A DNA stretch of 64,000 bases. It comes from Polyangiaceae bacterium (GTDB taxonomy: Bacteria > Myxococcota_A > Polyangia > Polyangiales > Polyangiaceae). The stretch lies in contig JANRKO010000028.1 of assembly GCA_033763455.1 (NCBI GenBank), positions 32,001 through 96,000 on the forward strand, given 5' to 3'. The position numbers and the translations under genes were made by a program. Under the pieces are notes generated by a model. That model ran no database searches and had not been told where the DNA came from. It worked only from the letters and a program-made list of their open reading frames with translations. Shown one piece after another: positions 1 through 64,000 of this stretch (the stretch's first letter is position 1; the number at the start of each line of letters is the position of its first letter).

Positions 1-666
1 GGTGCCGTTTGCACTGATAGTCACTTCAGTGCTGGCTGAGCTCATTGGTTCCGCCTGAATCCCGGTGATAGTGCAGCCGCCACCCGCACGTGGAGTGCAG
101 GTGGTGCAAGTTGAGAACTTGTCAACGGGGCACGAGATGACAGTGGAAGCGACCGCGTGAAAAGTGTATACGCCGCTCGGAATTCTCGCGTACCGTTGAC
201 AGTTGGCGGGCCCGGCCGGCAAATTACTTGCCTTCACGCACTCGTTGGGTAACGTCACCTCAGAAGTGAGGCGGGCATCCCAATCCTCAACCGTTGATTC
301 TCCAGGATTGAGCTGCACCACCGTGGGCGCGATGTAGATGGCGGGGCATCCCGGGTGAAAGTCTGGGCGCTGCAAATCCCCGCAAGAACCCTGTCTGCAG
401 CCGGACCCTGAGTGCTGCAGCACTCCAGATGAATCAGAGATCTGGAACCCATCCACGTATAGGCTTTTGGTCGACGCGTTCACGAGCCGAACGTACATCT
501 TGCCTGGTAAGGCGTCTTGATACGCCGCGCAAAGGTCCGCCTTGCTAAGCTGACGCGGAAAGTTCGTTTCGTTAGGGTCAGCCTCTGCCTGAGCAGAGCA
601 CCCTGAAAGGTTCAGAAGAACCGGGATAGACAGAGTGATTCGAAACGCACCTGTTAGGAAGCCCAT
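1..666 (-). CDS. Cys-rich lipoprotein of unknown function (3' end runs off the window; absent from the ORF track)
   Basis: My translation from ATG 666 is open to base 1: MGFLTGAFRITLSIPVLLNLSGC (lipobox LSGC), then many Cys. A sigma54 motif lies directly upstream. Confidence 0.75.
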   Translation of the reverse strand, partial: MGFLTGAFRITLSIPVLLNLSGCSAQAEADPNETNFPRQLSKADLCAAYQDALPGKMYVRLVNASTKSLYVDGFQISDSSGVLQHSGSGCRQGSCGDLQRPDFHPGCPAIYIAPTVVQLNPGESTVEDWDARLTSEVTLPNECVKASNLPAGPANCQRYARIPSGVYTFHAVASTVISCPVDKFSTCTTCTPRAGGGCTITGIQAEPMSSASTEVTISANGT

Positions 667-677
667 GTTTCCCGTAA

Positions 678-693
678 CGCAAACCGTGTGCCA
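678..693 (-). promoter_or_regulatory. sigma54 (-24/-12) promoter
   Basis: TGGCACACGGTTTGCG fits TGGCAC-N5-TTGC. Predicted +1 is about 667, next to ATG 666. Confidence 0.75.
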
Positions 694-751
694 ATGAGAT
701 GGAAGCCGGCATTTGGCGATCTGCCCTTCGTTAGGGGGTAACTGGATCACG

Positions 752-772
752 GTGTGCCACCCGTGTGCCACC
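752..772. promoter_or_regulatory. Tandem direct repeat, candidate enhancer-binding-protein site
   Basis: GTGTGCCACC at 752-761 and 763-772 (11-nt period), about 85-105 nt upstream of the predicted sigma54 +1. Confidence 0.4.
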
Positions 773-969
773 TTCTACCTTGCCTCAATTCTCATCTCGC
801 CGCGCAATTCCCATCTCGTACTGGCCACTCAGACCCTCGCGGGCGAATCCTGTGCTTGCTATGGCGGCTTGGGCGGCGGAGCTGCAATTGCTCCTTCCGC
901 GTCTCCCGCCTCGGAGGCGCTTGGCGAGGGGCAAGCTGCCGCTTCAAGGGGGGCAGCAGGGTGGGCACC

Positions 970-990
970 GACCAATGACCAATGACCAAT
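970..990. repeat. Heptamer tandem repeat (GACCAAT)x3
   Basis: Read directly; intergenic, just past the ugd stop. Confidence 0.9.
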
Positions 991-1004
991 CACGGCTTGC
1001 CGCC

Positions 1005-2321
1005 TCAGAGTGGCGGCCGCCCCATCCCACGGTACTTAAAGCCTGCTTCGAGCACGGCTTCGCGCATTAGAATGTTGCGGCCGTCGAACAGCACCTTTTG
1101 GCGGAGGAGCCCGCCAATTCGCTGCAAATCGGGATTGCGATATTCGTTCCACTCGGTGGCAATCACCAGCGCATCGGCGCCCTCACAGGCTGCGTACTCA
1201 TTCTCCACGAGCAGCACCTTCTCTTTTAAGTTCATGTGAGAGAGCGAGGCGAGCGCTGTCTCCATGGCTTGCGGATCGGTGGCTTGCACCTTGGCTCCGC
1301 GGCGATCAAGCTCTGCAATCAGGCGTAGGGCGGGCGCCTCACGCACATCGTCCGTCTTTGGTTTGAAGGCGAGGCCCCAGATGGCAATTACTTTGCCCGA
1401 GAGCCCTCCCAGATCTTCTTCCATGTGGCGGATGAGCGTCGCTACGGGGCGTTCATTGGCCTCAATGGCGGCCTGAGTCACTTTCATGCTCACGCCGAGA
1501 TCAGAGCCCGTGCGCACCAGGGCGCGTAGATCTTTGGGGAAGCAGCTGCCGCCAAAGCCCATGCCTGGGTAGAGGAAGTGGCCGCCGATGCGCTGATCGG
1601 AGCCGAGCGCTACACGGACGTCTTCTACGTCGCCCCCTGCTGCATTGCAGAGCTCAGCTACCTCATTCATGAATGAGATCTTGGTGGCCAGCATGGCGTT
1701 GGCTGCATACTTTACGATTTCGGCGCTCTTCGGGCTCATGCGCAAGATGCGATTGCGTTGACGATTGTGGGGTGCGTAGAGGCGCTCCAGTACGTCAAAT
1801 GCGTGATCGTCGTCGGTACCTACGACGATGCGATCGGGTTTGAAGAAGTCATTGACGGCATCCCCTTCTTTGAGAAATTCCGGATTGCTCACCACCGAAA
1901 TCTTATGCGTGCTATGCTTACGAACCACTTCGGTGACTCGCGCGTTGGTGCCAACCGGCACCGTGCTCTTGAGCACCAAGATAAGATCGTGTGTTGTGGC
2001 TTTGGCCACCTGTTCGGCGACGCCGAGGACATGCGTGAGATCAGCTGAGCCATCTTCGTGCGGCGGGGTGCCCACGGCAATGAATACAGCCGCGCGGCCG
2101 GCGATGGATTCGGCGAGGTTAGAACTGAAGTGCAAGCGCTCGGGCCAATTGTTTTTGACGAGCTCAGCTAGGTGCGGCTCGAAAAATGGCACTTCACCAG
2201 CGCGTAACTTGTTGAGCTTGCCTTCGTCGACGTCGACGCACACGACGTCAACCCCCGAGTCCGCAAAACAAGCGCCTGCAACCAACCCAACGTAGCCCGT
2301 TCCAACAACAGCAATTTTCAC
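1005..2321 (-). CDS. ugd: UDP-glucose/GDP-mannose 6-dehydrogenase
   Basis: GTGYVG Rossmann motif, NPEFLKEG, catalytic GGSCFPKD, FKPKTDDVRE. Confidence 0.95.
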   Translation of the reverse strand: MKIAVVGTGYVGLVAGACFADSGVDVVCVDVDEGKLNKLRAGEVPFFEPHLAELVKNNWPERLHFSSNLAESIAGRAAVFIAVGTPPHEDGSADLTHVLGVAEQVAKATTHDLILVLKSTVPVGTNARVTEVVRKHSTHKISVVSNPEFLKEGDAVNDFFKPDRIVVGTDDDHAFDVLERLYAPHNRQRNRILRMSPKSAEIVKYAANAMLATKISFMNEVAELCNAAGGDVEDVRVALGSDQRIGGHFLYPGMGFGGSCFPKDLRALVRTGSDLGVSMKVTQAAIEANERPVATLIRHMEEDLGGLSGKVIAIWGLAFKPKTDDVREAPALRLIAELDRRGAKVQATDPQAMETALASLSHMNLKEKVLLVENEYAACEGADALVIATEWNEYRNPDLQRIGGLLRQKVLFDGRNILMREAVLEAGFKYRGMGRPPL

Positions 2322-2411
2322 AAAGCTCGGGATACACCCGATTTTTCTAGGTGTCGAGACCGAAGCTCGCTCCCCATCGTGGGGGGTGGGGCCGGGGATG
2401 GGCCGGCGCTC

Positions 2412-2954
2412 TCAGGCGCTTGCTTCGGCGTCTTGTTCCAGCTGATCCAGAATTTCGTCCGCGCGGGCCTCGGAGATCCCGAACCAATCCGCCAGCTGGT
2501 TAATCAGGGCGTTCTCTTCGGGCGCTACATTGTCGTCCGCGAGAGCTATCGCGGCCGCTAGGGCAAAAGCACCTTCCGCCTCGCTGGGCTCATCCGCGAG
2601 CTCTTCTGCAATTTCCTGCAGGCGCGCGTCCCGGCCCTGCTCGGCCAGGCGCTGCTGATAATTCTCCACCATCACCTTGATGGTGCCGGAGCGCAGGAGG
2701 TTATCAGTGAGGCCGCGAATAGCTCCGCGCAGCGCTACGATCTCCGCTTCCTCAACACGCCCGTCGACGGACATCATGAGGAACATGGTCTCCGCGAGTG
2801 GATCCACTCGGGTCAAGGCGGCGAGCTCATCAATGCTCAAAAGCCCTTCTCGCGTTAGGGTTTCGTAGGCAGGTGAAACCACGATTGATGGGCGACGCCC
2901 GCTTTGCAGCAGGGCGTCTCGCAGGCGACTGATGGTGCCGGTTCTGAGTTCCAT
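2412..2954 (-). CDS. TerB-family (tellurite resistance-like) protein
   Basis: Two acidic motifs, VDGRVEEAE and ADDNVAPEE, in a helical protein ending LADWFGIS. Confidence 0.75.
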   Translation of the reverse strand: MELRTGTISRLRDALLQSGRRPSIVVSPAYETLTREGLLSIDELAALTRVDPLAETMFLMMSVDGRVEEAEIVALRGAIRGLTDNLLRSGTIKVMVENYQQRLAEQGRDARLQEIAEELADEPSEAEGAFALAAAIALADDNVAPEENALINQLADWFGISEARADEILDQLEQDAEASA

Positions 2955-3103
2955 CCGAGCGGAAAAGGATAGGCGAGGATGGCGGGGGTTGGCAATTGAC
3001 CGGTGGCCTCTGCCTATTTCGTGTGTTGAACCATCGCGTTCGAGTCCAGAATTCAGCGCAAATCATCGCCCCATGCCCCGGTGAGGCCTGCTACACTCAC
3101 GCC

Positions 3104-3976
3104 GTGTCTGGCCACCCAGGAACCCCTCACACTGACGTCGCATCGCAAGCGTCACGCCCCTTTGTCGATGAGCGCCTGGTGGCACCCGAAAGTCGCTATG
3201 AGGCCCACGAGGGAAGGCTCGTCTACATGTCTCCTTCCGATGAACCGCACGCCACACGGCACTCCAAGGTAACCGCGCTCCTCGAAGCTTGTGTATCTGC
3301 CGACTATGATGTGGCGTGCGACATGTTGACTCGCACTTCCGAGACTGACGACATAGCGCCGGACGCGAGCATCTTTCCTGTGGCGCGTGATCCTGAAACG
3401 GGGGGGCGATTGCTCGAGGAGCTTGCGTTTGAGGTCCTTAATACCGAGCGTCTAAATCACGCGGGCATCAAGGCTCAAAAGCTCAAGGGACGCGGGGTGC
3501 GCCGAGTTTTCGCGATCGACGTGGAGCGGCGTCGAGCGTTTGAGTGGTCCTCTGAGCTCGGAACGTGGTCCCTTCTCTCCCCGGCAGCTGAGATTGAAGA
3601 CCGCACGCTTGCCATGCCGTTGCCGCTTCGGGCACTTGTGGAGGCTGCAAAAGCGGACGACACCATCGCCCAGGCTTTGCTCGTGAAAGGCAATCCCGTG
3701 CTTGTCGAGGCTCTCAGGCACCAACGGGTTGCTGGCAGAGCTGAAGGCAAAGCGGAGGGGAAGGCTGAAGGCAAGGCAGAGGGGAAGGCTGAAGGCAAGG
3801 CGGAGGGGAAGGCTGAAGGCAAAGCGGAGGCAATTCTATTTGTCCTTGAATCCCGCGGTTTTGTTCTATCACCGAGGGAGCGAGGGGTTATCGCCACCGA
3901 GCAGTCCGAACCAAAGCTCGACGCTTGGTTGAGCCGAGCTGCCGTCTGCCAGAGCGTGGCTGAGCTTTTAGAGTGA
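3104..3976 (+). CDS. Uma2/DUF820-family PD-(D/E)XK endonuclease with AEGK repeat tail
   Basis: RYEAHEGRLVYMSP, APDASI, LAFEV motifs; C-terminal (AEGK)7 then 'LDAWLSRAAVCQSVAELL'. GTG 3104 chosen because TACACT lies 6 nt upstream. Confidence 0.8.
   Translation: MSGHPGTPHTDVASQASRPFVDERLVAPESRYEAHEGRLVYMSPSDEPHATRHSKVTALLEACVSADYDVACDMLTRTSETDDIAPDASIFPVARDPETGGRLLEELAFEVLNTERLNHAGIKAQKLKGRGVRRVFAIDVERRRAFEWSSELGTWSLLSPAAEIEDRTLAMPLPLRALVEAAKADDTIAQALLVKGNPVLVEALRHQRVAGRAEGKAEGKAEGKAEGKAEGKAEGKAEGKAEAILFVLESRGFVLSPRERGVIATEQSEPKLDAWLSRAAVCQSVAELLE
3740..3829 (+). repeat. In-frame 12-nt tandem repeat encoding (AEGK)7, with a 24-nt higher-order period
   Basis: Alternating GCTGAAGGCAAR and GCRGAGGGGAAG units. 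Confidence 0.95.
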
Positions 3977-4018
3977 GTAGCTGCGCCCAGGGTTTTCGGG
4001 CGGCGTTTCCGTAGCGTT

Positions 4019-4834
4019 CTAGGGCCTCGGGGACGACTTTTTGGGCGGGCGTGTGCTCGCGGGGTCGAGGCTGTCTCTCGGTGGGCCTGGCAAATGAACG
4101 AACAGGCACACCCCCTCTTCGGGGCTGAGATGTGAGCGCCAAAGAGCACCAGAAACGAGGCGTGAACTCTCGTCGATCGGGGCGCTACACAGGCGGCCTC
4201 CCCAGCGCTCAAGGTGGAGCTCGGACACAAGGTCGCGCGGCAAACTGCGAGCGCGTGACCCCTGGAGCACACCTTCGCTGAATACGCACAAGGTGGTGTC
4301 TGCGGTCAAAGAGGTTAGCTTGTAGCTGTGGTGTTCGTCTGGAAGGAGGCCCACGGGGTTTGAAAGGGCGGGCTCCAGCGAGATTGCTCCCGTGTTATCG
4401 ACACAACCGATATGGGGCAACCCGGCGTTGAGAATTTCAAGCTTCTGCTCGCTCGGGTCGATGCGCAGGACCCCGAGTGCCAAGGGCCCGACTCCGCGCT
4501 GGAACAACACATCCTTGAGCTTGTTCACAACCTCGTGAAGTGGAGCGCATTGACCGAGTGCGCTTACAAGCACAGGCTCCGCCGCCGAAAGCAGTGGCTC
4601 CGGGTTGGCGCGGCCGAGGGCATCGACCATGATCACGGACCAACCGCCCTGGGCATCGGCGATAGCGTAGGTGCGCGCACTTCCAAGTGAAGGACCAACG
4701 GCGATGCTTTGGGCCCAGAGCCTCGGGGCCAGTACCGGAAACGGCCGAAGGGAAGTTGAGGCGGCAGTGCCACTACCCGAGCTGAGCGGCAGCGCGGGGG
4801 ATGGAGGGCGGAGCGGAACAAGGGGGTCTGACAC
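4019..4834 (-). CDS. Degenerate SpoIIE/PP2C-like phosphatase-domain protein
   Basis: LEILNAGLP and TLCVFSEGV resemble PP2C-SpoIIE motifs (NAGHP, TDG), but metal-binding Asp residues appear substituted. Confidence 0.6.
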   Translation of the reverse strand: MSDPLVPLRPPSPALPLSSGSGTAASTSLRPFPVLAPRLWAQSIAVGPSLGSARTYAIADAQGGWSVIMVDALGRANPEPLLSAAEPVLVSALGQCAPLHEVVNKLKDVLFQRGVGPLALGVLRIDPSEQKLEILNAGLPHIGCVDNTGAISLEPALSNPVGLLPDEHHSYKLTSLTADTTLCVFSEGVLQGSRARSLPRDLVSELHLERWGGRLCSAPIDESSRLVSGALWRSHLSPEEGVCLFVHLPGPPRDSLDPASTRPPKKSSPRP

Positions 4835-4851
4835 GGGCCTCTGGCGGGTAA

Positions 4852-4867
4852 TGCCAAAGTCGTGCCG
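4852..4867 (-). promoter_or_regulatory. Possible sigma54 promoter for the SpoIIE-like gene
   Basis: CGGCACGACTTTGGCA has GG-N10-GC spacing; the -12 box is imperfect. Confidence 0.4.
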
Positions 4868-5010
4868 AGTGGCAGTATGCGGAAAAATGCCGCAAATTGC
4901 GCCAATTTCTCAGCTCGCTGTGACTTGGATATCCCGATTTGAGACCCCGCACGTCCCGCTCATAGACGCCAGGCCTTAAAGCGAGAGCGGCACCGTGCGT
5001 AGGGATCAGC

Positions 5011-6453
5011 ATGAGCCCGAGCGACCCCACTCCCAGAAGCGAACCCAAAGGGTCGAAGCTGGTTTCCATAATTGACGACGATCCCACGGTTCGGCGATTG
5101 ATGCGTTTCTGGTTAGAGAAGGATGGCTACCAAATCATCGAACACGCCTCTGGAACGAGCGCGTTGAATTACGCGGGAGATATGCCCGCGGCAGTCTGCA
5201 TCGATCTCGGGCTCGACGATGTTCCTGGTCTGGAGGTCTTGCGCCACCTAAAAGCTCGGGATCCTGAGATTTCACTCATCGTAGTCACCGCTCAGCGTGA
5301 CATCGACACCGCCGTCGAGGCGATGCGTGCCGGGGCGTACGACTATGTGACCAAGCCCTTGGAACGCGAGAGGCTCCTTTTGGCCGTTGGACGCGGTATC
5401 GAACGCCGCGACCTCGTGAGCAACGTGCGTCGCCTGAAAAATGCTCTTTCTGAGCATAAATCTGAGCATTCTATCATCGGGCGCAGTGCTCCCATGATGG
5501 AGCTGGATCGGCAGATAAGCCACGTGTTGGAGAGCGACGTGGCGGTATGCGTATTTGGGGAAAGCGGCACGGGCAAGGAACTAGTTGCACGCGCGATTCA
5601 TCAAGGCGGGCCACGCAAAGCGGGACCTTTTGTAGCGATCAACTGCGCGGCCATTCCTCATTCGCTGTTGGAATCTGAACTATTCGGTCACGAGCGCGGC
5701 GCGTTCACAGGTGCCACTCACACGCGGCGCGGGCGCTTTGAAGAGGCGGATCGCGGAACTTTGTTCCTTGATGAGCTCGGGGAAATGAGCTCAGGAACCC
5801 AGGCGAGCCTGTTAAGAACATTGCAAGAAAAGAAGATCCGCCGCGTGGGCGGTTCCCAAGAAATCCCCACCGATGCGCGGATCGTTTGCGCCACGCATCG
5901 AGATTTACGTGCCGAGGTGGAGGCGGGCCGTTTTCGTGAGGATCTATATTTTCGCTTGGTTGTTTACCCAATCATCGTGCCCCCGCTTCGCAATCGGGTT
6001 GAAGATATTCCCCTCCTAGTGGGGCACTTTTTACAGTCTTTGCGTGCCGATGTCGGCCGAGAGGTTCAGCGCATTAGCCCTGAGGCTTTGGAAGCTCTTA
6101 CCCGCTACCGTTGGCCAGGCAACGTGCGCGAACTGCAGAACGTAGTGCATCGCTGCATGTTGGCCTCGCGTGGCCACGAGATCACGCTGGCTGATCTGCC
6201 GCAAGATGTTCGAGCGCATGCCGCGCCGCCAATCCCGCATCATCACACGGGGAACGGCTCCATTTCACCGATATCGATTGCCCCCACGGCGACCGACATT
6301 GTGCCCCTTCAGGAGTTGGAGCGGCGTGCTATTGAGCGCGCGCTCCGTGCAACCGGTGGTAGCGTTGGCAAGGCGGCCAAGTTGCTTGGTATCGGTCGCG
6401 CTACGCTGTACAGGAGGATCCAGAGCATGTCGTTGTCGCGCGAGGTTGCGTGA
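5011..6453 (+). CDS. NtrC-family sigma54-dependent response regulator (REC-AAA+-HTH)
   Basis: IIDDD receiver start, GESGTGKE Walker A, GAFTGA, WPGNVREL, C-terminal LGIGRATLYRR. Confidence 0.97.
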   Translation: MSPSDPTPRSEPKGSKLVSIIDDDPTVRRLMRFWLEKDGYQIIEHASGTSALNYAGDMPAAVCIDLGLDDVPGLEVLRHLKARDPEISLIVVTAQRDIDTAVEAMRAGAYDYVTKPLERERLLLAVGRGIERRDLVSNVRRLKNALSEHKSEHSIIGRSAPMMELDRQISHVLESDVAVCVFGESGTGKELVARAIHQGGPRKAGPFVAINCAAIPHSLLESELFGHERGAFTGATHTRRGRFEEADRGTLFLDELGEMSSGTQASLLRTLQEKKIRRVGGSQEIPTDARIVCATHRDLRAEVEAGRFREDLYFRLVVYPIIVPPLRNRVEDIPLLVGHFLQSLRADVGREVQRISPEALEALTRYRWPGNVRELQNVVHRCMLASRGHEITLADLPQDVRAHAAPPIPHHHTGNGSISPISIAPTATDIVPLQELERRAIERALRATGGSVGKAAKLLGIGRATLYRRIQSMSLSREVA

Positions 6454-8360
6454 CAACGGGGGAGAGGGGGCCGGGGTTAGCGCAAATTCTTCGTGATCGG
6501 CTGCGCGAGGGTGGCATCGACCCAGAGTCTACCCCGGATGCAGCAGGCTTTAAGCGTGCGCTCTTGGTGATGGAAGCCTTGTTGCATGAACGAAGCCTTG
6601 TTGGCCCAAACTCGGACGAAGCCGAACGGTTAAGAATTGGCGGGCCACGCACAGCGCGGCCGAATCCATTTGCCGAGCTTCCGACCTTGTTTTCCACGCT
6701 GAGCCACGAGCTCAGAACGCCCATGACGGTGGTCATGGGGGCGCTGGAGCTGCTCGGCGAGCGGCGGCTTGGTAGCGACGATCAAACGATCGTTCAGAAC
6801 GCTCACGCTGCCGGTAAACAACTTGTCCACGTTGTGGACAATATCTTGCAGTTCGCCACGCTGCAGTACGGCGCCCTGGAGCTTCAGCCTGAACAGTTTG
6901 ATCTTGCGGCAGCTATCGAGAAGATCGCTGCCGGTTACCGTGCCCAGGCGAAAGCTCGAAAACTGGATTTTTCGCTGGATTTGGATCCTGAGCTTCCGGC
7001 CGCAGTGTTCGCCGATTCGGGACGGGTAGAACAGGTTCTCCGTGAACTCGTAGACAACGCGTTCAAGTTTACTTTCGATGGCGGGATCCGTGTTTCGGTG
7101 CGGGCACCCGTGACGAACGGCTCTGCGCGCCTGGAATTTACGGTGGAAGATGATGGAGTTGGCATTGGCGAGGGTGCCAAAGCGCGCATGTTTCGCCCGT
7201 TTTCTCAGGGCGATCCGTCGTCGACGCGCCGTTTCGGCGGAACCGGGCTCGGGCTCGTCGTGGCACAGCGCTTGACCGAAATGATGGGTGGCGAGATGGG
7301 TTTTTCCTCGGAGCTCGGTCAGGGGAGTCGATTTTGGTTCTGGATCCCACTGGTGGGGCTCGGAGCATCGCTCACTGCCCCGCGCACCGTGACGCAAGTC
7401 AGCCCCAGTTCAATTGGACTCAGGCTCGAAGGCGACCGCAGTTCGCGCAAGATCTTGGTAGCTGACGACAACCCCTTCAATCGAGAGCTCGTGCTGCGAG
7501 CGCTTCAAGGTTATTCCGACGTGGTTGTGGTGGGCACGGGTAAGGACGCCGTGGATGCGGTCATGCACGGTAGATTCGGGTTGGTTCTCATGGATTGCCA
7601 GATGCCAGACATGGACGGGCTTGAGGCAACCCGTCACATTCGTGCCGCGCTTCTGGATGACTACGTGCCGATCGTGGCCCTTACGGCGAACGCGATGCCC
7701 GGAGATCGCCAGCGGTGTGTAGCGGCTGGTATGGACGATTACCTGGCCAAGCCGTTTGATTTAGAGACATTGCGCGCCGTTGTGAGTCGCTATGTGGGCC
7801 CCTCTCACGTCACTCAATCCGCTGAAACGCTTCCGCCGCTTGGCGAGCGCAGACCCGTGCCGACTGCGGCGAAACTCGTTCTGGCCAGGCAGCTCCAAGT
7901 TCACTCGGCCCCAAAAATTACCGATACCCCCGCGGATTCGAAGGCCCCGGCTCAGACGGGCGTGATCCCTGTCGATCTCAGTCGCTTGCAACAACTGAGT
8001 GAAGAAGCGGGCTCGCAAGATCTGGTGGTGGAGCTTTCAGAGATCTTTGTAAGTGACACCGAGCAGCGCCTGGCACTGATTACCGATGCGCTCAGTCGAG
8101 AAGACTTTCAGGCAGTCGCCCGAAGTGCCCACACGGTGAAAGGTGCGGCTGGTAGCTTCGGTGCACCTGAGGTAGCGGAGCTTGCGACGAGCTTAGAAGC
8201 CTTTGCGAAAAACTACGATGAGTTGCAGGTGGCGCGGACGCTCGCCGAGCTGAAGCAGGAGTTTGCGAGGGTGGCGCACTACCTGGCTACAGTGGTGCTA
8301 CCTGGGCCAAGTGATACCATGCCGTCGCCCAAGGTACCGAGCATGCGAAGCCGCGGCTGA
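6450..8360 (+). CDS. Hybrid histidine kinase (HisKA-HATPase-REC-Hpt), no obvious sensor or TM domain
   Basis: SHELRTP, DNAFKFT, GGTGLGL, LMDCQMPDMDG, Hpt AHTVKGAAG; GTGA overlap with the regulator stop. Confidence 0.95.
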   Translation: MTTGERGPGLAQILRDRLREGGIDPESTPDAAGFKRALLVMEALLHERSLVGPNSDEAERLRIGGPRTARPNPFAELPTLFSTLSHELRTPMTVVMGALELLGERRLGSDDQTIVQNAHAAGKQLVHVVDNILQFATLQYGALELQPEQFDLAAAIEKIAAGYRAQAKARKLDFSLDLDPELPAAVFADSGRVEQVLRELVDNAFKFTFDGGIRVSVRAPVTNGSARLEFTVEDDGVGIGEGAKARMFRPFSQGDPSSTRRFGGTGLGLVVAQRLTEMMGGEMGFSSELGQGSRFWFWIPLVGLGASLTAPRTVTQVSPSSIGLRLEGDRSSRKILVADDNPFNRELVLRALQGYSDVVVVGTGKDAVDAVMHGRFGLVLMDCQMPDMDGLEATRHIRAALLDDYVPIVALTANAMPGDRQRCVAAGMDDYLAKPFDLETLRAVVSRYVGPSHVTQSAETLPPLGERRPVPTAAKLVLARQLQVHSAPKITDTPADSKAPAQTGVIPVDLSRLQQLSEEAGSQDLVVELSEIFVSDTEQRLALITDALSREDFQAVARSAHTVKGAAGSFGAPEVAELATSLEAFAKNYDELQVARTLAELKQEFARVAHYLATVVLPGPSDTMPSPKVPSMRSRG

Positions 8361-8406
8361 ACACACACACGGTGACGCTCCACTTTTTCTCGGGGCGCCA
8401 ACGTGT

Positions 8407-11400
8407 TCACGCATCGTTGAGCCATTGGCTCGGGGGCGCCGAACGTGGGCCGGCCAAAGCCGCAAGCGAGTTCATCACGTATTCCGAGCGACGCATGCCA
8501 ACGAGCACCGAACACACGCCCGGCTGGCTCAGGAGTGTGGCTATGGCGAGCTGGCCCAGGTCGAGTGATTGAGCCATGCTGCCAAAACGCGGCTCCAGCT
8601 TTTTACGAATGTCTGCTGTGATTTCGTTACTGCGAGCATTGCAAAGCTGTTCCAATGCGCCCAGCGCCTGGCCCAAGCGCGCTCGGTAGCGGGGGAACCA
8701 TACCGCGAAGCGCTGGTGCGCCTCACCTTGTAGCACTTTGGTGAGGGAGAGCTTTAGCTGCCCGACATGCGGCTCAATGACCGTACGACGAAGGTCGAGA
8801 AACTGGTGCCGTGTGGCGAGACGCCCATGGGCCTCTTTCAGCCCAACTGCCCAGTTGAAGAGATGTTTGGGCATCTTGCCGTCTGGATTGGTAAGCCCTG
8901 GGGCAATGCGGTCGGTGAATTCGAGCTCAAGTGCGCGTAGCTGCTCCAAGGCTTCGGTGAAGCTTGGCGAGCCCTCGGGGGCGCGTGGGATGTCCGCAAT
9001 GCGAAGCAGGCCGAATTCTGTAATGGCGTTGAGAGGGCGGTTGGTGAGTACGGCGAGCCCGAGTTGCCGTGCTTTATCGATTACGCTTGACCCGTTGTGA
9101 ACATCTCGAGTGGCTGCCTCGTGTTCCACAACGTTAAACGGGAACTCCATGACTCGAAAATGGTGGCTCGCTCCTCCCGCCGCAACGGCTGCCTTGTAGA
9201 ATTTCTCGACATCTGTGGCTTCTGCGTCGGTGCGTGGGCGCGCTACTGTATTGCTTGAAACGCCATAAAAACGCAGCCTTCCCCGCGAAACCTCTCGCTC
9301 CAGCTGGGCGAAAGCCGCCTCTATGCGGCGATAGAATTCGCTCTGCGCCGAGAGCAGCGCGAGCCCAGAGCGCTTCGCTTGGGAGAGATAATATTCCGGA
9401 TTGTGGAGGAGATACCCATCGAGTGTGGATAGACCTAAACGCGTGAGAGAGGCGGTGAGTTGCTCCTCAATCCACGTCGGATGAATTGAATGCCAGAGGT
9501 CATCCGCATGTTCGACCATTTCGGGAAAACTCGCCCCCGCTTGCCGGCGCGCTTTGACGATCTCCAGGGCTTCGCCCTGGGCGTACCCAACTTTGGACAC
9601 TACGATGATCTCTTCGCGTTTGAGCTCGTGGGTATCCACCAATTGATGCAGCACATCGCCTACCAGGCGTTCGCTCGAGCCCTCGGTGTAAGTAGATGAT
9701 GTGTCGATCAAATTCACCCCACTTTTAAGCGCAAGCGTGAGCGCTTCTCGCTCGGATTCGTCGCTGTGGCGTACTCGGTAGCCCCCAAAGCCGAGACGGC
9801 AAGCGCTGAGCCCGGCAAGCTGCTCGTAGGCACCGGGGCCGAAAGAAGCAGTGAAGAGCTCCGCGTAGATTCTGGTTTGCTCCGGTGTTGCGAAGCCTTG
9901 AAGAGGCACGCGTAGGGGCTTTTCGCGGGTGGGTGCTCCAACTCCGCGCGAAAGTGCGGCAGCCACCTCTTTTGGATTCACAAGCGGGGATTGGCAGGTG
10001 AAATTTTGGCAGACATAGAGCGCCGGCTGTTCGGCACGTGCGCCCTTGGGCTCAGGGCCAGCAACCGGCTTCTTGCCGCGGAGAAGCGGCGTAGTGAGCG
10101 AACTTCCCTGAAGCTGCCAGCCGATCACACGGTTTGGTAAGTAGAGCTTGGCGAGTTCGCGTAGGAAGGGCTCAGCAGAAGTGCGATCTTCGGCGGCTAA
10201 CACTAGCTGTGCGCTTGGCGTAAAGTGGCGTTCGAGCGCAGAGAGGGACGAGGCAAATGCGCGAGGAGAACGCTCGATGCTTTGCCCATACGCTAGGAGT
10301 GCCTGTTTTGCCGCCTCCGAAAAATCTTCTCGATCGAGGTGTTCCCCCAGCCGGCCGAGAGCCAAGGCTGCTGTGGCATTGGCATTGGGTAGCGCAGAAT
10401 CATGCCCTTCGCGCAATCGCACCACGAGCGGAACTTCGCCGTGTGCTGTGTGAAAAAATGCCCCTCCGGTATCATCTCCAAAATCACTGACCAGGCGATC
10501 CAAGAGCGCTGTTGCCCAACGCAAGTGCTCTTCGTTTCCGGACGCCTCGTATAAAGTGATCAACGCATCCCCGAGGAAGGCGTAATCTTCCAAGTAGGCG
10601 TGGAGGTGCGCGCGCCCCAACCGGTACGTGCGAAAAAGGCCGCCGTCGGGGCGACGCAGACTCTTGAACAAGAAGCTTTGAGCTCGCTCCGCTGAGTCCA
10701 AATAACGTGCGTCCCCTAGAACGCGATAACCCTCTGCCATGGCGCTTATCATGAGCGCATTCCACGAAACGAGGATCTTGTCGTCGAGAAGCGGCGGTAT
10801 TCGTTGTTGCCGCGCGGCATACACGCGCTCTCGTGCGGTTTTCAGTAGTTGACTAAATTCGCTATCTTCAAGGCCCAAGGCTTCTGCCACCGCGGCCCGC
10901 GGGCGGGGTGTGTGAAGGATGTTTTTCCCCTCCCAGTTCCCTTCTGGCCTCACCGCATAATATTCACAGAAAACTCGCGCTTCCTCAGTAGTGAGCAGGG
11001 CCTTGAGCTCAGCCTCGGCCCATACGAAGTACTTTCCCTCTTCGCCTTCACTGTCAGCATCGGTTGCCGAAAAATAACCCCCTTCAGCGCCTTGCATTTC
11101 GGCAAGCACATAATCCAGCGTCTCCTGGGCAATTCGCGCAAATTCGGGATTCTGAGTTGCCTGAAAGGCTTCAAGATACACGCGCGCAAGGAGCGCGTTG
11201 TCGTACAGCATCTTTTCGAAGTGGGGTAAAAACCAGCGTTCGTCCGTGGAGTAACGTGCAAAACCACCCGCCAGGTGGTCATACATGCCGCCACGGCTCA
11301 TGGCTTCGAGGGTGGCTTCCACCATATGGAGAGCCTTTGGATTCTGCGTGCGGTAGTGTTCCTGCAGCAGGAACGAAAGCAAAGAAGAAGGAGGAAATTT

Positions 11401-12021
11401 GGGCGCCGTGCCAAAGCCGCCCCAGGTTTCATCGAAGCTGGCCTCAAGCTGTTGTACGGCGCGATCAAACGAGGCTCGTTCGATCGGCAACGGCCGAGCA
11501 ACGGCCGCCGCTTTCTGCAGATGCTGGGTGAGCTCCTCAGCGTTAGATATGAGCTTTGGGCGGTCGCTCTGCCAAAGCTCGGCGATGCGGGAAAGCAGCG
11601 TCTTGAAGCCAGGCCTACCCCACTTATCTTCCTTGGGAAAATAGGTTCCCGCGAAGAACGGACGCTGATCCGGCGTGAGGAAAACCGTCATCGGCCAGCC
11701 GCCACTGCCGTTGAGGGCGAGCGTGGCCGCCATGTAGAGCTCATCGATGTCTGGGCGTTCTTCGCGATCTACCTTGATACAGACGAAGTGTTCGTTCATC
11801 AGGTTCGCTACCTCCCCATCCTCGAAACACTCATGCTCCATGACGTGGCACCAGTGGCAAGCTGCGTAACCGATACTGAGCAACAGCGGGCGATCCTCGC
11901 TCCTGGCTCTGGCCAGGGCTTCTTCGCTCCAAGGGAACCAATCCACCGGGTTGTGCTGATGCTGTAGGAGGTAGGGGCTGGTCTCGCGTGCCAAGCGGTT
12001 CATAGCTTTGGTGTCCGTCAC
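8407..12021 (-). CDS. YyaL/DUF255 thioredoxin-domain protein fused to a C-terminal aldo/keto reductase
   Basis: [32 protein letters not shown]; then [33 protein letters not shown]. Confidence 0.9.
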
Positions 12022-12248
12022 TTAACCTACGTAAGCCCACACGCTCACCGATGCAAGATGGAGTGTGCAGCTCACCGTAATAGGAAGTCAGAGTGTGCTT
12101 AGCGAGTAGATCCACTCAGTAAACTTGCGTGGGCGCGGCATATTTTTGGCGTTTGTTGTACCGCAAAACCTATTCTTAGAAGGACGCCCGGCCGCTCATT
12201 CTTCACGGCTGCTCGCTGTATGCGGCTTGGTGTGTCCAAAGGAATCAG

Positions 12249-15200
12249 ATGTCGATGAAACGTGGCCTAGTCTCCGGGTTGTGTGCGATCTCATTGGCCG
12301 CCATTTTGGTTGCAGCGTGTAGTTCTGGTGGCGGAGCAGGTGAGGCCACCGGACCGTTGGACGCGAACGGTGCAGGTGGAAGCGGCGCGAGCGAGCCGAG
12401 CAATCCGAATGGCAGCGGGCTTGTGCCGGGGTTTGACTTTGGCAATGGCACCCAAGGTGGGCAAGGTGGCGTTGGCAATGGCAATGGCAATGGTGGCGCC
12501 GCAGGCGTGACGAGTATTTGTGGAGATTCCGTGATCGAAACGGATGAAGCTTGCGACGACGGCAATGCCCGTCCCGGAGACGGCTGCTCATCGGTGTGCA
12601 CGGTGGAGCCTTTCTTTAATTGCCCAGGAGCTGGTCAGGCGTGCGTATCAACAATTGTCTGCGGCAACGGCACGCTCGAAGGAAGTGAAGGCTGTGACGA
12701 CGGCCAGAGCCCACCCATGAGCGGAGACGGCTGCGCGAATTCATGCCAAGTGGAATTCGGCTTTGCGTGCGGTACTCCGGGGCAACCGTGCGTTGCGGTG
12801 GACACCGCAGTGTGCGGTGACGGGCTCATCAATATCGGAGAAACCTGCGATGATGCGCAGAATCCTCCCGTGAACGGTGACGGCTGTTCTAGCACCTGCA
12901 CTATCGAACCAGGCTATTCCTGCCCCACCCCCGGAGCGGCGTGTTCGGTGGTGGCTTTTTGCGGCAACGGCGCCACGTCTAGCGGTGAAGAGTGCGACGA
13001 TTCGAACACTTCGCCGGGTGATGGTTGCGATGGCACCTGCCACAAGGAGTCATTCTTTGACTGCCCCGCGCAAGGCGGAGCTTGTTCCTCGCAGATTGTG
13101 TGCGGTGACTTGCGCGTTGTCGGGGACGAAGAGTGCGACGACGGGATGGTGGGCAATGTTGCCGTGGGCGCTGACGGTTGTTCGGCGCTGTGCAAAATTG
13201 AGGCGAATTTCAGCTGCCCGGCGGATCTCGGAGTAGGCGGCCCCTGCACGGCGATTCCAGCGGACGCTTGTGGGGACGGAAAACTTTCGTTTGGTGAATT
13301 CTGCGATGACGGGAACCTGAACCCTGCTGACGGTTGCACCGAAAAGTGCGAGGTTACGCCCGGCTACAATTGCCCCACGGCCAACGCCGCGTGTTCACTG
13401 CTTGAATATTGTGGGGACGGAAAAGTTAGCCCTGCGCTAGGTGAACAATGCGACGACGGGCAGGCCATGCCAAGCAATAGTGACGGTTGCTCCAGCACCT
13501 GCCAGGCAGAAGCAGGATTTATTTGCGCCGTTGCCGGCCAGGCGTGTGTCGCTGAGGTTTGCGGTGATGGAATTCGCACCGCGGGCGAAGAGTGCGACGA
13601 TCACAACTCCTCTAATAGCGATGGTTGCAGCTCTGCTTGCGATCTGGAAGCAGGCTTCACCTGCCCTTTGCCGAATGCGAGCTGCTTGCCCCGCTGTGGA
13701 GATGGTCAGCTTAAAGGCTACGAAACGTGCGAGGATGGCAACACCACAAGTGGCGATGGTTGCAGCGCAGCGTGCTTGGTTGAGCCGGGGTATTTCTGCC
13801 CAACGTTGAACGCTAGCTGCACCATGGCCACCTGCGGCAATGGAGTGAAGGAGGGTGATGAGCCCTGCGACGACGGAAATCAGGTAAGCGGGGATGGCTG
13901 CACCCCGGCGTGCATTCCAGAGCCCACTTTCACGAACGGTGTAGCGAATACCGTCTGTGGCGATGGCGCCAAAGTCAGCAGTGAAGCGTGCGATGACGGC
14001 AACCTTGTGAGCGGGGACGGATGTAGCTCAACGTGCACGCTAGAGGCGGGATTCAGCTGCGTTCTGGTCAAGGACGATCCAGCGTCGGTGACACTTCCGA
14101 TCACCCTTCGGGATTTCTTGGACTACCAAACAGTGGATGGGCACCCTGATTTCGAACAATTCAATGGCACGGACAAGCAAATTCCAGGGGAGGTTTGCAC
14201 CACTGCCAATGCAAATACGTGCGCACAACTGAATGCGCAGGGAGTGCCGGTGCTGAACAGCAGCGAAGCTGATCCGACGATCACTAACGCGGCCAGCTAC
14301 GCCAAGTGGTACACAGACGTGGCTTCAGGGGCAGGCAAGAACGTCAAGATCGTCGACACGATTGCGCTCACCAGGCTCAGCGCTGGCACGTACGAGTACA
14401 ACAACAGCAGCTTCTTCCCCTTGGATGGCAAGGCACTCGGCAATCAAGGCCGAGCGCACAACTTCCACTTCACCTCGGTGGTGCGCCATTACTTTCAGTA
14501 CCAGGGCGGCGAGAAGCTCACATTCGCGGGCGACGACGACGTCTGGGTGTTCGTGAATGGCCGCCTTGCGCTCGATTTGGGCGGAGTGCACGGGGTGCAG
14601 AGCGGTAACTTCACGCTAGGCGACGAGAACGCGAACAATACGTACAGTGTTACCGAAATGGCGGACACCACGGACGACCGCTTCGCTATTACCAAAGGTG
14701 CACTCTATCAGATTACCCTGTTTCACGCGGAGCGCCACACTACCCAGTCGAACTTCAGGTTAACTCTAGCGAACTTCATTCTTGGGCGCTCCGTCTGTAC
14801 ACCCCAATGTGGCGATGGCATCATCGTGCGCGGCGAGGTTTGCGACGATGGCGCCAACAACACCAACAATACCTACGGCGTTTGCGATACCACCTGCTCT
14901 GCAAAACAATTTTGCGGCGACGGACAGGTGAACGGCAGCGAGCAGTGCGATAACGGCCTCAACCTCACTACCTATAGCTTGACACCGAATGCGTGTGCCC
15001 CAGGCTGTGTGTATGCGCCCTATTGCGGCGATGGGCAGCTCGCTTTGGGCGTCGAGAAGTGTGACGACGGAATGAGCAACGCTAACAACGTCTACGGCGT
15101 TTGCAATACTACGTGCCAGGCGAAGCAATTCTGTGGCGACGGCATCGTTACGGGCAGTGAGTCTTGCGATCAGGGGCAATTGAATGGCACCTCGCTGAGC

Positions 15201-16070
15201 ACGTGCCAGAATGATTGCAAGCCGAAGTGTGGCAACGGGGTTCTCGACGCGGGTGAACAGTGCGACGATGGCACTCTGAACAACACCGGTGGATACGGCA
15301 AGTGTAAGTCGACGTGCGTTCTAGATACCCGCTGCGGCGACGGCATTCCGCAAAATGCAAGCGGCGAACAGTGCGACGATGGCAAAAACGACGGCACCTA
15401 TGGCACCTGCGCTCCGCTGTGTGTATTGGGTCCCCGCTGCGGTGACGGCACCATCCAGCCGACCGCAGGGGAGACATGCGATTTAGGTGTTGCGAACAAC
15501 ACCCAAGCGTATGGCCCGCAACTGTGCACCACGCAGTGCAAAGCGGCTCCATTCTGCGGTGACAAGCAGGTGAATGGGGACCACGGCGAAGGCTGTGACG
15601 ATGGCGTGAACAGTGGCCTCCCTGGCTCTTGCAAAACAGACTGCAGTGGTTGGGTGCAACTCGCCGGCTGCGGCGATGGTGTGAAGGCTGCGAACGAAGC
15701 GTGTGATGCAGGGGCTGCCAACGGCACGGCCCAGAGCATGTGCGATGGGCGTTGTCGCATCAAGTGTGGCAACGGAGTTGTCGACACCGGCGAAGAGTGC
15801 GACGACGGCAAGAACACTGGCGCGTATGGAACCTGCAAGAGTGACTGCAAATTGGCTCCCTATTGCGGCGACAACCACGCCGATACTCCGCCCGAACAGT
15901 GCGACCTGGGCGACATGAACCAAGCTAGCCCATATGGCCCCAACAAGTGCACACTTGCCTGCAAAGCAGCTCCATTTTGCGGCGACGGGCGCATTCAATC
16001 GCCCACCGAGCAGTGCGACAACATGGTTGGCTGCGACAATGCCACCTGCACGTGGAAGGTCGTCAAGTAG
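12249..16070 (+). CDS. Fibro-slime (PA14-like) lipoprotein with DUF4215/Myxococcus Cys-rich repeats
   Basis: Lipobox LVAAC; about 23 CG[DN]x..E.CDDG repeats (11 before and 12 after) around the core HNFHFT...GDDDVWVFVNGRLALDLGGVH...FHAERH. Confidence 0.93.
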   Translation: MSMKRGLVSGLCAISLAAILVAACSSGGGAGEATGPLDANGAGGSGASEPSNPNGSGLVPGFDFGNGTQGGQGGVGNGNGNGGAAGVTSICGDSVIETDEACDDGNARPGDGCSSVCTVEPFFNCPGAGQACVSTIVCGNGTLEGSEGCDDGQSPPMSGDGCANSCQVEFGFACGTPGQPCVAVDTAVCGDGLINIGETCDDAQNPPVNGDGCSSTCTIEPGYSCPTPGAACSVVAFCGNGATSSGEECDDSNTSPGDGCDGTCHKESFFDCPAQGGACSSQIVCGDLRVVGDEECDDGMVGNVAVGADGCSALCKIEANFSCPADLGVGGPCTAIPADACGDGKLSFGEFCDDGNLNPADGCTEKCEVTPGYNCPTANAACSLLEYCGDGKVSPALGEQCDDGQAMPSNSDGCSSTCQAEAGFICAVAGQACVAEVCGDGIRTAGEECDDHNSSNSDGCSSACDLEAGFTCPLPNASCLPRCGDGQLKGYETCEDGNTTSGDGCSAACLVEPGYFCPTLNASCTMATCGNGVKEGDEPCDDGNQVSGDGCTPACIPEPTFTNGVANTVCGDGAKVSSEACDDGNLVSGDGCSSTCTLEAGFSCVLVKDDPASVTLPITLRDFLDYQTVDGHPDFEQFNGTDKQIPGEVCTTANANTCAQLNAQGVPVLNSSEADPTITNAASYAKWYTDVASGAGKNVKIVDTIALTRLSAGTYEYNNSSFFPLDGKALGNQGRAHNFHFTSVVRHYFQYQGGEKLTFAGDDDVWVFVNGRLALDLGGVHGVQSGNFTLGDENANNTYSVTEMADTTDDRFAITKGALYQITLFHAERHTTQSNFRLTLANFILGRSVCTPQCGDGIIVRGEVCDDGANNTNNTYGVCDTTCSAKQFCGDGQVNGSEQCDNGLNLTTYSLTPNACAPGCVYAPYCGDGQLALGVEKCDDGMSNANNVYGVCNTTCQAKQFCGDGIVTGSESCDQGQLNGTSLSTCQNDCKPKCGNGVLDAGEQCDDGTLNNTGGYGKCKSTCVLDTRCGDGIPQNASGEQCDDGKNDGTYGTCAPLCVLGPRCGDGTIQPTAGETCDLGVANNTQAYGPQLCTTQCKAAPFCGDKQVNGDHGEGCDDGVNSGLPGSCKTDCSGWVQLAGCGDGVKAANEACDAGAANGTAQSMCDGRCRIKCGNGVVDTGEECDDGKNTGAYGTCKSDCKLAPYCGDNHADTPPEQCDLGDMNQASPYGPNKCTLACKAAPFCGDGRIQSPTEQCDNMVGCDNATCTWKVVK

Positions 16071-16126
16071 GCCACGGCACGCTCGAGCGAATGAGTTGCT
16101 CTAGGCGTCAGCGCCCAACTATCAAG

Positions 16127-17386
16127 CTAGCGGCCAACGACCAACACATGTTCACGTCGCGGACGAGTCTGGAATGCACGGCCCGAAGGCCCGTGAAAAT
16201 TCGGCCGTGCTTGCGATGCCTGGGCCAGCAATCGAAGGCTGACCTGGGGAGCCAGGCTTGCGACGAGATCGTCCGCAAACACCGCATCGGGGCCGAGCGC
16301 ACTATCGGCGATAATAAGTGCCGCAAGCCCGCGCGGTTTCAGTACGCGACGCATTTGAGTCAGCACTCGAATCAGATCGCGCGTCCAGGCTAGACGCGCC
16401 TTTTCCGGAGGGAGCTGGCTCAGGTGTCGACGAGCGCCTATCTCTTGATCATCGAAGCTGTTTTTCAGGCCCAGCCAACGCAAGCGTAGCTCGTGGTGCG
16501 CCTGGTAATCGTAGACTCCGGCGTAAGGGGGAGAGGTAACGATGAGATCTGCCCACTCATTCTCCACGGGCTCCAGCGTTCGAGCGTCGCCCACATTGCC
16601 ACGGGCAGGAGGCGCTTTTGGCGGCAAGAGTTCTCGATAGGCGGAGAGGCGCTGGCACAGCTCCTCCACCTTCTGGTGAAAGAATCGAATGGTAAAACCC
16701 GTCGCGAGGCGGCGGCCAGTAGCCACACGGGTAACGCTGTCTTGGGGGCTTCGACTCACTTTGCCGAGAACGGCAGACAGCACGAGCAAGAGTGCTCGGC
16801 GGCAATCGGCATCCCGAACTTGAGAGATGCCGAGCTTTAGACCATCGAGCTCAAACAAGACGTGGATGTCGAAATCTTTGCGTTCATGCGGCGAATAAAG
16901 TCGCGTGGGGCCCGCCTTCGACTCGCGCCGCTGCTCGGCAAGCATGGCCACGCTTTGCCCAGCATGCATCAGTCGATCGAGGAACGCGTCGGTTGGGCCG
17001 AGTGTTTTTAACCAGCTGAGCTCCAGCGCGAGGGGGTTGGCATCTACGCCGAAGCAATAGTGCCCGAGCAAACGACCCTCGGCGAGGACCGTGCCGCTGC
17101 CGCAAAAAGGATCCAGAAGGTTCCCTGCTTTGTGAGGCATGAGCCCTGAGATCAAGCGTGAGGCTGTAACCGGGTGAAGGCGCGCGGTATAAGTGTGAAA
17201 CCCGTGAACGTGGACCATGCTGGCCTTTTCATCAGGCACCACGTTGAGGGCACTCTTGAGCACGGAGCAGATCTGAGCCTCACCGTGGGCGACAACGGCA
17301 CCACCGATGTTGCTGAGCGCCTTGCGAGGCTCCTTTTCCTCGGGCGGAGGCGGAGCGATGGGGGCCACAGGTTTTTTCTTACTCAT
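16127..17386 (-). CDS. Orphan amino-(N4C/N6A) DNA methyltransferase-like protein
   Basis: DPFCGSGT SAM motif before the TSPPY catalytic motif; no adjacent restriction enzyme. Confidence 0.8.
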   Translation of the reverse strand: MSKKKPVAPIAPPPPEEKEPRKALSNIGGAVVAHGEAQICSVLKSALNVVPDEKASMVHVHGFHTYTARLHPVTASRLISGLMPHKAGNLLDPFCGSGTVLAEGRLLGHYCFGVDANPLALELSWLKTLGPTDAFLDRLMHAGQSVAMLAEQRRESKAGPTRLYSPHERKDFDIHVLFELDGLKLGISQVRDADCRRALLLVLSAVLGKVSRSPQDSVTRVATGRRLATGFTIRFFHQKVEELCQRLSAYRELLPPKAPPARGNVGDARTLEPVENEWADLIVTSPPYAGVYDYQAHHELRLRWLGLKNSFDDQEIGARRHLSQLPPEKARLAWTRDLIRVLTQMRRVLKPRGLAALIIADSALGPDAVFADDLVASLAPQVSLRLLAQASQARPNFHGPSGRAFQTRPRREHVLVVGR

Positions 17387-17654
17387 GTGGAAAAGGATCT
17401 GCTTTTTGGGTGACTTCTAGCGCTGCGGCTTCAAATACGGCTCCTCGGGGCCGGAACGGCAACGGGGCGCTCTGCGATGACTTTGCCACCCGTAGCACGC
17501 TCTCCTACGGCTGAGGAGCGGCCAAAACCCCGGAGTACTCCTGGATCGTGCCCACCTGCGCCCAATTGAGACATTCGTTGAGGCGGGGGCCGCCGTGAGG
17601 GCGCCACCCGCGGAGCTGGCCCGAAGCTCACGCATCACTATACTCCGCGCACTC

Positions 17655-19202
17655 ATGCTCTCCTCATCAACCCGGCAGCTCATCCGACAGCGTTTGGATG
17701 CGGAGCAGGGTCGGATCGAAAAGGATGCGCCCGCGCGCATCGCGCTCGTTTACCCGTCTCCCTATCACGTGGGAATGAGTTCGCTCGGGTATCAGCAAAT
17801 CTACGCAGTGATTCAGGCTCTTCCCGGCATCTCTTGCGAGCGCGTATTTTTGCCAGACGGTGGGGATGAACCAGGTCAAGAAATTGAAGCGCCGGTAAGC
17901 TATGAAGGCTTAAGGCCACTTGGCGAGTTCTCAGTCATTGCCGTAAGTGTGGCCTATGAGCTCGAGCTTGCTGGGCTCTGTAAGTTATTGGATAAATCTA
18001 CCTCTTCTCCGCTCAGGGAAGCACGCCTTGATACAGAGCCACTCGTTATCGGAGGGGGGCCGCTCACGTTTTCTAATCCGATCCCACTCGGAGCATTTGC
18101 CGACGCCATTGTGATGGGGGAAGCCGAAGAAATCATCGGGCCCGTGTTGGCAGTCGCAACGAGCTTCATCAGCAAATCCGAGAAGCTACAGGCGCTCAGC
18201 CAGCTGCCGCACGTTTTTGTGCCTAGCATTCACGGTGAGGTGCTGCCAGCGATGGGTCGCGTGGATGATAGCCAGCTACCGGCGAGGAGCACGATCCTAA
18301 CTCCGCATACTGAGCTTTCGAACATGTTCTTAATTGAGGCTGAACGTGGCTGTTCGCGGGGCTGCATGTATTGCGTCATGCGGCGCTCCACAAACGGAGG
18401 TATGCGAATTGTGGAGCCATCCGTGCTGTTCGACGCGGTTCCGGCTTACGCCAAGAAGGTGGGCCTGGTGGGTGCGGCGGTGAGCGATCACCCAAAGATC
18501 GTCGAAATTGTGCGGGAATTTTCAGGGCGGGGTCTCCAGGTGGGCCTCAGCAGTTTAAGGCCAGATAGGCTCAAGGAGCCGTTCGTGGAGGCGCTTAGCC
18601 AAAGTGGGTACAAGACGCTCACCACCGCGCTTGATGGCCCGAGCCAGCGCCTGCGCGACGGAATTGAACGGCGCGGCCGCAGTGAACACTACGTGGCAGC
18701 AGCTGAGCACGCGCGAAAATTCGGTATGGAGCGGCTAAAACTTTACCTCATGATCGGGTTGCCCGGTGAGCGCGATGAAGATATCGACGAATGCGCGGGC
18801 TTTGTTGCGGGCCTCTCCAAAGTAATTCCGGTTTCGCTTGGCGTCGCCCCGTTTTGCTCAAAGCGCAACACTCCGCTCGACCAAATGCCGTTCGCGGGCG
18901 TTCGTATTGTGCAGCAGCGCATGGCCCGCTTGCGTGCTGGCCTGCGCGGTCGTGCGGAAGTGCGGGCCACTTCCGCGCGCTGGGCCTGGGTTGAGTATGT
19001 TCTGGCTCAAGGTGGGGAGCGCGAGGGCCGAGCGTTGTGGGAAGCTGTCCAAGCAGGCGGTGGCTTTTCGCAGTACCGGCGAGCCTTTGAAGCTTTGGGT
19101 TTCGCCCCAGATGGCGAAGGATACGGCGCAGCTGCCATGCCCACTTCACCGGAACGCCTCAAGATGGCGAACCGCCGGCTTCGCACAGTACCCGCCAACT
19201 AG
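17655..19202 (+). CDS. Radical SAM protein (B12-binding-like N-terminus)
   Basis: YPSPYHVGMSSLG N-terminal motif, CxxxCxxC (GCSRGCMYC), KLYLMIGLPGE. Confidence 0.9.
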   Translation: MLSSSTRQLIRQRLDAEQGRIEKDAPARIALVYPSPYHVGMSSLGYQQIYAVIQALPGISCERVFLPDGGDEPGQEIEAPVSYEGLRPLGEFSVIAVSVAYELELAGLCKLLDKSTSSPLREARLDTEPLVIGGGPLTFSNPIPLGAFADAIVMGEAEEIIGPVLAVATSFISKSEKLQALSQLPHVFVPSIHGEVLPAMGRVDDSQLPARSTILTPHTELSNMFLIEAERGCSRGCMYCVMRRSTNGGMRIVEPSVLFDAVPAYAKKVGLVGAAVSDHPKIVEIVREFSGRGLQVGLSSLRPDRLKEPFVEALSQSGYKTLTTALDGPSQRLRDGIERRGRSEHYVAAAEHARKFGMERLKLYLMIGLPGERDEDIDECAGFVAGLSKVIPVSLGVAPFCSKRNTPLDQMPFAGVRIVQQRMARLRAGLRGRAEVRATSARWAWVEYVLAQGGEREGRALWEAVQAGGGFSQYRRAFEALGFAPDGEGYGAAAMPTSPERLKMANRRLRTVPAN

Positions 19203-19210
19203 CGGGGCGC

Positions 19211-20980
19211 TTACGGTGCGGCCCCCGTAGTGCTCACGGTGCGGAATTCCTCAGCCTTTACGAGGGCGAGCAACAAGCTCTGGAAGTTGTAGCCACCCTT
19301 TTGAAAAGCTGCGACGGCATTCTTTTGGGAGCAATTATCCACCGTTCCTGGCTCCCTACCGTAAGTGTAACCGTATAGGTGGTGCACCACGCAGGACGCG
19401 GTGTCCGAAGAGCCGGCTACGATTTCTCCAAGGCCTTTGGGTCCCTGAAAAGGTGCCGATCGATCACCATCGACCACCTTGCCATCTCCTGTGAGCGCTT
19501 CTCCCTTGATCCCCGTGGCTCGATAGCGCCCAATGAGATCGTATTGCTCAAGACCGAGGCCAATGGGATCTAGAAGTTGGTGGCAGGGCGAGCAAGCCGG
19601 GCTCGCGCTGTGTTGAGCAAGCCGTTCGCGCACACTGAGGTTTGGATCCGTCGGCGCGGGAGGGACATTGCCGGGCGGGGGTGGTGGGGGAGTGCACAAG
19701 AACTGCTCGCGTACGAATTTTCCGCGAAGGATGGGCGCGGTAGTTTCGCTGCCCACTACCGGTAGCGTTAGGAGCGCTGCCTGGCCGAACAGCCCGCTAC
19801 GCGCTTCTGGCGGGGAAAAATCCACCCGAGCCAGGCCGCCAGCTGGCGCCGAAATGCCATACAAGGAAGCCAGGTTGGCGTCGGCGTAGGTGTATGGGGC
19901 CGTGAGCATTCCGAACACGTTTTGGGGCTCTGGCGCCCACACAAAATCGTTCACGAAGGTTTCGGTTTCTGCGCGCATGCTGGCACGCAGCGGATCCGTG
20001 AATTCCGGATAGGTGGTGGCCGAACGCGGCACGGTGTCGACATCGTAGAGGTGCAGCCAGCCAGTGATGAATTCGCCAATACCGGTCCGTGCGCGAGGAT
20101 CTTGCAGCATGCCACGCGCGGTCGTTTCCAGGCCTTGTTGTGTTCCGAGTTGTCCCGCCTCAGCCGCTCCCATCAGGTTCGCATCGGGTGTTGTGCCCCA
20201 AAGCAGATAGGAAAGGCGCGTGGCTAGCTCGTAGCCATCAACGACGCGTGCACCAGCAGGAGCCGGCTTGGTGCCCGAAGGCGCGGCCAAAGGAACCTCA
20301 GGAGACTTCGATTCGACTCGGTAAATGAAGCGCGGGGACACCAATATCGCCTCAATAGCAAGCTTGGCTCCAGCATACGGATCTGGCTCCGCTTGTGCAG
20401 CGCGTGCCACTGTGAGCAGCTCTTGCACGCGGTTTGGAGCAAGCGGACGTCGAAAGGCGCGCTTGCCCAACGTTTCAATGAGGCGAGTGAGGCAGCTCTC
20501 GGATTGGGCAAGCTCGCAATCAATAAGCTTCTGCCGGCGCTCCGGCGTGCTCAAGGACAACTCAGCCAAATTTGCGGCAGAGACATCGTAGCGCTCAAGA
20601 TGCACGTTGGTGATTGGAAGCCCGGCTATGTCGTTGCCAAAACCTTCAATCACCAGGTTCACGGCGGAAAGATCCGCGGGCGTGAGCATCAAAAGGTCCG
20701 TAACGCTCCGCAGGTATTCGTTGTTCGTGAGGCGCCGCATATACTCGGGACCTGCCGTCACCGGCACGGCGCAGGCGGCCACGGGATCATCGATATCTGG
20801 CACCAATACGCCGGGAGGTGCCGGCGGCCGCGGGGGCGGGGTGGTGGTGGTTGATGTGGCAGTTGGCGTAGCCGGGCCATCACTGTCAGTCTTTGCGCTG
20901 CACGCGCCGAGGCCCAGGCTGGCAACACTCATGCAAAGCGTGAAAGCCGTCTTCATGGTCGTTTGCTGTCGTTTGTGCAT
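19211..20980 (-). CDS. DUF1592-family (DUF1587/1595/1592/1588/1585) lipoprotein with CxxCH
   Basis: LGAC lipobox, RRLTNNEY, RAFRRPL, YELATRLSYLLW, PILRGKFV, CSPCH, DPIGLGLEQYD. Confidence 0.92.
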   Translation of the reverse strand: MHKRQQTTMKTAFTLCMSVASLGLGACSAKTDSDGPATPTATSTTTTPPPRPPAPPGVLVPDIDDPVAACAVPVTAGPEYMRRLTNNEYLRSVTDLLMLTPADLSAVNLVIEGFGNDIAGLPITNVHLERYDVSAANLAELSLSTPERRQKLIDCELAQSESCLTRLIETLGKRAFRRPLAPNRVQELLTVARAAQAEPDPYAGAKLAIEAILVSPRFIYRVESKSPEVPLAAPSGTKPAPAGARVVDGYELATRLSYLLWGTTPDANLMGAAEAGQLGTQQGLETTARGMLQDPRARTGIGEFITGWLHLYDVDTVPRSATTYPEFTDPLRASMRAETETFVNDFVWAPEPQNVFGMLTAPYTYADANLASLYGISAPAGGLARVDFSPPEARSGLFGQAALLTLPVVGSETTAPILRGKFVREQFLCTPPPPPPGNVPPAPTDPNLSVRERLAQHSASPACSPCHQLLDPIGLGLEQYDLIGRYRATGIKGEALTGDGKVVDGDRSAPFQGPKGLGEIVAGSSDTASCVVHHLYGYTYGREPGTVDNCSQKNAVAAFQKGGYNFQSLLLALVKAEEFRTVSTTGAAP

Positions 20981-21059
20981 TGGGTCCGCCTGGTGCCGAA
21001 CGTTCTAGGTTCCCGCCTTCTCGATACGTGAAGTTGCGGTGGTGGGTGTGCTGCTTTCA

Positions 21060-21075
21060 GGCTAAAACGGTGCCG
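21060..21075 (-). promoter_or_regulatory. sigma54-like promoter for the DUF1592 gene
   Basis: CGGCACCGTTTTAGCC, GG-N10-GC. Confidence 0.5.
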
Positions 21076-21276
21076 ATTCAACCGGCCCAAGCATGCCACG
21101 GCCGTTCTCGTTCAGCAAATCTGATGTAGCTGCGTTTTGTAGCCGAAAAACAGGCACAATCTGCAGGCATTGCCGCTGCACACCTGGACGTTAAAGATCC
21201 AACCTTGGCGGAGTGAACAAAGGTGGGGCCGACCTCCTTTGGCCGCAACTTGCTCCTTTCTAGGACAAGGCCAGAC

Positions 21277-23484
21277 CTAGGGAAGCGTCACGCCAACGGG
21301 CAACTTAAAAGGGCGATTTCGGCCATTCTGGGCGGCGAGCAGATCCCGCGCGATCGCAACTTCGACAAGCTCTATGGCGACGCTCTCAGCGACCCTGCGC
21401 AGACCCGCAGTAGTGTCGTCAATCGGTGCCGTCCCGCGTTGAGCCAGCGTGCCGTAAAAGAGCGCTTCGGTCTGTTCGATGGGGCCTTTGGCGACCTTGG
21501 CGAGTCCTGCAAGGCTGAGCTTGCCCCGGGCCCATGCTCGGAGCTGCCCCGGCCAAGTGTTGCTTTCGCTCATGGAAGCCAAGGCTTCTTCTACGGTGCC
21601 GTCGCTCGGCGCTCCAACATCGCGTTCCAAGAACCGCAACCAAAGGGCGACGTAGATCAGATCTTCATCCGCGATTTTTGCGTCCAAGGCGCGGCGCGCG
21701 GCTTCACGTGCCGCGGTGAGGTCACGATCGGTGAATGCCCGGCGTGCTGATTCGAGCAGCGTGAGCGTTACGTTCGCGAGGCTCGACTGTGAAACTTCCC
21801 ACGCGCGCTCACTGGCGCTGTGCGCTCGAGCGCGCTCGCCGTAGTAGCTCAGGATCCGCGCGAGCAACAATTCCGAGCGCACTTTCGCCGTATCCGAACC
21901 GGTGATGCGAACGGCTTGCAGGGCGCTCGTGAGCGCAGCCCGAAGGGCGGCTTCGGCTTCGGCGGCGTCGCCAATTTCTCGGATAATCTCAAAACTCTTG
22001 AGCCGTATGTCGGCCTGGCTCAGAACGCTTCCGTTCTTCTCCGCGAGCGCTAGCGCTTGCTCCAGAGCCTGAAGCGATGTTCTCGGTGCACCTCTCTGTC
22101 GATCGATATCAGCGAGCGCTGTGAGTGATTCAACGCTCGGCTCAAGGCGCGTGGCCGTCTGGAATTGCGCGCGAGCATCCAGAAGCTCGCCGGCGCGCTT
22201 CTCCAGGGCTCCGAGCACGTAGTATAGATTGGTGGCCGAGGGGCGCACGCGTGAGCCAAGTGGTTCCGCTTGGTCCAAAAGAGGCTTGGCCAGCGTGAAG
22301 ATACGCCGAGCCGCCGCCGTCGTGTCAGCATCACCGGCTATCGCCAGTGCTCGCCACACCAGCGATAGCGCACCCGAAACATCTTGTGGCGAAGCGTTCG
22401 CACTCAACGTGTCGCTCACAACAATGGGCACCACCTCTTCCAGCCCATGGTCCAGAAGTTCGTCGCACAGTGGGCCTGCAGCAACGAAAGAGCCCGGTTG
22501 GCTTCGGTGTAGCTCAACAGCCGTGCCCCAAGCCGCGCCTGCGGCTAGCGCGGGCTCAAGCTCGCGCTCAGACCGTTCCTCTTGGGAGCTGAAAGCTTGA
22601 TATAAATGTCCCCAAGCGTCAGGACTTTCCTCAATCGCAGCTGCCTCTAAGAGATCTTGAAAAGGGGGAGGGATTAAGGGCCCGAGATCGTGTTGCTGGA
22701 TATAGGCCAGGGCGCCCTTGGCATCCCCATCGCGCAGAAAGAGCGCTGCCACTGCTACGCCACCCGTCTGCCGGGCTCGGTAGGATTCGAAGGCTTCCTC
22801 TCGATCCGTGTCGCTGTCGCTCTGGCGCGTACGATCGTTCTTCAGGCCTTCGAGGATCCAGAGGCGAGTGGCCAGCGTTGCTGCGTCAAAGTTCTCTTGC
22901 GTCGGGTAGAGAAGTGCGAGTTGCGCGGAGGTGCGGTGCTCCGCGTTCAACCAGAGCACGCGTCCTTGCGTCTTGTCCGCGGCGGCCCATTCGCCGAGTG
23001 CGCGGAGGTGTTCGCGAACGTCCACTTTGGATGGTGAATTTGGCGGAAGGGCGCCGTCGAGCAGCTTGTAGAACGCTAAGGCCTGGCCTGTCTTTCCGCG
23101 CCGCGCTGCCGCATCAGCCGCCTCTTTTAGCGCAACAGCTCGACCCTCCGTCATGCTGCGTTGGAACTCATCTCGATGGAGCAGGTGAAGCGCGCCGTCG
23201 ATTGCGGATACGCCGGCATTCACTCTTCCTGCTAGAAATTCAGCCTCACTTTTCGCGATCTGAAACTTTACGACCGCTTCCAGCAGGCCTTTGCGTTGCG
23301 CTTCGCTGTGACCCCCCAACAAGAGCTCGTACGCAAGCTTTGGAAACGTGGTGTCGGTAACCTCGGGGACAACAACGTTTTCGGCTGTGCCGATAGTGCT
23401 TGCGGGCCTTGCGGGAAGCGCACCCCCGCCACAGCCGACGAGCCCCAAAGTAACAGCTAACGCAAGAAGGGGCGTTGTTCGCAT
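21277..23484 (-). CDS. TPR-like alpha-helical lipoprotein
   Basis: MRTTPLLALAVTLGLVGC lipobox; Ala/Leu-rich helical repeats. Confidence 0.75.
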   Translation of the reverse strand: MRTTPLLALAVTLGLVGCGGGALPARPASTIGTAENVVVPEVTDTTFPKLAYELLLGGHSEAQRKGLLEAVVKFQIAKSEAEFLAGRVNAGVSAIDGALHLLHRDEFQRSMTEGRAVALKEAADAAARRGKTGQALAFYKLLDGALPPNSPSKVDVREHLRALGEWAAADKTQGRVLWLNAEHRTSAQLALLYPTQENFDAATLATRLWILEGLKNDRTRQSDSDTDREEAFESYRARQTGGVAVAALFLRDGDAKGALAYIQQHDLGPLIPPPFQDLLEAAAIEESPDAWGHLYQAFSSQEERSERELEPALAAGAAWGTAVELHRSQPGSFVAAGPLCDELLDHGLEEVVPIVVSDTLSANASPQDVSGALSLVWRALAIAGDADTTAAARRIFTLAKPLLDQAEPLGSRVRPSATNLYYVLGALEKRAGELLDARAQFQTATRLEPSVESLTALADIDRQRGAPRTSLQALEQALALAEKNGSVLSQADIRLKSFEIIREIGDAAEAEAALRAALTSALQAVRITGSDTAKVRSELLLARILSYYGERARAHSASERAWEVSQSSLANVTLTLLESARRAFTDRDLTAAREAARRALDAKIADEDLIYVALWLRFLERDVGAPSDGTVEEALASMSESNTWPGQLRAWARGKLSLAGLAKVAKGPIEQTEALFYGTLAQRGTAPIDDTTAGLRRVAESVAIELVEVAIARDLLAAQNGRNRPFKLPVGVTLP

Positions 23485-23588
23485 GGAACCCCAGCATACA
23501 CGCCCAAAGGGGCGCCGCACGAGCTTCCACGGCTCAGTTTCGATGGTTGACGAAATACAAGCCAGCGACGGGAGACGCCAGCTGCTGC

Positions 23589-24722
23589 CTAGAAGGCGGC
23601 AGCGGCGGCGATGTGAAGAGTGCCGATCCCTGAGTCGCCCAGCCTGCCGCCAACTGGGAGCAGGTAGCCGAGCGTGGGCGTAACCGGGCCAAGTGTCGTT
23701 CCTACTCGTGGCTCGACCCCGAGCTGCACGGGGCTCGGGCCCTGCGCATCAATGTTCGATGAGAACTCTACCGGCTCGCTAATCAGGAGAGCCATCCACG
23801 CGTCGAGGCCGGCGAAGAACAGCCCCTTTTCGACGATCTCATAGGTTGCTCCAAGCTCGGTGACACTCCGAAAAGCGACACTGCGCTTTTCGAACTTGCC
23901 TTCCGTGTCGCGGTTCGGGATCTCAACCTTGCCATGGTTGAAAGCGACAGAGATCTTGGTGGAGCCATGCGCTTCGAGCTTCCCTCGGTACATAGCGATG
24001 CGGAGGCCTGGCACGACTGGAACGGTTTTCGGCAGGAAGTACTCTCCGTAGCGATAGCCCCACGAACCGTCTGCAAAACGAGCCGCCTGGCCTTGTTCTG
24101 CTTTCTTCGTGTCCGAATTGGTTGGGTCCAGGTCACCGCCGCCGAGCGGTAGGCCAATACCGATAAACGCCGTTAAGTCGGTGAGGCGGGCCACACGTGT
24201 GCGATATTGCCCGAGGAGCTGGGGTGCACCCAGCACGTTCTGTGATGCCCCTGGGTTCTCCGGGCTGTGAACACCCGAGGTTGCCCACGGGATGACCAAG
24301 CCAAGGCTCAGCTTTGGCCCAACGTCGTAGGTGCCGCCCACCGCGACTGCCACACCGCTGGCGCTGTTGGTGGTCGTGCCGGCGGGGCCCGGGATGGGTA
24401 CCCTGCCAACCCCCACCAACACATCCGCGCCCAAGTTAACGGGCTTTCTCGGGCTAAAGCGTGTGGAGCTCAAGGGGCCTTCACCTTTTGCGGCCTGCTG
24501 CTCCTCTTTGGCTTTCTTGCTCTTCGGAGCGAACGGCCCAGGATCGCTTTTCTCTTTGTAAGCGATGTCGTTCTCGTCGTAGGCCGAGCTTGGACGGTCG
24601 GATTCCGCTTCCTTCTTGGGCGCCTCCTCGGAGTCGTCCTCGACGTCGAGGCCTTCGATTTGGGCGAACGAGTGGCTGGAAAAAAGCAAGATACTGCTGA
24701 TGAGCCCGAGGCTGTGTCGCAT
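23589..24722 (-). CDS. Putative outer-membrane beta-barrel protein
   Basis: Signal peptide, acidic linker, amphipathic strands, terminal Phe. Confidence 0.6.
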   Translation of the reverse strand: MRHSLGLISSILLFSSHSFAQIEGLDVEDDSEEAPKKEAESDRPSSAYDENDIAYKEKSDPGPFAPKSKKAKEEQQAAKGEGPLSSTRFSPRKPVNLGADVLVGVGRVPIPGPAGTTTNSASGVAVAVGGTYDVGPKLSLGLVIPWATSGVHSPENPGASQNVLGAPQLLGQYRTRVARLTDLTAFIGIGLPLGGGDLDPTNSDTKKAEQGQAARFADGSWGYRYGEYFLPKTVPVVPGLRIAMYRGKLEAHGSTKISVAFNHGKVEIPNRDTEGKFEKRSVAFRSVTELGATYEIVEKGLFFAGLDAWMALLISEPVEFSSNIDAQGPSPVQLGVEPRVGTTLGPVTPTLGYLLPVGGRLGDSGIGTLHIAAAAAF

Positions 24723-24860
24723 CCGTAAACTCCCTGATCCGTTCTGTGGCAGCGTGGTTGGCCTGCGGCGCGGACCCTACCATGCTCATTTCCCGTTGGG
24801 AGCCTGAATTGAGCATGGCCCTAGGCGGGCAGCGCAGGTAGTCTGCTTGAGGCAATCCGA

Positions 24861-27800
24861 ATGAGCGACGCCCAGGACCGACCCGTCCCCAAGCGCTTGG
24901 CCGACTTCGAAATCGTGCGCCGCCTCGGCGTGGGCGGTATGGCGGAGGTCTTTCTCGCGAGAAAGCGTGGCGCAGAGGGCACGTTCAAGCAGCTGGTGGT
25001 AAAGCGTATTTTGCCGAAATTCGGTGCTTCTCGCAGATTTCGCACCATGTTCGCCGAGGAAGCGCAGCTCGCGACGCGGCTCAATCACCCCAATATCGTC
25101 CAAGTCTACGACTTTCAGGACTATGGCGAAGACGGGCAGCTGCTCAGCATGGAGCACGTGGATGGGCCCGATCTTCGCCGGTTGATCCATGCCGCACGTG
25201 CCAAAGATCGTCGGTTATCTCCTTACGTAGCCGCTTACATTATCGGCGAGGTCGCCAAAGGCCTTCACTACGCACACGCCCGCCGCGATGACGCTGGCAC
25301 GCCCCTCGGAATCGTTCACCGTGACGTGTCCCCGCAGAACGTACTGCTGAGTTACGACGGCGCGGTAAAAATCGCTGATTTTGGAATCGCCTCAGCCAAC
25401 ATGTTCCGAGACGAAGAAGGCGTGCTCAAAGGCAAGACGGCGTACATGTCACCGGAGCAGGCTCGCGGGGAGAAGGCCGATCTACGAACGGACGTTTATT
25501 CCTTGGGTGTTGTTTTCCACGAGCTACTCACCGCACGGCCCATGCGGGGAGCGCTCGATGGCCAGGAACTCTTTGAGGCGGTGCGCGCGGGCGCCGTGGA
25601 GCCGCCAAGCACGTTTGTCACGCTGATACCACCGGAAATTGAGGCTTTGGTGATGAAGGCGTTGAAGCGTGACGCCGATGAGCGGTTTCAGTCCGCGCGC
25701 GATTTTGCCTTCGCGATCTCTCGGGTGTTGTTCGAAAGTCAGAAGCTCGTCGACGCGCAAGTTCTGGAAGCTTCTATTTCTGACCTCGTCGGGCGGGACC
25801 CACCAGCCGCCTTAGGCGGAAACACAGGCGCGCTGGATGGAGCGGAACCTGCAGACGTTGAAGACGATCCGGATGCCGTTTGGGAGGACGAGCGGACGGG
25901 GCCCGGCCAGCCTCTCCCAAGTGAGCGGCTAAGGGAACGGGTGGGGCGGGAAGTGCGGCACGTTGCAGTGGTGACCCTGCGCTTGCATGGGCGCGAAGAG
26001 CTCAAGCGGGAACTGGGAGCGCACGAGGCCGAGCGTTTTTGGATTCAGCTGCGAGCAACGCTTGAAGAAATTGCCTTTAAGCGCGGTGCGCGCTGGTCTT
26101 GGGAGGAGCATGAGCATGCTGTGAACCCCTCCGACACTATGGGCAAGGCACGCGCTATCGTTGGATTAACGGCCAATCCAGCGCGCGCTGCAAGCGACGC
26201 GGCTTGGCTCTCTGTAGACGTGCATGAAGCTATTAGTGGCTCAAGCTCACACCTGGACACTCTTGTTCAAGCTAGCGTCGGTATTGTGCGGGCCATTGCC
26301 ACGGGTCGTCGAGATCAGGCGGGGCACTTGGTGGAGCATGAGTTGCGGGAACCCGGCAATGATCTCGCCGATTTGCTGGGCGATCGAGCGCCCGCCGGAG
26401 CTACCTGGGTGGCAGGTGGCTTGTACCGGCTGTTGCGGCGGGATTTTCGCTGGGGTGATACGCCGAGCATCGAGATAGAGCCCACAGAAGAGCAGCCCTT
26501 GCCGCGCCAGATGCGCACGTACTCGTTGGTTCGCCCGCTTACCCGGGACGAGCGCCTGGAAGCTGCAGCGCGAGTGCCGAATGAGATTGTGGGGCGCGAT
26601 GCGGAGCTGGCAGATCTACACGGGGCCTACACTTCGGTAGTGGGCGTGGGGAAGCCATCACGGGTCGACGCACGCGTGATCTTTGGGGAACTCGGGATCG
26701 GCAAGACAGTGCTTGTGAATCTCTTCTTGAACGAGCTGCCGCCGGACGCTCGCGTGGTTCGGGCTGAGTGTTCGCCAGTTCAGAGCGAGCTGCCCTACGC
26801 GAATATCGCCGAGTGGGCCCGGCAGTTGACCGGTATCCAAACGGGCGATCCACTTGAAGCCGCTTGCGAGCGAATTGAGGCGCTTTTTGGCAGCGAAGTA
26901 GGCCCCGCACAGGCACACACTCTCGCGCTCCGTATGGCGGAATTGGCGGCGGGCCACGCCGTCTCCGGCCTCGACGAAGGGGACAGCGCGCTCTTGCGGA
27001 GCCAGGTGACCGAAGGCTTAGGGCAACTGTTTCAACAAGCGGCCGATGACGCGCCGTTAGTAGTTGTGCTGGATGGTGTCCAATGGAGCGATCGGCCAAG
27101 CCTTGAGATCATCTGCGAGCTTGTAAAAAAGCACGAGGCCTGGCCGATCTTGGTGCTCTTTGTCACTCGCCCCGATGAACGAGTGGCAACGCTGCTTGAA
27201 GGCTTTGTTCGCGCAGAACTTGTGGGCCTGCAATCGGAACACCAGCTCGCTTTGATGGAGGCGCACTTGGGCGTTCAGCGTGGGGTTCGTGCGGCCTGCG
27301 CCGATCTTCTACCGCGCGCTTCGGGGAACCCGTTTTTTCTCCTTGAAATGGTGGACGCACTGCTGGAGCGCGGTGCGCTCGAAATTGTTGATAGTGAAGG
27401 GGGGCAGGAGCTGCGGCGCATTGAGCGGCCAGGAGAAAGCGTGGCGCCGCTCCCCTCTACGCTGGAGCAGTTGATTGCAGATCGCTTGAATGAATTGCCG
27501 GAGGCCGAACAGGCCGTGATGAGCTGGCTCTCGGTCGCCGGCGGCCCGCTGGCTTTAGAAGCGTTGCAGAGCTTGCAAAGCTTGGATCTTGCCGAGGCGG
27601 TTGAGCGGCTGAATGCTCGTGGGCTCACCCACTTGCGTGGCGGCGAGGTAGACGTTCGCCACCCGCTCACGCGCGATGTGGCTTACCTCGCCCTCAGCCA
27701 GAACCAGAAGCGGCGTATGCATCGTCGGCTGGCTGTAGCGTTATCCCACACCCCACTCGGGAAGGGGCTTTCCGCCGCAATTGTGGCTAGCCACTTTGCC

Positions 27801-29273
27801 AGAGGCGGGGCCTACCAGCGCGCCGCAGACTACTACCTGGAAGCAGGCGCCGCCGCCCGCTCTAGTTATCAAACGGAGCTGGCCCTTAGGTATTATCGAC
27901 GCGTTGTGGGCATGATCAAAGAGAACAGCCTGCGGGGGCTGGAAGCTCATGAGGCGCTTGAAGCCATTTACCGCAACCAGGGCCGCTGGCGGCAGCGCCG
28001 GGAGCACCTCGATAGGTTGCGAGCGCTGGCAAAAATTAGCAAAAATCCCTATTGGGCGGCAACCGCATTTCTGCGCACAGCGCGCTACCACATCGACGCC
28101 GGCCGATTTCAGCGTTCGCTGCTTTCGGCGGAGCGTGCCGAAAAAATGGCGGTGCTTGCGGGTTCGCCTATCTTGCAAGTGCAGGCGTACGTGCTGCTAG
28201 CGGAAACATGGCGTGACCTTGGCGATGTGCAGGCCGCCCTTTTGGCGATGGATCGAGCTTTATCTACTGCGGCCGATCCCAATGTGCCTGCGCGCATTCG
28301 CGCCGAAGTTTTGCGCTCTCGTGGCACGCTTCTGCGGCGGGTGGGTCGAGTTCACGAAGCCGTGCAGGGGTACGTGGAAGCGATAGCCGTCTTTAAAGGG
28401 GTTGGTGCGCGAAGGATGGAAGCGCGAGCTAAGAATTCACTCGCGTACGCCATGTTTGTGTTGGGGCGCTACGAAGACGCCATCGCTCTGGCGTTGAATG
28501 CAATTCAAATCGACTTGGCTATTGGAGGCAGATTTCAGATCGCAAAAACACTCTGCACGATCGGACGTTCGTACGCTGCCCTTGGCGATTCAGCGCGTGG
28601 CCTCGCGTACCTGAAGCGCGCCCGTCAGGCTCATGAGCGCTACGCTGACCAAGATGCCCGCGCCGACACTCTTTTGTCTACGGCATCGGTGATGCTTGAG
28701 ATTGGCCAGGGAGAAGCCGCCGAGCCGTTGATTGGGGACGCCGGAGCTTTGGTCACTGTTACCCAGAATCCGTACGATACCGTGCACGAAAAAATTGTTC
28801 GTGCATTGGCGGCCCGTGCGACCGGGCGGTTTGATCAGGCCGTGCTGTTCGCGTTTGAAGCGCGCCACTCGGCCGAGGCGCAGGCCTACGTATCGTTTCT
28901 GTTTTATGCGATGGCGATTGAGGCGGTAAGCCGCGTAGACCTCGGGGAAAACCACAACGGAATACTTCTAGCCACCATGGCCATGGGAGCCCTGGAAACG
29001 CTTCAGGGTAGCGAATACGGCATTCAAACCCGCGCCCTTTGTTGTGAAGCGTTGGAGCGCGGAGGTTCCCCACAGGTTGCGGAATTGCGCCGAAGATCTA
29101 CGCTATACTTGAGAAACGTCTTGGGAGCTGTGCGTCACGCGGATAGTCGAGGAAGGTTTTTGCGGCGGCCCGCTGTGTACCAGTTGCTTTCCGATTTAGA
29201 CGCACCCCGGCTTCGTGCATGGGCCAAGGCTGAGGCTTCAGAGCCGGCGCCGAGTGCTCAAGGTGAAGGATGA
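24861..29273 (+). CDS. Ser/Thr kinase - degenerate cyclase-like - STAND ATPase (AAA_16) - TPR protein
   Basis: GVGGMAEV, HRDVSPQN, DFG; IVGRDAEL, GELGIGKT Walker A, VVVLDGVQWSD, GNPFFL; C-terminal TPRs. Confidence 0.92.
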   Translation: MSDAQDRPVPKRLADFEIVRRLGVGGMAEVFLARKRGAEGTFKQLVVKRILPKFGASRRFRTMFAEEAQLATRLNHPNIVQVYDFQDYGEDGQLLSMEHVDGPDLRRLIHAARAKDRRLSPYVAAYIIGEVAKGLHYAHARRDDAGTPLGIVHRDVSPQNVLLSYDGAVKIADFGIASANMFRDEEGVLKGKTAYMSPEQARGEKADLRTDVYSLGVVFHELLTARPMRGALDGQELFEAVRAGAVEPPSTFVTLIPPEIEALVMKALKRDADERFQSARDFAFAISRVLFESQKLVDAQVLEASISDLVGRDPPAALGGNTGALDGAEPADVEDDPDAVWEDERTGPGQPLPSERLRERVGREVRHVAVVTLRLHGREELKRELGAHEAERFWIQLRATLEEIAFKRGARWSWEEHEHAVNPSDTMGKARAIVGLTANPARAASDAAWLSVDVHEAISGSSSHLDTLVQASVGIVRAIATGRRDQAGHLVEHELREPGNDLADLLGDRAPAGATWVAGGLYRLLRRDFRWGDTPSIEIEPTEEQPLPRQMRTYSLVRPLTRDERLEAAARVPNEIVGRDAELADLHGAYTSVVGVGKPSRVDARVIFGELGIGKTVLVNLFLNELPPDARVVRAECSPVQSELPYANIAEWARQLTGIQTGDPLEAACERIEALFGSEVGPAQAHTLALRMAELAAGHAVSGLDEGDSALLRSQVTEGLGQLFQQAADDAPLVVVLDGVQWSDRPSLEIICELVKKHEAWPILVLFVTRPDERVATLLEGFVRAELVGLQSEHQLALMEAHLGVQRGVRAACADLLPRASGNPFFLLEMVDALLERGALEIVDSEGGQELRRIERPGESVAPLPSTLEQLIADRLNELPEAEQAVMSWLSVAGGPLALEALQSLQSLDLAEAVERLNARGLTHLRGGEVDVRHPLTRDVAYLALSQNQKRRMHRRLAVALSHTPLGKGLSAAIVASHFARGGAYQRAADYYLEAGAAARSSYQTELALRYYRRVVGMIKENSLRGLEAHEALEAIYRNQGRWRQRREHLDRLRALAKISKNPYWAATAFLRTARYHIDAGRFQRSLLSAERAEKMAVLAGSPILQVQAYVLLAETWRDLGDVQAALLAMDRALSTAADPNVPARIRAEVLRSRGTLLRRVGRVHEAVQGYVEAIAVFKGVGARRMEARAKNSLAYAMFVLGRYEDAIALALNAIQIDLAIGGRFQIAKTLCTIGRSYAALGDSARGLAYLKRARQAHERYADQDARADTLLSTASVMLEIGQGEAAEPLIGDAGALVTVTQNPYDTVHEKIVRALAARATGRFDQAVLFAFEARHSAEAQAYVSFLFYAMAIEAVSRVDLGENHNGILLATMAMGALETLQGSEYGIQTRALCCEALERGGSPQVAELRRRSTLYLRNVLGAVRHADSRGRFLRRPAVYQLLSDLDAPRLRAWAKAEASEPAPSAQGEG

Positions 29274-30550
29274 GTACTCACGATTCGACTGGGATGGCAC
29301 GTCGCTTAGCCGTGGTGCTGGCTGGAGGTGGAGCTCGCGGTGCATACGAGGCGGGAGTGCTTTCGTATATCTTCGACGAGCTCACGGGGCAGCGGGGCCA
29401 TGCGCCGGAAGTCGATTTTCTTTGTGGCACGAGCGTGGGAGCCATCAACTGCGCGTACCTCGCCTCGCACCTCGAAGATCCGGTGTTTGGCGCGCGCCGT
29501 TTAGTAGACGTCTGGATGAACATGAAGATGAGCGACGTGCTCGGCTTTGGCATGCGTCAGACGCTGAGGCTTCCACGCGTGCTCATGGGTGGTGCTGACG
29601 GAGCTGGGCTGTTCGACGTCTCGCCGATGGCGGACTTTTTGAGCAGGCAAATCCCGTGGCGCGCCATCTCTCGTAATCTTAGGCGCGGGCGTCTGCACGG
29701 GCTCAGCCTCTCGGCTACGGAGGTGTCAAGTGGCCGAACCACGTTGTTCATGCAGCTTTCGCCGGAAACCCCGTTTCCCACGCGCGCGCCCATGCGCACC
29801 ATCATCCGACCCACGCGCATAGGCCCGCTGCACACGCTGGCTTCTGCCGCCATCCCGCTCTTGTTTCCCCCCGTGTCTATCGATGGTCAGCTGTACGTAG
29901 ATGGCGCCGTACGCCAAAGCACGCCGATTGCTCCTGCACTTCGCTTGGGTGCTTCCCACGCGCTTGTGATTGGAACCTCGCAAGCCGCGCAGGGTGATTC
30001 GCCAAAGACAACCGTGAAGGCTCCTAGTGCCGCATTCTTGCTTGGTAAGATGATGAACGCGCTCCTGCTCGATCATCTCGATTCCGACGTGGGGATGGTG
30101 AACCTTCTAAATAACATTGTTGGCACGGGAGAAGCAGCCTTTGGGGTGGGCTTCGACGCACAATTCAACGCAGCCGCAGCACGCCGTGGCGGCCATATGC
30201 TCAAACCCATTCAGATGCTCGTAATTCGTCCAAGCCAGGGCATCGGTTACTTAGCAGCCCAATATGTGCGCCAGGGGCGGCTGAAAACTGGTCCGTTGCT
30301 CACACGCCGTCTGTTTCAGATGATGGATGTGGGCGTGGGGGACGATGCCGATCTGACGAGCTATTTCTTGTTCGATGGTGGCTTTGCCCGGGAACTGGTG
30401 GAGCTTGGTCGCGCTGATGCGAGGGCCATGAAGAGCGAGATCTTGGGCTTCTTGGATGCAGCCGAGAGCCCGGATCCGGTGGGCCTTTCACCCGGGCACG
30501 CGAGCTCAAGTGACGGTAGTTGGTCGCTTCCGCCTGGGCAGAATGCGTAG
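29270..30550 (+). CDS. Patatin-like phospholipase
   Basis: GGGARG, GTSVG nucleophile, DGA; ATGA overlap with the upstream gene. Confidence 0.93.
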   Translation: MSTHDSTGMARRLAVVLAGGGARGAYEAGVLSYIFDELTGQRGHAPEVDFLCGTSVGAINCAYLASHLEDPVFGARRLVDVWMNMKMSDVLGFGMRQTLRLPRVLMGGADGAGLFDVSPMADFLSRQIPWRAISRNLRRGRLHGLSLSATEVSSGRTTLFMQLSPETPFPTRAPMRTIIRPTRIGPLHTLASAAIPLLFPPVSIDGQLYVDGAVRQSTPIAPALRLGASHALVIGTSQAAQGDSPKTTVKAPSAAFLLGKMMNALLLDHLDSDVGMVNLLNNIVGTGEAAFGVGFDAQFNAAAARRGGHMLKPIQMLVIRPSQGIGYLAAQYVRQGRLKTGPLLTRRLFQMMDVGVGDDADLTSYFLFDGGFARELVELGRADARAMKSEILGFLDAAESPDPVGLSPGHASSSDGSWSLPPGQNA

Positions 30551-30763
30551 GGGCGCGTCTCAACTTTGACCCATTTGCCAAATGGCGACTAGGCGTTCTA
30601 CGTATTGCGCCGGGCTTCCCGCCGAATCAACCCAACGATGCGATGTGCCCCACTGGGGCACAAATGGCTTGTGGAGTTCTCCGTCCCTCTTAGCTGGACC
30701 GACGGGCGAGAGCTAACGTGGGTGAACCGGTCGTCACGCTTAACAGGAGTGAGGGTGTTCTCG

Positions 30764-30779
30764 CGGCACGGTCCTTGCT
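30764..30779 (+). promoter_or_regulatory. sigma54 promoter
   Basis: CGGCACGGTCCTTGCT; predicted +1 about 30790, GTG at 30792. Confidence 0.7.
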
Positions 30780-30791
30780 GACACAGGCGCA

Positions 30792-32045
30792 GTGCGACTG
30801 GCTCTGTGTGTTGGGATATTCACGTTATGCTGCGTGTGCACCCGCCAATCTCGTGCTGATGGATCCAGTCCAGGGTTTTCGTCTGAGGAACAGCCCGTCG
30901 GGCCACAGAAAGAGGAAATAGAAATCGGTGCTGTTCCCCTGGTTGGCGGGGACACAGACGTAGGCGTTGGTGTCGGCTTCCTCGGCAGCGTCGCGCGCAT
31001 CGCGCCTGAAGGGGCCATACGGTACGCGTGGCGGGTTGAAAGCGGCAGCTTCGTTACGTTCAAATCAGGACGGGATGGGCTAGAGATCCCCTATTTTCAG
31101 GGCTACCTCGTGTGGACTCAGCCCCGCTTGTGGGATTCGCGTTTGCGTCTGGATCTTAGGCTCGAGCACGTGAGCGAAGCGAACATGCGTTACTTCGGAA
31201 TTGGAAACGCGTCTGTGCGCCCTCCTGGTGAGAATTCAGAACGTGATCTTTACACGCGCACGCGCCCAACGTTCTGGGGCCGCGCTCGTATGAAGCTTCC
31301 CTACTCGGCGTTTGTGGGATTCGGCGCTTCGGCGTCCCAAAACTGGATCACCGTGCCACCGAATTCTACCCTCGCTCAGGATTTGCGCACCGGCTCAGAG
31401 GAACTCAAAGGGTGGTTGCGTGGCACTTCCTCGCACGGTGTTCTCCTAGGCGAAGTGTCGGCCGGGTGGGATACCCGAGACGACGACATTGATCCCACGC
31501 GTGGGCAGTATCATCAGGTTACCTTCCGTGCGAGCCCTCACGTTGGGGGTAACTATCCTTTCTCTTACCAGCAGCTGAATACAGCGCTCAGGTTCTATGT
31601 TCCGCTTGTACAAGACAGAATGGTTGGGGTCCTCTGGAGTGGCTTCGACGCACTCTTTGGTACACCGCCATTCTACGAACTCGCTCGCTTCGACGAGACT
31701 TTCGCAATTGGCGGCAATCAGGGCGTACGTGGTGTTCCTGGGCAGCGCTACTATGGCAAGGTAAAGGTCATGGCGAGCGCCGAGCTTCGCACCCGAATCA
31801 CCAAGTTTGACTTGTTCGGTAGCCACTACGCCCTCGGCATCGCTACCTTTGCCGATACGGGTAGGCTATGGGCCGATTTTTCGAGGCACCCAGAGCTTGA
31901 TGGCACCACGCTGGGCCTAAAGTACGGGATTGGTGGAGGGTTACGCTTGCATCAAGGCAAGACCTTCGTGGTACGGGCGGATGTTGCCTGGTCGACCGAC
32001 GCGCGGCCTATTGGGGCGTATGTGCTAGCGGGCCACGCGCACTAG
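30792..32045 (+). CDS. Omp85 (BamA/TamA superfamily) barrel protein without evident POTRA domains
   Basis: Signal peptide, WDTRDD..PTRG, GGNQGVRG, FADTGR, GIGGGLR. Confidence 0.85.
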   Translation: MRLALCVGIFTLCCVCTRQSRADGSSPGFSSEEQPVGPQKEEIEIGAVPLVGGDTDVGVGVGFLGSVARIAPEGAIRYAWRVESGSFVTFKSGRDGLEIPYFQGYLVWTQPRLWDSRLRLDLRLEHVSEANMRYFGIGNASVRPPGENSERDLYTRTRPTFWGRARMKLPYSAFVGFGASASQNWITVPPNSTLAQDLRTGSEELKGWLRGTSSHGVLLGEVSAGWDTRDDDIDPTRGQYHQVTFRASPHVGGNYPFSYQQLNTALRFYVPLVQDRMVGVLWSGFDALFGTPPFYELARFDETFAIGGNQGVRGVPGQRYYGKVKVMASAELRTRITKFDLFGSHYALGIATFADTGRLWADFSRHPELDGTTLGLKYGIGGGLRLHQGKTFVVRADVAWSTDARPIGAYVLAGHAH

Positions 32046-32115
32046 CTCCTCCACCTGAGACACGGGGTCGTGAAATTGCCGTTCTGCGGCCTCCGATGCG
32101 TTCGGTTTCACGAGC

Positions 32116-32736
32116 TTAGAGTTCAGCCCCTTCCTTAGCGCGCTTGAGCTTCTGCACTACTTCAGTGCCCACCCGAGCGACTGCGTCCGCGAGCGTTGCC
32201 GCTAACGTCGTTGCCAGGCGCTGCTCCGCATCAGCGCCTTTTGGGGCGATTAGTTCGCGTTCAAGCGTGAGTGTTTTGTCAATCAACGACCCGCGTTCGT
32301 CACGCAGGTTGAAGATCAGCGTTACGCGAGCCCGAGTTGGCTCGCCACGGATCTCTTCAAATGCTGTTAACTCCACGCTCAAGCTGGGACCGCTGCCAGT
32401 TACCACGCGCTGCAGGCCCCGGCGCTCGAAAAGTTCGCGCTCGAGGGCGCGTCGAAGGTAGGCCTCAGGGACCTCGGTCCAACGACGATTGTCGTAGAAC
32501 CCCACCTCCGAGCCACTCAAACGGTACGAAATGCGTTCGTCCAGGTACTGAGCGGAGGCCACCTCATCCAGGCGCAGAGCCAAATCCTTCTCCAAAGGAG
32601 AAGCTACGGAAAGCGGGGGTTGCTCGGGGCTGAAATAGCGCGGAGATAGAGCCTCCGCCTTTGAGGTGAGGGCACACCCAGTTTGAAGATTCACAAGTGC
32701 CAAACCCAGGCCCATCGCCCACAGGCGTGGTGTCAT
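32116..32736 (-). CDS. ABC-transport auxiliary lipoprotein (PqiC/DUF330-like)
   Basis: QTGC lipobox, PRYF, RRWTEVP; last gene of the MCE operon. Confidence 0.8.
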   Translation of the reverse strand: MTPRLWAMGLGLALVNLQTGCALTSKAEALSPRYFSPEQPPLSVASPLEKDLALRLDEVASAQYLDERISYRLSGSEVGFYDNRRWTEVPEAYLRRALERELFERRGLQRVVTGSGPSLSVELTAFEEIRGEPTRARVTLIFNLRDERGSLIDKTLTLERELIAPKGADAEQRLATTLAATLADAVARVGTEVVQKLKRAKEGAEL

Positions 32737-33695
32737 TCTGGCCTCGTAGCTCTGCCCTTAAGCAGCATGTCTGGATCGCGTTCCAGATTATCTGCCAAGC
32801 GTTTGATGGAGCGGGCAGTTCCTCGGACTTCGCGCAGCGTTAAGAGAAGCTCAGGCCCCACCGAACGGGCCCCCCGAGCCACCTCACCCATCGCATCGGC
32901 GCTCCGCTCTGCGCTACGAAAAAGACCTTGCTCGCTCTCAAGGCGAGCCAGCAAATTGCTGGTTCGCGCAAGAATAACATTGAAGTCTTTGAGGTTCTTA
33001 TCGGCGGAGCTCACGAGCTGAGCAGTGTTCATCGCTTTCAACTGCGTGCTCAATTCATTGAGAGCGAGATTGGCGTGTTCGAGCGTGGCCCCAGCGCGCC
33101 CAGGGAGCTTTCCCTCTTCGATTTGTTGAGCAACGGCTCGCACCTCACTCATCGTTCGCGCCACATCGTCCGCGATTTCCGGAAAACGGTTGGTCGTTCT
33201 AATCACCGAATCCTCGATGTTTTTCATGGTTGAGGCCGCGGTAGGGATGTAGTTGGTGGGGGTTTTAAAGGGCAATGGCAGCACCGGGTTCGTTTTTGAA
33301 TCAAAGAAATCGATCTGAATAAACTTCACACCCGTGATGCCCGTTTGAGAAAGCTGCACACGCATATCCGGATGCATCACAATTCCGCCCCGGCCCGCTT
33401 CTGCGCGGCCCAGATTGAGCCTTCCCACCTGCTCCGCATTGAGCGCACTCGTAACCTGAACATGTCGTAGGTTCTCCGCGATATCGATCAGTGCCACTCG
33501 CCCCACCGTTACCCCGCGAAATTTCACGGGTGCGCCGAGCTCTAATCCCTGCACCGATTCGTCGAAATAGCTCACATATTCGATAGTCTTCTTGTTCCAA
33601 GTTCGAGCGCCAAACAGCGCCATCGCAGCCAATACCACACAAAACCCAAGAATCACGAAGAGCCCGAGCTTCCAACGATTGGTACCTACCGTCAT
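32733..33695 (-). CDS. MCE/MlaD-family protein
   Basis: N-terminal TM, FDESVQGLELGAPVKFRGVTVGRV, coiled-coil tail. Confidence 0.92.
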   Translation of the reverse strand: MTVGTNRWKLGLFVILGFCVVLAAMALFGARTWNKKTIEYVSYFDESVQGLELGAPVKFRGVTVGRVALIDIAENLRHVQVTSALNAEQVGRLNLGRAEAGRGGIVMHPDMRVQLSQTGITGVKFIQIDFFDSKTNPVLPLPFKTPTNYIPTAASTMKNIEDSVIRTTNRFPEIADDVARTMSEVRAVAQQIEEGKLPGRAGATLEHANLALNELSTQLKAMNTAQLVSSADKNLKDFNVILARTSNLLARLESEQGLFRSAERSADAMGEVARGARSVGPELLLTLREVRGTARSIKRLADNLERDPDMLLKGRATRPE

Positions 33696-34435
33696 AGGGC
33701 GCCGCCTGCTTCACGGTTGAAGAACTGGTGAACACGCAAATCTGTACTCTCGCTACGAAGGCGCCTCGGATCGCCCGTCGCGAGGATGCTTTGCGTTTCG
33801 CGGTCCAACATGATGCAATTCTTTCCTACTTTGAAGATGCTCTCGAGCTCGTGGGTGACCATCACCACGGTCAGGCCGAGGCTTTCGTTGAGCGCTAAAA
33901 TCAGCTCGTCGAGCTCGGCGGCACTCACCGGGTCCAGTCCGGCTGACGGCTCGTCCAGAAATATTAGATTGGGTTCGAACGCCATGGCGCGAGCAATCGC
34001 CGCTCGCTTCTTCATGCCTCCAGAAAGCTCCGCCGGTAGTTTATTTTCGGCACCTTCGAGGCCAACTAGCGTGAGCTTTGCACGAACAATGGCGGATACC
34101 GCCACGGGCGGCAAGAGCGTCCACTCCTGGAGGGCAAACCCGACATTTTCGCCCACGGTCATCGAGCTGAAGAGCGCACCGGACTGAAACATAACTCCGT
34201 AACGGGGAGCTCGGCCTTCGAGGGTAGGAGCGCCGACGCCTGCGATATCAATCGTCCCAGCCCGGGGTGTCTCAAGCCCGACGAGGTGACGTAGGAGCGT
34301 CGATTTGCCGCAGCCACTACCACCGAGGATAATGAATATATCGCCCCGCTCCACTTCGAAGCTGGCACTCTTGAGGAGCACCGTGTCTCCGTGCCCCACT
34401 CGTAGGTCTTGGACACTAATGAGCGGCGTTTTCAT
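33692..34435 (-). CDS. MlaF-like ABC transporter ATP-binding protein
   Basis: GGSGCGKS, LSGGMKKR, FLDEPSAGLD; ATG 34435 overlaps the permease stop (ATGA). Confidence 0.93.
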   Translation of the reverse strand: MKTPLISVQDLRVGHGDTVLLKSASFEVERGDIFIILGGSGCGKSTLLRHLVGLETPRAGTIDIAGVGAPTLEGRAPRYGVMFQSGALFSSMTVGENVGFALQEWTLLPPVAVSAIVRAKLTLVGLEGAENKLPAELSGGMKKRAAIARAMAFEPNLIFLDEPSAGLDPVSAAELDELILALNESLGLTVVMVTHELESIFKVGKNCIMLDRETQSILATGDPRRLRSESTDLRVHQFFNREAGGAL

Positions 34436-35613
34436 AGCCCCAGCCCCGCCAATAGGATGGTGAAGATCGCGTCGATCACAATTAGCGCGAACAGAATGGA
34501 GACAACTGCACCGGTTGTGCGGCGGCCTACGCCTTCGGCGCCACCCGTGGTAGCTAGGCCCTGCTGGCAAGAAATGAGCGCAATCGCGCCCGCAAAAGCC
34601 ACACTCTTCACCAGTCCAGAAACGATATCACTTGGTTTCACCGCGCTCTCCAATTGGATAAGAAACCCTGTGGGGGTAATATCGAGCGTTAGCGCGGCGA
34701 CGACTAACCCGCCAAGAATGCCGACGGCGTCCGCCAGAAGCACCAAGAACGGAGCTACCAGAATGAGCCCGAGCATACGCGGCATCACCAAATGCCGAAG
34801 CGGCATGAAGCCCAAGGTTCGAAGCGCGTCGACCTCTTCGGATACCTGCATGGTGCCAAGTTCCGCGGCGAACGCGGCCCCTGAGCGTCCACACATGATA
34901 ATGGCCGTCATCAAAGGGCCTAACTCCCGCGTCATTGAGACAGCAACCAAGTCGACTACATAGATATTCGCTCCAAACTGCTTCAGCTGAACCGCGCTCT
35001 GGTACGCCATCACGAAGCCAATGAGGAAGTTGATCAACATAACGATCGGCGCTGCATCTGCGCCGGCTCGCTCCATCGTCGGGCCCACGTCATGGAAGTT
35101 GACTGTCTTAGGATGTTTCACGGCCTGGATCGCCGAGATGACGAGCTGGCCGAAGAAATCCAAGATTTGTCGGACCTCTAGGAGCACCGCAACAGTGGCG
35201 TTGCCAATCTGCTCCACGGCGTTGAGCGGCCTGCGCACGGCGCGTCTGCGTTTGGATTTGTTGTGCCCGCCATAGAGGTCAACAATCCGTTCGACTTCGG
35301 GTGTGGCACCAACAAACTCGCAAGCTATACGGCGGGAGCGGACGTTATTCCGAAAGTGAACCAGTAGCGCCATGCACGCGCCATCAATGAGCTGGATGCG
35401 TGAGAGGTCGATCGCCACCGACCGCACCCCCTTCAATTCAGCCAGCGACTCACCAATACGCTTCCAGAGTGCAGCGGAGTCATCAATAGTGATACTACCC
35501 CCGAGCTCAATACGCGACATTTCATCGGTTCGAGCAGGCTCCCAAGTAAAGCGCTGGACGAACCCTACAACTAGGCTCTTGCTGTCGTCAAAGCGTGACA
35601 ACTTCGGCAACAC
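34432..35613 (-). CDS. MlaE-family ABC permease with N-terminal STAS domain (start uncertain, possibly 35520)
   Basis: IDLSRIQLIDGA (STAS), RELGPLMTAII, GRSGAAFAAELGTMQVSEEVDAL. Confidence 0.92.
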   Translation of the reverse strand: MLPKLSRFDDSKSLVVGFVQRFTWEPARTDEMSRIELGGSITIDDSAALWKRIGESLAELKGVRSVAIDLSRIQLIDGACMALLVHFRNNVRSRRIACEFVGATPEVERIVDLYGGHNKSKRRRAVRRPLNAVEQIGNATVAVLLEVRQILDFFGQLVISAIQAVKHPKTVNFHDVGPTMERAGADAAPIVMLINFLIGFVMAYQSAVQLKQFGANIYVVDLVAVSMTRELGPLMTAIIMCGRSGAAFAAELGTMQVSEEVDALRTLGFMPLRHLVMPRMLGLILVAPFLVLLADAVGILGGLVVAALTLDITPTGFLIQLESAVKPSDIVSGLVKSVAFAGAIALISCQQGLATTGGAEGVGRRTTGAVVSILFALIVIDAIFTILLAGLGL

Positions 35614-35626
35614 GTCGCCCTTTCAT

Positions 35627-36184
35627 TCAGAATGCCACACCGAACTGAAACCCAGCTGGCCAATTGACACGCGCCAAGAGTGCGGCTCGGGGTGACAAAT
35701 GCAGCCGAGCTCCGAGCCCGAGATATGGCGAAACGAAGGGCCCATTAGGAGCGTAGCCGCGATAGTGATCGTCGCCCGCGAAGGCTACGACACCGAGTTC
35801 GGGGAATACCGACCAGCTTTCACTTAGGTAAAAGTTCCACTGTAGTGCGCCAAGCGGCCACACCGCCGTATTGTAGCGACCATGGGAAAAGAACACCTCT
35901 GCGCCAAGGCTCAACGTTAAGTCATCGTCGGCACTTTGCAGAAGGCCGGCGGGAACAATCGGGAACTCCACGCGCCCGCCAACGCCGTAGGCCTCGCGCA
36001 GGTCCAAATCTATGTGTAGATCGAAGCGTGGGCTACCGCGAAGCGAGGACATGTCGCCGGCGGCGCGGGCCGTGTGCTGTGCAAGGCTCAACGCCAACGC
36101 GATGGCTGAGGCAATTGCAACCCGTGTGGCGTTTTGGCGGTGGGTGTGGCGCGATGGCTGGCTCGCCGCATACTTCTGGCTCAT
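35627..36184 (-). CDS. Small putative outer-membrane beta-barrel protein
   Basis: Signal peptide, LQWNFYL..WSVFPELG, terminal GVAF. Confidence 0.65.
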   Translation of the reverse strand: MSQKYAASQPSRHTHRQNATRVAIASAIALALSLAQHTARAAGDMSSLRGSPRFDLHIDLDLREAYGVGGRVEFPIVPAGLLQSADDDLTLSLGAEVFFSHGRYNTAVWPLGALQWNFYLSESWSVFPELGVVAFAGDDHYRGYAPNGPFVSPYLGLGARLHLSPRAALLARVNWPAGFQFGVAF

Positions 36185-36208
36185 AGGTGCATCCGCCCGC
36201 TCAAAATC

Positions 36209-36224
36209 AGCACCACGAGTACCA
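36209..36224 (-). promoter_or_regulatory. sigma54-like promoter
   Basis: TGGTACTCGTGGTGCT, GG-N10-GC, about 25 nt before ATG 36184. Confidence 0.45.
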
Positions 36225-36408
36225 ACGCAATTAACCCAAGGCCGCCGCTTGGGCCGTAGCCCCAGCTGCGACTGTGTGGCCAGACGGGTGCCGCCCCTAG
36301 AGCGATCAGCACGAGTATTATGAGAAGGATGGTTAGCATCTGTGTCGAGAGTGCAAGGTGAATGCCAACCCGAGTGTCGAAGGGTCAGCGCTGAGCCGCC
36401 CTGCCCCT

Positions 36409-38193
36409 TTAAGGTTTGCATTTTCCTTTGCCCTTGCTGCTAACACACTCGCCTTTGCATGCCGAAAGGCCCGCGTTGCATTGGATACCGCATTGGCTAT
36501 TGCTACATGTAGCTTTGCCTCCAACTACCCCTGGGCAGGCCTTACCGCATTGTCCGCAGTTGGCAACGTCGCTCTTCACGTCCACACACTGTTGTCCGCA
36601 GCGAACCAATGCTTGCTTGCACTGGAATGAACAAACCCCGCTATTACAGCTAGGTGCGGCGTTGCTCGGGGCACCGCAGATCTTGCCGCAGGAGCCGCAG
36701 TTAGAGGTATCGGATGCAAGCTCGACGCAAGCTCCGCTGCACTCAGTTTTCGAGCCACAGGCCATACCGCACACCCCGGACTCGCATACTTGACCCATGG
36801 CACATGCCGTTGAGCAGCCGCCACAGTGCGCAGGATCCGCGTTTGTATTGACGCACTGGCCGCCGCAAAGGCTGAAGCCGGCGTTACAAGTGATACCGCA
36901 GACACCAGCCGCGCACGTCGCCTGGCCATTGGCGGCAGCCGGACAGGAATTGCCGCAAACGCCGCAATTTTTGGCATCCACGTCGCTGCGAACACATTGG
37001 CCGCTGCACGAGGTATAGCCCGCATCGCAAGCAATCCCACACATCCCATTAGCGCAGCTGGGCACGCCATGGGCCGCACCGGGACACATCACGTCGCAAC
37101 TGCCGCAGTGAGCCGGGTCGCTCGCTAGATCAGAACAAGATCCATTGCAGTTTTCGGCGGTGCCTGAGCAACTCACCGTGCAGTTTCCAGCATTGCAGAC
37201 CTCCCCCGACGCACATGCATGTCCACAGGCGCCACAGTTTGAAGGATCACGGGCTGTTTGTACGCACTCCCCGCTGCACTCCGCGTAACCCGCAGAACAG
37301 ACAATCGCACACACACCTTTTTCACAACGGCTTTGACCATTGGCTGGGGCGTTGCACGCCGCGTCGCAGGCGCCACAATTGGCAGCGTCCGTGAGGGTAT
37401 CCACACAGGTGTTACCGCATTTGGTCCACCCGGCGTTGCAGCTGAAGTCGCAGTTCGAATTCGTGCACAAGGGTGTGCCTTGCGCCGGCGTTGGGCAACG
37501 CATGCCGCACGTGCCGCAGTGATTCACGCTTGAGGCCACGTCCACACAGGCCCCTGAACAAGCCGAAAGGCCTCCCGCGCAGCTCTCTGCACAGACGCCG
37601 TTCGAGCACACCTCACCGGGAATGCACGCCGTGTTGCAGCTTCCGCAGCGACCGGGATCGGTGCTTACGTCAGTGCAATCGCCAGCACACGCTTGGAAGG
37701 GCGCGCGACATAACGCCTGGCACTTCCCGTCCACGCAGCTCGCGGTTCCCCCGGCTTGCTCGGGGCAGACGGCGCCGCAGGCTCCGCAATTTTGCGGATC
37801 GTGATTAGTGTCCACGCACTGGGATCCGCAGGCAACGTAGGGCTTAAGGCAGGCAAAATTGCAATCATTGTTGAGGCAAATGGGCGCCGCGTTTGCAGGG
37901 GCGCTACAAGTTGCGCCGCAACCACCACAGCTTTTGGCATCGCTTGCAAGCAAGCGGCATTCGTTTCCGCAGAGAGTCATCCCCTCTTGGCACCCGATGG
38001 GGAGCTCAGATAACGGTGCTCCAGGGGTAGCGCGGATGCAGCGGTTGGTCACCGTGTTGCAGACGTAGCCGTCCACACAACGTTGGGCGGCATCGCAGGC
38101 CCTACCTTCCAAGCTTTCTGACATGCCGGAATCGCAAGCCCCTGCGAAGTACGCAAACAGGATCCACACAAGGCGAAACACCCTTGGTGGCAC
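36409..38193 (-). CDS. Cys-rich repeat lipoprotein (Stig1/MXAN_6577-like)
   Basis: AGAC lipobox; 11 repeats of C.G.CVD...D..[NH]CG.C...C. Confidence 0.88.
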   Translation of the reverse strand: MPPRVFRLVWILFAYFAGACDSGMSESLEGRACDAAQRCVDGYVCNTVTNRCIRATPGAPLSELPIGCQEGMTLCGNECRLLASDAKSCGGCGATCSAPANAAPICLNNDCNFACLKPYVACGSQCVDTNHDPQNCGACGAVCPEQAGGTASCVDGKCQALCRAPFQACAGDCTDVSTDPGRCGSCNTACIPGEVCSNGVCAESCAGGLSACSGACVDVASSVNHCGTCGMRCPTPAQGTPLCTNSNCDFSCNAGWTKCGNTCVDTLTDAANCGACDAACNAPANGQSRCEKGVCAIVCSAGYAECSGECVQTARDPSNCGACGHACASGEVCNAGNCTVSCSGTAENCNGSCSDLASDPAHCGSCDVMCPGAAHGVPSCANGMCGIACDAGYTSCSGQCVRSDVDAKNCGVCGNSCPAAANGQATCAAGVCGITCNAGFSLCGGQCVNTNADPAHCGGCSTACAMGQVCESGVCGMACGSKTECSGACVELASDTSNCGSCGKICGAPSNAAPSCNSGVCSFQCKQALVRCGQQCVDVKSDVANCGQCGKACPGVVGGKATCSNSQCGIQCNAGLSACKGECVSSKGKGKCKP

Positions 38194-39230
38194 TAGAAGT
38201 TCCCCTTGGCGACCATGCTGCAGCCGTGCGCGCCGCAGCCGAATCCGACACGCGTTATTGGATCTGGGCTGGTGTTGAACACGAACAATACACCCCCGGT
38301 AATTACCAAGGCGCCGCCGATGCCACCCAAGATGCGCGCCGCCTGCTTGTCCGCTGCCATTCTGTCAAGGTGCGTTTTGAACTCCACTTGCGATGCAGCG
38401 CTCCTTGCCTTGGACTCTTCGGAGCGCCTTGCGAGCTCGAAACCAAGCGAAGCCCCAAGACTCGCGGCACCCACTCCGGTTGGGATCCAAGGCAGATCGC
38501 CAAAGCGACGCGCTGGCCTATCTTCGGGAGTTGTACCCAGGCGCTTCAGAACGGGTTGTGAGGTTTGGGTGGGCTGGCTGGTGTACAAGCTCACGGCCTT
38601 TTCGGGGCGAGGCTGTAACGTGAGTACGTAGGAGGCGTCCTTCGGTTCGAACTTGCTCAGTAGCACTTCGGAATTCTCATCGTGGTAGCCATCTAAGTGG
38701 AGGTGAAGCTGGTGCTTGCCTGGGCTGAGCTCAAGGGTGATGGGGGTAGTCCCAACATTTTGACGATCGATGAGCACGGTGGCGCCTGTTGGCGTCGACA
38801 GCACGCTGAGCTGTTGAAGCCCCTGGGTCGCCAGAACCCGAGCCATGGCAGTAATTCGGTTCAGCACAACTGGGGCGTTGGGGGCGCTTGGATTGCGGCG
38901 CAAGTAGTCGCGGAACCACCGTAAAGCAGCTCGCTCATCGCCCAGGTTTTCGTAGGCGAGGGCGATGTTGAATGAGAGTGCGGCACTTGGAGCGAGCGCA
39001 TCGGCCTGTAGGAAAAGCTGAACGGCGTCTACAAAGCGACGTTCACGAAACGCTTCCGATCCCATTTGGTACTTGGCCTTCGCTGAGTCGCGCCGGGCCT
39101 CCGAGATGCTTTCGGCGCTAGGGATCTGAGCTCGTGCATTTGCGGGTATACCGCATATGCAGCAACATGCCCCGAGCCAAAGCGCGGCGAAATAGCGCGA
39201 GACAATTTGGTTTTGGTGGCGCGGATCCAT
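38193..39230 (-). CDS. TPR + PEGA domain protein
   Basis: Signal peptide, FNIALAYENLG (TPR), STPTGATVLID..VGTTP..PGKH (PEGA), C-terminal hydrophobic hairpin. Confidence 0.88.
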   Translation of the reverse strand: MDPRHQNQIVSRYFAALWLGACCCICGIPANARAQIPSAESISEARRDSAKAKYQMGSEAFRERRFVDAVQLFLQADALAPSAALSFNIALAYENLGDERAALRWFRDYLRRNPSAPNAPVVLNRITAMARVLATQGLQQLSVLSTPTGATVLIDRQNVGTTPITLELSPGKHQLHLHLDGYHDENSEVLLSKFEPKDASYVLTLQPRPEKAVSLYTSQPTQTSQPVLKRLGTTPEDRPARRFGDLPWIPTGVGAASLGASLGFELARRSEESKARSAASQVEFKTHLDRMAADKQAARILGGIGGALVITGGVLFVFNTSPDPITRVGFGCGAHGCSMVAKGNF

Positions 39231-39237
39231 TGCACTC

Positions 39238-40728
39238 TCAGTACGGTTGCATCAACTCGACTGCCGTGGCGCGACTTGGGGTCGGGGTCGGACTCTCGTC
39301 GACGTCGGGTAAGCGCTGCCGCGCGCCGGCATGCTCAGTTTTGGCGGAGCGATCTGCCTGTGCGGATGCTGCGGGTACTGGTTCCACCAATGTTTTTATA
39401 GTGGAAACGGGTGTCGGCGATGCCAACGGCGACGTCGGCAATGGCAAACGCGCGGGGAGCTGCGACTCAATACGGGGCACCGCTTCGTTTGTGCGCACCG
39501 CAGCTGTCCATTTTCGATCAGTTGATGCCCAAACGGCCGCCAGCCCCAACGCAGTTGCTAGCGCTGTCAGCAGCCACGGCAGACGACGCCCCCTGGAGCT
39601 TGCCGTGTTGTTCCTCGGCAAACCGCTTTCCGAAGTTGGAGCAATCACAGCTTGCGACGGGAGAGTGGCCGGCCTCGATACACTGGCGACGAGTGCAGAA
39701 CGTGGGAGCCCAGGAGAAGCCCTGAACCCTTCCGCTTGCACATTCCACTTTGCCTCCAACGAGGCTCCGCAAGCGTCTTCAAGCACACCATGGTGCATGA
39801 GCCACGCAGCCAGCGTTGAACCCAGCTCTTCCATGGATTTAGGCCTGAGATCGGGGTCTTTTCGTAGGCCCCACTGGATGATTTGCGACAGCGAATCGTC
39901 GACGCCCGCCTCGGCGGCGAAGGGCGCAGGCTCGTGTTCAATGATGGAGTAAAGCACGGCAACGTTGCTTCCACCTCCGAACGGAGGCCGTTGGGTGATG
40001 AGCTCATACAAGACAACGCAAAAAGACCAGATGTCGGAGCGGTGATCAATGTTAGCAGTGCCTTGCGCCTGCTCCGGAGACATATAGTCAGGGCTTCCGA
40101 TTAGTGTGCCATCTTGGGTTACTTGCCGAGAGCTTGTGGAGTGGTGGCCACTGAGTTTTGCGATGCCAAAATCCAGCAATTTCGGCTGTAAACTGGCGTT
40201 GCTAGTCGAGAGAAAAACGTTGTCAGGCTTTAGATCTCTGTGAACGATGCCCTTATCGTGCGCTAGCACCAAGGCTTCGGCGATGGGAAGCATCAGCTGA
40301 ACCGCGCGCACGGAGGAGATGGGTCCGCGGGCTGCTAAGTGCGATAGCGGCTCACCATCTAGCAATTCCATGACCACAAATGGCTCGCCTTGCTCGGTTT
40401 CCCCCGCGTCGAACACGCGAACGATGTTCGGATGCACAAGTTGTGCGGAAACCCGAGCCTCGATCTTCAAGCGCTCCCTAAGCTCTGCGCTTGCTTCCCC
40501 CGCTCTCAACAGCTTGAGGGCCACGTGCGAGCCCAACTGGAGGTTGAGTGCACTCCAAACCGAAGCCATGCCGCCTTCGCCTACCAACGTTTCAAGCTGA
40601 TACTTTCCAGCCACAACCATGCCACTCCGGCGTATGCCGGGCGCTCGCGCGGGGGACTGGAGAGGGTCAGAGGTTGGCATTCGGAAGGACAAGCCTTCGA
40701 CTGCGCTGAGCAAGGCCGGGGCACCCAT
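39238..40728 (-). CDS. Membrane-anchored Ser/Thr protein kinase
   Basis: GEGGMASV, HRDLKPDN, DFG, YMSPEQ, TM helix, Pro-rich tail. Confidence 0.96.
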   Translation of the reverse strand: MGAPALLSAVEGLSFRMPTSDPLQSPARAPGIRRSGMVVAGKYQLETLVGEGGMASVWSALNLQLGSHVALKLLRAGEASAELRERLKIEARVSAQLVHPNIVRVFDAGETEQGEPFVVMELLDGEPLSHLAARGPISSVRAVQLMLPIAEALVLAHDKGIVHRDLKPDNVFLSTSNASLQPKLLDFGIAKLSGHHSTSSRQVTQDGTLIGSPDYMSPEQAQGTANIDHRSDIWSFCVVLYELITQRPPFGGGSNVAVLYSIIEHEPAPFAAEAGVDDSLSQIIQWGLRKDPDLRPKSMEELGSTLAAWLMHHGVLEDACGASLEAKWNVQAEGFRASPGLPRSALVASVSRPATLPSQAVIAPTSESGLPRNNTASSRGRRLPWLLTALATALGLAAVWASTDRKWTAAVRTNEAVPRIESQLPARLPLPTSPLASPTPVSTIKTLVEPVPAASAQADRSAKTEHAGARQRLPDVDESPTPTPSRATAVELMQPY

Positions 40729-40857
40729 GCCTAGCTACGAGCAACATTCACGCCATCACGTTTCTTGCCTGGTTGAGCACCGTAGGCCGTATAACCGGGC
40801 GCCGCTGCGACCTAAATGCCGCGCGTGGGGCAATACGCCTCACTCCTCGCAAGCGCT

Positions 40858-41085
40858 TCATGGGTAGTACTCCGGCAGGCGCCGAGGCGAATGCGCTGCA
40901 AGCAGCCGCCATTTGAGGAATCGGTGATAACAGCTCGAGCAGCGAAACGGTAAGACGCCAAAGAAGCTAAGTGCGCGCTCTACCCTTCCGCGCCGCCGAG
41001 AGCGTGTTGAACTCGCTTGGCAATGAGGACAAGCAGGGTGGACCCCGAGAAGCTGAGCTGGACGCGAGGCATTAGAGATAGTCAT
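40858..41085 (-). CDS. Small zinc-ribbon protein
   Basis: CPHC...RSRRRG..ER......PFRCSSC..RF; strong sigma54 motif upstream. Start could also be 41100. Confidence 0.6.
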   Translation of the reverse strand: MTISNASRPAQLLGVHPACPHCQASSTRSRRRGRVERALSFFGVLPFRCSSCYHRFLKWRLLAAHSPRRLPEYYP

Positions 41086-41150
41086 GGCGGGTCTAAACAC
41101 GAATTAGCAGCCCAACATTTTCGCAGGGCACGGAAGCGGAAAATGTACAA

Positions 41151-41166
41151 AGCACGACTCGTGCCA
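41151..41166 (-). promoter_or_regulatory. sigma54 promoter (leftward)
   Basis: TGGCACGAGTCGTGCT; internally palindromic (GCACGA-N-TCGTGC). Confidence 0.7.
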
Positions 41167-41202
41167 GTCGCTTTGGTAACGTGGGCGTGATCGGTTGCCA
41201 CA

Positions 41203-41218
41203 TGGTTCGTTCCTTGCA
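41203..41218 (+). promoter_or_regulatory. sigma54 promoter (rightward)
   Basis: TGGTTCGTTCCTTGCA; predicted +1 about 41229, ATG at 41230. Confidence 0.6.
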
Positions 41219-41229
41219 CTATTCCGAGC

Positions 41230-41598
41230 ATGAGTGATTACCACGAGCCTTGGGAAAAGCTTTCGAGTGAATGCCGAGACCTCCACCGCGCTTTGGTGAG
41301 TTTGAAGGAGGAGATTGAGGCGGTGGATTGGTATGAGCAGCGTGCGTGTTTAGCCGCAGATCAAAGTCTTGCGCGCATTCTGCGCCATAATCGAGACGAG
41401 GAAATCGAACACGCCTGCATGACACTCGAATGGCTGCGCAGGACTGTGCCGGCGTGGGATGCGCAGCTCAAACGCTATCTCTTTACCGCTTCCGAGATTG
41501 TCAAAGAAGAGCCCAAAGCCGAGACATCTCCATTCAAAGGGTTAGCAGACGACGTGCGACCGCCTGCAGAAGCCCCGCACCTTCAGGTGCGCGGCTGA
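41230..41598 (+). CDS. Encapsulin-associated ferritin-like protein (EncFtn/Flp type)
   Basis: YHEP..L, HRALVSLKEEIEAVDWYEQR, HNRDEEIEHACMTLEWLRR, YLFT. Confidence 0.92.
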   Translation: MSDYHEPWEKLSSECRDLHRALVSLKEEIEAVDWYEQRACLAADQSLARILRHNRDEEIEHACMTLEWLRRTVPAWDAQLKRYLFTASEIVKEEPKAETSPFKGLADDVRPPAEAPHLQVRG

Positions 41599-41610
41599 GG
41601 CCTGACCCGC

Positions 41611-43230
41611 TCAATCTAACAGATCCAGGTGGTCGCTCGGGGCAATCGGCGCGCTGTTATCTGGGTTGAGATCGGTGGCTTCATTGGTCAGGTTGGTTCT
41701 GAGCTCGAACAGATCTTTTCTGCGATCCAGAGTGGGCGTCACGCTGCCTCCCCCCCTAGCGCGGTAAAGGTCGTTCACATCGAGGTCGGTCACCAACAGC
41801 GTTTCTACGTTGCTGTCTGCTTCCGACTGGATACCGTCTCGTCCAAACGCAAAATCACTAGGCGAAAATACAGCTGCACGCCCGTAGTGAATATCCATGG
41901 CGGGCACACTCGGTAAATTACCGATTATTCCAGCGGTAACTACATAAATTTGGTTTTCGATCGCTCGCGCTTGGCAACAGGCGCGCACCCGAACGTACCC
42001 GTGACGCGTATCGGTGCAATAGGGAACGAACAGGATTTCCGCACCTTGATCGGCAAGGTAGCGGGCTGCTTCAGGGAACTCGGAGTCGTAGCAGATGAGG
42101 ATCCCGAGTTTCGCCTTAGCAGTGGGGATCACTCGCAGCTCGTCACCACCACTAATCCCCCAGTCGCGCTTCTCGGAGGGGGTGATATGTAGTTTGGGCT
42201 GCCAGATGATGCGCCCATCAGGAAACAAAAACGGGCACGCGTTGAACGTTCGGCCCCCGCGTTCAATAGGATGGCTACCACCAATAATGTGGATCCCAAA
42301 AGCTTTAGCCAATCTGGTCATTAGCTCAACAAAATCATGCTCCATGCGGCTAAGCTCCGCGATCCCTTGGAGTGAGGAAAGCTGGTGCAACGCGGGCTGG
42401 CTCAAGAGCTGCACCGAAAAGAACTCCGGGAAAAGCACAAAATCTGCCCGGTAGTGCGCCGCCGTAGCTACGAAGTACTCCACCTGTTGAGCAAATTCAT
42501 CAAAGCTTGCAACGCGGCGAACCTGATACTGCACCGCCGCAATGCGCACCTTGCGATCGACATTGCTCTCTAGAGGAACGTGATCTGGCTTCAGCCACTC
42601 GAGAAATGTTGCGCAATTCTTGCTCCGAGGGTCGCTGATATAGTTGCGCAGAATGCCACGAACAACGAACCCTTCACGCAACTGAAAGCTGAGGACAAGA
42701 TCCTGCAGCTTCCCATCCTCCACCGCTCGCACGTAGGCTTCTGGTCCCATCTTAGAAGCGTGCTCACAGTAGTCGTGGATTCGCCCACCCGCCACGATGC
42801 GCCGTACGTTGAGACGCCGGGCCAAATCCCTCCGTTCTTCGTAGAGTTCGTGCCCGATACCCAAACCGCGTTTTTCTGGATGCACGTACACATCCGCGCC
42901 GTAGAGCGAATCCCCCTGTGGATTGTGGTTGTGAAAGTAACCGCCGTCTGTCACTCCTGCATAGGTGTGTTGGCGAAACGGATTTGCGCCGAGGTCAACC
43001 ATCAGAGTTGAAACTGCACCTACCAGCTGCCCATCCAGCTCCGCCACGATTTGGCCTTCAGGGAATACGCGCAAGTGGTTAGCGAGCTGCCCCCTATTCC
43101 AGACAATGTTTTGCTCCACCATGCTCGGGAAACAAAGCTTATTGAGCTCGATAAGCTCGTCCATGTCGGCGAGTGCCGCGTGGCGCAAGCAGAGGCTTCC
43201 TTCGGCTGTTTCTACGGTTCTAGGTAACAC
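41611..43230 (-). CDS. Bifunctional GNAT acetyltransferase / carbon-nitrogen hydrolase
   Basis: FPEGQ, DVYVHPEKRGLGIG; nitrilase triad FPEFF / QPKLH / ICYDSEFPE. Confidence 0.93.
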   Translation of the reverse strand: MLPRTVETAEGSLCLRHAALADMDELIELNKLCFPSMVEQNIVWNRGQLANHLRVFPEGQIVAELDGQLVGAVSTLMVDLGANPFRQHTYAGVTDGGYFHNHNPQGDSLYGADVYVHPEKRGLGIGHELYEERRDLARRLNVRRIVAGGRIHDYCEHASKMGPEAYVRAVEDGKLQDLVLSFQLREGFVVRGILRNYISDPRSKNCATFLEWLKPDHVPLESNVDRKVRIAAVQYQVRRVASFDEFAQQVEYFVATAAHYRADFVLFPEFFSVQLLSQPALHQLSSLQGIAELSRMEHDFVELMTRLAKAFGIHIIGGSHPIERGGRTFNACPFLFPDGRIIWQPKLHITPSEKRDWGISGGDELRVIPTAKAKLGILICYDSEFPEAARYLADQGAEILFVPYCTDTRHGYVRVRACCQARAIENQIYVVTAGIIGNLPSVPAMDIHYGRAAVFSPSDFAFGRDGIQSEADSNVETLLVTDLDVNDLYRARGGGSVTPTLDRRKDLFELRTNLTNEATDLNPDNSAPIAPSDHLDLLD

Positions 43231-43439
43231 ACGCTCAGCCTAGAGCGCACTGCCCTACCTCGCAATGATCGTCAATGTGGCGGTTCAGTGCAAAAGTTCG
43301 GGGGCTCGGTTATTGCCGGGCCTGACTCCCCATTGGGAGCGAAGTTCTCACGCGGTCCGTTGGGAGCCAAGAGCCCGGTAACGCCATCTTCTACTTCCCC
43401 CTCCAAGCACAATCTGCCAGTGAAGCGACGCCCGGCAGC

Positions 43440-43820
43440 TCAAGGTGTATGCAAGCGAACCAGCTTGAGCTTAGCCAACCGACGAAAGTCCGCATCCAGC
43501 GACCAGACGTGCCCCCCTCTCTCGGTCGCGATTGCGCCAATCAAGAGGTCCCCTAAGCCGAAGTGTTGACCCGCGGCGACAGCCTTCTGCACCCAGGCGT
43601 CGAGGAGTGTCCAGGTGTCTCGGGTGGGGTAGAAAACGGGTAGAGCCGAGAGCGTGCGCCGCAAGGTCGGTTGCTCTCTGACGGACGCGCCCGCGAGGAT
43701 TTCGAGGCGAACTGGCGCCGCCAGGGCGACTTCCGCGCTGTCCAGAAGAAGAGAGAGCGCAGACACTGACGCCCGCCCCCGGAATGCATCGACCCACACC
43801 GAGGTATCTACAAAGATCAT
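43440..43820 (-). CDS. vapC: PIN-domain toxin
   Basis: IFVDTSVWVD, EILAG, DLLIG, WSLDADF. Confidence 0.92.
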   Translation of the reverse strand: MIFVDTSVWVDAFRGRASVSALSLLLDSAEVALAAPVRLEILAGASVREQPTLRRTLSALPVFYPTRDTWTLLDAWVQKAVAAGQHFGLGDLLIGAIATERGGHVWSLDADFRRLAKLKLVRLHTP

Positions 43821-44038
43821 CGGCCGAGGACGCGCCTATTGGAGGTTGGGCGGCGCCGTGAACCTGCGATGTCGACACTGAGCTCCACCTGGCCCATCAG
43901 GCTCTTCAGTTCTTCAATCCGCCGCTGGCGAATGAGCTCGCGCAGAGAAAAGATCACTACATCTGTCTTCGAGGTGAACTCCAAGAGCGCTTGGGCCTCG
44001 TTCATCAGCTCTACGGGGATATCCAAGGTGGTACGCAT
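43817..44038 (-). CDS. vapB: VapB-family antitoxin (DUF2191-like)
   Basis: MRTTLDIP.ELM.EA......SKTDVV..SLRELI; ATGA overlap with vapC. Confidence 0.88.
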   Translation of the reverse strand: MRTTLDIPVELMNEAQALLEFTSKTDVVIFSLRELIRQRRIEELKSLMGQVELSVDIAGSRRRPTSNRRVLGR

Positions 44039-44295
44039 ACAATTAAGAGTGGATCGTATGCGTACAGATGTCAAATAGGTTGAAGTAGAAGCACCTGCGC
44101 GATCCCAGGAGGTGGAACGGTTGACACTCGACTTTTCTCGGAATGGCAGGGGCGGGTGACGCGTTCTCCGAACCGAGAGGGGCTAGTGCTCGTCCCTGCA
44201 TGCAACGAGTCTGCTGCAATCTACTTGAGGTCGACGCATGGCGACGCAGGTGATGGCGGAGCACATATGTTTTGTAATGAATGCAACACAGGAGG

Positions 44296-44397
44296 ATGAA
44301 AATCATGAAGGTAAATAATCAAGTTCTTAACGGGGCGTGGGCATGCATTGGTACCCCGGGCATATTGGGGTCTCCATCTTCACAAGCAGATCGCTGA
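44296..44397 (+). CDS. Possible small peptide (30-33 aa), not in the ORF track
   Basis: AGGAGG then ATG 44296 or ATG 44305: MKIMKVNNQVLNGAWACIGTPGILGSPSSQADR*; ends 10 nt before the next ATG. Confidence 0.35.
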   Translation: MKIMKVNNQVLNGAWACIGTPGILGSPSSQADR

Positions 44398-44407
44398 AGG
44401 GGGTGTC

Positions 44408-45331
44408 ATGAAGCGCTATTTCATCCAATCGATGCTAGTGGTGGTAAGCATGGGGGCGGGCGCAATGCTCGCCCGCCTCGGTCCTGTTCAGCAGTTGTTT
44501 GCCGAAGCCTCAGTGATCCTGGAGCTCTTAGGCACCACGGCTCCAGCCGCAGCACCTTCCGAGGAGATATTAGGGGTGCTCTCTGGGAGCCACTCAGCCT
44601 CTCAGCTAGCCGGTGAAGACTTTCTTACACGGCTAGCACACAAAAATGGATCAGCGCGGTTGAGTAGCATGCAGCCGGGGCAGTTCAATATCCCTGCGGA
44701 GAACCTGGCTGCGATGATCAAGCTGGGCAAAGAAATGGGCGTCGACCCAGACAGTATTATCTACGTTCCCGCGGTCACGGATTCACCAACCGCCTTTAAC
44801 GCCATCCAAGATAAGCAGCGAGACCTATCGGCCGAAGAAGCTTACAACAGTGAGCACCGGGAACCGGAATGGGCCACGGCGATGGAAGGGATAATGAGGG
44901 AGCGATTTTCACAGGATGAGGTGGAAAAAGCTGGATTTGGAGGCCTGGAACTGGCAGAGGTTGAATGTCGTACGAGCGCTTGCAGGTTGGAAATCGAATA
45001 TCCGGATTCATTGGAAGCGGCGTTGGACGAGCGTCAGGGGATATCCCAGTCTTCGCCGAAAGGTCCGCCGCGCGTTGTGGACTACTTCGTGTCGAGTGCC
45101 GGCCCGCTTTCGAATTGCTTTACAACCGTCTCTGAAGGCAGCGTTCAGACGGAAAGCGGGATGAAACATAGGGTAACGAAACTCGTTCTTTTTTCGGATG
45201 AAGAAATCGACCCGCGCGATTACTCGGAATGGCACGTGAGGACGCGGATCTCGCCCGAGGACCGCGAGAAGGCAGAAGCGTTAGCTGGAAAGGAGACATC
45301 TAGAGATGGTGACAAATCCGCAGAAAAATAG
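44408..45331 (+). CDS. Hypothetical membrane-anchored protein with E.REP.WA...ECRTSACR motif
   Basis: Long ORF, N-terminal hydrophobic segment, purine-rich RBS before ATG 44408. Confidence 0.7.
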   Translation: MKRYFIQSMLVVVSMGAGAMLARLGPVQQLFAEASVILELLGTTAPAAAPSEEILGVLSGSHSASQLAGEDFLTRLAHKNGSARLSSMQPGQFNIPAENLAAMIKLGKEMGVDPDSIIYVPAVTDSPTAFNAIQDKQRDLSAEEAYNSEHREPEWATAMEGIMRERFSQDEVEKAGFGGLELAEVECRTSACRLEIEYPDSLEAALDERQGISQSSPKGPPRVVDYFVSSAGPLSNCFTTVSEGSVQTESGMKHRVTKLVLFSDEEIDPRDYSEWHVRTRISPEDREKAEALAGKETSRDGDKSAEK

Positions 45332-45335
45332 GGTC

Positions 45336-46052
45336 ATGAGAACGCTTCTTGTCTGCCTCGGTGCAACTGTTGCAGGTTATGCGCTGAGCATTTCCTATTG
45401 GCCGCGCGGGCAGGTGGCCGATGCCGTAGCAGGAGTGAAGGTCTCGACGGAACGGGAGCGCAAACCGATTGCGAGCGCGCCTTTTCTCAGAGCACAGGAA
45501 AGGATTCACGCAGGCGTATCCGGTACGCAAAGCAAGGACCTTCCAGTGGCCAGCTGTGGAGGTTCCGCGGATATCAGCGTCCTGCAGCCGGAGCGGATCC
45601 TTCCCCAAACGCCACTCAAGAACCAGCAGGGCTTGCAGCGATTTCTCGAACAACACAGGGAAGGTTTTAACGCCATGAGGCAAGCGCTGCTTCCGCAGAT
45701 TGGCGAGGCAATAGGAAACGCTCGTTATTGCTTCGACAAGGTGCCGGAAATCGGTGTTGCGAATGTCAATCTCATCTGGAATGTGGTCTCGACAGAAAAG
45801 GAGGCTGAGGTGTCAAACATCCGTATTATGGATATTGAGGCCTTTGGCCAAGGCGAGAAAATGGCGATGGAGTGCCTCCAGAAATATGTCCTTGGGCAAA
45901 CTTTCCGGGTAACCGCTGGTGCCACCGAATTCGCACCCTACGATGGAACATATCCTAATCTCATGCCCCTATTCCTCTACCGAAGAAGCGATCACTTAGC
46001 CGGGCGTGTTTCTGTTGGGGAAGATAAGGTGACCTTGCTTGATCCGAATTGA
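45336..46052 (+). CDS. Hypothetical exported protein, C-terminus possibly AgmX/PglI (TonB-C)-like
   Basis: Signal/TM segment; ARYCF...VNLIWNV...VSNIRI...ECLQ pattern. Confidence 0.6.
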   Translation: MRTLLVCLGATVAGYALSISYWPRGQVADAVAGVKVSTERERKPIASAPFLRAQERIHAGVSGTQSKDLPVASCGGSADISVLQPERILPQTPLKNQQGLQRFLEQHREGFNAMRQALLPQIGEAIGNARYCFDKVPEIGVANVNLIWNVVSTEKEAEVSNIRIMDIEAFGQGEKMAMECLQKYVLGQTFRVTAGATEFAPYDGTYPNLMPLFLYRRSDHLAGRVSVGEDKVTLLDPN

Positions 46053-46055
46053 CGG

Positions 46056-46133
46056 CTAGCCTCGATGAACATGCTGCTGCACGGCATCCCCGACGCGGAC
46101 GTTCGAAACGACGACACGCTGGCGGCGGCGCCG
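46056..46133 (+). pseudogene. Sliver of a type I R-M methylase (HsdM)
   Basis: LASMNMLLHGIPDADVRNDDTLA matches the HsdM motif LARMNM.LHGI....I...DTL; the flanking sequence does not continue the protein. Confidence 0.6.
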
Positions 46134-46324
46134 GTATCCCCGCGTGCATCCTCGTGCTGCGCGCACCCTGGGCGAAGCCAAAGGTTTGAGGACTACAAGC
46201 TCGCTGCCCACGGTGACCTTCCACGATCCTTGCTCGAGCCCATGGCCGCAATGTCGCCTATGACAACGCAGGCGTTGAGCCCGCGGTGGTGGACGTGTCC
46301 CTGTCGCTGGTGTGGGGGTCGAGT

Positions 46325-47131
46325 CTAAGCGACCAGGTCCGCGCGAACGGAGAACGAGTCTAGCGTATTTGGACCAAACGTTGTGTTGATGGCGACGTCC
46401 GCCGCGTCACGTCCGCGCGCTATCAGGACGCGCCCAATGCGTGGGACGTTGTTTCGCGGATCGAATGTGTACCAGCTTCCGCCCAGGTAAGCTTCGAACC
46501 AGCCAGCGAAGTCCATCGGAGCGTCGGTCGCTGGCACGCCGATGTCGCCCAAGTAGCCAGTGCAGTAGCGCGCCGGAATGTTCATGCAGCGGCATAACGT
46601 GACGGCTAGGTGCGCGTAGTCGCGACACACCCCACGCCGCTCCATATAAGCCCCGTAGGCGGTTTTCGTGGGGCTGGCATACTGGTAGCCGAATTCGACG
46701 TGGTGGTGGACGAAGTCGCAAATTGCCTGTACTCGCTGCCAGCCCGTCGGGCCTTGCGAGAACGTCTTCCAAGCGAAGTCCGAGAGCAGATCCGTTTCGC
46801 AGTAACGGCTGCCTAGCAGGTATACCAAGCTATCCTCCGGCAAGGCATCCATCACCAATTGCTCGGCGGTGGGCGCCACGACGTCCGGGAGGCCGTTGTC
46901 GTTGATCAGAGCTTGGGACCAAATCCGAAGCTTGCCTTGAGGGGCCACGAGCCGCGTGCACCAATTGCCGAAGCCATCTCGGTAGGCTCGCGTGGCGATG
47001 TGAGGGGCTGTCTGCATCTGGTCTGCCTCCACCAAATCCGCCGCGCGCGAATGGTGAATGTTCAGCGTCAAGATAATGGGAGTCGGCTGCGGGAAGGTGT
47101 ATTGAAGCTCGTAACCAAGTCGAATTTGCAC
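46325..47131 (-). CDS. Transglutaminase-like family protein
   Basis: DGFGNWCTR, SRYCETD, GVCRDYAH, NIPARYCTGYLGD, FDPRNN, GRDAADV. Confidence 0.93.
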   Translation of the reverse strand: MQIRLGYELQYTFPQPTPIILTLNIHHSRAADLVEADQMQTAPHIATRAYRDGFGNWCTRLVAPQGKLRIWSQALINDNGLPDVVAPTAEQLVMDALPEDSLVYLLGSRYCETDLLSDFAWKTFSQGPTGWQRVQAICDFVHHHVEFGYQYASPTKTAYGAYMERRGVCRDYAHLAVTLCRCMNIPARYCTGYLGDIGVPATDAPMDFAGWFEAYLGGSWYTFDPRNNVPRIGRVLIARGRDAADVAINTTFGPNTLDSFSVRADLVA

Positions 47132-47340
47132 GGGGCACCTGTAGTCGGCCGCTTACGAGCGCCGCTTTCGCCGGCACCCTAGCACGCCCGAACGCTCGCA
47201 TTCCGAAGCCGCACAATTGAAACACTGCGGACTCGCTGTGTTCACGCCGGCCCACGCCTAAACGCCATTGCTTCAGCCAGGCATTCCAACGATAACAACT
47301 CAGACGCCGCACGTCCGCGATATGTTTCGCGAAGCCCCAG

Positions 47341-48828
47341 TCAGCAGTGGCAAGTAAATCGCGGCCCCAAGGCGAGCCTTGCAGGCCGCCAGAAGGCTCC
47401 ATCGTGCTCTAGAAGAAGCGCACCATCGGTGAACACGGGTAGCTGCCCTTCGGTCAATTGCATGGCGGCCGATGGCGAGAACACCAGTCGATGGTCACCG
47501 AGGGCCCGCGCCTGGTCCATGATGGTCGTTGATTCCACGACTTCCCTGAAGCTTGCACCGGATACCTTGAACAGGCTGAAAGCCCAAGCACCCCAGCCTC
47601 CACCGCAGAAGGCGCCTGCAGTCACCTCCACGCTGACGTAGCGTTCCCCGCTGATCGGGTGCTCGTATGCCCATGCAACGCGCTCGATGGGCTCTTCAAG
47701 GTACCATGGGCCCGACGCTCGCGTCCGAGGCGCAGCGGTGCTGATAGCGTATTCCGGGGGCTTTCCCGCCACCGGTGCGGAGTCGAAGTCTGCCTGTAAC
47801 CTTCGCCCTTCTGAGGTGTTGCCTAAGGCGCGAAGGGCTTGTTCAACTGACTGAGGGTCGAGTGGCATTCGCGAGAACAATACCGGTTTGGGGAGGTTTG
47901 CGGCTCGCGCCCACAGCGCTCCTGCACAATGACCAGCTACGAGCTTCGGATGGCCAACAACGAATCCTTCGTCGCTCAGACGTCGAACGCTCGATACTAC
48001 GTCTTTCGCGTCGGTATCTTGCAGCATTGGGCGCAACGGAAATCCTTCAAAAATAGCGACGAGGCCATCGATCCGAACGCGGCATTTCCAGGCGTCTGAG
48101 TAGAGGTCGTATTCCATGCCCACAAAGGTTTTGAGGTCTTTGCCGAGCTCGCTAGTGACGTTAGCCTGAGAGTGGTTATCATCTAGCCAGACTAAGTTTT
48201 CGGTCGATGTCGACTGAGCGAGCCGCCCGAGTACGGGACCTAAACCTGCAACGGTTGGTTGTAGAAATGCGAACTCTTTGACGGAGTAGCGGTTGATATT
48301 CTGATGCGCGCTAGCGACGCGAGATTCGATCATCTCTTCACGCCCAATTCTTAAGACTGCCCCGTCCATCCGCAGTACCAGCTGTTTTGGCCCGTTATCC
48401 CGAAATCGCGGTGTGGCCCAGGATTGTTGGAAACGAACGACTGCGCCCTCTGCGGTGAGGATTACGTGAACGTCAGACGCGGTGACATGCGGATTCTGCT
48501 GGAAGAGCTGCCGCCGATCGACAAGCCACCCTTTCCGATCAAAACGCCTCTCTTTGGACTTGGCGCGTTTGATCCCCACGAATGGATCTCCATAAAATTG
48601 TTGGTACGCCTCAAAGTCTCCGCGGTTCTGGGCGTTAATCCACTGCGTCGTGAACGTCAGCACCATCTGTTCGCTCACCCTCAAGGCTTTGTTGGGACTC
48701 GGACGCAGCTTTGCGCTAGAAGCCTCCGCGGGGCGGGGGATTGCTCGCACTTCGGAACGGGGCGCTTCCTGGCACGCCGCAAGCATCCAACACGCCCACC
48801 CAATTAATACTGAAAGCTGAATCCTCAT
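47341..48828 (-). CDS. Hypothetical lipoprotein with NTF2/SnoaL-like N-terminal domain
   Basis: LAAC lipobox; W..AQN.GDF.AY..FY, VRFQQ......D.G.K.L pattern. Confidence 0.7.
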   Translation of the reverse strand: MRIQLSVLIGWACWMLAACQEAPRSEVRAIPRPAEASSAKLRPSPNKALRVSEQMVLTFTTQWINAQNRGDFEAYQQFYGDPFVGIKRAKSKERRFDRKGWLVDRRQLFQQNPHVTASDVHVILTAEGAVVRFQQSWATPRFRDNGPKQLVLRMDGAVLRIGREEMIESRVASAHQNINRYSVKEFAFLQPTVAGLGPVLGRLAQSTSTENLVWLDDNHSQANVTSELGKDLKTFVGMEYDLYSDAWKCRVRIDGLVAIFEGFPLRPMLQDTDAKDVVSSVRRLSDEGFVVGHPKLVAGHCAGALWARAANLPKPVLFSRMPLDPQSVEQALRALGNTSEGRRLQADFDSAPVAGKPPEYAISTAAPRTRASGPWYLEEPIERVAWAYEHPISGERYVSVEVTAGAFCGGGWGAWAFSLFKVSGASFREVVESTTIMDQARALGDHRLVFSPSAAMQLTEGQLPVFTDGALLLEHDGAFWRPARLALGPRFTCHC

Positions 48829-49096
48829 AGCTCTTTGGCCCCAGTCACTGGGTACGCTAGGCGCCCAGCAAACCTTCGCCAAGCGGAATGCACGGCAAGC
48901 AACCTTTGTCCTCACCACGCAGGCCGGCGGGATGCCTCGTCGACGCTATGGACGATCACGAACCGCTATTGGCACGCTTCACACTGGGGAATGCCCCCAC
49001 TGGCAAGAGCCCGTCGGTATGGCGCGGGGTAGCGTGCAGATCGGAGCCCAAAGGCCCCGCTGAGACGTTTTGCTCAACATCGGCTAGCGTAGAGCC

Positions 49097-50953
49097 ATGC
49101 CAGACGAGTGGAAGTCCAGATACGCAAAGCAGCTGGCAACTCCCGAAGAGGCTGTGGCTCTGATAAAACCAGGCCGGCGCATCCTGATCGGATCGGGCGC
49201 GGCTGAACCGACGACTCTCGTGGAAGCGCTCGTGTCAAAAGGTGACCACCTATCCGACAATGAAATTGTGCATCTTCTCACACTCGGCCCGGCACCATAT
49301 GTGAAGCCGGAATTTGCGGCACGTTTTCGGCATTCAGCGTTCTTCATTGGAGCGAACGTGCGTGACGCGGTGCAGGAGGGGCGTGCCGATTTTATTCCAG
49401 TTTTCCTTTCGGAGATCCCCGAGCTCATTCGGAGCCGGCGTGTTCGCGTCGATGTGGCGCTGATCCAAACCAGTGTGCCGGATCAGCATGGTTACGTGAG
49501 TTTGGGCGTTTCCGTTGATGTCGTGCGGGCCGCAGTAGATTCGGCAGATTTGGTTTTGGCGGAGGTGAATCCGCAGATGCCGCGAACCCACGGTGATTCC
49601 TTTTTGCAGGTGTCACGCATCGACCGCATGATTCCAGTCGATCACCCGTTGCTCGAGCTTTCTTCCGATCCCGTGGGTGAAGTAGAGACCGCGATTGGGC
49701 GCTATGTTGCGAGCCTTGTTCCGAATGGCGCAACGCTCCAAACTGGTATCGGTTCAATTCCGGACGCCGTTCTCAGCGCCCTTTCCGGCCACGTTGACAT
49801 CGGCGTGCATACCGAGATGCTTTCGGATGGCGTGATGGCCCTGGCACGGGCGGGAGTGGTCACCGGACTTCAGAAGAGTGCCCTCCGAGGCAAAATGGTG
49901 ACCTCCTTTGTCATGGGCAGTCGCGCACTTTACGAGTGGGCACACGAGAATCCGGCACTCGAGATGCGGGGTTCTGACTTCACCAACGATCCACAAGTGA
50001 TTGCGGCCAACCACCTTATGGTGTCGGTGAATTCGGCGCTCGCCGTTGATCTTACTGGTCAAGTCGCCGCCGATACGCTCATGGGCAAGTTCTTCTCAGG
50101 TATCGGGGGGCAGGTGGATTTCGTGCGCGGCGCTGCCAAAAGTAGGGGTGGGAAATCTATCATTGCGCTGCGATCCACGGCCAAAGATGGAACCATTAGC
50201 CGCATTCGTTCGGCTCTCGAAGAAGGGGCGGGGGTGGTGACCAGCCGTGGTGATGTTCGCTATGTCGTTACCGAATACGGAGTTGCAGATCTTTGGGGCA
50301 GAAGCGTTCGAGAGCGAGCTCTCTCGCTCATCGAGATTGCGCATCCTGACTTTCGCTCTGACCTTTTGACGGAAGCCAAGCACCGCCGCTACGTGTTCCC
50401 CGATCAACACGTTCCCCGCGCTGTTTATCCTTGGAAAGAGGAACGCAACGAGCGGTTGCTTGGTGGCGGCACGGTTCTCATTCGGCCCATCAAGCTCACC
50501 GACGAAGAGGCTTTGCAGCGGCTTTTCTACGAACTCTCCGACGAGAGCATTTACGCACGATTTTTGATGTACAAGCGGGCGCATCCCCACGAGGAGATCC
50601 AACAACTCGTGGATTCTGACTATCAAAACAGCATGGGGCTCGTGGTGTGTGAACCGGAAGGTTCCGAAATCATCGGTATGTGCAGGTACGATGTAGAGGC
50701 CGCTACCAAGCTTGCCGAGATCGCGTTTGTTGTACGGGATGATTGGCAGGGCCGCGGGATTGGGACTTTGCTTTTGCAGCGCATGAGTGAGATCGCAAAG
50801 GCGCGCGGCGTCGTTGGGTTTTGCGCTGAAGTGTTGGTCAGCAATAAGCCCATGCTGATGGTTTTCCATCGGAGTGGGCTTCAGGTGCGAACCCAGCGGG
50901 ACGGAGCTGTGTATCACCTGGAGGCGTATTTCCCTGAGCGGGCGAAGCGGTAA
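49097..50953 (+). CDS. Acetyl-CoA hydrolase/transferase fused to C-terminal GNAT
   Basis: LQTGIGSIPDAV, GVHTEML, SGIGGQVDF, VVTEYG; AEIAFVVRDDWQGRGIG. Confidence 0.93.
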   Translation: MPDEWKSRYAKQLATPEEAVALIKPGRRILIGSGAAEPTTLVEALVSKGDHLSDNEIVHLLTLGPAPYVKPEFAARFRHSAFFIGANVRDAVQEGRADFIPVFLSEIPELIRSRRVRVDVALIQTSVPDQHGYVSLGVSVDVVRAAVDSADLVLAEVNPQMPRTHGDSFLQVSRIDRMIPVDHPLLELSSDPVGEVETAIGRYVASLVPNGATLQTGIGSIPDAVLSALSGHVDIGVHTEMLSDGVMALARAGVVTGLQKSALRGKMVTSFVMGSRALYEWAHENPALEMRGSDFTNDPQVIAANHLMVSVNSALAVDLTGQVAADTLMGKFFSGIGGQVDFVRGAAKSRGGKSIIALRSTAKDGTISRIRSALEEGAGVVTSRGDVRYVVTEYGVADLWGRSVRERALSLIEIAHPDFRSDLLTEAKHRRYVFPDQHVPRAVYPWKEERNERLLGGGTVLIRPIKLTDEEALQRLFYELSDESIYARFLMYKRAHPHEEIQQLVDSDYQNSMGLVVCEPEGSEIIGMCRYDVEAATKLAEIAFVVRDDWQGRGIGTLLLQRMSEIAKARGVVGFCAEVLVSNKPMLMVFHRSGLQVRTQRDGAVYHLEAYFPERAKR

Positions 50954-50960
50954 GGCTTAG

Positions 50961-51006
50961 CGCAAATTTGGCGCGATAATTCGAGGCTCCACGCAAATTA
51001 GTGCGC
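50961..51006. promoter_or_regulatory. Paired candidate enhancer sites
   Basis: CGCAAATT at 50961 and 50992 (31 nt apart), each followed by GCGC; 110-155 nt upstream of a predicted sigma54 +1. Confidence 0.4.
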
Positions 51007-51089
51007 TCAAGATCCCTGAAGGGGCGAGGCTAACAGCCGCCACGAAATGGAACCAGTGAGCTGGCGCCGCACTCGCTGCTGCCGGGCGC

Positions 51090-51105
51090 TGGCCTGGCTT
51101 TTGCT
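51090..51105 (+). promoter_or_regulatory. sigma54 promoter
   Basis: TGGCCTGGCTTTTGCT; predicted +1 about 51116, at the GTG/ATG start. Confidence 0.65.
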
Positions 51106-51114
51106 TTTGGGGGC

Positions 51115-52911
51115 GTGATGTCTTTGCTCGACAAGCTGATCCCAACGCCGCGCTTGGTCGAGGTGAGTTCCGTCGAACTCGGCGCCACGCCTAGCGCGGT
51201 ATGGCAGCACCTGCGCCATGAGGAGCTCGCTGACTCGTTGCTCGTTCGCGCGCTGTTCGCCATCCGCACATTGCCCTCGCGCCTGGGGGCTGGCCCGTCC
51301 GAGCATTCGGTCTTGCGTATCGACGCTCTCCGCTCGACCCCGGAACACCCAGGCTTCCAGCTACTCGCCGAAGAGCCCGAGCGCTCCTTGACGGTGGGCG
51401 CCATCGGTCAAGTCTGGCAGCTCGATATTCCGTTTCAGCACGTCGACAGCGCCGAGCGCTACGCGAGCTTCACCGAACCAGGCTGGGTAAAAGTCGCTTG
51501 GGAGATCCGCTTGGCGCCCTGCGGCGAAGGTTCGTCCCAGCTCGATTTCGAGGTGCGTGTCGACGCGACCGACGATGCCTCGTGGGTCAAGTTCACCAGC
51601 TACTGGCGCCTGATCGGGCCTGGCTCACATTTGATCCGTCGGGTGTTGCTGGGTGGTTTCCAGCGACGCTTTGGCTCTCCGAACACACGGGAGGAGGAAC
51701 GTGCCTTACCCGGCGATGCGCTGTTGCCTGACGCGACCGCTCAGGCAACACATGGCATCACGATTCAGGCACCGCGCGCTGCCATTTGGCCTTGGCTCGT
51801 GCAGATGGGGTGCCACAGAGCTGGCTACTACTCGGTGGATCTCCTCGACAACGGCGGCGTGCCGAGCGCTCGGGAAATCCACGCCGATCTCCAAGAGCTG
51901 GTTGTCGGACAGATCCTTCCCGCGACACCCGAGAGCTCCGAGGGCTTCGAGGTGCTGGCCATCGAGCCCGAACACACCTTGATTCTGGGCGGACTCTACG
52001 ACGTGAAGGGCAGACAGCAGCTTCCGTTCGCGAGTGCGCGTCCGCAGAACTACTGGCACGCGACTTGGACGTTCGCGCTCGAGGAACTGGGGCCGACGTC
52101 GACGCGCCTCCACGTGCGGGCGCGCGTGGCCCTATCGTCATCCGAACGGTTTCACGCTGCGTGGATCCGCCCTGTTCACGCGCTGATGCAAACGGCGCAG
52201 CTCCGTCATCTGGCGGCTCGCGCCGAAGGACGACTTGCGCGCGACTCGCTCGTGGACATCGGTGAAGGGCTGGCGGGGGCCGCGGTGATGGCGCTCGCGT
52301 TCGTTACGCCTTTTCAGCGGACCGCCAGGAATCACTGGGGACTTTCCGCCGAGGAAGCCGCGAAGCCTCGCCCCGGTGACGAGTGCATCCCCGAGCCCCT
52401 TTGGTCGTGGACACACGGCATCGAGATCGACGCCCGAGCGGAAGAGGTATGGCCGTGGGTGGCTCAGATAGGCGCCGATCGGGCAGGTTTCTATAGCTAC
52501 CAGTGGCTCGAAAACTTGGCGGGATGCAAGGTCCAGAACGCTGAGAGCTTGCACGCGGAGTGGGTGCACCGCATCGGGGACAACCTCGTGTTGCACCCCA
52601 AAATGCCGCCCATTCCCGTGATCGGCATCGAACCCAATCGGAGTCTCGTGGCCTTTGCACCCGCCGACGAAGCGGCGCGGATCGAAGGGCGCCCTTGGGC
52701 AGCCGCCAGTTGGGCGTTCGTTCTCGAGACGCTGGGCGACGAGCGCTGCAGACTCGTCAGCCGCTTCCGCACGGTCTGCTCGGCCGACTTGATGAGCCGC
52801 GTTGTGCAAGGGCCGATCCTGCTTGAGCCTATCGGCTTTGCCATGGATCGCCGCATGTTGCTCGGGATTCGAGAGCGGGTGCTGCGCGCTCGAGCGGAGC
52901 AATGTACATGA
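51115..52911 (+). CDS. Multi-domain SRPBCC/START-like protein (DUF2867-like domain plus two tandem repeats)
   Basis: YWRLIGPGS.LIRR; duplicated TH.I.I.A....WPW..Q.G..RAG.YS...L.N. Confidence 0.75.
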   Translation: MMSLLDKLIPTPRLVEVSSVELGATPSAVWQHLRHEELADSLLVRALFAIRTLPSRLGAGPSEHSVLRIDALRSTPEHPGFQLLAEEPERSLTVGAIGQVWQLDIPFQHVDSAERYASFTEPGWVKVAWEIRLAPCGEGSSQLDFEVRVDATDDASWVKFTSYWRLIGPGSHLIRRVLLGGFQRRFGSPNTREEERALPGDALLPDATAQATHGITIQAPRAAIWPWLVQMGCHRAGYYSVDLLDNGGVPSAREIHADLQELVVGQILPATPESSEGFEVLAIEPEHTLILGGLYDVKGRQQLPFASARPQNYWHATWTFALEELGPTSTRLHVRARVALSSSERFHAAWIRPVHALMQTAQLRHLAARAEGRLARDSLVDIGEGLAGAAVMALAFVTPFQRTARNHWGLSAEEAAKPRPGDECIPEPLWSWTHGIEIDARAEEVWPWVAQIGADRAGFYSYQWLENLAGCKVQNAESLHAEWVHRIGDNLVLHPKMPPIPVIGIEPNRSLVAFAPADEAARIEGRPWAAASWAFVLETLGDERCRLVSRFRTVCSADLMSRVVQGPILLEPIGFAMDRRMLLGIRERVLRARAEQCT

Positions 52912-53585
52912 CCTCAATCGCGAGTGATGCGGCAGCGTCTGCGCCGCCCGGGCAGAGTTTTTGGCGCGTCTATTGGCTCGCATTTGTGCGCCCCGCGCGA
53001 GCCATGAATGCCTTAGTCCAATCCCGCGGTGCAGTACGATTCGGCGCCTGCAGTGTGGCCATCACGGGTGTCACGTATTCACTCGTTTACTTCTTCCTGT
53101 CGCAGAACGGAGGCAGGCCCACCGTCTTCGAGCCTTGGCTCGCTATTCCCGCCGAGGATTACTACCGCTACAATTTGCTATTCAACCTCCCGAGCGTGCT
53201 CCTGGCCTGGGTCGCAGCGACAGGCTTCACTCACCTGGCCGCTCAGGCCTTGGGCGGAAAAGGGACGTTCGAGACGACCTTGGGCACACTCGGCTTGGGC
53301 ATCGGAGTGGCCTCCTGGGGCACCGGACTTCACGATCTGCTCACGAGCTGCATGGGGTACCAGGGGCTGCTCGACCAACGCGCCTACGAAGATGCCATGA
53401 GCGCGCCCGGGACGGCGGCCCATCGCCTGATTTGGACGCTCATGCTGCTCTATTCGAGCGCGTTCCTGCTGCTCTTCACGCGAGGCGTCGGGGTCGCGCA
53501 TGGCCTCCGCCTCGGTCGCGCCTTCGCTTGTGGAGCGCTTGGCTTCGCCGTGTACCAGGGCATATTCGTGCTCTTCAACCGCTGA
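52902..53585 (+). CDS. Yip1-like multi-pass membrane protein
   Basis: RP.RA N-terminus, about 5 TM helices, LGGKGTFE motif. Confidence 0.7.
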   Translation: MYMTSIASDAAASAPPGQSFWRVYWLAFVRPARAMNALVQSRGAVRFGACSVAITGVTYSLVYFFLSQNGGRPTVFEPWLAIPAEDYYRYNLLFNLPSVLLAWVAATGFTHLAAQALGGKGTFETTLGTLGLGIGVASWGTGLHDLLTSCMGYQGLLDQRAYEDAMSAPGTAAHRLIWTLMLLYSSAFLLLFTRGVGVAHGLRLGRAFACGALGFAVYQGIFVLFNR

Positions 53586-53843
53586 CAATCGAACGCGCGC
53601 ATCCGCACGCTGCCTCGCTTCTACACCACCGATGTGACGTTTCTCAGCTGACCGCCGCGCCGATCCAGCACACGCCACGTATTCCGATTTTTCGGATTTG
53701 GTGGCGCATCAAATGCGCGAGACGTGAACCCGTCGCGCAAGTCGTTCGTGCCGAGCGGCGACAGGTTGGCGGCGAGATCTGCAGAAACCGTTTTTCGAAT
53801 AGCCGCTTGCCTCGCCGGGCAGAGCGCTGCTAAGCGTCTTCCT

Positions 53844-54296
53844 ATGAAGTCGATAACCCAAACGACGCGACGCGCCTTGGCGGTGTTGCTACTGTTGCCA
53901 CTAAGCGGCTGCTATAGGGCGACGTTTTTCGAGAACCCTACTGCTGTTCGCGGCAATGAACACGAGCGCTGGACAGATTTCTTTATCTTCGGTTTGGTTG
54001 GCACCCAAGATTTCTCCATCAAGGAGTTTTGCCCGAGCGGCGAGGTGGCGCAGGTTCGCACCGGGGCGAACTTTGGAACTGGCATCGTTGGGTTTTTGAC
54101 GATTGGGATCTACACGCCACGAAAACTCTATGTAACGTGTGCCGCAACGGGCAAGGCGGCGCGGCGTGAACTGGAGATTGACGCTACTTCCTCAGGTGAG
54201 CCTGTAGCGGCAAAGATTCGCACTGGGAATTTAGCCGTACCGGTTAACATTCAACGGGTCAAGTCGGCTACGTGGCGACTTCAGGAGCGGAGCTGA
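53844..54296 (+). CDS. Bor/Iss-family lipoprotein
   Basis: LSGCY lipobox, FFIFGLV, CPSG, LTIGIYTPR...TC. Confidence 0.8.
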   Translation: MKSITQTTRRALAVLLLLPLSGCYRATFFENPTAVRGNEHERWTDFFIFGLVGTQDFSIKEFCPSGEVAQVRTGANFGTGIVGFLTIGIYTPRKLYVTCAATGKAARRELEIDATSSGEPVAAKIRTGNLAVPVNIQRVKSATWRLQERS

Positions 54297-54299
54297 GCC

Positions 54300-54734
54300 A
54301 TGTACAAGAATCGCAACTCCCGAACGCTGCTTGGCCTGTTTCTCACGTGCCTCCCCCTCTGCCTAAGTGGGTGTTACACGACCACCATTCACTCTGGGAA
54401 ACCTGCCGCGGCGCCGAGCCTCGAATACGATCAGAAGTGGCATCACGGCCTGGTGTGGGGGATCGCCGAACTCAGCGGCCCTTACGATCTGTCAAAAATC
54501 TGTCCACTCGGGTGGGCGAAAATTAAGACCGAAACCTCATTTCTGAATGGTTTCGTCGAGGCTGTGACCAGTGGTGTCTATGCGCCCCAGACGATCACCG
54601 TCATGTGCAACGCCTCTGAGGGTCCCGCCGCGCCATCCACTTCTGCTAAGCCCGCTGCGCCTCCCACCGATACGCCTGTTCCCCCTTCAACGGAGCCCGC
54701 TGCCCCGGTCGAGCCAAGCGCTAGCCCCGAGTGA
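54300..54734 (+). CDS. Bor/Iss-family lipoprotein with Pro/Ala-rich tail
   Basis: LSGCY, LVWGI, ICPLG, ETSFLNG, GVYAPQTITVMC. Confidence 0.8.
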   Translation: MYKNRNSRTLLGLFLTCLPLCLSGCYTTTIHSGKPAAAPSLEYDQKWHHGLVWGIAELSGPYDLSKICPLGWAKIKTETSFLNGFVEAVTSGVYAPQTITVMCNASEGPAAPSTSAKPAAPPTDTPVPPSTEPAAPVEPSASPE

Positions 54735-54867
54735 AGATCCTGGATTTATGATCGTATTCCTAGCGAGCGCGATCCTGATGCGGAGCCGGCGACCTGATCG
54801 GTTTGCCAGGTGCAGTTGCCGTTGAGCCTAAGCCAGTATCCCAGACTTGCGTGCAACCGGTTTCGGT

Positions 54868-54948
54868 TCGGCGTTTGCAGGGAAACGCCACCAGGTCCGC
54901 GTGGTCGCAGGAACGGCAGGTAAGCTGCAAATATCCATGCTCCGGGAT
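54868..54948 (-). mobile_element. IS91/ISCR-family transposase zinc-binding-domain remnant
   Basis: IPEHGYLQLTCRSCDHADLVAFPCKRR resembles the IS91 motif HGF.R..C..C....LVAFSCK.R; the CPSC that should follow is lost. Confidence 0.65.
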
Positions 54949-55172
54949 AGCGCTAATCATGCCCCGCCCGGCCGCTTGAAGCGGGGGCGATTTAAGGAAA
55001 GTCACCAACCTGTCGCAAAGCTCATGGCTAGCGAGGCGCTTCGCATGCCAAGTACCGCCCGGATGGTCGAAACCCCCTTGGATGGTGCGGGATTTTGTGG
55101 TTATGCTGCGCCGCTCCCTATGGGAGTAGCTCATTGACTGCAAGCGGACGTTCGGAGAACGAAGGAGAGATC

Positions 55173-56087
55173 ATGGCAAACTTTGGAACTCTGATTAAGA
55201 CAACGCGCGGGCGCCGCGTGGCTGCTGGCATTGCGGGCGCCGCAACACTTGCGAGCGCGGGTGCCTACGCCGCGGTTAGCCTCAACGCGAGCAGCGGTGA
55301 GATCCAAGGCTGCTACGACCGACAGGGCCGGCTGCGCGTACTCACGGGCCCGAACGATGCCTGTGAACGCAATGAGCAAGCTATCAGCTGGAACAAGCAA
55401 GGCCCCGAGGGAGCCCAGGGCCTTCCTGGGATACAGGGGCCCGCAGGTCCGGTGGGACCGGCGGGAGCGGATGGAGCACCTGGTCGGGATGGACGCGATG
55501 GCCTTCAGGGCGCCATCGGCCCAATGGGGGCAATCGGGCCTGTTGGTCCTCAGGGGCCTGCAGGGCCTCCGGGTTCAAGTGGTGGAGGAGGCGGTCAGCC
55601 AGCCCCGGCGGCCCACGAGGCCGATGTGTTCTTGAAGATCGGTGACATTAAGGGCGAATCGACGGACACCAAGCACAAGGACGAAATCGAGATCGAAAGC
55701 TTCAGCTGGGGCCTTAACAACGCGGGTTCGTTAAGCTCCGGCGGGGGAGCGGGCTCTGGCAAAGTGAGCTTTAATGATATCCAGCTTACCAAGCGCGTCG
55801 ATCTCTCAAGTGCCGCTTTGGCTCTCAACGGCGCGACAGGCAAGCATCTGCCTGAGGCCACCATCACGATCCTAAGGCCTAGCCAGAAGACGGGCGAAAA
55901 GGTCGAATATCTGAAGATCAAGCTGACGGACGTCTTGGTGACTTCCGTGAGTCAGGCGATCGATACGAGCGCCACCGCCGCCGAGAGCATCTCGCTCAAT
56001 TTCTCCAAGATCGACTTCCAATACACGTCGGAAGTAGCACCGCCCAATGGGTTCGGGTGGGACATCAAACAGAACACGAAGCTTTGA
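55173..56087 (+). CDS. hcp: Signal peptide - two-Cys cap - collagen repeat - Hcp (T6SS tube) fusion protein
   Basis: AAGGAG RBS; signal peptide ending AGAYA; Gly-X-Y x19-20; [63 protein letters not shown]. Confidence 0.92.
55401..55580 (+). repeat. Collagen-like Gly-X-Y repeat (19-20 uninterrupted triplets)
   Basis: [60 protein letters not shown]. Confidence 0.95.
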
Positions 56088-57658
56088 GCCAGAGTGGGGC
56101 TGATTTCAAGGCGGCATTGACCGCCTACGATCAAGTTGCCTACCCAGGCCACGCCTACCCACAGACGCACCCCACACGCCTGGGCGCGATGGCTCAGCTA
56201 CTCGGGTTAACGCCAGCGCCCGTTGAGCGTTGCCGAGTTTTGGAGCTCGCCTGTGGGGACGGCGCCAATCTTATCCCCATGGCCGTGGCGCTGCCGGGCG
56301 CTACCTTCGTCGGCGTGGACGTCGCAGCGCGTGCGATCGCCGCGGGGCAAGAGATTGTGGCCGAGCTCGGCCTCCGGAACATCGAGCTTCGCGCGGGCGA
56401 CGCTTCCGCCCTGGGGCGCGATTTAGGGGAGTTCGACTATGTGATCGCCCACGGGGTCTATTCGTGGGTGCCAGAAGCCGTGCGCGACGGGCTGCTCGCA
56501 ACGATCAAGGCACACCTGGCGCCGGGTGGGATCGGTTATGTGAGCTTCTCCGCGTATCCTGGCGCCTATTTTCGCGAACTCGTGCGCGAGCTCATGCTCT
56601 TTCACACGGGCGAGGGCGCGCCACCCACCGAGCGCCTTCAGCACGGAATCGATTTCTTGCGCTTTGTTCGCGAAGTGCACGGTCCCGGAACGGCTTACGC
56701 GGCCGCCCTGGATCAAGAGCTTGTGCGCGTTTCCAAAGCGGACCCAGGCTACGTCTTTCACGATGATTTCTCTGAAACGAATGCCCCGATCTATTTTTCG
56801 GCTTTTGCTGAACACTTGGCCACACACGATCTTGCCTACCTGTGTGACGCGACCTTCGATTACTTCTTCGACCCACGCCTTTCGTCGGCTGTACGCGAGC
56901 AGATCAGCAGCTACGCCGGGGGAAACATCATTGCCGAACAGCAGTACCTCGACTTCATCCAGGGCACACCCTTCCGCCAAACGCTGGCGTGCCACGCGAG
57001 CGCACCGATTGATAGAAAGTTCGACGCGACGCGATTGTTCCCGCTCTTGGCTTCGGCTTGGCTTGCTCCTACACAGCCGGACCCCGACATCCTGGGCCCA
57101 ACCCGTGTTTGCTTTCGCAGCCAAGATCTTCGAGAAATCGAAACGGAGGAGCCGCTCGCCAAAGCTTTGCTCTTGGAGCTATCCCAAGCTTGGCCTGAAG
57201 CGCGTAGCGTTCAGTGCATTTTTGACAGCGCCCTCAGGCGCATCGGGGCGCCTCCACCCGATCCATCGGGGGCGCCTGGGTACGCTCCGCACGCGCTCCG
57301 GGTTCTGGAGCGCACCGTTCTTATGGGCGCCGCTACCCGCTTGATCTCTGTGTGGCACGGCAGCTTTGTGGGTATCGGAGTACCCGGCGATCGCCCGCTC
57401 GCAAGTCCGCTCGCTCGCCTTCAAGCGAGTCGTGGAGAACTAGTAACGAGCCTTCGCCACACGACAGTACGCCTTCAAGATGCCCCTGCACGTGGCCTGC
57501 TTGAGCTGATGGATGGCACCCGCACCCGCCAGGACTTGTTGGTAGCGCTCCGCGACCGATTGGCCGAGTCCGACCCAACCTCTGCCCATGACCTAAACCT
57601 GGAAGCGCTCAACCGCGTGCTCAACGGGTTGGCGGAGCGTGGTTTCGTTTTGGGTTAG
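56084..57658 (+). CDS. Class I SAM methyltransferase with MethyTransf_Reg-like and C-terminal winged-helix domains (PKMT-like)
   Basis: YD..AYP...[48 protein letters not shown]....FRQTL, LMDGTRT; TTG 56084 overlaps the hcp TGA. Confidence 0.88.
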
Positions 57659-57709
57659 GCGATCTCCAGCTGAGGCCCCTGGCTCGCAGCACCGCAGACT
57701 ACATCGCGC

Positions 57710-58546
57710 TCAAAGTGGCGCGGCCGTATAGCCTTGCACCACCTTTAGGTTGTCGAAGCGAATGGCAGATGGCGTCTGCGGTTCCCACGTGAGGTTCGGA
57801 AAAATGGCGGGTAAATACTGCGATGCACAAAGATCGTCGAACAACCCCTGGGTCAGCCCTGGGTACGCTGGCAGTGCACCTTGACACGTCGTCCGCTTCA
57901 CTTCGTTGCCACCGTAGAAGGTGCTGAAAAATAGGCTGTTGACCCATGCATCTTGGCTGTCCGGAACAATCACCGGGCACGGGCCGCTGCACTCGTCGCG
58001 CAACACCACGTTGTGAGAAACCAACAGTCGTTTGGCAGAGCCGTCGGCGGCTTGCACCGCCAAACTTACTTCACCATTGCCCGAGATGGGCACCGGGGCG
58101 CCGATACCATCCAGAACCAGCTTGCCGTCCGCATCTTTCTTGTAAACGACACTGTCATTGTCGTTTACCTGAACCGAGATTCGTAGCGTGTACCATTTGC
58201 CTGTTTGGAAACGAAATTTGTCGTCGGCAGGGATCTTGCCCGGCTCTTCGTAGGGCGCGTCTCCGTCGGTGGCATCCATCATCTGCATCACGCCGCAGCC
58301 CCCCGAAGGACGCGTTTGATCGTAGGAATACAGTTGTAAGCGGCCATTGTTGCGCCACATCACGCGCACACTCCAGTTCTTCACATTGCGCTTCTTGTTT
58401 CCATCGTCCGTGCACCCACTGTCGAAAGCCTTGGCCGCCAAACCCGGTAATTTCCCACCCTTGGCGAAATCGAAACCGGGCTCGAAATACAAATCGTAGG
58501 TCAACGTGTACGCCTTCGCAGCGATAGGGGCGTTAGAGGCAGCCAC
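57710..58546 (-). pseudogene. Polysaccharide lyase family 14-like gene, apparently 5'-truncated
   Basis: YDLYFEPGFDFAKGGKLPGL, WSVRVMWR, FSTFYGG; no signal peptide; in-frame TAG at 58610-58612 upstream. Confidence 0.65.
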
Positions 58547-59570
58547 TTGCGGGAATCTATGACACGAGCCGTGACGGCGAGAAGCAGTCCGTCCCAGCCC
58601 AACCCACAGCTAAGCCCAGTGCTTGCGACACGGGCATGGGATTGTGCACAGGTGGCGGCATCATTCCACGAACCGACGTCTTTGGGTTCGGCGAACCGTG
58701 TAGTGGTATCATCGTGACCCGCACGTTAGACGGCGTGACATGCGCTCGCGAGCAAGTGGGATGCCCGCATCTCTGCCTGTAGAGAGCGAATCCTGCGCGG
58801 ATCAGGCCAAGTATACCCAAAGACTTGGGCGGGCTCTGTCTGAATCCACGAGCGAGCGGACGCTAGCGAGGGCGAATGAGATTGCCCCCGGGTGTAGGTG
58901 CGAGAGCCTTTCACCGTGGCAGACCCATTGACGGAATATTGCTGTTAGGTTCGCACTTCAGCGGACCGGGAGGCGCAGTTGACAGCCCGAGGCCACCTTC
59001 GAGGTGCGTGAGCCCATCGGCTTTGAGACGTGCGGCGCTCGCGCCTGAGCCTGCCCGGCACGCCTGGCGGTGCTCGCTTCGGCGGATGCGCTGGAAGGCT
59101 TGGAGGCAGATGATATCTGGCCGCTTCCGATCTACCAGGACGTGTCGTTCACTCGCTGAACTATGGGTCGTCACTGGCAGCGTGCATTCCATACTACCAG
59201 TTGCTGTCTAGGGGTACCATCACGTGCCCCCACTGCCCGCGCTTGCGGCGAGCGCGCAGCGCACAGCGTGAGTGGCACCCGAGTTCTGCGAGAAGCGTCG
59301 CCGGGAACCGTACGGGGAGACTGGGGCCGGTGGACGGCTTGGCCGGTCGCTCCCGGAGGCCAGTTGCGCGACAGATGAAACCCCCGGCGCGCTAATCAAG
59401 CGGCGCACGGAGACAGCCATTGCCAGGGCGACTGGCTCCCCATCTTTCCCCCAATCGCTAGGAAGGATGCCTGTCGAACCAACCGGAATGAGGCGGTGCG
59501 GCGAGGAGGGCCGAATTCCCCATCCAACTTCTGCGCTGCGCTCGCTTGCCTCACGTGGTAGTTTCTTGAC

Positions 59571-60716
59571 GTGCTCCGCTCACTCGAACTCAGCAACTTT
59601 CGAGCCTTCCAGAGTTTCTCTCTTGAAGGCCTTGGACAAATAAATTTGTGCGTCGGCACTAATAACTGCGGCAAGACCTCGATCCTCGAAGCCGTAAGCA
59701 TCTTGGCGTCGCGCGGTCGTCCGGAATCGCTTTGGTCCGCGCTTGCCCGTCGCGGTGAGCAGTGGTTCGAAGATGATACTAGGGGTCCGGGCCGCCTAGA
59801 AGTCGATATTTGCCATCTGTTCTATGGTCATGAGCTTTTACCAAATGCGCAGTTCTCAATTACAGGAGTAAACGACACGAGGACGCAGAAAATCACCGCC
59901 ACGGCCGTTGAGCGCGACCCCGCTCAGGAGAACACTGAAGGCCCTGATCGCATATCAGCTCGTCAGGGTACCCTGTTTGATCCAGGCGACACTGAAAATT
60001 CGCTCGGGGGGAGGATGTCGTTGGAGCTACGATGGGAGGGTTTCAACAGCGAGGTAACTCAGCAGTTTCTCGTATCGCGACGCGGAGGCCTGGTTAGCGA
60101 CGTTCTCGAACGATCGACCAGAAAGCGCGACGACGACGCCACTCCGGTTAGATCGATTACGACCGAAGCACTGACACGCGACGAAGTCGTCGCCATGTTC
60201 GAAGCCATTGTGCTAACCCCGGAGGAACAAGTCGTCATTGATGCGCTCAAGACGATCGAACCTGCTATCGAACGCATTGCTCCGATTGGCTCTTCGCGAC
60301 GCCGATATTTCCCCGTTGATCGGGGTGGAATTGTCGTAAAGTTAGCGAACAGCAACCAGCGCATCCCCATAGGCAGCATGGGAGACGGGATCTGGCGGAT
60401 GCTTGGAATCGCTTTGTCGCTAGCGCGAGCCAGGGGCGGGATCCTCCTCGTCGACGAGATTGACACGGGATTTCACCACTCGGTCATGGCCTCCATGTGG
60501 CGGATGGTTCTTGAAACCGCCTTAAGGCTCGACGTCCAGGTATTTGCGACCACCCACAGCCGCGACTGCTACGAAAGCCTTGCTTCCATTTCACGCGCGG
60601 ATGCATCGGAGAGTCGTGTGTCTATCCAGCGGATCGAGCGCGGAAACCCCAAGGCCGTAGCCTTCTCCGAAAGTCAGATAGTCATCGCTGCAGAACGCGC
60701 CATTGAGGTGAGATAA
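59571..60716 (+). CDS. ABC-type ATPase (AAA_15/AAA_21)
   Basis: NFRAF, GTNNCGKTSILEA, SMGDG signature, LLVDEIDTGFH, QVFATTHS. Confidence 0.92.
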   Translation: MLRSLELSNFRAFQSFSLEGLGQINLCVGTNNCGKTSILEAVSILASRGRPESLWSALARRGEQWFEDDTRGPGRLEVDICHLFYGHELLPNAQFSITGVNDTRTQKITATAVERDPAQENTEGPDRISARQGTLFDPGDTENSLGGRMSLELRWEGFNSEVTQQFLVSRRGGLVSDVLERSTRKRDDDATPVRSITTEALTRDEVVAMFEAIVLTPEEQVVIDALKTIEPAIERIAPIGSSRRRYFPVDRGGIVVKLANSNQRIPIGSMGDGIWRMLGIALSLARARGGILLVDEIDTGFHHSVMASMWRMVLETALRLDVQVFATTHSRDCYESLASISRADASESRVSIQRIERGNPKAVAFSESQIVIAAERAIEVR

Positions 60717-60719
60717 CCT

Positions 60720-61355
60720 ATGCGCGTCATGTTGGTTGAGGGATCAGATGACCTGCGTGCAATCCCCCACCTCTTGGAGACAGCCGGCGTGGCGTGGGGC
60801 CGAAAAGATAAGCCAATTGTCAAAATTATCCAATGCGAAGGGGTGGCAACAATGTTGGCACCTGACTTCATCACGACACATCTAAAGGCATCAGGTCTGG
60901 TGGCCCTGGGGGTTATCGTGGATGCGGACAATAGCGCGCAAGACCGTTGGAGAACGATCCGCGAACGAGTGCTCGACCTCTACTCCGATGCTCCATCTGA
61001 CATGCCCGCCACGGGAGTAATTCTGCGCGCGACGGGCAAACCCACGTTTGGCGCATGGATAATGCCAGACAATGTGAACCGCGGGATGCTTGAGACGTTC
61101 CTGCTTTTTCTCAGGCCCAAGGACAATCCGTCGCTGCTTGCGTACGCACAGGAGGTTATCCAAGAGGCCAAGAACCGGGGCGCACCGTTCCTGGAACAGC
61201 ACCAGGACAAGGCCGAGATTCACTCTTGGCTGGCTTGGCAGGATCCCCCTGGGAGGCAGTTGCACAACGCCATCATGGAGAGAATGTTGGGGAACAAACA
61301 CGAGTGTATTGAATCATTTGTTGCATGGTTTCAGGCGCTTTACTCCCAAAAATAG
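60720..61355 (+). CDS. DUF3226-like TOPRIM-fold protein
   Basis: MLVEGSDD, GVIVDAD, WIMPDN..GMLETFL, DKAEIHSWLAWQDPPG. Confidence 0.82.
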   Translation: MRVMLVEGSDDLRAIPHLLETAGVAWGRKDKPIVKIIQCEGVATMLAPDFITTHLKASGLVALGVIVDADNSAQDRWRTIRERVLDLYSDAPSDMPATGVILRATGKPTFGAWIMPDNVNRGMLETFLLFLRPKDNPSLLAYAQEVIQEAKNRGAPFLEQHQDKAEIHSWLAWQDPPGRQLHNAIMERMLGNKHECIESFVAWFQALYSQK

Positions 61356-61363
61356 GGATCCGT

Positions 61364-61450
61364 TTAGGGACGGCCCGGACGGCCCTTGCTCTCGCTCGGG
61401 CTGCCCCCCGCACAGATTCGAGCGAGCGGGACTACCGCACCCGGCTCCCA
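61364..61450 (-). ncRNA. Group II intron 3' remnant (domains V and VI), no RT ORF
   Basis: Minus strand reads GGGAGCCGGGTGCGGTAGTCCCGCTCGCTCGAATCTGTGCGGGGGGC then AGCCC...GGGCCGTCCCTA, fitting DV and DVI of bacterial group II introns. Confidence 0.75.
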
Positions 61451-61780
61451 CTTGGGCCGTCGCTCGCCGCCGTGCTGCTGCTCGCAACGAAGGCTAAGCC
61501 TGCCGCCTACCACAGCAAACCGTACTGACCAGGCCCTGGCGCAGCACCGCTCCTGTGTCCCGCGAGCCCGCGAGCGGCTCCCATGCTTCACCCAGCTCGG
61601 TCCGCATCGTCCAAAAGCGCGACCTCTTGTTCGAAGCTGTATTTCCGCCGTTGTTCTTTCTTGCTCTGTGCCATGTGACGCCTCCGAATGTATCAAAGGT
61701 GTCCGGCTTTTCAGGTGGCTACACCATGGATGAGGCGGAGTTGCGTCGGGCCATAAGGAGTTGCATCTCGACAACTTCAA

Positions 61781-62023
61781 GTGACGCGAAGGTGGCGGGC
61801 CTGGAGGAGAGTTCTTGCGGTTGCAAAATGTGTAGAACCTATGACCGAAGCACTGGCTAAGTCTGCTGGTTTAGCACTCAAAGTAACAGGCGCTACCAAC
61901 ACGATCGACTCCATAGTGATGGCCTCTTCAGCTCAGCGAGGGGCTGTTGTTTACACCAGCGACCTGAGTGATCTGCAACTGCTTTCGAACGTCTTTATCA
62001 CCGTTCGGGTGCTGACGGCTTGA
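61781..62023 (+). pseudogene. C-terminal half of a PIN-domain protein
   Basis: IDSIVMASSAQRGAVVYTSDLSDL; the N-terminal D[TS] motif and an antitoxin are missing. Confidence 0.6.
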
Positions 62024-62028
62024 GGCTC

Positions 62029-62048
62029 GAGCCCCCTTTGGCGGGCTC
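62029..62048. terminator. Short hairpin between convergent genes
   Basis: GAGCCC...GGGCTC inverted repeat; no U-tract. Confidence 0.3.
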
Positions 62049-62141
62049 GTCCTTGCACTCGTTGAGATTGACCGCGCGTGCAGGGACTGCCGGGCAAATG
62101 TCTCGGCCTTGGAACTGCAATTTCGCCGCAGCGAGTCGGTT

Positions 62142-64000
62142 TCAGTAGCGGTGGCGCCAGACCAGATCGAGCGACGAAGCTCCCTGATCGCCCACCTGAG
62201 CGGCGAGCGACCACTTTAGGAAGAGCCTAAAATCAAGCGTCAGAAAGGTTCGATCGGGGCTTTGACCCGCGGTGGGTTCAGCCAGAGCTCGGGTAACGCG
62301 TGCAGCAACGCGAGGACTGATCTGTACGACGAGCTCGGGACGCGACGCCCCGGAAGAAGTATCCACTCGCGTGCTCACATCCAGGTTGCTCACCTTCGAC
62401 AGGGCACGATTCAGGCCTTTGGTGGCGGTACCTGCGACGAGCCCTGCTGCAGCGGATGCGTCGCTCGCACCACCAGCGGAGCCCACATTGCCATCAGGTG
62501 TACCAAACAATATCAACGTCAAGATTTGATCTTCCGCGAGCGGTGGCTCCGAACGCAGTGTGAGCTTTCCATTTTCCACGGGCCCCCTGTATTCGGCAAA
62601 AACGCTGTATTCTGCGGGTGAATCCCAGCGCGCCGTGGCAACGATCGTAGGGTTTGCCGGGTCTTCATTGGGGCGGAAGGTCACAGTTCCGCGTTCGATT
62701 TGAAACTGCTTGCCCGACACATCGAGGATGCCACCGAGCAGCTGGATCTGGCCGGCGATGGTCGTTTTGGGTTCGCTTTGCACTTCCAGCATGCCGCTCA
62801 GCTTAGCCTCCAAATCAGTGCCTTTGGTGATGGTCACGTCGTCTCCCAGTGCGACGCGGATCACGGTCTTCGACGTGGATGGAGCAGCATTCGCTTCGTG
62901 GAGGAGTGGCTGCAACGGTAGGGTCACAAAGCGATCTGGAAAGGCTATTCCGATGCGTACGCCTTCGGCGGGTTCCAAGCTTTGCACGCTATTGGGAGGC
63001 GTTGCAGCGAGCTCTAGGTGCATCTTCGGGACTTGCACATCGAGCACCGAGTTCTCGTCACCTTTTCCTGGTTGGTAGCGCAAAGAAACGCGGCCCCAGA
63101 CATCACCGACGGTCATGCTCTCGACGGTAACCGGGATCTTCTCGTTCTTCTTTATTGACACTGCGAGCTCCGCATACGTGGGTTGTACGCCGGTAAATGT
63201 CGCATAGCCCCCAGCGCTCAGTTTCCCACTGGTGCCGTGAGCCGTTAGCTCACGTAGGAGCACGCGACCCGGGGTCAAGGCGATATTGGCGTCTATGTTA
63301 TCCAAGCGCTGCCCGACGGTTGGTACGCTGACGGAGCCGTCTTTAAGGCGAATCCAGCCCCGAGCGATGGAGCGCGTTTCGGCAAGATCTATGTGGATCT
63401 GAGCATCCAGCGTGCCGCCAAGATCGGTGACTTGATCGATCACGAGCGGTTGAAACGCCATCAGATCGAGGTTCCTGAGGTCGACGTCGGCGGACATGGG
63501 TTCGGTGATCTCGGGCACAAGTCGATTTCCCCAGATGATACCCGAGCGAAAGCTCAACAGGGAGGTTCCCGAAGGCTGGCCCAACGAGACCTTGGCCAAC
63601 AGGACGTTGCCTTGTTGCGTGAGAGTGCCCGAGAGGCTCAGCTCTTTCGCATCGCCAATTCTTAATCTAGGCGTTTGAATTTCAGCGGTGAGCGCTGCTG
63701 CTCTCCCGAAATCCCTAAGCTCAGCGCGCCCACTCAGCCGCCCACTTAGGCCACGCGCGCGGAGCGCTGGAATGATATCGACTGAAAAATCGTCCAGCTC
63801 AAGCTTCATGTTCCCCGTGATAGGGCTCGTCTCGGCCTGGCCGATTTGGCTCATTGCCACGGGGCTGCCCTCCCACTCCGCAACCGCCTTTGCGTGCGCG
63901 TTATCCTGTGAACGAGCCTCGATCCGCAGCGCTCCGTGGTGGGCCTGATAATTGCCATCAAGCTTGACACGCAAAGGTGAGATGGTAGTTTTCTTCGCCC
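62142..64000 (-). CDS. tamB: TamB (DUF490) translocation/assembly module protein, 5' part outside the window
   Basis: Frame open to the window end; GKQFQIERGTVTF, LRSEPPLAEDQILTLILFG, C-terminal LDLVWRHRY. Confidence 0.85.
   Translation of the reverse strand, partial: AKKTTISPLRVKLDGNYQAHHGALRIEARSQDNAHAKAVAEWEGSPVAMSQIGQAETSPITGNMKLELDDFSVDIIPALRARGLSGRLSGRAELRDFGRAAALTAEIQTPRLRIGDAKELSLSGTLTQQGNVLLAKVSLGQPSGTSLLSFRSGIIWGNRLVPEITEPMSADVDLRNLDLMAFQPLVIDQVTDLGGTLDAQIHIDLAETRSIARGWIRLKDGSVSVPTVGQRLDNIDANIALTPGRVLLRELTAHGTSGKLSAGGYATFTGVQPTYAELAVSIKKNEKIPVTVESMTVGDVWGRVSLRYQPGKGDENSVLDVQVPKMHLELAATPPNSVQSLEPAEGVRIGIAFPDRFVTLPLQPLLHEANAAPSTSKTVIRVALGDDVTITKGTDLEAKLSGMLEVQSEPKTTIAGQIQLLGGILDVSGKQFQIERGTVTFRPNEDPANPTIVATARWDSPAEYSVFAEYRGPVENGKLTLRSEPPLAEDQILTLILFGTPDGNVGSAGGASDASAAAGLVAGTATKGLNRALSKVSNLDVSTRVDTSSGASRPELVVQISPRVAARVTRALAEPTAGQSPDRTFLTLDFRLFLKWSLAAQVGDQGASSLDLVWRHRY

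What the first reader, a model, noticed from the sequence alone, without database searches (positions are those of the whole stretch)
55173..56087. Orphan Hcp (T6SS tube) fused to an export signal and a collagen triple helix: a candidate non-T6SS surface filament or lattice
Seen: one 304-aa ORF with four parts. These are a basic-then-hydrophobic leader ending AGAYA/A, a ~35-aa two-Cys cap, 19-20 perfect Gly-X-Y triplets plus a Gly/Pro linker, and a complete-looking Hcp domain at the C-terminus. No tssB/C, vgrG, clpV or baseplate gene is recognisable in the 64 kb. Known: canonical Hcp has no signal peptide, assembles in the cytoplasm as stacked hexamers inside the TssBC sheath, and its described fusions are mostly C-terminal toxins. 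Inference: this Hcp is exported by Sec (GRR hints weakly at Tat) and has been repurposed. An N-terminal collagen stalk would be hard to fit in a sheath. Trimeric collagen on hexameric rings could give two stalks per ring or cross-link rings into a mesh.
Basis: partly seen in the sequence, partly recalled or inferred. Interest (0 to 1): 0.92.

Follow-up and report, generated by a model that had tools for sequence, protein, structure and literature searches.

The report
Exported collagen-stalked Hcp with methyltransferase partner
A myxobacterial gene joins an export leader, a small two-cysteine cap and a collagen stalk to a complete type VI secretion tube (Hcp) domain, and relatives show this is one member of a large, apparently undescribed set of Hcp proteins built to work outside the cell rather than inside a secretion machine.

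Summary
ORF 55173-56087 (+) encodes 304 aa: a basic and hydrophobic leader, a 2-Cys cap, 20 unbroken Gly-X-Y triplets, a Gly/Pro linker and a full-length Hcp domain. No T6SS gene is found in the 64 kb.

It is not a one-off fusion or a misassembly. 92 stored relatives share the layout. The leader-cap-collagen stalk is a reusable module: of the 120 best cap matches, 60 carry Hcp and 60 carry other heads, which fall into 30 BLAST clusters. One modelled sibling head looks TNF-like.

Leader-bearing Hcp proteins are common among the closest Hcp relatives: 38 of 85 single-domain hits. They occur in Solirubrobacteraceae and Nitrososphaera records.

The next gene overlaps the hcp stop codon. It encodes an OM-PKMT-like protein-lysine methyltransferase, a family whose known substrates are surface fibre proteins.

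Best reading: an exported, collagen-trimerised protein that displays Hcp outside the cytoplasm and is probably lysine-methylated. I found no description in ten literature searches.

The parts
55162..55167 (+). Shine-Dalgarno-like AAGGAG, 5 nt before the ATG
   Evidence: Read directly from the sequence.
55173..55274 (+). Leader, aa 1-34: basic n-region (K9, R12, R14, R15), Ala/Gly-rich hydrophobic core, AYA|A small-x-small site. Candidate Sec or Tat signal peptide.
   Evidence: 152 of 155 cap-bearing relatives have such a leader. It is 85-88% identical to P0002 and P0003, more than the Hcp head is. No SignalP or TatP run was possible.
55275..55400 (+). Cap, aa 35-76: small beta module with Cys47 and Cys64. 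Proposed disulfide-stabilised nucleation or bundling domain for the collagen stalk.
   Evidence: C47, R55, C64 and E68 are invariant in 40 of 40 sequences. pLDDT is 86-93, with three strands. The cap profile finds 1154 proteins at E<=1. No Pfam or PDB relative was found.
55401..55580 (+). Collagen triple-helix region, aa 77-136: 20 uninterrupted G-X-Y triplets (9 Pro in X, 3 Pro in Y, two GRD triplets). About 17 nm long if helical.
55581..55619 (+). Gly/Pro-rich flexible linker, aa 137-149
   Evidence: pLDDT is below 50 for aa 134-146.
55620..56087 (+). Complete Hcp (TssD-fold) domain, aa 150-304, plus the stop codon
   Evidence: PF05638, 129 bits, full profile. 1Y12 at E 3.5e-32. Foldseek TM 0.86.
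56057..57658 (+). OM-PKMT-like protein-lysine methyltransferase gene. Its start is either GTG 56057 or TTG 56084, and both overlap the hcp coding end (TTGA overlap with the stop codon for TTG 56084). Proposed modifier of the Hcp protein.
   Evidence: Pfam: SAM methyltransferase domains plus PF10119 (73.7 bits) plus PF21782 PKMT winged helix (55.6 bits). Alignments to 7 homologues begin at residues 18-24 of the GTG-started frame, so an ATG start at codon 44 is unlikely. The overlap was read.
53724..54734 (+). Two tandem Bor-family lipoprotein genes (53724-54296, 54300-54734), same strand, 438 bp upstream. Context only; not shown to belong.
   Evidence: PF06291, 52.5 and 62.2 bits. phrog_260.

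Best explanation
The gene encodes an exported protein that shows an Hcp domain outside the cytoplasm on a short collagen stalk.

Proposed mechanism (each step is marked shown or inferred):
1. The leader takes the chain across the inner membrane and is cut at AYA|A (inferred).
2. The 2-Cys cap folds and oxidises, and it nucleates or bundles a 20-triplet collagen triple helix about 17 nm long (inferred).
3. Each stalk then carries three Hcp heads on 13-residue flexible linkers (inferred).
4. The heads act as an oligomerising or binding module. Most likely they form Hcp-type rings from two trimers, with the stalks on one face, which would block tube stacking and any fit inside a sheath (inferred).
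5. The translationally coupled OM-PKMT-like enzyme methylates lysines of the protein. 14 of its 16 lysines lie in the Hcp head (inferred from gene linkage and from the family's known substrates).

Shown here: the domain anatomy, the recurrence of the architecture, the modular use of the stalk, the lack of T6SS genes in the window, and the gene overlap with the methyltransferase.
For: - Anatomy.
- The same leader-cap-collagen-Hcp layout occurs in 92 stored relatives. The 40-sequence alignment has invariant C47, R55, C64 and E68.
- The cap profile finds 1154 proteins at E<=1. Of the best 120, 60 have Hcp and 60 have other heads. The 56 other heads of at least 40 aa fall into 30 BLAST clusters.
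- One sibling head, modelled at pLDDT 83-89, matches trimeric TNF-like jelly rolls (RANKL, 4-1BBL, BC2L-C N-domain, Pgp3, BxpB) at TM about 0.5.
- On a tree of the cap, the head type changes at least 14 times, with at least 4 changes forced by well-supported branches.
- 152 of 155 cap proteins have a basic and hydrophobic leader.
- In the exhaustive search with the Hcp head, 38 of 85 single-domain hits among the best 150 have a hydrophobic leader.
- Named sources include Solirubrobacteraceae, Nitrososphaera viennensis, a Pacearchaeota archaeon and Polyangiaceae. The nearest ESM Atlas clusters are mostly Actinomycetota, and an Hcp+PEP-CTERM cluster exists.
- No T6SS family was found in 44 and 31 ORF scans, and there is no second Hcp in the window.
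- Solved hexamers exist in which a partner is fused to the N-terminus of Hcp1 (6ap1, 4kss, 7o42), so N-terminal fusions tolerate the ring.
- Multi-domain relatives favour divisors of six: 15 with 2 domains, 6 with 3 and 38 with 6, against 3 with 4, 2 with 5 and 1 with 7.
- The methyltransferase has the PKMT architecture. Its start overlaps the hcp stop. Known OM-PKMT substrates are the surface proteins OmpB and the trimeric fibre AtaA (search listing; abstract read).
Against: - No signal-peptide predictor was run. The hydrophobic core is weak (Kyte-Doolittle mean about 1.5), and the leader is unusually conserved (85-88% to P0002 and P0003). That could mean a retained anchor or a special targeting signal rather than a cleaved Sec peptide.
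- No anchor or outer-membrane targeting signal is visible. In a diderm, the default fate after Sec export is the periplasm, not the surface.
- Trimerisation, ring formation and methylation were not tested (complex prediction unavailable).
- The methyltransferase has no leader, so it would have to act before export or on a Tat-type folded substrate.
- Full-length homologues of that methyltransferase sit next to or inside canonical T6SS clusters in 7 of 80 loci. This is a link to T6SS, not away from it.
- Absence of T6SS genes nearby is weak evidence: 32 of 80 canonical hcp loci also lack them within 10 kb.
- Myxobacteria can carry T6SS (5urw, M. xanthus sheath), and the rest of this genome was not seen.
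- The gene neighbourhoods of the fusion's own relatives could not be fetched.
Confidence: 0.6

Rival explanations
1. It is a specialised ('evolved') Hcp that is still loaded into a T6SS encoded elsewhere in the genome. The N-terminal region would be a cargo or adaptor, not an export signal.
For: - The Hcp domain is complete and 39-45% identical to canonical Hcp.
- The neighbouring methyltransferase family is embedded in T6SS clusters between tagJ and tssE in Planctomycetia loci.
- Orphan hcp genes are common: 32 of 80 control loci have no core gene within 10 kb.
- Myxobacteria can have T6SS (5urw).
Against: - The described specialised Hcps carry C-terminal extensions. The survey read defined them that way.
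- The same leader, cap and collagen are attached to non-Hcp heads in 60 of the 120 best cap hits.
- Two invariant cysteines suggest an oxidising compartment.
- Relatives occur in Actinomycetota and Archaea.
- A trimeric stalk of about 17 nm at the N-terminal face would block head-to-tail stacking (inference).
Confidence: 0.1
2. The leader is not cleaved. The protein is an inner-membrane-anchored periplasmic stalk (a signal anchor) that holds Hcp heads about 17-20 nm from the membrane, and is not a cell-surface or secreted fibre.
For: - The leader is more conserved than the Hcp head (85-88% against 60-82%).
- Nitrososphaera relatives have a strongly hydrophobic N-terminal segment followed by a roughly 25-aa linker, which looks like an anchor.
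- No lipobox, LPXTG or other surface-sorting signal was seen, and the collagen-adhesin NCBIfam scores are far below their cut-offs.
Against: - A small-x-small motif lies within 16 residues upstream of the cap in 87 of 87 relatives where the cap regex matched, although this is weak in Ala-rich leaders.
- The hydrophobic core is short and Ala/Gly-rich (mean about 1.5), which is poor for a stable transmembrane helix.
Confidence: 0.17
3. This is a gene-calling artefact. Translation starts internally at GTG codon 152 (a GAGG lies 5 nt upstream) and gives a plain leaderless Hcp, and the upstream part is not made.
For: GTG at codon 152 is preceded by CACGAGGCCGAT. Canonical Hcps have M, V or I at the equivalent position.
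Against: - The upstream 150 residues are conserved at protein level in dozens of relatives, including invariant Cys, Arg and Glu and the Gly register.
- Identity to P0002 is 78-92% across all four upstream parts.
- The codon is Thr in P0003.
- A strong SD precedes ATG 55173.
- An internal start would remove the first Hcp residues.
Confidence: 0.03
4. It is a remnant of a phage or tailocin fibre, a collagen-like tail fibre joined to a tube-fold domain.
For: PHROGs tail-fibre families match the collagen part, and phrog_27303 (unknown function) matches the Hcp part at E 8e-23. Bor-like genes lie upstream.
Against: - No other phage structural, lysis or integration family was found among 12 neighbouring ORFs or among the 44 ORFs of the window.
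- The collagen hits are compositional.
- Phage fibres do not carry signal peptides.
- GC3 is native.
Confidence: 0.02

Closest known systems
Canonical T6SS tube protein Hcp/TssD (e.g. P. aeruginosa Hcp1, PDB 1Y12)
   Same: Full-length Hcp domain and fold. It probably keeps the ability to form rings (inference).
   Different: It has a roughly 150-aa N-terminal leader, cap and collagen. No T6SS gene lies in the 64 kb. The architecture is shared with proteins from lineages without T6SS. Known specialised Hcps extend at the C-terminus.
Defence-collagen layout of C1q, collectins, adiponectin and Bacillus BclA (named from my own knowledge)
   Same: The order is the same: signal peptide, short N-terminal Cys-containing region, collagen stalk, globular C-terminal head. 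A sibling protein on the same stalk has a modelled TNF/C1q-like jelly-roll head.
   Different: The head here is Hcp, natively a hexamer-former, not a trimeric jelly roll. The cap has no detectable relative in Pfam or the PDB. The stalk is short, at 20 triplets.
Streptococcal Scl1/Scl2 and Legionella Lcl collagen-like adhesins
   Same: A bacterial collagen triple-helix repeat with a presumed adjacent trimerisation domain and an export signal. There are weak NCBIfam matches over the collagen part.
   Different: Scores are 23-33 bits against cut-offs of 325-500. There is no LPXTG anchor, and the N- and C-terminal domains are unrelated.
OM protein-lysine methyltransferases with their surface substrates (Rickettsia PKMT1/2 with OmpB; Acinetobacter Tol 5 KmtA with the trimeric fibre AtaA)
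   Same: The neighbouring gene has the PKMT domain set. The proposed substrate is again an exported, probably trimeric fibre (abstracts).
   Different: The substrate here is not an autotransporter. The enzyme-substrate relation is inferred only from overlapping genes. Homologues also sit in T6SS clusters.
Engineered partner-Hcp1 'assistant hexamer' fusions (PDB 4KSR/4KSS GspE-Hcp1, 6AP1 Vps4-Hcp1, 7O42 TrwK-Hcp1)
   Same: A partner is joined to the N-terminus of Hcp through a flexible linker, and the entries hold 6 chains (4kss, 6ap1, 7o42).
   Different: Those are laboratory constructs with hexameric partners. Here a natural, presumably trimeric stalk is attached, and the protein is exported.

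Membership tests
T6SS tube protein Hcp/TssD (as a working tube subunit) | Complete Hcp domain and fold (PF05638 / TIGR03344) | tested here: met
   129.1 bits over profile positions 1-129 of 129. TIGR03344 scores 66.2 against a cut-off of 58.9. 1Y12 at E 3.5e-32. Foldseek TM 0.86.
T6SS tube protein Hcp/TssD (as a working tube subunit) | Cytoplasmic protein that starts directly with the Hcp domain, with no export leader | tested here: not met
   The Hcp domain starts at about aa 150, after a basic and hydrophobic leader, cap and collagen. In the 79 of 80 control loci where my motif found an Hcp ORF, a start codon lies 4-6 residues before the motif in 77 and 17-19 in 2 (L076, L077), and I saw no hydrophobic leader. 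The leader was judged by heuristics only, with no SignalP.
T6SS tube protein Hcp/TssD (as a working tube subunit) | Encoded with T6SS core genes (TssB/C, VgrG, ClpV, baseplate, membrane complex) | tested here: not met
   None in 44 ORFs (Pfam) or 31 ORFs (NCBIfam) of the 64 kb. In the control, 48 of 80 canonical hcp loci have at least one core family within 10 kb. The rest of the genome was not seen.
T6SS tube protein Hcp/TssD (as a working tube subunit) | Hexameric rings that stack inside a TssBC sheath, with T6SS-dependent release | not testable with these tools
This needs biochemistry and genetics.
Bacterial collagen-like proteins (PF01391) | Uninterrupted Gly-X-Y repeats long enough for a triple helix | tested here: met
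   20 triplets, aa 77-136. PF01391 scores 27.7 bits against a cut-off of 27.2. The Gly register is conserved in 40 relatives.
Bacterial collagen-like proteins (PF01391) | Adjacent non-collagen trimerisation domain | tested here: inconclusive
   The cap is a confident small beta module (pLDDT 86-93) and is conserved whatever the head. Trimerisation itself was not tested.
LPXTG- or otherwise anchored collagen adhesins (SclA/SclB/Lcl equivalogs) | Family-level score and a surface anchor | tested here: not met
   32.9, 32.2 and 22.8 bits against cut-offs of 500, 325 and 400. No LPXTG or lipobox is present in the sequence.
Cap-collagen stalk family (undescribed; defined here by profile A3) | Leader, then the G-x-I-x-G/A-C ... 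L-R-V ... C ... E-x-x-I-x-W-N cap, then collagen, then a variable head | tested here: met
   The window protein scores 71 bits against the cap profile. C47, R55, C64 and E68 are invariant. Caveat: the profile was built partly from this protein.
Tat (twin-arginine) signal peptides | S/T-R-R-x-F-L-K-like motif before a weakly hydrophobic core | tested here: inconclusive
   The leader reads TRGRRVAAG with a weak Ala/Gly core. RR is kept in the closest relatives (P0002-P0008), but only 21 of 87 family members fit RR-x-hydrophobic-hydrophobic, and some have KK or RK. No TatP was available.
OM protein-lysine methyltransferases (PKMT) - the neighbouring gene | SAM methyltransferase domain + PF10119 regulatory domain + PF21782 PKMT winged helix | tested here: met
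   PF13649 59.5 bits, PF10119 73.7 bits, PF21782 55.6 bits. Substrate and activity were not tested.

The most novel reading that the evidence does not exclude
Hcp, the tail-tube fold of the type VI secretion system, also has a widespread second life as an exported building block that works without a sheath. Leader-bearing forms occur in Actinomycetota, Nitrososphaera-type archaea, Myxococcota and Planctomycetota. They come as single domains, 2x, 3x and 6x tandem chains, PEP-CTERM forms, and collagen- or coiled-coil-stalked trimers. These stoichiometries divide six, which points to hexameric rings assembled outside the cytoplasm. The window's protein is the collagen-stalked version. Two trimers would build one ring, and a dedicated PKMT-type enzyme would methylate its lysines. 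More broadly, Hcp-methyltransferase pairing would be a general and overlooked feature of Hcp biology.
Probability: 0.3. Interest if true: 0.85.

Novelty: new variant of a known kind. Interest (0 to 1): 0.75.

Why it matters
Hcp is treated as a marker of type VI secretion, and databases name these proteins 'T6SS tube protein Hcp' (source names).

If a large share of Hcp-domain genes are in fact exported through the general secretion route, then genome and metagenome surveys that count hcp over-call T6SS. This would apply to lineages that cannot build a T6SS. [quoted passage not shown]

The family also offers three things:
- A natural case of a phage-tube fold reused as an extracellular module.
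- A new, small, Cys-stabilised cap that appears to go with short prokaryotic collagens carrying interchangeable heads, which could be useful for protein engineering.
- A third candidate substrate class for bacterial surface-protein lysine methylation.

Tried and rejected
A smaller alignment (A2) was accepted.
In the 79 where my motif found an Hcp ORF, I saw no leader. No neighbourhood of any leader-cap-collagen-Hcp relative was obtained, and the source genome was not retrieved. Whether the methyltransferase pairing and the lack of T6SS hold for the family therefore stays unchecked.
- Complex prediction (3 copies of aa 36-150) was not available. No oligomer test was made.
- promoter and terminator scans gave 1 and 5 sites, no more than in shuffles (means 1.1 and 5.0). 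This is not informative.
- Rfam found no match in 53000-58000.
- PHROGs gave no prophage context.
- the cap profile against the PDB and Pfam gave only chance-level hits (E 1.4 and 0.11).
- the FastTree tree of Hcp heads has 158 columns and many unsupported forks. Leader-bearing and leaderless forms intermix (11 changes). I labelled all locus-derived rows 'canonical' after reading their N-termini, and no AU test was run. I do not claim a number of origins.
- Ten literature searches found no description of signal-peptide Hcp, collagen-Hcp, tandem six-domain Hcp or Hcp-methyltransferase pairing. Subscription-only papers are not covered.
- bioRxiv and PMC supplements were not opened.
Full report
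**1. What is there**

The ORF at 55173-56087 (+) encodes 304 residues.
- An AAGGAG box lies 5 nt before the ATG. Relatives begin at the same MANF/MADL residues, so this start is preferred over the upstream TTG at 55095.
- Pfam finds a complete Hcp domain: PF05638, 129.1 bits, profile positions 1-129 of 129, aa 153-284. It also finds a collagen repeat just above its cut-off: PF01391, 27.7 against 27.2 bits, aa 77-135.
- NCBIfam gives TssD (TIGR03344, 66.2 against 58.9 bits). Its matches to the Lcl, SclB and SclA adhesins are far below cut-off.
- The collagen part is 20 uninterrupted G-X-Y triplets, with 9 Pro in X, 3 Pro in Y and two GRD triplets. It is the only such run in any of the six frames of the window.
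- The Hcp part aligns end to end with P. aeruginosa Hcp1 (1Y12 residues 5-163 of 165, E 3.5e-32).
- An AlphaFold2 model built on 40 relatives has pLDDT mostly 94-98 in the Hcp domain, dipping to about 70 over aa 181-200 and to 80 over aa 261-270. It has pLDDT 86-93 in a three-stranded cap (aa 41-75) and low confidence in the leader, collagen and linker, as expected for a single chain. Foldseek puts the model on 1Y12 at TM 0.86 and rmsd 2.3 A.
- GC3 equals that of the neighbours.

**2. Surroundings**
- Pfam on 44 ORFs and NCBIfam on 31 ORFs of the window found no TssA-M, VgrG, PAAR or ClpV. There is no second Hcp or cap.
- The window looks myxobacterial: TIGR02232 myxo_disulf_rpt at 477 bits, an MXAN_6577-like protein, many Ser/Thr kinases and a sigma-54 activator. 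The nearest named relative of the protein is from a Polyangiaceae MAG.
- There is no prophage context and no Rfam match.
- As a control for 'orphan', I clustered all ORFs of 80 canonical hcp loci and named the clusters with Pfam. 48 of 80 have at least one T6SS core family within 10 kb, and 32 do not. Absence of T6SS genes around this gene is therefore suggestive, not decisive, and the rest of the genome could not be read.

**3. Not a one-off and not a misassembly**
- A word-indexed search found 1009 relatives at E<=1e-3 among 8000 scored candidates.
- Across the stored proteins from both searches, 92 have a hydrophobic leader plus at least 4 G-X-Y triplets before the Hcp domain.
- The closest, P0002 (82% identity, 300 aa) and P0003 (63%, seen on 11 contigs from four sources), share all four parts.
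- In a 40-sequence alignment, C47, R55, C64, E68 and the glycine register are invariant.
- Named sources include Polyangiaceae, Solirubrobacteraceae and a Pacearchaeota archaeon, the last with a coiled-coil plus short collagen form.

**4. The stalk is a module**
- A profile of the cap alone (A3, 12 sequences) found 1154 proteins at E<=1 among 8000 scored. Of the best 120, 60 carry Hcp and 60 do not (checked with my own Hcp HMM).
- Of the 60 others, 8 have PF18998 and 1 has PF11617. The rest show collagen only or no Pfam family.
- Their 56 heads of at least 40 aa fall into 30 BLAST clusters.
- I modelled one sibling (P0196, a 13-sequence alignment, head pLDDT 83-89). Its head matches TNF-like trimeric jelly rolls: RANKL, 4-1BBL, the BC2L-C N-domain, the Pgp3 C-domain and B. 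anthracis BxpB. TM is about 0.5 and E about 1e-4, which is a moderate match.
- 152 of 155 cap-bearing proteins with at least 15 residues upstream have a basic and hydrophobic leader (93 of 94 Hcp-headed, 59 of 61 others).
- On a tree of the cap, the head type changes at least 14 times, at least 4 of them forced by well-supported branches. The tree has only 57 columns, so detail is unreliable.
- The cap has no relative in Pfam or the PDB.
- The layout of signal, short Cys region, collagen and globular head is that of C1q, collectins and BclA (my own knowledge). Here Hcp takes the place of the head.

**5. Exported Hcp is a broad class**
- An exhaustive phmmer search with the Hcp head (aa 148-304) against 1.84 billion representatives gave 9717 hits at E<=1e-3, 3739 at E<=1e-10 and 59 at E<=1e-30.
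- Among the best 150, 85 have one Hcp domain. Of these, 42 have no extension (12 aa or fewer), 38 have an extension of at least 18 aa with a hydrophobic segment, 3 have an extension without one, and 2 are intermediate.
- The rest have 2 domains (15 proteins), 3 (6), 4 (3), 5 (2), 6 (38) or 7 (1). Ranking by summed score favours multi-domain proteins, so these are not frequencies.
- Several six-domain chains begin with an LE-x-R-x-LL-A/S motif, which I recall as a planctomycete export-type N-terminus. Others have no leader.
- Nitrososphaera viennensis and another Nitrososphaera genome encode Hcp behind a strongly hydrophobic N-terminal segment and a roughly 25-aa linker.
- ESM Atlas places the window protein nearest to clusters of 133, 83 and 280 members whose known phyla are mostly Actinomycetota. 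It also shows an Hcp+PEP-CTERM cluster of 57 members.

**6. The partner gene**
- The next ORF (GTG 56057 or TTG 56084, to 57658) overlaps the end of hcp. With TTG 56084 the start and the TGA stop form TTGA.
- It has a SAM methyltransferase domain, PF10119 and the PKMT winged-helix domain PF21782.
- Alignments to its homologues start at residues 18-24 of the GTG frame, so a later ATG start is unlikely.
- PKMT-family enzymes are known to methylate many lysines of exported surface proteins: Rickettsia OmpB (abstract start in the listing) and the trimeric fibre AtaA of Acinetobacter Tol 5 (abstract read).
- The window protein has 16 lysines, 14 of them in the Hcp head.
- Full-length homologues of this enzyme (31-37% identity, E 1e-88 to 1e-105, plus two shorter matches) lie in 7 of the 80 canonical hcp loci. 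In two Planctomycetia loci (L010, L025) the gene sits in the order tssA-tssB-tssC-hcp-tagJ-x-MT-tssE-tssF. L072 shows the hcp-tagJ-x-MT part.
- Two other methyltransferase families also accompany hcp. A TPR-methyltransferase occurs in 37 loci, within 500 bp of hcp in 20. An MTS-type enzyme occurs in 9 loci.
- In all, 50 of 80 loci have one of the three families. 30 have one within 3 kb of hcp: 23 of the 32 loci without T6SS genes and 7 of the 48 with them.
- Hcp-methyltransferase pairing thus seems general. One search on it found nothing relevant.
- This cuts both ways. It gives the exported Hcp a plausible modifier, but it is also a thread back to T6SS.

**7. How it most likely works**

Shown:
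- The anatomy, its recurrence and the modular stalk.
- Leaders on nearly all family members.
- No T6SS genes nearby.
- The overlapping methyltransferase gene.

Inferred:
- The leader drives export. Sec is likely for the family. Tat is possible for this subgroup, given TRGRRVAAG and a weak Ala/Gly core, but only 21 of 87 members fit an RR-x-hydrophobic-hydrophobic pattern.
- The cap oxidises and nucleates or bundles a triple helix of about 17 nm.
- Three Hcp heads hang on 13-residue linkers.
- The heads bind something or assemble.
- Solved hexamers of partner-Hcp1 fusions, with the partner at the Hcp N-terminus (6ap1, 4kss, 7o42), show that the ring tolerates six N-terminal attachments. The bias of natural tandem forms towards 2, 3 and 6 domains fits ring formation.
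- If rings form, two trimers per ring with both stalks on one face is the simplest geometry. It would hinder head-to-tail tube stacking and exclude a sheath.
- Whether the product is periplasmic, surface-bound or released is open, because no anchor or outer-membrane signal is visible.
- An oddity: the leader is 85-88% identical to P0002 and P0003, more than the Hcp head (82% and 60%). This hints at a sequence-specific role such as an anchor or dedicated targeting.

**8. Rivals**
- A T6SS-loaded specialised Hcp.
- An uncleaved signal-anchor form that stays in the periplasm.
- An internal start at GTG codon 152.
- A phage-fibre remnant.

All four are weighed in the Rival explanations section. 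The first two are not excluded.

**9. Novelty and verdict**
- The parts are known kinds. The architecture, the cap module, the breadth of leader-bearing Hcp and the methyltransferase pairing are not described in anything I could find.
- That rests on ten full-text searches. Subscription journals are not covered and supplements were not opened.
- I rate it a new variant of a known kind, with high interest.

Noticed in passing
Proteins P0221-P0229, P0231, P0236, P0237 and others; not in the window: 38 of the best 150 relatives of the Hcp head are 900-3650 aa proteins with six tandem Hcp domains, that is, one possible covalent ring per chain. Some start with an LE-x-R-x-LL-A/S motif typical of planctomycete secreted proteins (recalled). 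Others start directly with the Hcp motif. Two- and three-domain forms also occur.
   Followed up: partly
Loci L004, L011, L019, L029-L031, L033, L039, L045, L046, L048-L050, L052, L062, L069, L071, L078 and others: A TPR + SAM-methyltransferase gene of about 450 aa lies within 500 bp of a leaderless hcp in 20 of 80 loci. Most of these loci have no T6SS core gene within 10 kb, and they include MAGs labelled Actinomycetes, Gaiellaceae and Acidobacteriota. This looks like an hcp-methyltransferase two-gene module of unknown function.
   Followed up: partly
Loci L010 12517-14118, L025 11600-14035, L072 12373-13884: Homologues of the window's PKMT-like methyltransferase sit inside planctomycete T6SS core clusters, between tagJ/impE plus a CxxCxxCC-domain gene and tssE. 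In L025 the CxxCxxCC domain is fused to the methyltransferase.
   Followed up: partly
window 55173-55274 (leader) compared with P0002, P0003 and P0005-P0008: The leader peptide is more conserved than the Hcp head: 85-88% against 60-82% to P0002 and P0003, and 58-64% against 52% to P0005-P0008. This is unusual for a signal peptide.
   Followed up: no
P0046, P0054, P0095 (Nitrososphaera records): Ammonia-oxidising archaea encode an Hcp domain behind a hydrophobic N-terminal segment and a short linker. These records are annotated as T6SS effectors, although archaea are not known to have T6SS.
   Followed up: no
ESM Atlas structure row 2: A cluster of 57 proteins of about 236 aa combines Hcp with a C-terminal PEP-CTERM sorting signal. 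This is another exported form, which one large survey filtered out.
   Followed up: no
window 59571-61355 (+): An AAA_15/AAA_21 ATPase (weak matches to PtuA, MAD3 and retron effector ATPases) is followed by a DUF3226 protein (208 bits). This is a possible two-gene anti-phage system.
   Followed up: no
window 12249-16070 (+) and 36409-38193 (-): A 1273-aa secreted-type protein has 10-11 myxobacterial Cys-rich repeats (DUF4215 / TIGR02232) plus a fibro-slime/PA14 domain. A 594-aa MXAN_6577-like Cys-rich protein lies next to a PEGA/TPR protein and a Ser/Thr kinase.
   Followed up: no
window 53724-54734 (+): Two tandem Bor-family lipoprotein genes lie directly upstream of the collagen-Hcp gene on the same strand. 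Whether they are functionally linked is unknown.
   Followed up: no
window 41230-41598 (+): An encapsulated-ferritin-like gene (EncFtn-like, 130 bits) has no encapsulin shell gene recognised next to it in the scans made.
   Followed up: no

Follow-up and report, generated by a model that had tools for sequence, protein, structure and literature searches.

A recurrent two-gene module linking Hcp-domain proteins to PKMT-type methyltransferases

Introduction

At the locus described here, a gene for an Hcp-domain protein with a collagen-like stalk runs directly into a gene for a SAM-dependent methyltransferase, raising the question of what the two products do together and whether the first is the substrate of the second. 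The pair lies in a 64-kb stretch of DNA, referred to below as the window. The methyltransferase family concerned has reported substrates of two kinds. Rickettsia PKMT1 and PKMT2 are described as methylating multiple lysines of the exported surface protein OmpB (PMC8232902). KmtA, a PKMT-family enzyme of Acinetobacter sp. Tol 5, a non-pathogenic environmental host, is reported to methylate more than 130 lysines of the trimeric autotransporter adhesin AtaA, and its loss to alter the surface display of AtaA and adhesion (PMC11784438). The same report calls AtaA the second case and defines two enzyme clusters, A (KmtA) and R (Rickettsia); its main text contains none of the words "Hcp", "type VI", "neighbor" or "adjacent" (PMC11784438).

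A literature search found no description of a link between Hcp and PKMT-type methyltransferases, and none of a modification enzyme genetically tied to the type VI tube protein. An initial annotation of this DNA, which proposed that the enzyme methylates its Hcp partner, had likewise known of no such description. Here we analyze the two genes, their junction, and their linkage across genomes. On balance we favor, by a modest degree, a self-contained module in which a PKMT-type enzyme, translationally coupled to its partner, methylates lysines of an exported collagen-Hcp protein.

Results and Discussion

The gene junction

The collagen-Hcp gene (55173..56087, + strand, stop included) extends from ATG 55173 to TGA 56085–56087 and encodes 304 residues, and the methyltransferase gene (56084..57658, + strand, stop included) encodes 524. 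They overlap in the tetranucleotide TTGA (56084..56087, + strand), where a TTG in the enzyme frame lies over the hcp TGA stop, forming a candidate site of stop/start coupling. Both the overlap and the 524-residue frame, which the initial annotation had pointed out, are present in the sequence. The choice of start draws on one comparison: the gene-called N-terminus of relative P0122 (86% identical) aligns exactly with TTG 56084. Other in-frame starts are GTG 56057 and TTG 56117, the latter three codons before a conserved YD motif. In ATG-initiated relatives, 2–7 residues precede this motif, and the enzymes are leaderless.

The −1 register with a YTGA junction recurs in 14 of 20 co-directional pairs. 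Programmed frameshifting into the enzyme frame was considered and rejected: the sequence CTT TGA G resembles an RF2 +1 site, but the enzyme lies in the −1 frame, and inspection of the last 9 nt of hcp in the junction sequences revealed no X XXY YYZ heptamer. The overlap would instead couple translation of the enzyme to that of the collagen-Hcp gene, and the weak TTG start (CTG in many relatives) may keep the enzyme scarce relative to an abundant partner.

The methyltransferase

Three domains were assigned to the enzyme by Pfam. A class I SAM-binding domain (residues 52–149; 56237..56530, + strand; Methyltransf_25, E 5.3e-16) with ELACGDG as motif I is followed by a MethyTransf_Reg middle domain (residues 221–304; 56744..56995, + strand; PF10119, E 2.1e-20, 73.7 bits against a cut-off of 25.5, full profile) and a C-terminal PKMT_2nd winged-helix domain (residues 436–500; 57389..57583, + strand; PF21782, E 7.1e-15, 55.6 bits against a cut-off of 27.8). 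MethyTransf_Reg membership had previously been proposed from the motifs QTHP, HGVYSWV, YVFHDD, and EQQYLDF..FRQTL, all of which occur in the translation, and the profile match bears it out.

Searches against PDB sequences returned PKMT2 (5doo, E 1.8e-59 over residues 9–492) and PKMT1 (5dnk, E 2e-56). The predicted model (pLDDT 86.9) was compared with known structures using Foldseek, and the top eight matches are all PKMT1/2 chains, with E values of 8.5e-37 to 1.5e-33 and TM scores of 0.69–0.76, as expected from the Rickettsia PKMT-like architecture suggested earlier; the next match is the protein-lysine methyltransferase Rv2067c. By Pfam architecture, sequence, and predicted fold, the enzyme thus belongs to the Rickettsia PKMT1/PKMT2 family, at approximately 26% identity to the Rickettsia proteins in structural alignment. 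Its sequence retains all the invariant positions of the enzyme alignment. The first Gly of motif I is Gly in 13 of 20 rows (alignment A1) and Ala in the remaining seven, which comprise the window enzyme and its six closest relatives.

The collagen-Hcp protein

The product of the upstream gene comprises a hydrophobic leader, a small Cys-containing β module, 22 GXY triplets, and a canonical Hcp domain, in that order. Pfam assigns residues 153–284 to T6SS_HCP (PF05638, E 1.6e-37) and residues 77–135 to Collagen (E 2.4e-6), the latter at 27.7 bits, barely over the 27.2 cut-off, and the NCBIfam TssD model TIGR03344 scores 66.2 bits against a cut-off of 58.9. The repeat region, with its 22 consecutive triplets, is long enough for a triple helix.

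The leader (residues 1–35; 55173..55277, + strand) consists of a basic KTTRGRR stretch followed by an Ala/Gly-rich hydrophobic run, which by eye would serve in export or in anchoring to the membrane. Relatives in the alignment show the same basic-then-hydrophobic pattern, and pLDDT is below 50 over this region of the AlphaFold model. The two-Cys β module (residues 41–75; 55293..55397, + strand) is defined by the conserved pattern GCYD..G.LRV...C...E..I.WN (alignment A2). It is predicted to form three strands, with pLDDT means of 85, 87, and 93 for the 10-residue blocks over residues 41–70; no Pfam family covers it, and leads from an Atlas search point to the leaders of other collagen-repeat proteins. 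The collagen-like stretch (approximately residues 76–140; 55398..55592, + strand) is uninterrupted. The Hcp domain (residues 153–304; 55629..56084, + strand) has block pLDDT values mostly above 90, and its top Foldseek match is Pseudomonas aeruginosa Hcp1 (1y12; E 3.4e-17, TM 0.86 by target, 39% identity). Inspection of the translation showed neither an LPXTG motif nor another C-terminal anchor.

Lysines are concentrated in the Hcp domain, which has 14 in 152 residues (9.2%), against two in the N-terminal 152 residues and none in the GXY stretch. The initial annotation had drawn attention to this distribution, and the counts hold; the level is nevertheless ordinary, because other methyltransferase-linked Hcp domains range from 5.0 to 10.6%. 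Lysine enrichment was accordingly rejected as a sign of substrate status, being non-discriminating across these domains.

The protein shares fold and family with canonical Hcp/TssD (1y12, PF05638, TIGR03344). In contrast to the leaderless TssD proteins of approximately 160–170 residues, whose hexamers stack to form the tube and which exit by the type VI machine, it carries some 150 extra N-terminal residues (152 of its 304), comprising the leader assigned by inspection, the Cys module, and the collagen stalk. "Evolved" Hcps have C-terminal toxin domains rather than N-terminal stalks. No type VI family was found among the 40 ORFs scanned in the 64-kb window, and relatives occur in Actinomycetota and in proteins named archaeal by their sources. 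Because of the leader and stalk, the lack of type VI genes in the window, and the hosts of these relatives, the collagen-Hcp protein is unlikely to be a subunit of the type VI tube, a correction to the earlier picture of a structural subunit methylated before export. Its features resemble those of a surface protein that is exported by a Sec-type route and headed by an Hcp domain.

In the collagen-like surface proteins Scl1/Scl2, Lcl, and BclA a GXY stalk separates the export signal from a globular head, as it would in this protein, although here the head is an Hcp domain and the likeness is limited to the low-complexity repeats: the NCBIfam Lcl, SclB, and SclA models match weakly, over the repeat region only and far under their cut-offs. 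A prophage or tail-fiber origin was considered and rejected. Only three fragmentary phage records match, through the Hcp domain alone, and PHROG tail-fiber matches are confined to the GXY repeats and lend no support to such an origin.

Linkage across genomes

The enzyme has 407 confirmed genomic relatives, and the neighbors of the best 80 were analyzed. A crude gene caller extended enzyme ORFs over hcp, hiding pairs, and missed the enzyme in 10 loci; all linkage counts are based on stop-to-stop ORFs with HMM envelopes and Pfam. Among these best 80 of 407, an Hcp gene is the immediate neighbor in 27 loci, 19 of them directly upstream and co-directional and eight divergent. Hcp ORFs are present in 29 of the 80 loci, and all 31 such ORFs score over the PF05638 cut-off (56–146 bits against 23.5). 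A further four loci belong to genuine type VI secretion clusters: in two of these (L062 and L079) the Hcp genes are 2.4–5.8 kb from the enzyme within the cluster, and the clusters of the other two (L009 and L025) contain TssB, TssC, TssK, DotU, IcmF, and TssA. Outside these two contexts, no Hcp ORF was found within 1,093,820 nt of locus DNA. Non-conservation of the adjacency had been named beforehand as the outcome that would speak against the proposal; the opposite was found. One further candidate (L069) was matched weakly by our own HMM, which includes the collagen part, but is collagen-only with no Hcp domain by Pfam, and was not counted.

In the locus DNA of the remaining 49 of the 80, no Hcp gene and no type VI gene was found, and the PKMT-like family is therefore not restricted to Hcp partners. 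Hcp is nonetheless by far the largest neighbor family. A second cluster (12 loci, 0.04–2 kb from the enzyme) includes histidine kinases and is read as two-component-type proteins, and the next specific family, a NUDIX–metallo-β-lactamase fusion, occurs in eight loci of one narrow clade.

Linked pairs occur in Myxococcota, Actinomycetota, Pseudomonadota, Methylomirabilota, and Acidobacteriota, and the linkage persists in three arrangements and with Hcps of four architectures, namely those with a collagen stalk, those with only a signal peptide, plain ones, and those of type VI clusters. The module originally described as collagen-Hcp plus methyltransferase does recur, but it is far wider than that name implies, since plain, signal-peptide, and type VI cluster Hcps share the same partner. 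Flanking genes vary from pair to pair: L003 has PEP carboxylase and AlaRS, L024 and L036 have folate genes, and L020 and L055 have glutamine synthetase with an ammonium transporter. Apart from the pair itself no flanking gene is conserved across host groups. Hcp-linked enzymes fall in several places on the enzyme tree; its shallow clades are also those of the Hcp tree, with deep branching resolved in neither. Given the recurrent adjacency, the varied flanks, and the shared shallow clades, the Hcp–enzyme pair is a real, mobile two-gene module. In addition, in six cases an enzyme cluster and a collagen-Hcp cluster share exactly the same longest-contig size (46298, 16274, 36273, 5067, 4282, and 2957), and only three Hcp clusters were recovered directly in the loci at identities of at least 90%.

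None of 20 longer Hcp-domain proteins searched for a natural fusion contains PF10119 or PF21782, a blank that is weak evidence. A plasmid collection yielded 33 records with a match to the enzyme, only one of which, a Methylococcus plasmid, covers at least 80% of it; this relative has no Hcp among its nine annotated neighbors. The Acidobacteriota clusters contain a second, HemK/PrmA-like methyltransferase beside the PKMT-like one.

Relation of enzyme and Hcp

Taking family function and gene linkage together, the most economical reading is that the enzyme methylates Hcp lysines. The collagen-Hcp protein would be an exported surface protein in which a leader or anchor and a disulfide-type β module are followed by a collagen-like stalk and a globular Hcp head, and the enzyme a SAM-dependent protein-lysine methyltransferase of the cytoplasm. 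There the collagen-Hcp protein would be methylated at several lysines of its Hcp domain, as is assumed for OmpB and AtaA, both of which have export signals, and its export would follow. Methylation may then tune the charge, protease resistance, adhesion, or other properties of the surface.

Linkage shows partnership rather than direction of action, and the two products could also cooperate without Hcp being the substrate. The Hcp ring might serve as an adaptor, chaperone, or scaffold, or the enzyme might regulate Hcp assembly by binding, while the methylated target would be another protein, for instance one of the type VI components or a different protein of the surface. Hcp rings are known as chaperones and carriers, 49 of the 80 relatives operate without a nearby Hcp, and the additional HemK/PrmA-like enzyme of the Acidobacteriota clusters hints at a wider modification task. 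Against this, Hcps with signal peptides would part from a leaderless cytoplasmic enzyme upon export, and stand-alone pairs have no other conserved nearby gene that could encode the substrate. Furthermore, the two characterized family members are reported to methylate the structural surface protein itself (PMC8232902; PMC11784438). We consider a non-substrate role for Hcp unlikely. A predicted complex of the enzyme with the Hcp domain, run without controls, scored 0.00 and weighs neither way on binding.

It is less likely still that the enzyme is an effector secreted in an Hcp-dependent manner and methylates target-cell proteins. Genes for cargo effectors typically follow hcp directly, and four relatives do lie within true type VI clusters, but the enzyme, at 524 residues, far exceeds the cargo known to fit the Hcp lumen. 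The lack of type VI genes among the scanned window ORFs also speaks against secretion by this route, as do the Sec-type leaders on many partner Hcps and the pairs found on megabase contigs of Actinomycetota (L020, L031, and L036), a phylum in which type VI secretion is not known. Downstream of the enzyme there is no conserved gene of immunity type, and the Acidobacteriota gene sits amid core genes rather than by VgrG/PAAR. A precedent for a secreted enzyme does exist in the structural neighbor Rv2067c, reported as a secreted methyltransferase acting on a host histone (PMC10739865).

The preferred reading, methylation of Hcp by its cytoplasmic partner, has its nearest counterpart in PKMT1/PKMT2 and OmpB: the enzymes are of one family by architecture, full-length sequence, and fold, and in both systems a leaderless enzyme is matched with a substrate or candidate substrate bearing an export signal. 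The systems differ in that the candidate substrate here is an Hcp-domain protein rather than an autotransporter, and in the head-to-tail joining of its gene to the enzyme gene. Unlike Rickettsia, the window host is environmental (its nearest loci are Polyangiaceae-like) and not an intracellular pathogen, so that the purpose of methylation cannot be shielding from host ubiquitin. With KmtA and AtaA the likeness may extend to the partner, in that a collagen-stalked Hcp would also form a trimer-based surface fiber.

Salmonella FliB, with which the initial annotation had compared the enzyme, offers a parallel in gene arrangement. It methylates flagellin lysines in the cytoplasm and its gene adjoins the flagellin gene, so that in both cases a structural, exported, polymerizing protein is, or would be, modified by an enzyme encoded beside it. 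Flagellin leaves the cell through the flagellar export apparatus, and FliB presumably represents a methyltransferase family unrelated to the window enzyme.

If Hcp is indeed methylated, the conserved pairing points to it as a third class of substrate for the widespread PKMT family, and the enzyme–substrate question becomes testable with two genes cloned from a harmless soil bacterium. A modification enzyme tied to Hcp could matter for how the tube assembles, how stable it is, or how it is recognized. Likewise, where a phylum lacks type VI secretion and its Hcp domains ride on collagen stalks with an export signal in front, the Hcp ring would have been reused as the head of a surface fiber. Tentatively, and with less confidence than for the preferred reading, we suggest that PKMT-type lysine methylation of Hcp is old and widespread, ranging from the type VI clusters of Acidobacteriota to Hcps that lack a type VI machine. 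The latter may have a second, so far undescribed role as Sec-exported surface structures with a collagen stalk or a signal anchor, in Myxococcota, in the Gram-positive Actinomycetota, and perhaps in archaea. Little enzyme would be made, by re-initiation at a TTG or CTG overlapping the hcp stop.

Flanking DNA and integrity of the locus

Upstream of the pair, a short ORF on the opposite strand (54760..55143, −) contains a zinc-finger-like stretch. The IS91 sliver annotated here does correspond to a Zn_Tnp_IS91 match (E 5.3e-4), although a weak one, its 20.4 bits falling under the 26.3 cut-off. Downstream, the convergent ORF (57710..58546, −) had been called a broken gene. It matches Polysacc_lyase_14 (PF21294, E 5.8e-25), a polysaccharide lyase family, over positions 40–155 of a 215-position profile, and no leader was found in any upstream frame; the gene is plausibly truncated.

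These degraded-looking flanks raise the question of whether the adjacency in the window is a functionless leftover of horizontal transfer, in a decaying region marked by insertion sequences, with one or both genes inactive. The Ala for Gly in motif I and the weak TTG or uncertain start of the enzyme could be read in the same way. However, neither ORF is shortened, and each aligns with its relatives over the whole length; the enzyme retains its invariant columns, and the pairing recurs in 27 of the 80 relatives. We regard decay of the pair as very improbable. The Ala variant, moreover, is common to its seven rows down to 58% identity and is thus maintained.

The collagen-Hcp protein

The first gene of the pair (ATG 55173 to TGA 56085-56087, + strand) encodes 304 residues and is tightly packed with the methyltransferase ORF. 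A full-length T6SS_HCP domain occupies residues 153-284 (Pfam, E 1.6e-37), and the protein scores above the cut-off of the NCBIfam TssD model (66.2 vs 58.9 bits). The Pfam collagen repeat match to residues 77-135 is barely above its cut-off (27.7 vs 27.2 bits); by script count, 22 GXY triplets follow one another without interruption. As the initial annotation had it, lysines are found in the Hcp domain and are absent from the collagen stretch: a script counts 14 in the 152-residue Hcp domain, two among the 152 residues at the N-terminal end and zero in GXY. At the N-terminus, a short run of basic residues precedes about 20 Ala/Gly-rich hydrophobic ones, read by eye as a putative export signal or anchor. 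Between this leader and the collagen lies a two-Cys module, whose pattern GCYD..G.LRV...C...E..I.WN is kept in the aligned relatives.

In an AlphaFold model from a 33-sequence input, the two-Cys module folds confidently as three strands (10-residue-block pLDDT means of 85, 87, and 93 across residues 41-70) and pLDDT in the Hcp domain is mostly >90; the leader and stalk are left unmodelled, as expected of a monomer. The top Foldseek match of the model is P. aeruginosa Hcp1 (1y12; E 3.4e-17, TM 0.86 by target, 39% identity). No Pfam family covers the leader and Cys-module cassette (window 55293-55397). Its predicted structure resembles the N-termini of other collagen-repeat proteins in the Atlas (TM 0.41-0.47, leads only), mostly from Actinomycetota and bearing other heads (Ig-like, LTD, trypsin). 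The leader and Cys module may form a reusable stalk cassette.

The methyltransferase

The second ORF, in the -1 register relative to hcp, encodes 524 residues from TTG 56084 onward (+ strand), a codon that overlaps the hcp stop (TTGA) exactly as the initial annotation gave it. Two other in-frame candidate starts are GTG 56057 and TTG 56117. The predicted N-terminus of an 86% identical relative (P0122) lines up with the TTGA position, and TTG 56084 is a candidate start. Pfam domains are Methyltransf_25 (52-149), MethyTransf_Reg (PF10119, 221-304, E 2.1e-20), and PKMT_2nd (PF21782, 436-500, E 7.1e-15). The two best PDB sequence matches are the Rickettsia protein-lysine methyltransferases PKMT2 of R. 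typhi (5doo, E 1.8e-59, residues 9-492 of 524) and PKMT1 of R. prowazekii (5dnk, E 2e-56). A model from 20 sequences (mean pLDDT 86.9, pTM 0.86) has PKMT1/PKMT2 chains throughout its eight top structural matches (E 8.5e-37 to 1.5e-33, TM 0.69-0.76), followed by the M. tuberculosis protein-lysine methyltransferase Rv2067c. The PKMT-like identity proposed in the initial annotation therefore passes both the PF10119 profile check and the structure comparison. The window enzyme and its six closest relatives have ELACGDG as SAM motif I, where the remaining 13 sequences of the alignment have ELGCG. No NCBIfam model is specific to the enzyme, which has generic methyltransferase matches only, below cut-offs; its relatives are named by their sources "class I SAM-dependent methyltransferase" or similar.

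Conservation of the pairing

An early hint of linkage came from six methyltransferase and six collagen-Hcp clusters whose longest contigs are identical in size (46298, 16274, 36273, 5067, 4282, and 2957). A genome scan with an alignment of the window enzyme and 19 relatives matched 512 stretches, 407 of which were confirmed; the best 80 were kept (loci L001-L080; 33-73% identity, at least 10 phyla). Hcp ORFs were located with a custom Hcp profile and checked against the curated Pfam cut-off, which all 31 ORFs, in 29 of the 80 loci, exceed (56-146 vs 23.5 bits). A same-strand Hcp ends at, or up to about 110 nt from, the enzyme start in 19 loci (L001, L002, L003, L008, L017, L019, L020, L023, L024, L029, L031, L035, L036, L055, L056, L059, L065, L068, L077), and an opposite-strand Hcp lies directly upstream in eight (L010, L016, L018, L027, L037, L042, L054, L073). 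In two Solibacter loci (L062, L079), the enzyme sits within a genuine type VI cluster that has one or three hcp genes at a distance of 2.4-5.8 kb; in two other loci (L009, L025), it lies in a type VI cluster with no hcp in the stretch covered. Genes of these clusters include TssA, ImpE, TssB, TssC, TssK, DotU, and IcmF.

The adjacency on which the initial annotation built is thus conserved, Hcp being the immediate neighbor in 27 of the best 80 of 407 loci; Hcp or type VI core genes are present in 31 and neither in 49. Upstream DNA is shorter than 700 nt in L022, L025, L050, and L072, and a neighbor may have been missed in L022, L050, and L072. When every ORF up to 2.5 kb from the 80 enzyme genes was clustered as a control, Hcp formed the largest family (27 loci). 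A second cluster (12 loci), two members of which overlap identified histidine kinases, is read as two-component-type proteins, and a third (10 loci) consists of antisense shadows of hcp. The next specific families, a NUDIX-metallo-beta-lactamase fusion (eight loci) and pirin (six), are restricted to one clade of near-identical Acidobacteriota enzymes. No Hcp ORF occurs away from an enzyme pair or type VI cluster in the 1,093,820 nt of locus DNA.

Flanks of different pairs have no common element: the L003 pair is flanked by PEP carboxylase and AlaRS, those of L020 and L055 by glutamine synthetase III and an ammonium transporter. In the Solirubrobacterales loci L024 (3170-10046) and L036 (2967-10020), an MMPL gene and then the pair have folP ahead of them (in L024 folB as well) and folK after them, which looks like an insertion into a folate biosynthesis operon. 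The conserved unit is the pair. The contigs that carry Actinomycetota pairs reach 3.65 Mb (L036, L031, L020), so these pairs are not binning debris. We regard the two genes as very probably a functional pair; that their adjacency in the window reflects non-functional decay is highly improbable.

Just upstream of the module are two adjacent Bor-like lipoprotein genes (53724-54296 and 54300-54734, both +; Lambda_Bor, Pfam E 5e-14 and 5e-17; PHROG 260). The "IS91 sliver" of the initial annotation, a 127-aa upstream ORF, is plausible but weakly founded, its zinc-finger match being sub-threshold (E 5.3e-4). Equally plausible and weakly founded is the "broken gene" downstream, a convergent ORF matching only positions 40-155 of the 215 of the polysaccharide lyase family 14 profile, with a leader absent in all frames. 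An AAA_15/AAA_21 ATPase gene and a DUF3226 gene (Pfam, E 1.8e-61) follow at 59571-60716 and 60720-61355 (both +) and look like a two-gene system of the defence type; these genes and the IS91-like fragment suggest a variable region. Pfam scanning of 40 window ORFs (30 large and 10 around the pair) detected no type VI secretion genes. Window ORFs include DUF4215, Stig1-like repeats, Ser/Thr kinases, and planctomycete-type PSD domains, content that fits the nearest genomic relatives, Polyangiaceae MAGs.

Partner architectures

The partner Hcps are of four kinds. Four Myxococcota and five Solirubrobacterales loci have the window-like order of leader, Cys module, collagen, and Hcp. Eight Actinomycetota loci, plus one from Methylomirabilota, have a plain leaderless Hcp of about 160 aa. 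In eight Beta-/Gammaproteobacteria loci, all divergent, a classical signal peptide leads directly into an Hcp domain with two cysteines. The fourth kind comprises the ordinary Hcps found in type VI clusters. Among the signal-peptide Hcps, that of L019 has in addition a PEP-CTERM-like tail, and L068 (3397-4833, +) encodes a collagen-stalked protein with two tandem Hcp domains ahead of the methyltransferase.

The Hcp gene of L073 (7224-7994, -) occupies two frames where its near-identical L042 relative has one, owing to either a frameshift or a sequencing error. In L018, the divergent signal-peptide Hcp gene is closely followed by a Crp/FNR-type regulator gene (6226-6966, +), and one conserved ORF family takes the place of this regulator in five other proteobacterial loci (L010, L037, L042, L054, L073). 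In the Acidobacteriota type VI clusters (Solibacter, Pyrinomonadaceae; L009, L025, L062, L079), the PKMT-like gene sits amid core genes, adjoined in L025, L062, and L079 by a second, HemK/PrmA-like protein methyltransferase (e.g., L079, 6367-7956 - and 7908-9467 +).

The hcp/enzyme junction

In 16 of 20 co-directional pairs (19 loci and the window), the enzyme is in the -1 register and its codon overlaps the hcp stop, with junctions CTGA (12), TTGA (two, window and L065), GTAG (L029), and CTAA (L031). In thirteen loci (12 Actinomycetota and L008), the 240 nt ahead of the conserved YD.V.YPG motif contain no ATG, GTG, or TTG in frame with the enzyme; the motif starts 11-32 nt (about 3-10 codons) past the hcp stop. 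In 10 of the 13 (L020, L023, L024, L035, L036, L055, L056, L059, L068, L077; hcp stop at about position 8000 in most), the sole near-cognate candidate is the CTG overlapping the hcp TGA. L029 and L031 overlap without any NTG, and the enzyme frame of L008 is in a different register. These startless frames point to non-canonical re-initiation or some recoding. ATG-initiated relatives have 2-7 residues ahead of the motif, the length expected from initiation at the overlapping CTG or TTG. Because of this match and the lack of an upstream start, we infer that the overlap is a termination/re-initiation site with a weak start, a reading that does not cover L029 and L031. Such a start would yield little enzyme per Hcp chain.

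Gene trees

Hcp-linked enzymes fall at several places in the enzyme tree (84 rows; a quick search, leaving deep branches without resolution). These include a Myxococcota clade of five with the window (support 99); a group of 22 with eight proteobacterial and 13 actinomycetotal Hcp-linked rows and one row without Hcp (L078); L017 and L019; a Solibacter type VI clade; and L009. On this tree, a minimum of three changes accounts for the co-directional label vs a shuffled mean of 9.9, and none of 500 shuffles is as low. The Hcp-domain tree (32 rows) has the same shallow clades (window and L003; L001 and L002; the eight proteobacterial rows; L031, L024, and L036), and seven plain actinomycetotal rows form a clade with identical inner order in both. 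These common clades indicate that the two genes were inherited together at the level of shallow clades; one or several origins of the linkage would fit the trees.

Proposed function

The window enzyme is leaderless, and SAM is found in the cytoplasm; methylation before export is the simplest model. The enzyme would methylate Hcp-domain lysines of a collagen-Hcp protein not yet exported, and the collagen stalk would then hold the Hcp head out at the surface. By analogy with its family, we lean towards Hcp as the methylated substrate: Rickettsia members methylate many lysines of the exported surface protein OmpB (PMC8232902), and KmtA of Acinetobacter sp. Tol 5 does so on the trimeric adhesin AtaA, within a widespread PKMT-type family of two clusters (PMC11784438). 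It is unlikely, though conceivable, that Hcp serves as adaptor or scaffold for an enzyme acting on something else. A secreted effector carried by Hcp is improbable, given the size of the enzyme, hosts without a T6SS, Sec-type Hcps, and the lack of an immunity-like gene.

Both the enzyme family and the principle that a structural protein is methylated and exported are already known; Hcp as the partner, its architecture, and the breadth of the pairing appear new. A full-text literature search, with most subscription journals outside its scope, returned no paper that ties any lysine methyltransferase, PKMT-type or other, to Hcp, and no description of collagen-stalked or signal-bearing Hcp proteins, in line with the initial annotation, which knew of no description of the pair; such absence is no proof. 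The terms "Hcp", "type VI", "neighbor", and "adjacent" do not occur in the main text of the KmtA paper (PMC11784438). Overall, the sequence observation of the initial annotation is confirmed and its interpretation partly supported, in the enzyme assignment and the conserved pairing.

Other Hcp and PKMT-like proteins

Twelve very long Hcp-domain proteins (P0241-P0251, P0253) measure 743-1515 aa, and their scores imply several tandem Hcp domains; P0243 and P0248 contain PKD and Ig-like domains besides Hcp, and P0249 and P0253 have Pirellulaceae/Pirellulales (Planctomycetota) source names. Five Hcp-domain proteins of about 205-212 aa have an N-terminal hydrophobic anchor (P0046, P0053, P0054, P0060, P0095). 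P0046, P0054, and P0095 are source-named Nitrososphaera (archaea) and the signal-anchored P0079 a Pacearchaeota archaeon; to our knowledge, type VI secretion is not known in archaea. Tandem PKMT-like duplicates with no Hcp nearby occur in L034, L067, and L080 (Chthoniobacterales, Chloracidobacterium, and Pirellulales MAGs). At two of the enzyme loci that lack Hcp, the neighbors are suggestive: a protein whose domain resembles the T4 gp19-like contractile-injection tube in a Myxococcaceae MAG (L012, 9582-10700, -), and a 305-aa collagen-repeat protein with no Hcp domain (L069, 8621-9535, -).

Follow-up and report, generated by a model that had tools for sequence, protein, structure and literature searches.

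A collagen-fused Hcp protein with a predicted export signal, encoded beside a lysine methyltransferase in a Polyangiaceae bacterium

Introduction

The tube proteins of the T6SS are leaderless and assemble in the cytoplasm, as exemplified by the Hcp/TssD family and its member Hcp1 of P. aeruginosa (PDB 1Y12). A gene in a 64,000-nucleotide stretch of a Polyangiaceae genome (the window) encodes a protein of the same family and fold, in which the core and the glycine loop are kept. In contrast to Hcp/TssD, this protein (collagen-Hcp) carries an N-terminal signal peptide, a cap and a collagen segment, the cytoplasmic cysteine is lost, and no TssB, TssC, TssF, TssK or VgrG was found in the genome. 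Its leader, scored by a heuristic, is conserved, which separates it from the leaderless tube proteins.

Hcp is also fused to another module in the specialised Hcp effectors, the Hcp-toxin fusions of Enterobacteriaceae (PMC10433429, available text), but the extension here is N-terminal and structural and lies behind a leader, with no toxin domain and no T6SS. The order of cargo, linker and Hcp is the same in engineered Hcp1 scaffolds (Vps4-, GspE- and TrwK-Hcp1; PDB 6AP1, 4KSR and 7O42), whose N-terminal fusions through an 18-residue linker retain the Hcp1 hexamer (PMC5413351, accessible part). These scaffolds are cytoplasmic laboratory constructs, whereas collagen-Hcp is natural and apparently exported.

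Bacterial collagen-like proteins contain a Gly-X-Y run without a need for hydroxyproline (PMC4066190, available sections). Like Scl1 and Scl2 of Streptococcus and Lcl of Legionella, collagen-Hcp has a leader, a small globular domain and a Gly-X-Y run, and it shows both the export signal and the uninterrupted run that mark a collagen-like surface protein. It differs from Scl and Lcl in having no LPXTG or other anchor, only 19 triplets, and a putative six-fold ring former instead of a trimeric head. The profiles NF038329, NF038330 and NF046116 matched it weakly, over the collagen only (23–33 bits against cut-offs of 325–500).

The gene that follows encodes an enzyme matching PKMT2 of the pairs Rickettsia PKMT1/PKMT2-OmpB and Acinetobacter KmtA-AtaA. 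Relatives of this enzyme act in the cytoplasm on exported surface proteins, which are methylated either ahead of secretion or in its course (PMC8232902, available text). KmtA methylates the trimeric adhesin AtaA at more than 130 lysines and lowers adhesion, and the targets of the family are unknown in most genomes that carry it (both from the accessible sections of PMC11784438). The putative substrate encoded in the window is likewise predicted to be exported, but it is an Hcp rather than an autotransporter, the two genes overlap, and the pair also occurs in monoderm actinobacteria.

By fold, collagen-Hcp is an Hcp. By the tests applied to each class, it is not a T6SS tube protein, an Hcp effector, an eCIS component, a protein of the Scl/Lcl kind or a Tat substrate. 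A full-text literature search, which covered few subscription papers and no supplementary gene lists, found no paper that describes an Hcp as exported, fused to collagen or methylated.

The gene and its protein

The coordinates of the locus are collected in Table 1. A GGAG precedes the ATG at 55173. A longer frame opens with TTG at 55095; the methionine equivalent to that at 55173 is the start in most homologues. The reading of this frame in the earlier note as a leader, a two-cysteine cap, 19–20 triplets, a glycine/proline linker and a complete-looking Hcp domain agrees with the Pfam matches and with the homologues, and both the Hcp and the Collagen profiles scored above their cut-offs. For the collagen segment the margin was small (27.7 bits against 27.2), although in 10,000 shuffles of the protein the longest Gly-X-Y run was 8. 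After the 19 triplets, GSS-GGG-GGQ keeps the register, giving 22 in all. PF05638 covered all 129 positions of the Hcp profile (E 1.6e-37), and TIGR03344 was also above its cut-off.

Table 1. Coordinates of the features discussed (window positions unless stated otherwise).
Feature	Position	Strand	Basis or remark
Tandem Bor-like lipoprotein genes, upstream	53724-54296 and 54300-54734		
Leader-cap-collagen-Hcp gene (P0001)	55173..56087	+	304 aa, one uninterrupted ORF
Sec-type signal peptide, residues 1-33, predicted cleavage AYA/A	55173..55271	+	heuristic
Two-cysteine beta cap, residues 34-76 (Cys47, Cys64), boundaries approximate	55272..55400	+	homologue alignment, AlphaFold
19 Gly-X-Y triplets, residues 77-133	55401..55571	+	Pfam, shuffle test
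Gly/Pro/Ala linker, residues 134-149	55572..55619	+	sequence; pLDDT <50 at 134-142
Complete Hcp/TssD domain, residues 150-304	55620..56084	+	Pfam, TIGR03344, structure fit
PKMT1/2-type protein lysine methyltransferase	56084..57658	+	PF10119, PF21782, PDB matches
Second Hcp of the genome, signal peptide, without collagen	G000:C39:138337-138954 (L002 1360-1977)		

In the AlphaFold model the cap forms three strands and is predicted with confidence (pLDDT about 90), as is the Hcp domain. The modelled Hcp part fits PDB 1Y12 with a TM score of 0.87 (by target), an rmsd of 2.0 A and 39% identity. Cys47 and Cys64 of the cap are invariant in all 51 aligned homologues. The Hcp domain retains the Gly-rich GxGK loop and has no cysteine at position 220, where cytoplasmic Hcp typically has one; the chain ends with this domain and bears no C-terminal toxin extension. 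No lipobox, membrane helix, sorting signal or LPXTG was found in the sequence of the mature protein.

A misassembled join between collagen and Hcp is excluded by independent homologues 82%, 63% and 51% identical and by the sister genome G002. Contigs from four read runs spanned no collagen-Hcp joint in the pieces shown, and speak neither for nor against it. Promoter and terminator scans were at chance level.

Export

The leader was scored by hydropathy and charge in 51 aligned homologues. In this protein it is basic, then uncharged, and ends in AYA/A. All 51 had a hydrophobic stretch, 50 had a basic n-region, 42 had an AxA-like end and none had a lipobox; Ala33 was invariant in 17 of 17. The proposal that the protein leaves by a signal peptide is thus supported, within the limits of a heuristic, by a leader conserved in 50–51 of 51 homologues. 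The weak hint of Tat seen earlier did not hold: a pair of arginines stands near the hydrophobic stretch in 28 of 51 homologues and a Tat-like motif in 15, but this protein lacks the motif, and several homologues have KK or RK instead. Sec appears to be the better reading.

The cysteine at position 220 occurs in 84% of 39 T6SS Hcp and in 100% of 27 leaderless orphan Hcp, against 5% of 42 collagen-Hcp domains and 12% of the six-domain ones described below. Its loss and the invariant cap cysteines are two independent signs that would fit an oxidising compartment. Surface display has no evident route, because no lipobox, membrane helix or sorting signal is present; in a diderm host the protein would have to cross the outer membrane or stay under it.

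Absence of an injection machine

Seven T6SS and phage-tail profiles were run over the whole genome (6.56 Mb, 93.67% complete), with controls that matched each time. TssC, TssB, VgrG/GPD, TssF, TssK, phage sheath and phage base V all gave no match, which for these components extends to the whole assembly the earlier remark that no T6SS genes were recognisable. An eCIS cluster would have a phage-type sheath, a gp19-type tube and a baseplate; PF17482, PF05954 and PF04717, which bear on it, were among the negative profiles with matching controls. PF06841 gave no match either, with a control that was equally silent. A tblastn search with open frames longer than 150 aa from five T6SS loci returned Hcp, PKMT and a few weak matches not assigned to the T6SS. 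No gene for a baseplate, spike, cap or length-control protein lies near the collagen-Hcp gene.

The genome holds two Hcp matches, and the second likewise has a leader. It lies between a CbiX-domain gene and a glutathione peroxidase, in unrelated surroundings. That collagen-Hcp is a minor subunit of a filament of this second Hcp was considered and is not favoured: G002 and most of the actinobacterial genomes have a single Hcp match, and the two paralogues are at most 39% alike and are not sisters.

Among 61 related genomes, Hcp was found in 26 and TssC in 28. Hcp without TssC occurred in this genome, G002 and G023, where every Hcp bears a leader (leader calls in the 61 genomes come from the 30 of 44 Hcp matches that were read). 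Three TssC-positive relatives also encode a leader-bearing Hcp; therefore, export and the T6SS are not exclusive. In a sample of Actinomycetota, Hcp was found in 13 of 301 genomes, a count that includes the unpublished genome G400, and none of the 13 had TssC. In the actinobacterial family of G544, Hcp was present in 35 of 201 genomes and TssC in none of the 35. TssC was also absent from all 17 collagen-Hcp genomes read, of which 15 are actinobacterial, most are incomplete assemblies and the related ones are not independent. This count, which answers the check proposed earlier, supports independence from the T6SS. A phage-type sheath was found in 3 of the 17, and in none of the nine in which PKMT is adjacent.

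Domain counts, a probable ring and ring stacking

The number of Hcp domains per chain was tallied in the best 150 cluster representatives; 143 were scanned, seven with collagen only being left out, and 103 bore Hcp. Chains with collagen (n=41) had one domain in 33 cases and two in eight, and none had more. Chains without collagen (n=62) had six domains in 41 cases, two in 10, three in five, four in three, five in two and seven in one. The best-150 ranking favours multi-domain proteins, but not six over five or seven. One or two domains with collagen fit a ring, because three chains with two domains or six chains with one make six. The idea that trimeric collagen could sit on a hexameric Hcp is thereby supported indirectly, and the hexameric ring is probably kept in collagen-Hcp.

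Twelve long Hcp-only matches stood at the top of the search; the nine that are complete each consist of exactly six tandem domains preceded by a Planctomycete-type leader, whereas the other three are apparently cut at the N-terminus. One six-domain chain was modelled as a single compact body (pTM 0.77), a fold that the model may have reached by likeness to solved rings. More widely, dozens of proteins (P0121-P0129, P0241-P0362) have exactly six tandem Hcp domains, many with a Planctomycete-type LExR leader and some with PKD or Ig-like tails, and are candidate single-chain rings. Large flanking domains are frequent in six-domain chains.

The Gly-rich GxGK loop, which would help Hcp rings to stack, is retained in 33 of 42 collagen-Hcp domains, compared with 31 of 39 T6SS Hcp. 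Isolated rings stack weakly: those of E. coli Hcp1 have a ring-ring affinity of KD 7.2 uM and form no tubes in vitro without engineered cysteines (PMC3925092, accessible part). With this and the lack of a surface anchor, the surface filament or lattice put forward in the earlier note was not borne out.

Homologues and distribution

Among the best 120 homologues, 54 have cap, collagen and Hcp behind the leader, 39 have a leader and Hcp only, one lacks nothing but the cap, and the remaining 26 are plain. The architecture search suggested earlier thus shows the layout to be common among these matches. In dozens of clusters the reading frames remain intact, at identities as low as about 35%. The closest labelled full-length homologue (51%) is from a Polyangiaceae bacterium and others are from Solirubrobacteraceae; leader-Hcp forms without collagen include Nitrososphaera. 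The distribution is patchy, and the gene is absent from two of three genomes of the same genus. A scan of a genome collection gave no collagen-Hcp among the 80 loci listed. A phylum search of 300 genomes with the whole alignment, scoring the best seven candidates per genome, gave no additional full-length copy, a negative of little weight. Of 30 loci read in the family of G544, 15 encode collagen-Hcp; two of these (L164, L178) are frameshifted and at least two have no cap. In a tree of Hcp domains, the collagen-fused ones are scattered rather than united in one clade, and the backbone is weakly resolved; this pattern allows repeated fusion or saturation. A phage origin was rejected, as a viral scan gave collagen matches only (13 loci) and a viral fold search only distant tail-tube matches.

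The leader-cap-collagen unit also occurs on other heads. In metagenome loci, Hcp lay in the same frame in only 7 of 79; the other heads included LTD, TSP3, a phage collar and a gp19-like tube domain. To judge from these fusions, the unit is a mobile module. Because most cap-collagen loci carry a head other than Hcp, Hcp may be one interchangeable head among several. At L236 and L288, a stretch of 2.3 kb contains a cap-collagen gene, an Hcp gene separate from it and a methyltransferase. A plausible path is that an hcp-methyltransferase unit left a T6SS cluster, persisted free of the machine and gained an export module.

The adjacent lysine methyltransferase

The frame of the PKMT overlaps the Hcp stop codon with a TTG at 56084; an alternative in-frame GTG lies at 56057. 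The earlier note mentions neither this enzyme nor the second leader-bearing Hcp, nor that the leader-cap-collagen unit is mobile. The enzyme has the SAM-binding, regulatory (PF10119) and winged-helix (PF21782) domains of its family and aligned to Rickettsia PKMT2 over nearly its full length (PDB 5DOO, E 2.3e-59, residues 3-485) and to PKMT1 (PDB 5DNK, E 3.2e-56). It lies directly 3' of collagen-Hcp in 9 of 17 genomes from two phyla, with otherwise unrelated flanks, and is the only neighbour common to different phyla. The stop codon of Hcp is overlapped in 14 of 17 evaluable loci. On metagenome contigs, a PKMT follows three of seven collagen-Hcp genes; of the remaining four, two had less than 1 kb read after them. 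Among genomes of the G544 family, PF10119 was found in 27 of 35 Hcp-positive genomes and 17 of 166 Hcp-negative ones. The earlier-listed Bor-like lipoproteins were rejected as partners, since they are absent in G002 and at all other loci. A fusion of Hcp and PKMT by frameshifting, suggested by the fixed frame of the two genes, was also rejected, with no slippery site visible by eye and no such fusion among the 120 long matches listed.

Three families of methyltransferase were counted around Hcp. Within 1 kb, one was found at 9 of 17 collagen-Hcp loci (all PKMT), 1 of 19 leader-Hcp loci without collagen (G400 again included), 23 of 33 leaderless Hcp in TssC-negative genomes (PKMT, TPR-methyltransferase or DUF7059 type) and 2 of 28 TssC-positive loci; nine more of the last lay at 2.1–2.5 kb, making 11 of 28 within about 2.5 kb. 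Eight of the 17 collagen-Hcp genes have no PKMT at their side (in one case a contig end made the flank unreadable), and in G002 the enzyme is cut after residue 200. The enzyme is not required for collagen-Hcp. As it is missing beside 8 of 17, cut in G002 and commonest beside leaderless orphans, it may be inherited rather than needed. A second PKMT is encoded elsewhere in this genome.

PKMT trees group the enzymes by type of partner. The enzyme of the window and two other collagen-adjacent copies form a clade with 99% support, and the join of this clade to the actinobacterial collagen-adjacent one has 54%. Of 20 PKMT loci situated away from Hcp in the family of G544, 12 adjoin eCIS genes and eight adjoin unrelated genes. 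The lysine content of collagen-Hcp is 8.6% with an adjacent PKMT and 5.3% without, a difference of little weight as the rows are few and related.

A proposed function and its alternatives

From the sequences and models we infer, with somewhat more confidence than an even chance would carry, that collagen-Hcp is a Sec-exported Hcp hexamer that is independent of the T6SS, bears two collagen stalks, serves as a scaffold or adhesin of the envelope or matrix and is probably methylated before export. It would work like a bacterial collagen-like surface protein set on an Hcp ring, and not as a part of a T6SS. An exported ring is better supported than either tubes or Tat export. By analogy with OmpB and AtaA, the chain and the PKMT would be made from a coupled two-gene unit and the enzyme would methylate lysines of the unfolded chain in the cytoplasm, a step that we judge evenly balanced. 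The chain would very probably then be exported by Sec and lose residues 1-33 to signal peptidase. Quite likely, the cap cysteines would pair as a disulfide and six Hcp domains would close into the usual ring. Six collagen segments could form two triple-helical stalks with the caps at their tips; the rise of a collagen triple helix is 0.29 nm per residue, from which each stalk would be roughly 16 nm long. Collagen chains of adjacent rings could also wind together into a mesh. With about equal chances for and against, the envelope or extracellular matrix may be where the particle acts, as a scaffold or a multivalent adhesin; Hcp would be its oligomerisation hub, and methylation would tune how well it adheres or resists proteases.

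Another possibility, which we regard as unlikely, is the filament of the earlier note: the rings would join head to tail in a free-standing extracellular tube or pilus-like filament with the collagen stalks as bristles. The GxGK loop is about as frequent as in T6SS Hcp (33 of 42 domains against 31 of 39), L251 joins the cap-collagen unit to a T4 gp19-like tube domain, and PKMTs away from Hcp are often beside eCIS genes (12 of 20 loci), so that the enzyme follows tube-building loci. Such a tube would nevertheless have to form from rings that, in E. coli, associate weakly (KD 7.2 uM) and give no unaided tubes in vitro (PMC3925092, available text), with no baseplate, spike, cap or length-control gene nearby, and the single-chain six-domain relatives often carry large flanking domains. 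It is improbable, too, that the exported ring is a binding cavity or decoy whose lumen captures toxins, peptides or other cargo in the envelope, with collagen as a spacer. The inner face of Hcp1 does bind and stabilise Tse2 (PMC10433429, accessible sections), core residues are kept across the exported forms and the hosts have no T6SS of their own, but no conserved gene for a cargo or partner accompanies collagen-Hcp besides the cytoplasmic methyltransferase.

A further reading is a decaying T6SS relic, in which a leftover hcp-pkmt pair acquired its collagen module by accident and serves no selected function. This reading draws on the occurrence of PKMT and two other methyltransferase types near hcp in T6SS clusters (11 of 28 TssC-positive loci, within about 2.5 kb), the patchy distribution, the frameshifts in L164 and L178 and the truncated PKMT of G002. 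We hold it to be very improbable, as frames are intact to about 35% identity in dozens of clusters, the cap cysteines and glycine register are invariant, the free cysteine is lost only in exported forms and domain counts are non-random. We give still less credence to a T6SS or eCIS that lies in an unassembled part of the genome and uses collagen-Hcp as a specialised subunit, or to an internal start that yields plain cytoplasmic Hcp. The assembly is 93.67% complete, a GTG at Val152 has a GAGG just upstream and a phage-type sheath occurs in 3 of 17 genomes; yet TssC is absent from 17 of 17 collagen-Hcp genomes and the sheath from nine of nine with an adjacent PKMT, the signal peptide would take the chain out of the cytoplasm, where tubes are built, and comparison of the 14 collagen-Hcp loci read showed neither a conserved start codon nor a conserved ribosome-binding site where the Hcp domain begins.

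Beyond this one protein, the T6SS-independent exported ring could belong to a second, widespread life of Hcp. Tentatively, and with less than even confidence, we suggest that Sec-exported, self-assembling six-membered rings form stalked particles, meshes or tubes without an injection machine on bacteria and archaea, and are modified by dedicated lysine methyltransferases inherited from contractile-system loci. As parts of the same suggestion, such rings would be built from monomers, collagen-stalked chains, two-domain chains on collagen trimers, or six-domain single chains.

Significance

The standard assay for T6SS firing detects Hcp in the medium, and in genomes the presence of a T6SS is called from Hcp genes. 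An exported Hcp without a T6SS, in monoderm actinobacteria and Nitrososphaera among others, would break both assumptions. Collagen-Hcp is built from known parts, and would become a new kind of system if it were seen to form rings, meshes or tubes. It would clearly exemplify how a fold derived from phage tails was domesticated for a role other than injection. The rule of one, two or six domains predicts structure directly, and through the overlapping PKMT gene this enzyme family gains a candidate substrate. If the second life suggested above is real, PKMT-type enzymes would methylate tube proteins of the T6SS and of eCIS. A natural particle of collagen on a ring could also be a ready scaffold for nanomaterials.

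Observations at other loci

Several arrangements of Hcp and methyltransferase genes were seen elsewhere. A TPR-plus-SAM-methyltransferase gene directly follows leaderless Hcp in TssC-negative genomes of several phyla (L034, L043, L064, L067, L069, L070), with further such loci at L080, L082, L096, L100 and L105. At L155, L156 and L158-L163, eight of eight actinobacterial loci have leaderless Hcp directly followed by PKMT, with no TssC and a sheath in two of the eight; the pair appears to be a cytoplasmic two-gene module. PKMTs beside Pvc16/eCIS-core genes form a clade of their own (L205, L210-L214, L216-L218, L220, L221, L223; actinobacterial). In the T6SS clusters L042, L059, L104 and L108, PKMT lies between hcp and a gp25/TssE gene, and CxxCxxCC or DUF7059-type methyltransferase genes were present in those of the clusters that were scanned.

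Other Hcp genes have different companions or leaders. At L288 (1-2230), L236, L031, L045 and L055, a dirigent/AOC-barrel gene with a twin-arginine-like leader directly precedes a leaderless Hcp; a DUF7059-type methyltransferase is nearby, and cap-collagen is present in L236 and L288. The leaderless Hcp might leave by Tat together with this partner. At L112 (1363-2103; G213, TssC-positive), an Hcp with a twin-arginine lipoprotein-like leader adjoins a plain Hcp. The Verrucomicrobiota loci L086 and L107, without TssC, have a tandem leader-Hcp pair, the second extended at its C-terminus, followed by a CxxCxxCC gene. Divergent Hcp-like domains at L171, L181 and L183 stand behind a GNRA-containing leader (LQRMAGNRAV in two), and these genomes carry an eCIS sheath. 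Cap-collagen is fused to a 280-aa head in L251 (2323-3162) and L254; a T4 gp19-like domain was recognised by Pfam in L251 only (E 8.7e-8), and a profile comparison of that head with the Hcp alignment gave no match.

Within the window, positions 59571-61355 encode an AAA ATPase plus DUF3226 pair, which we take to resemble an AbiE-like defence module.
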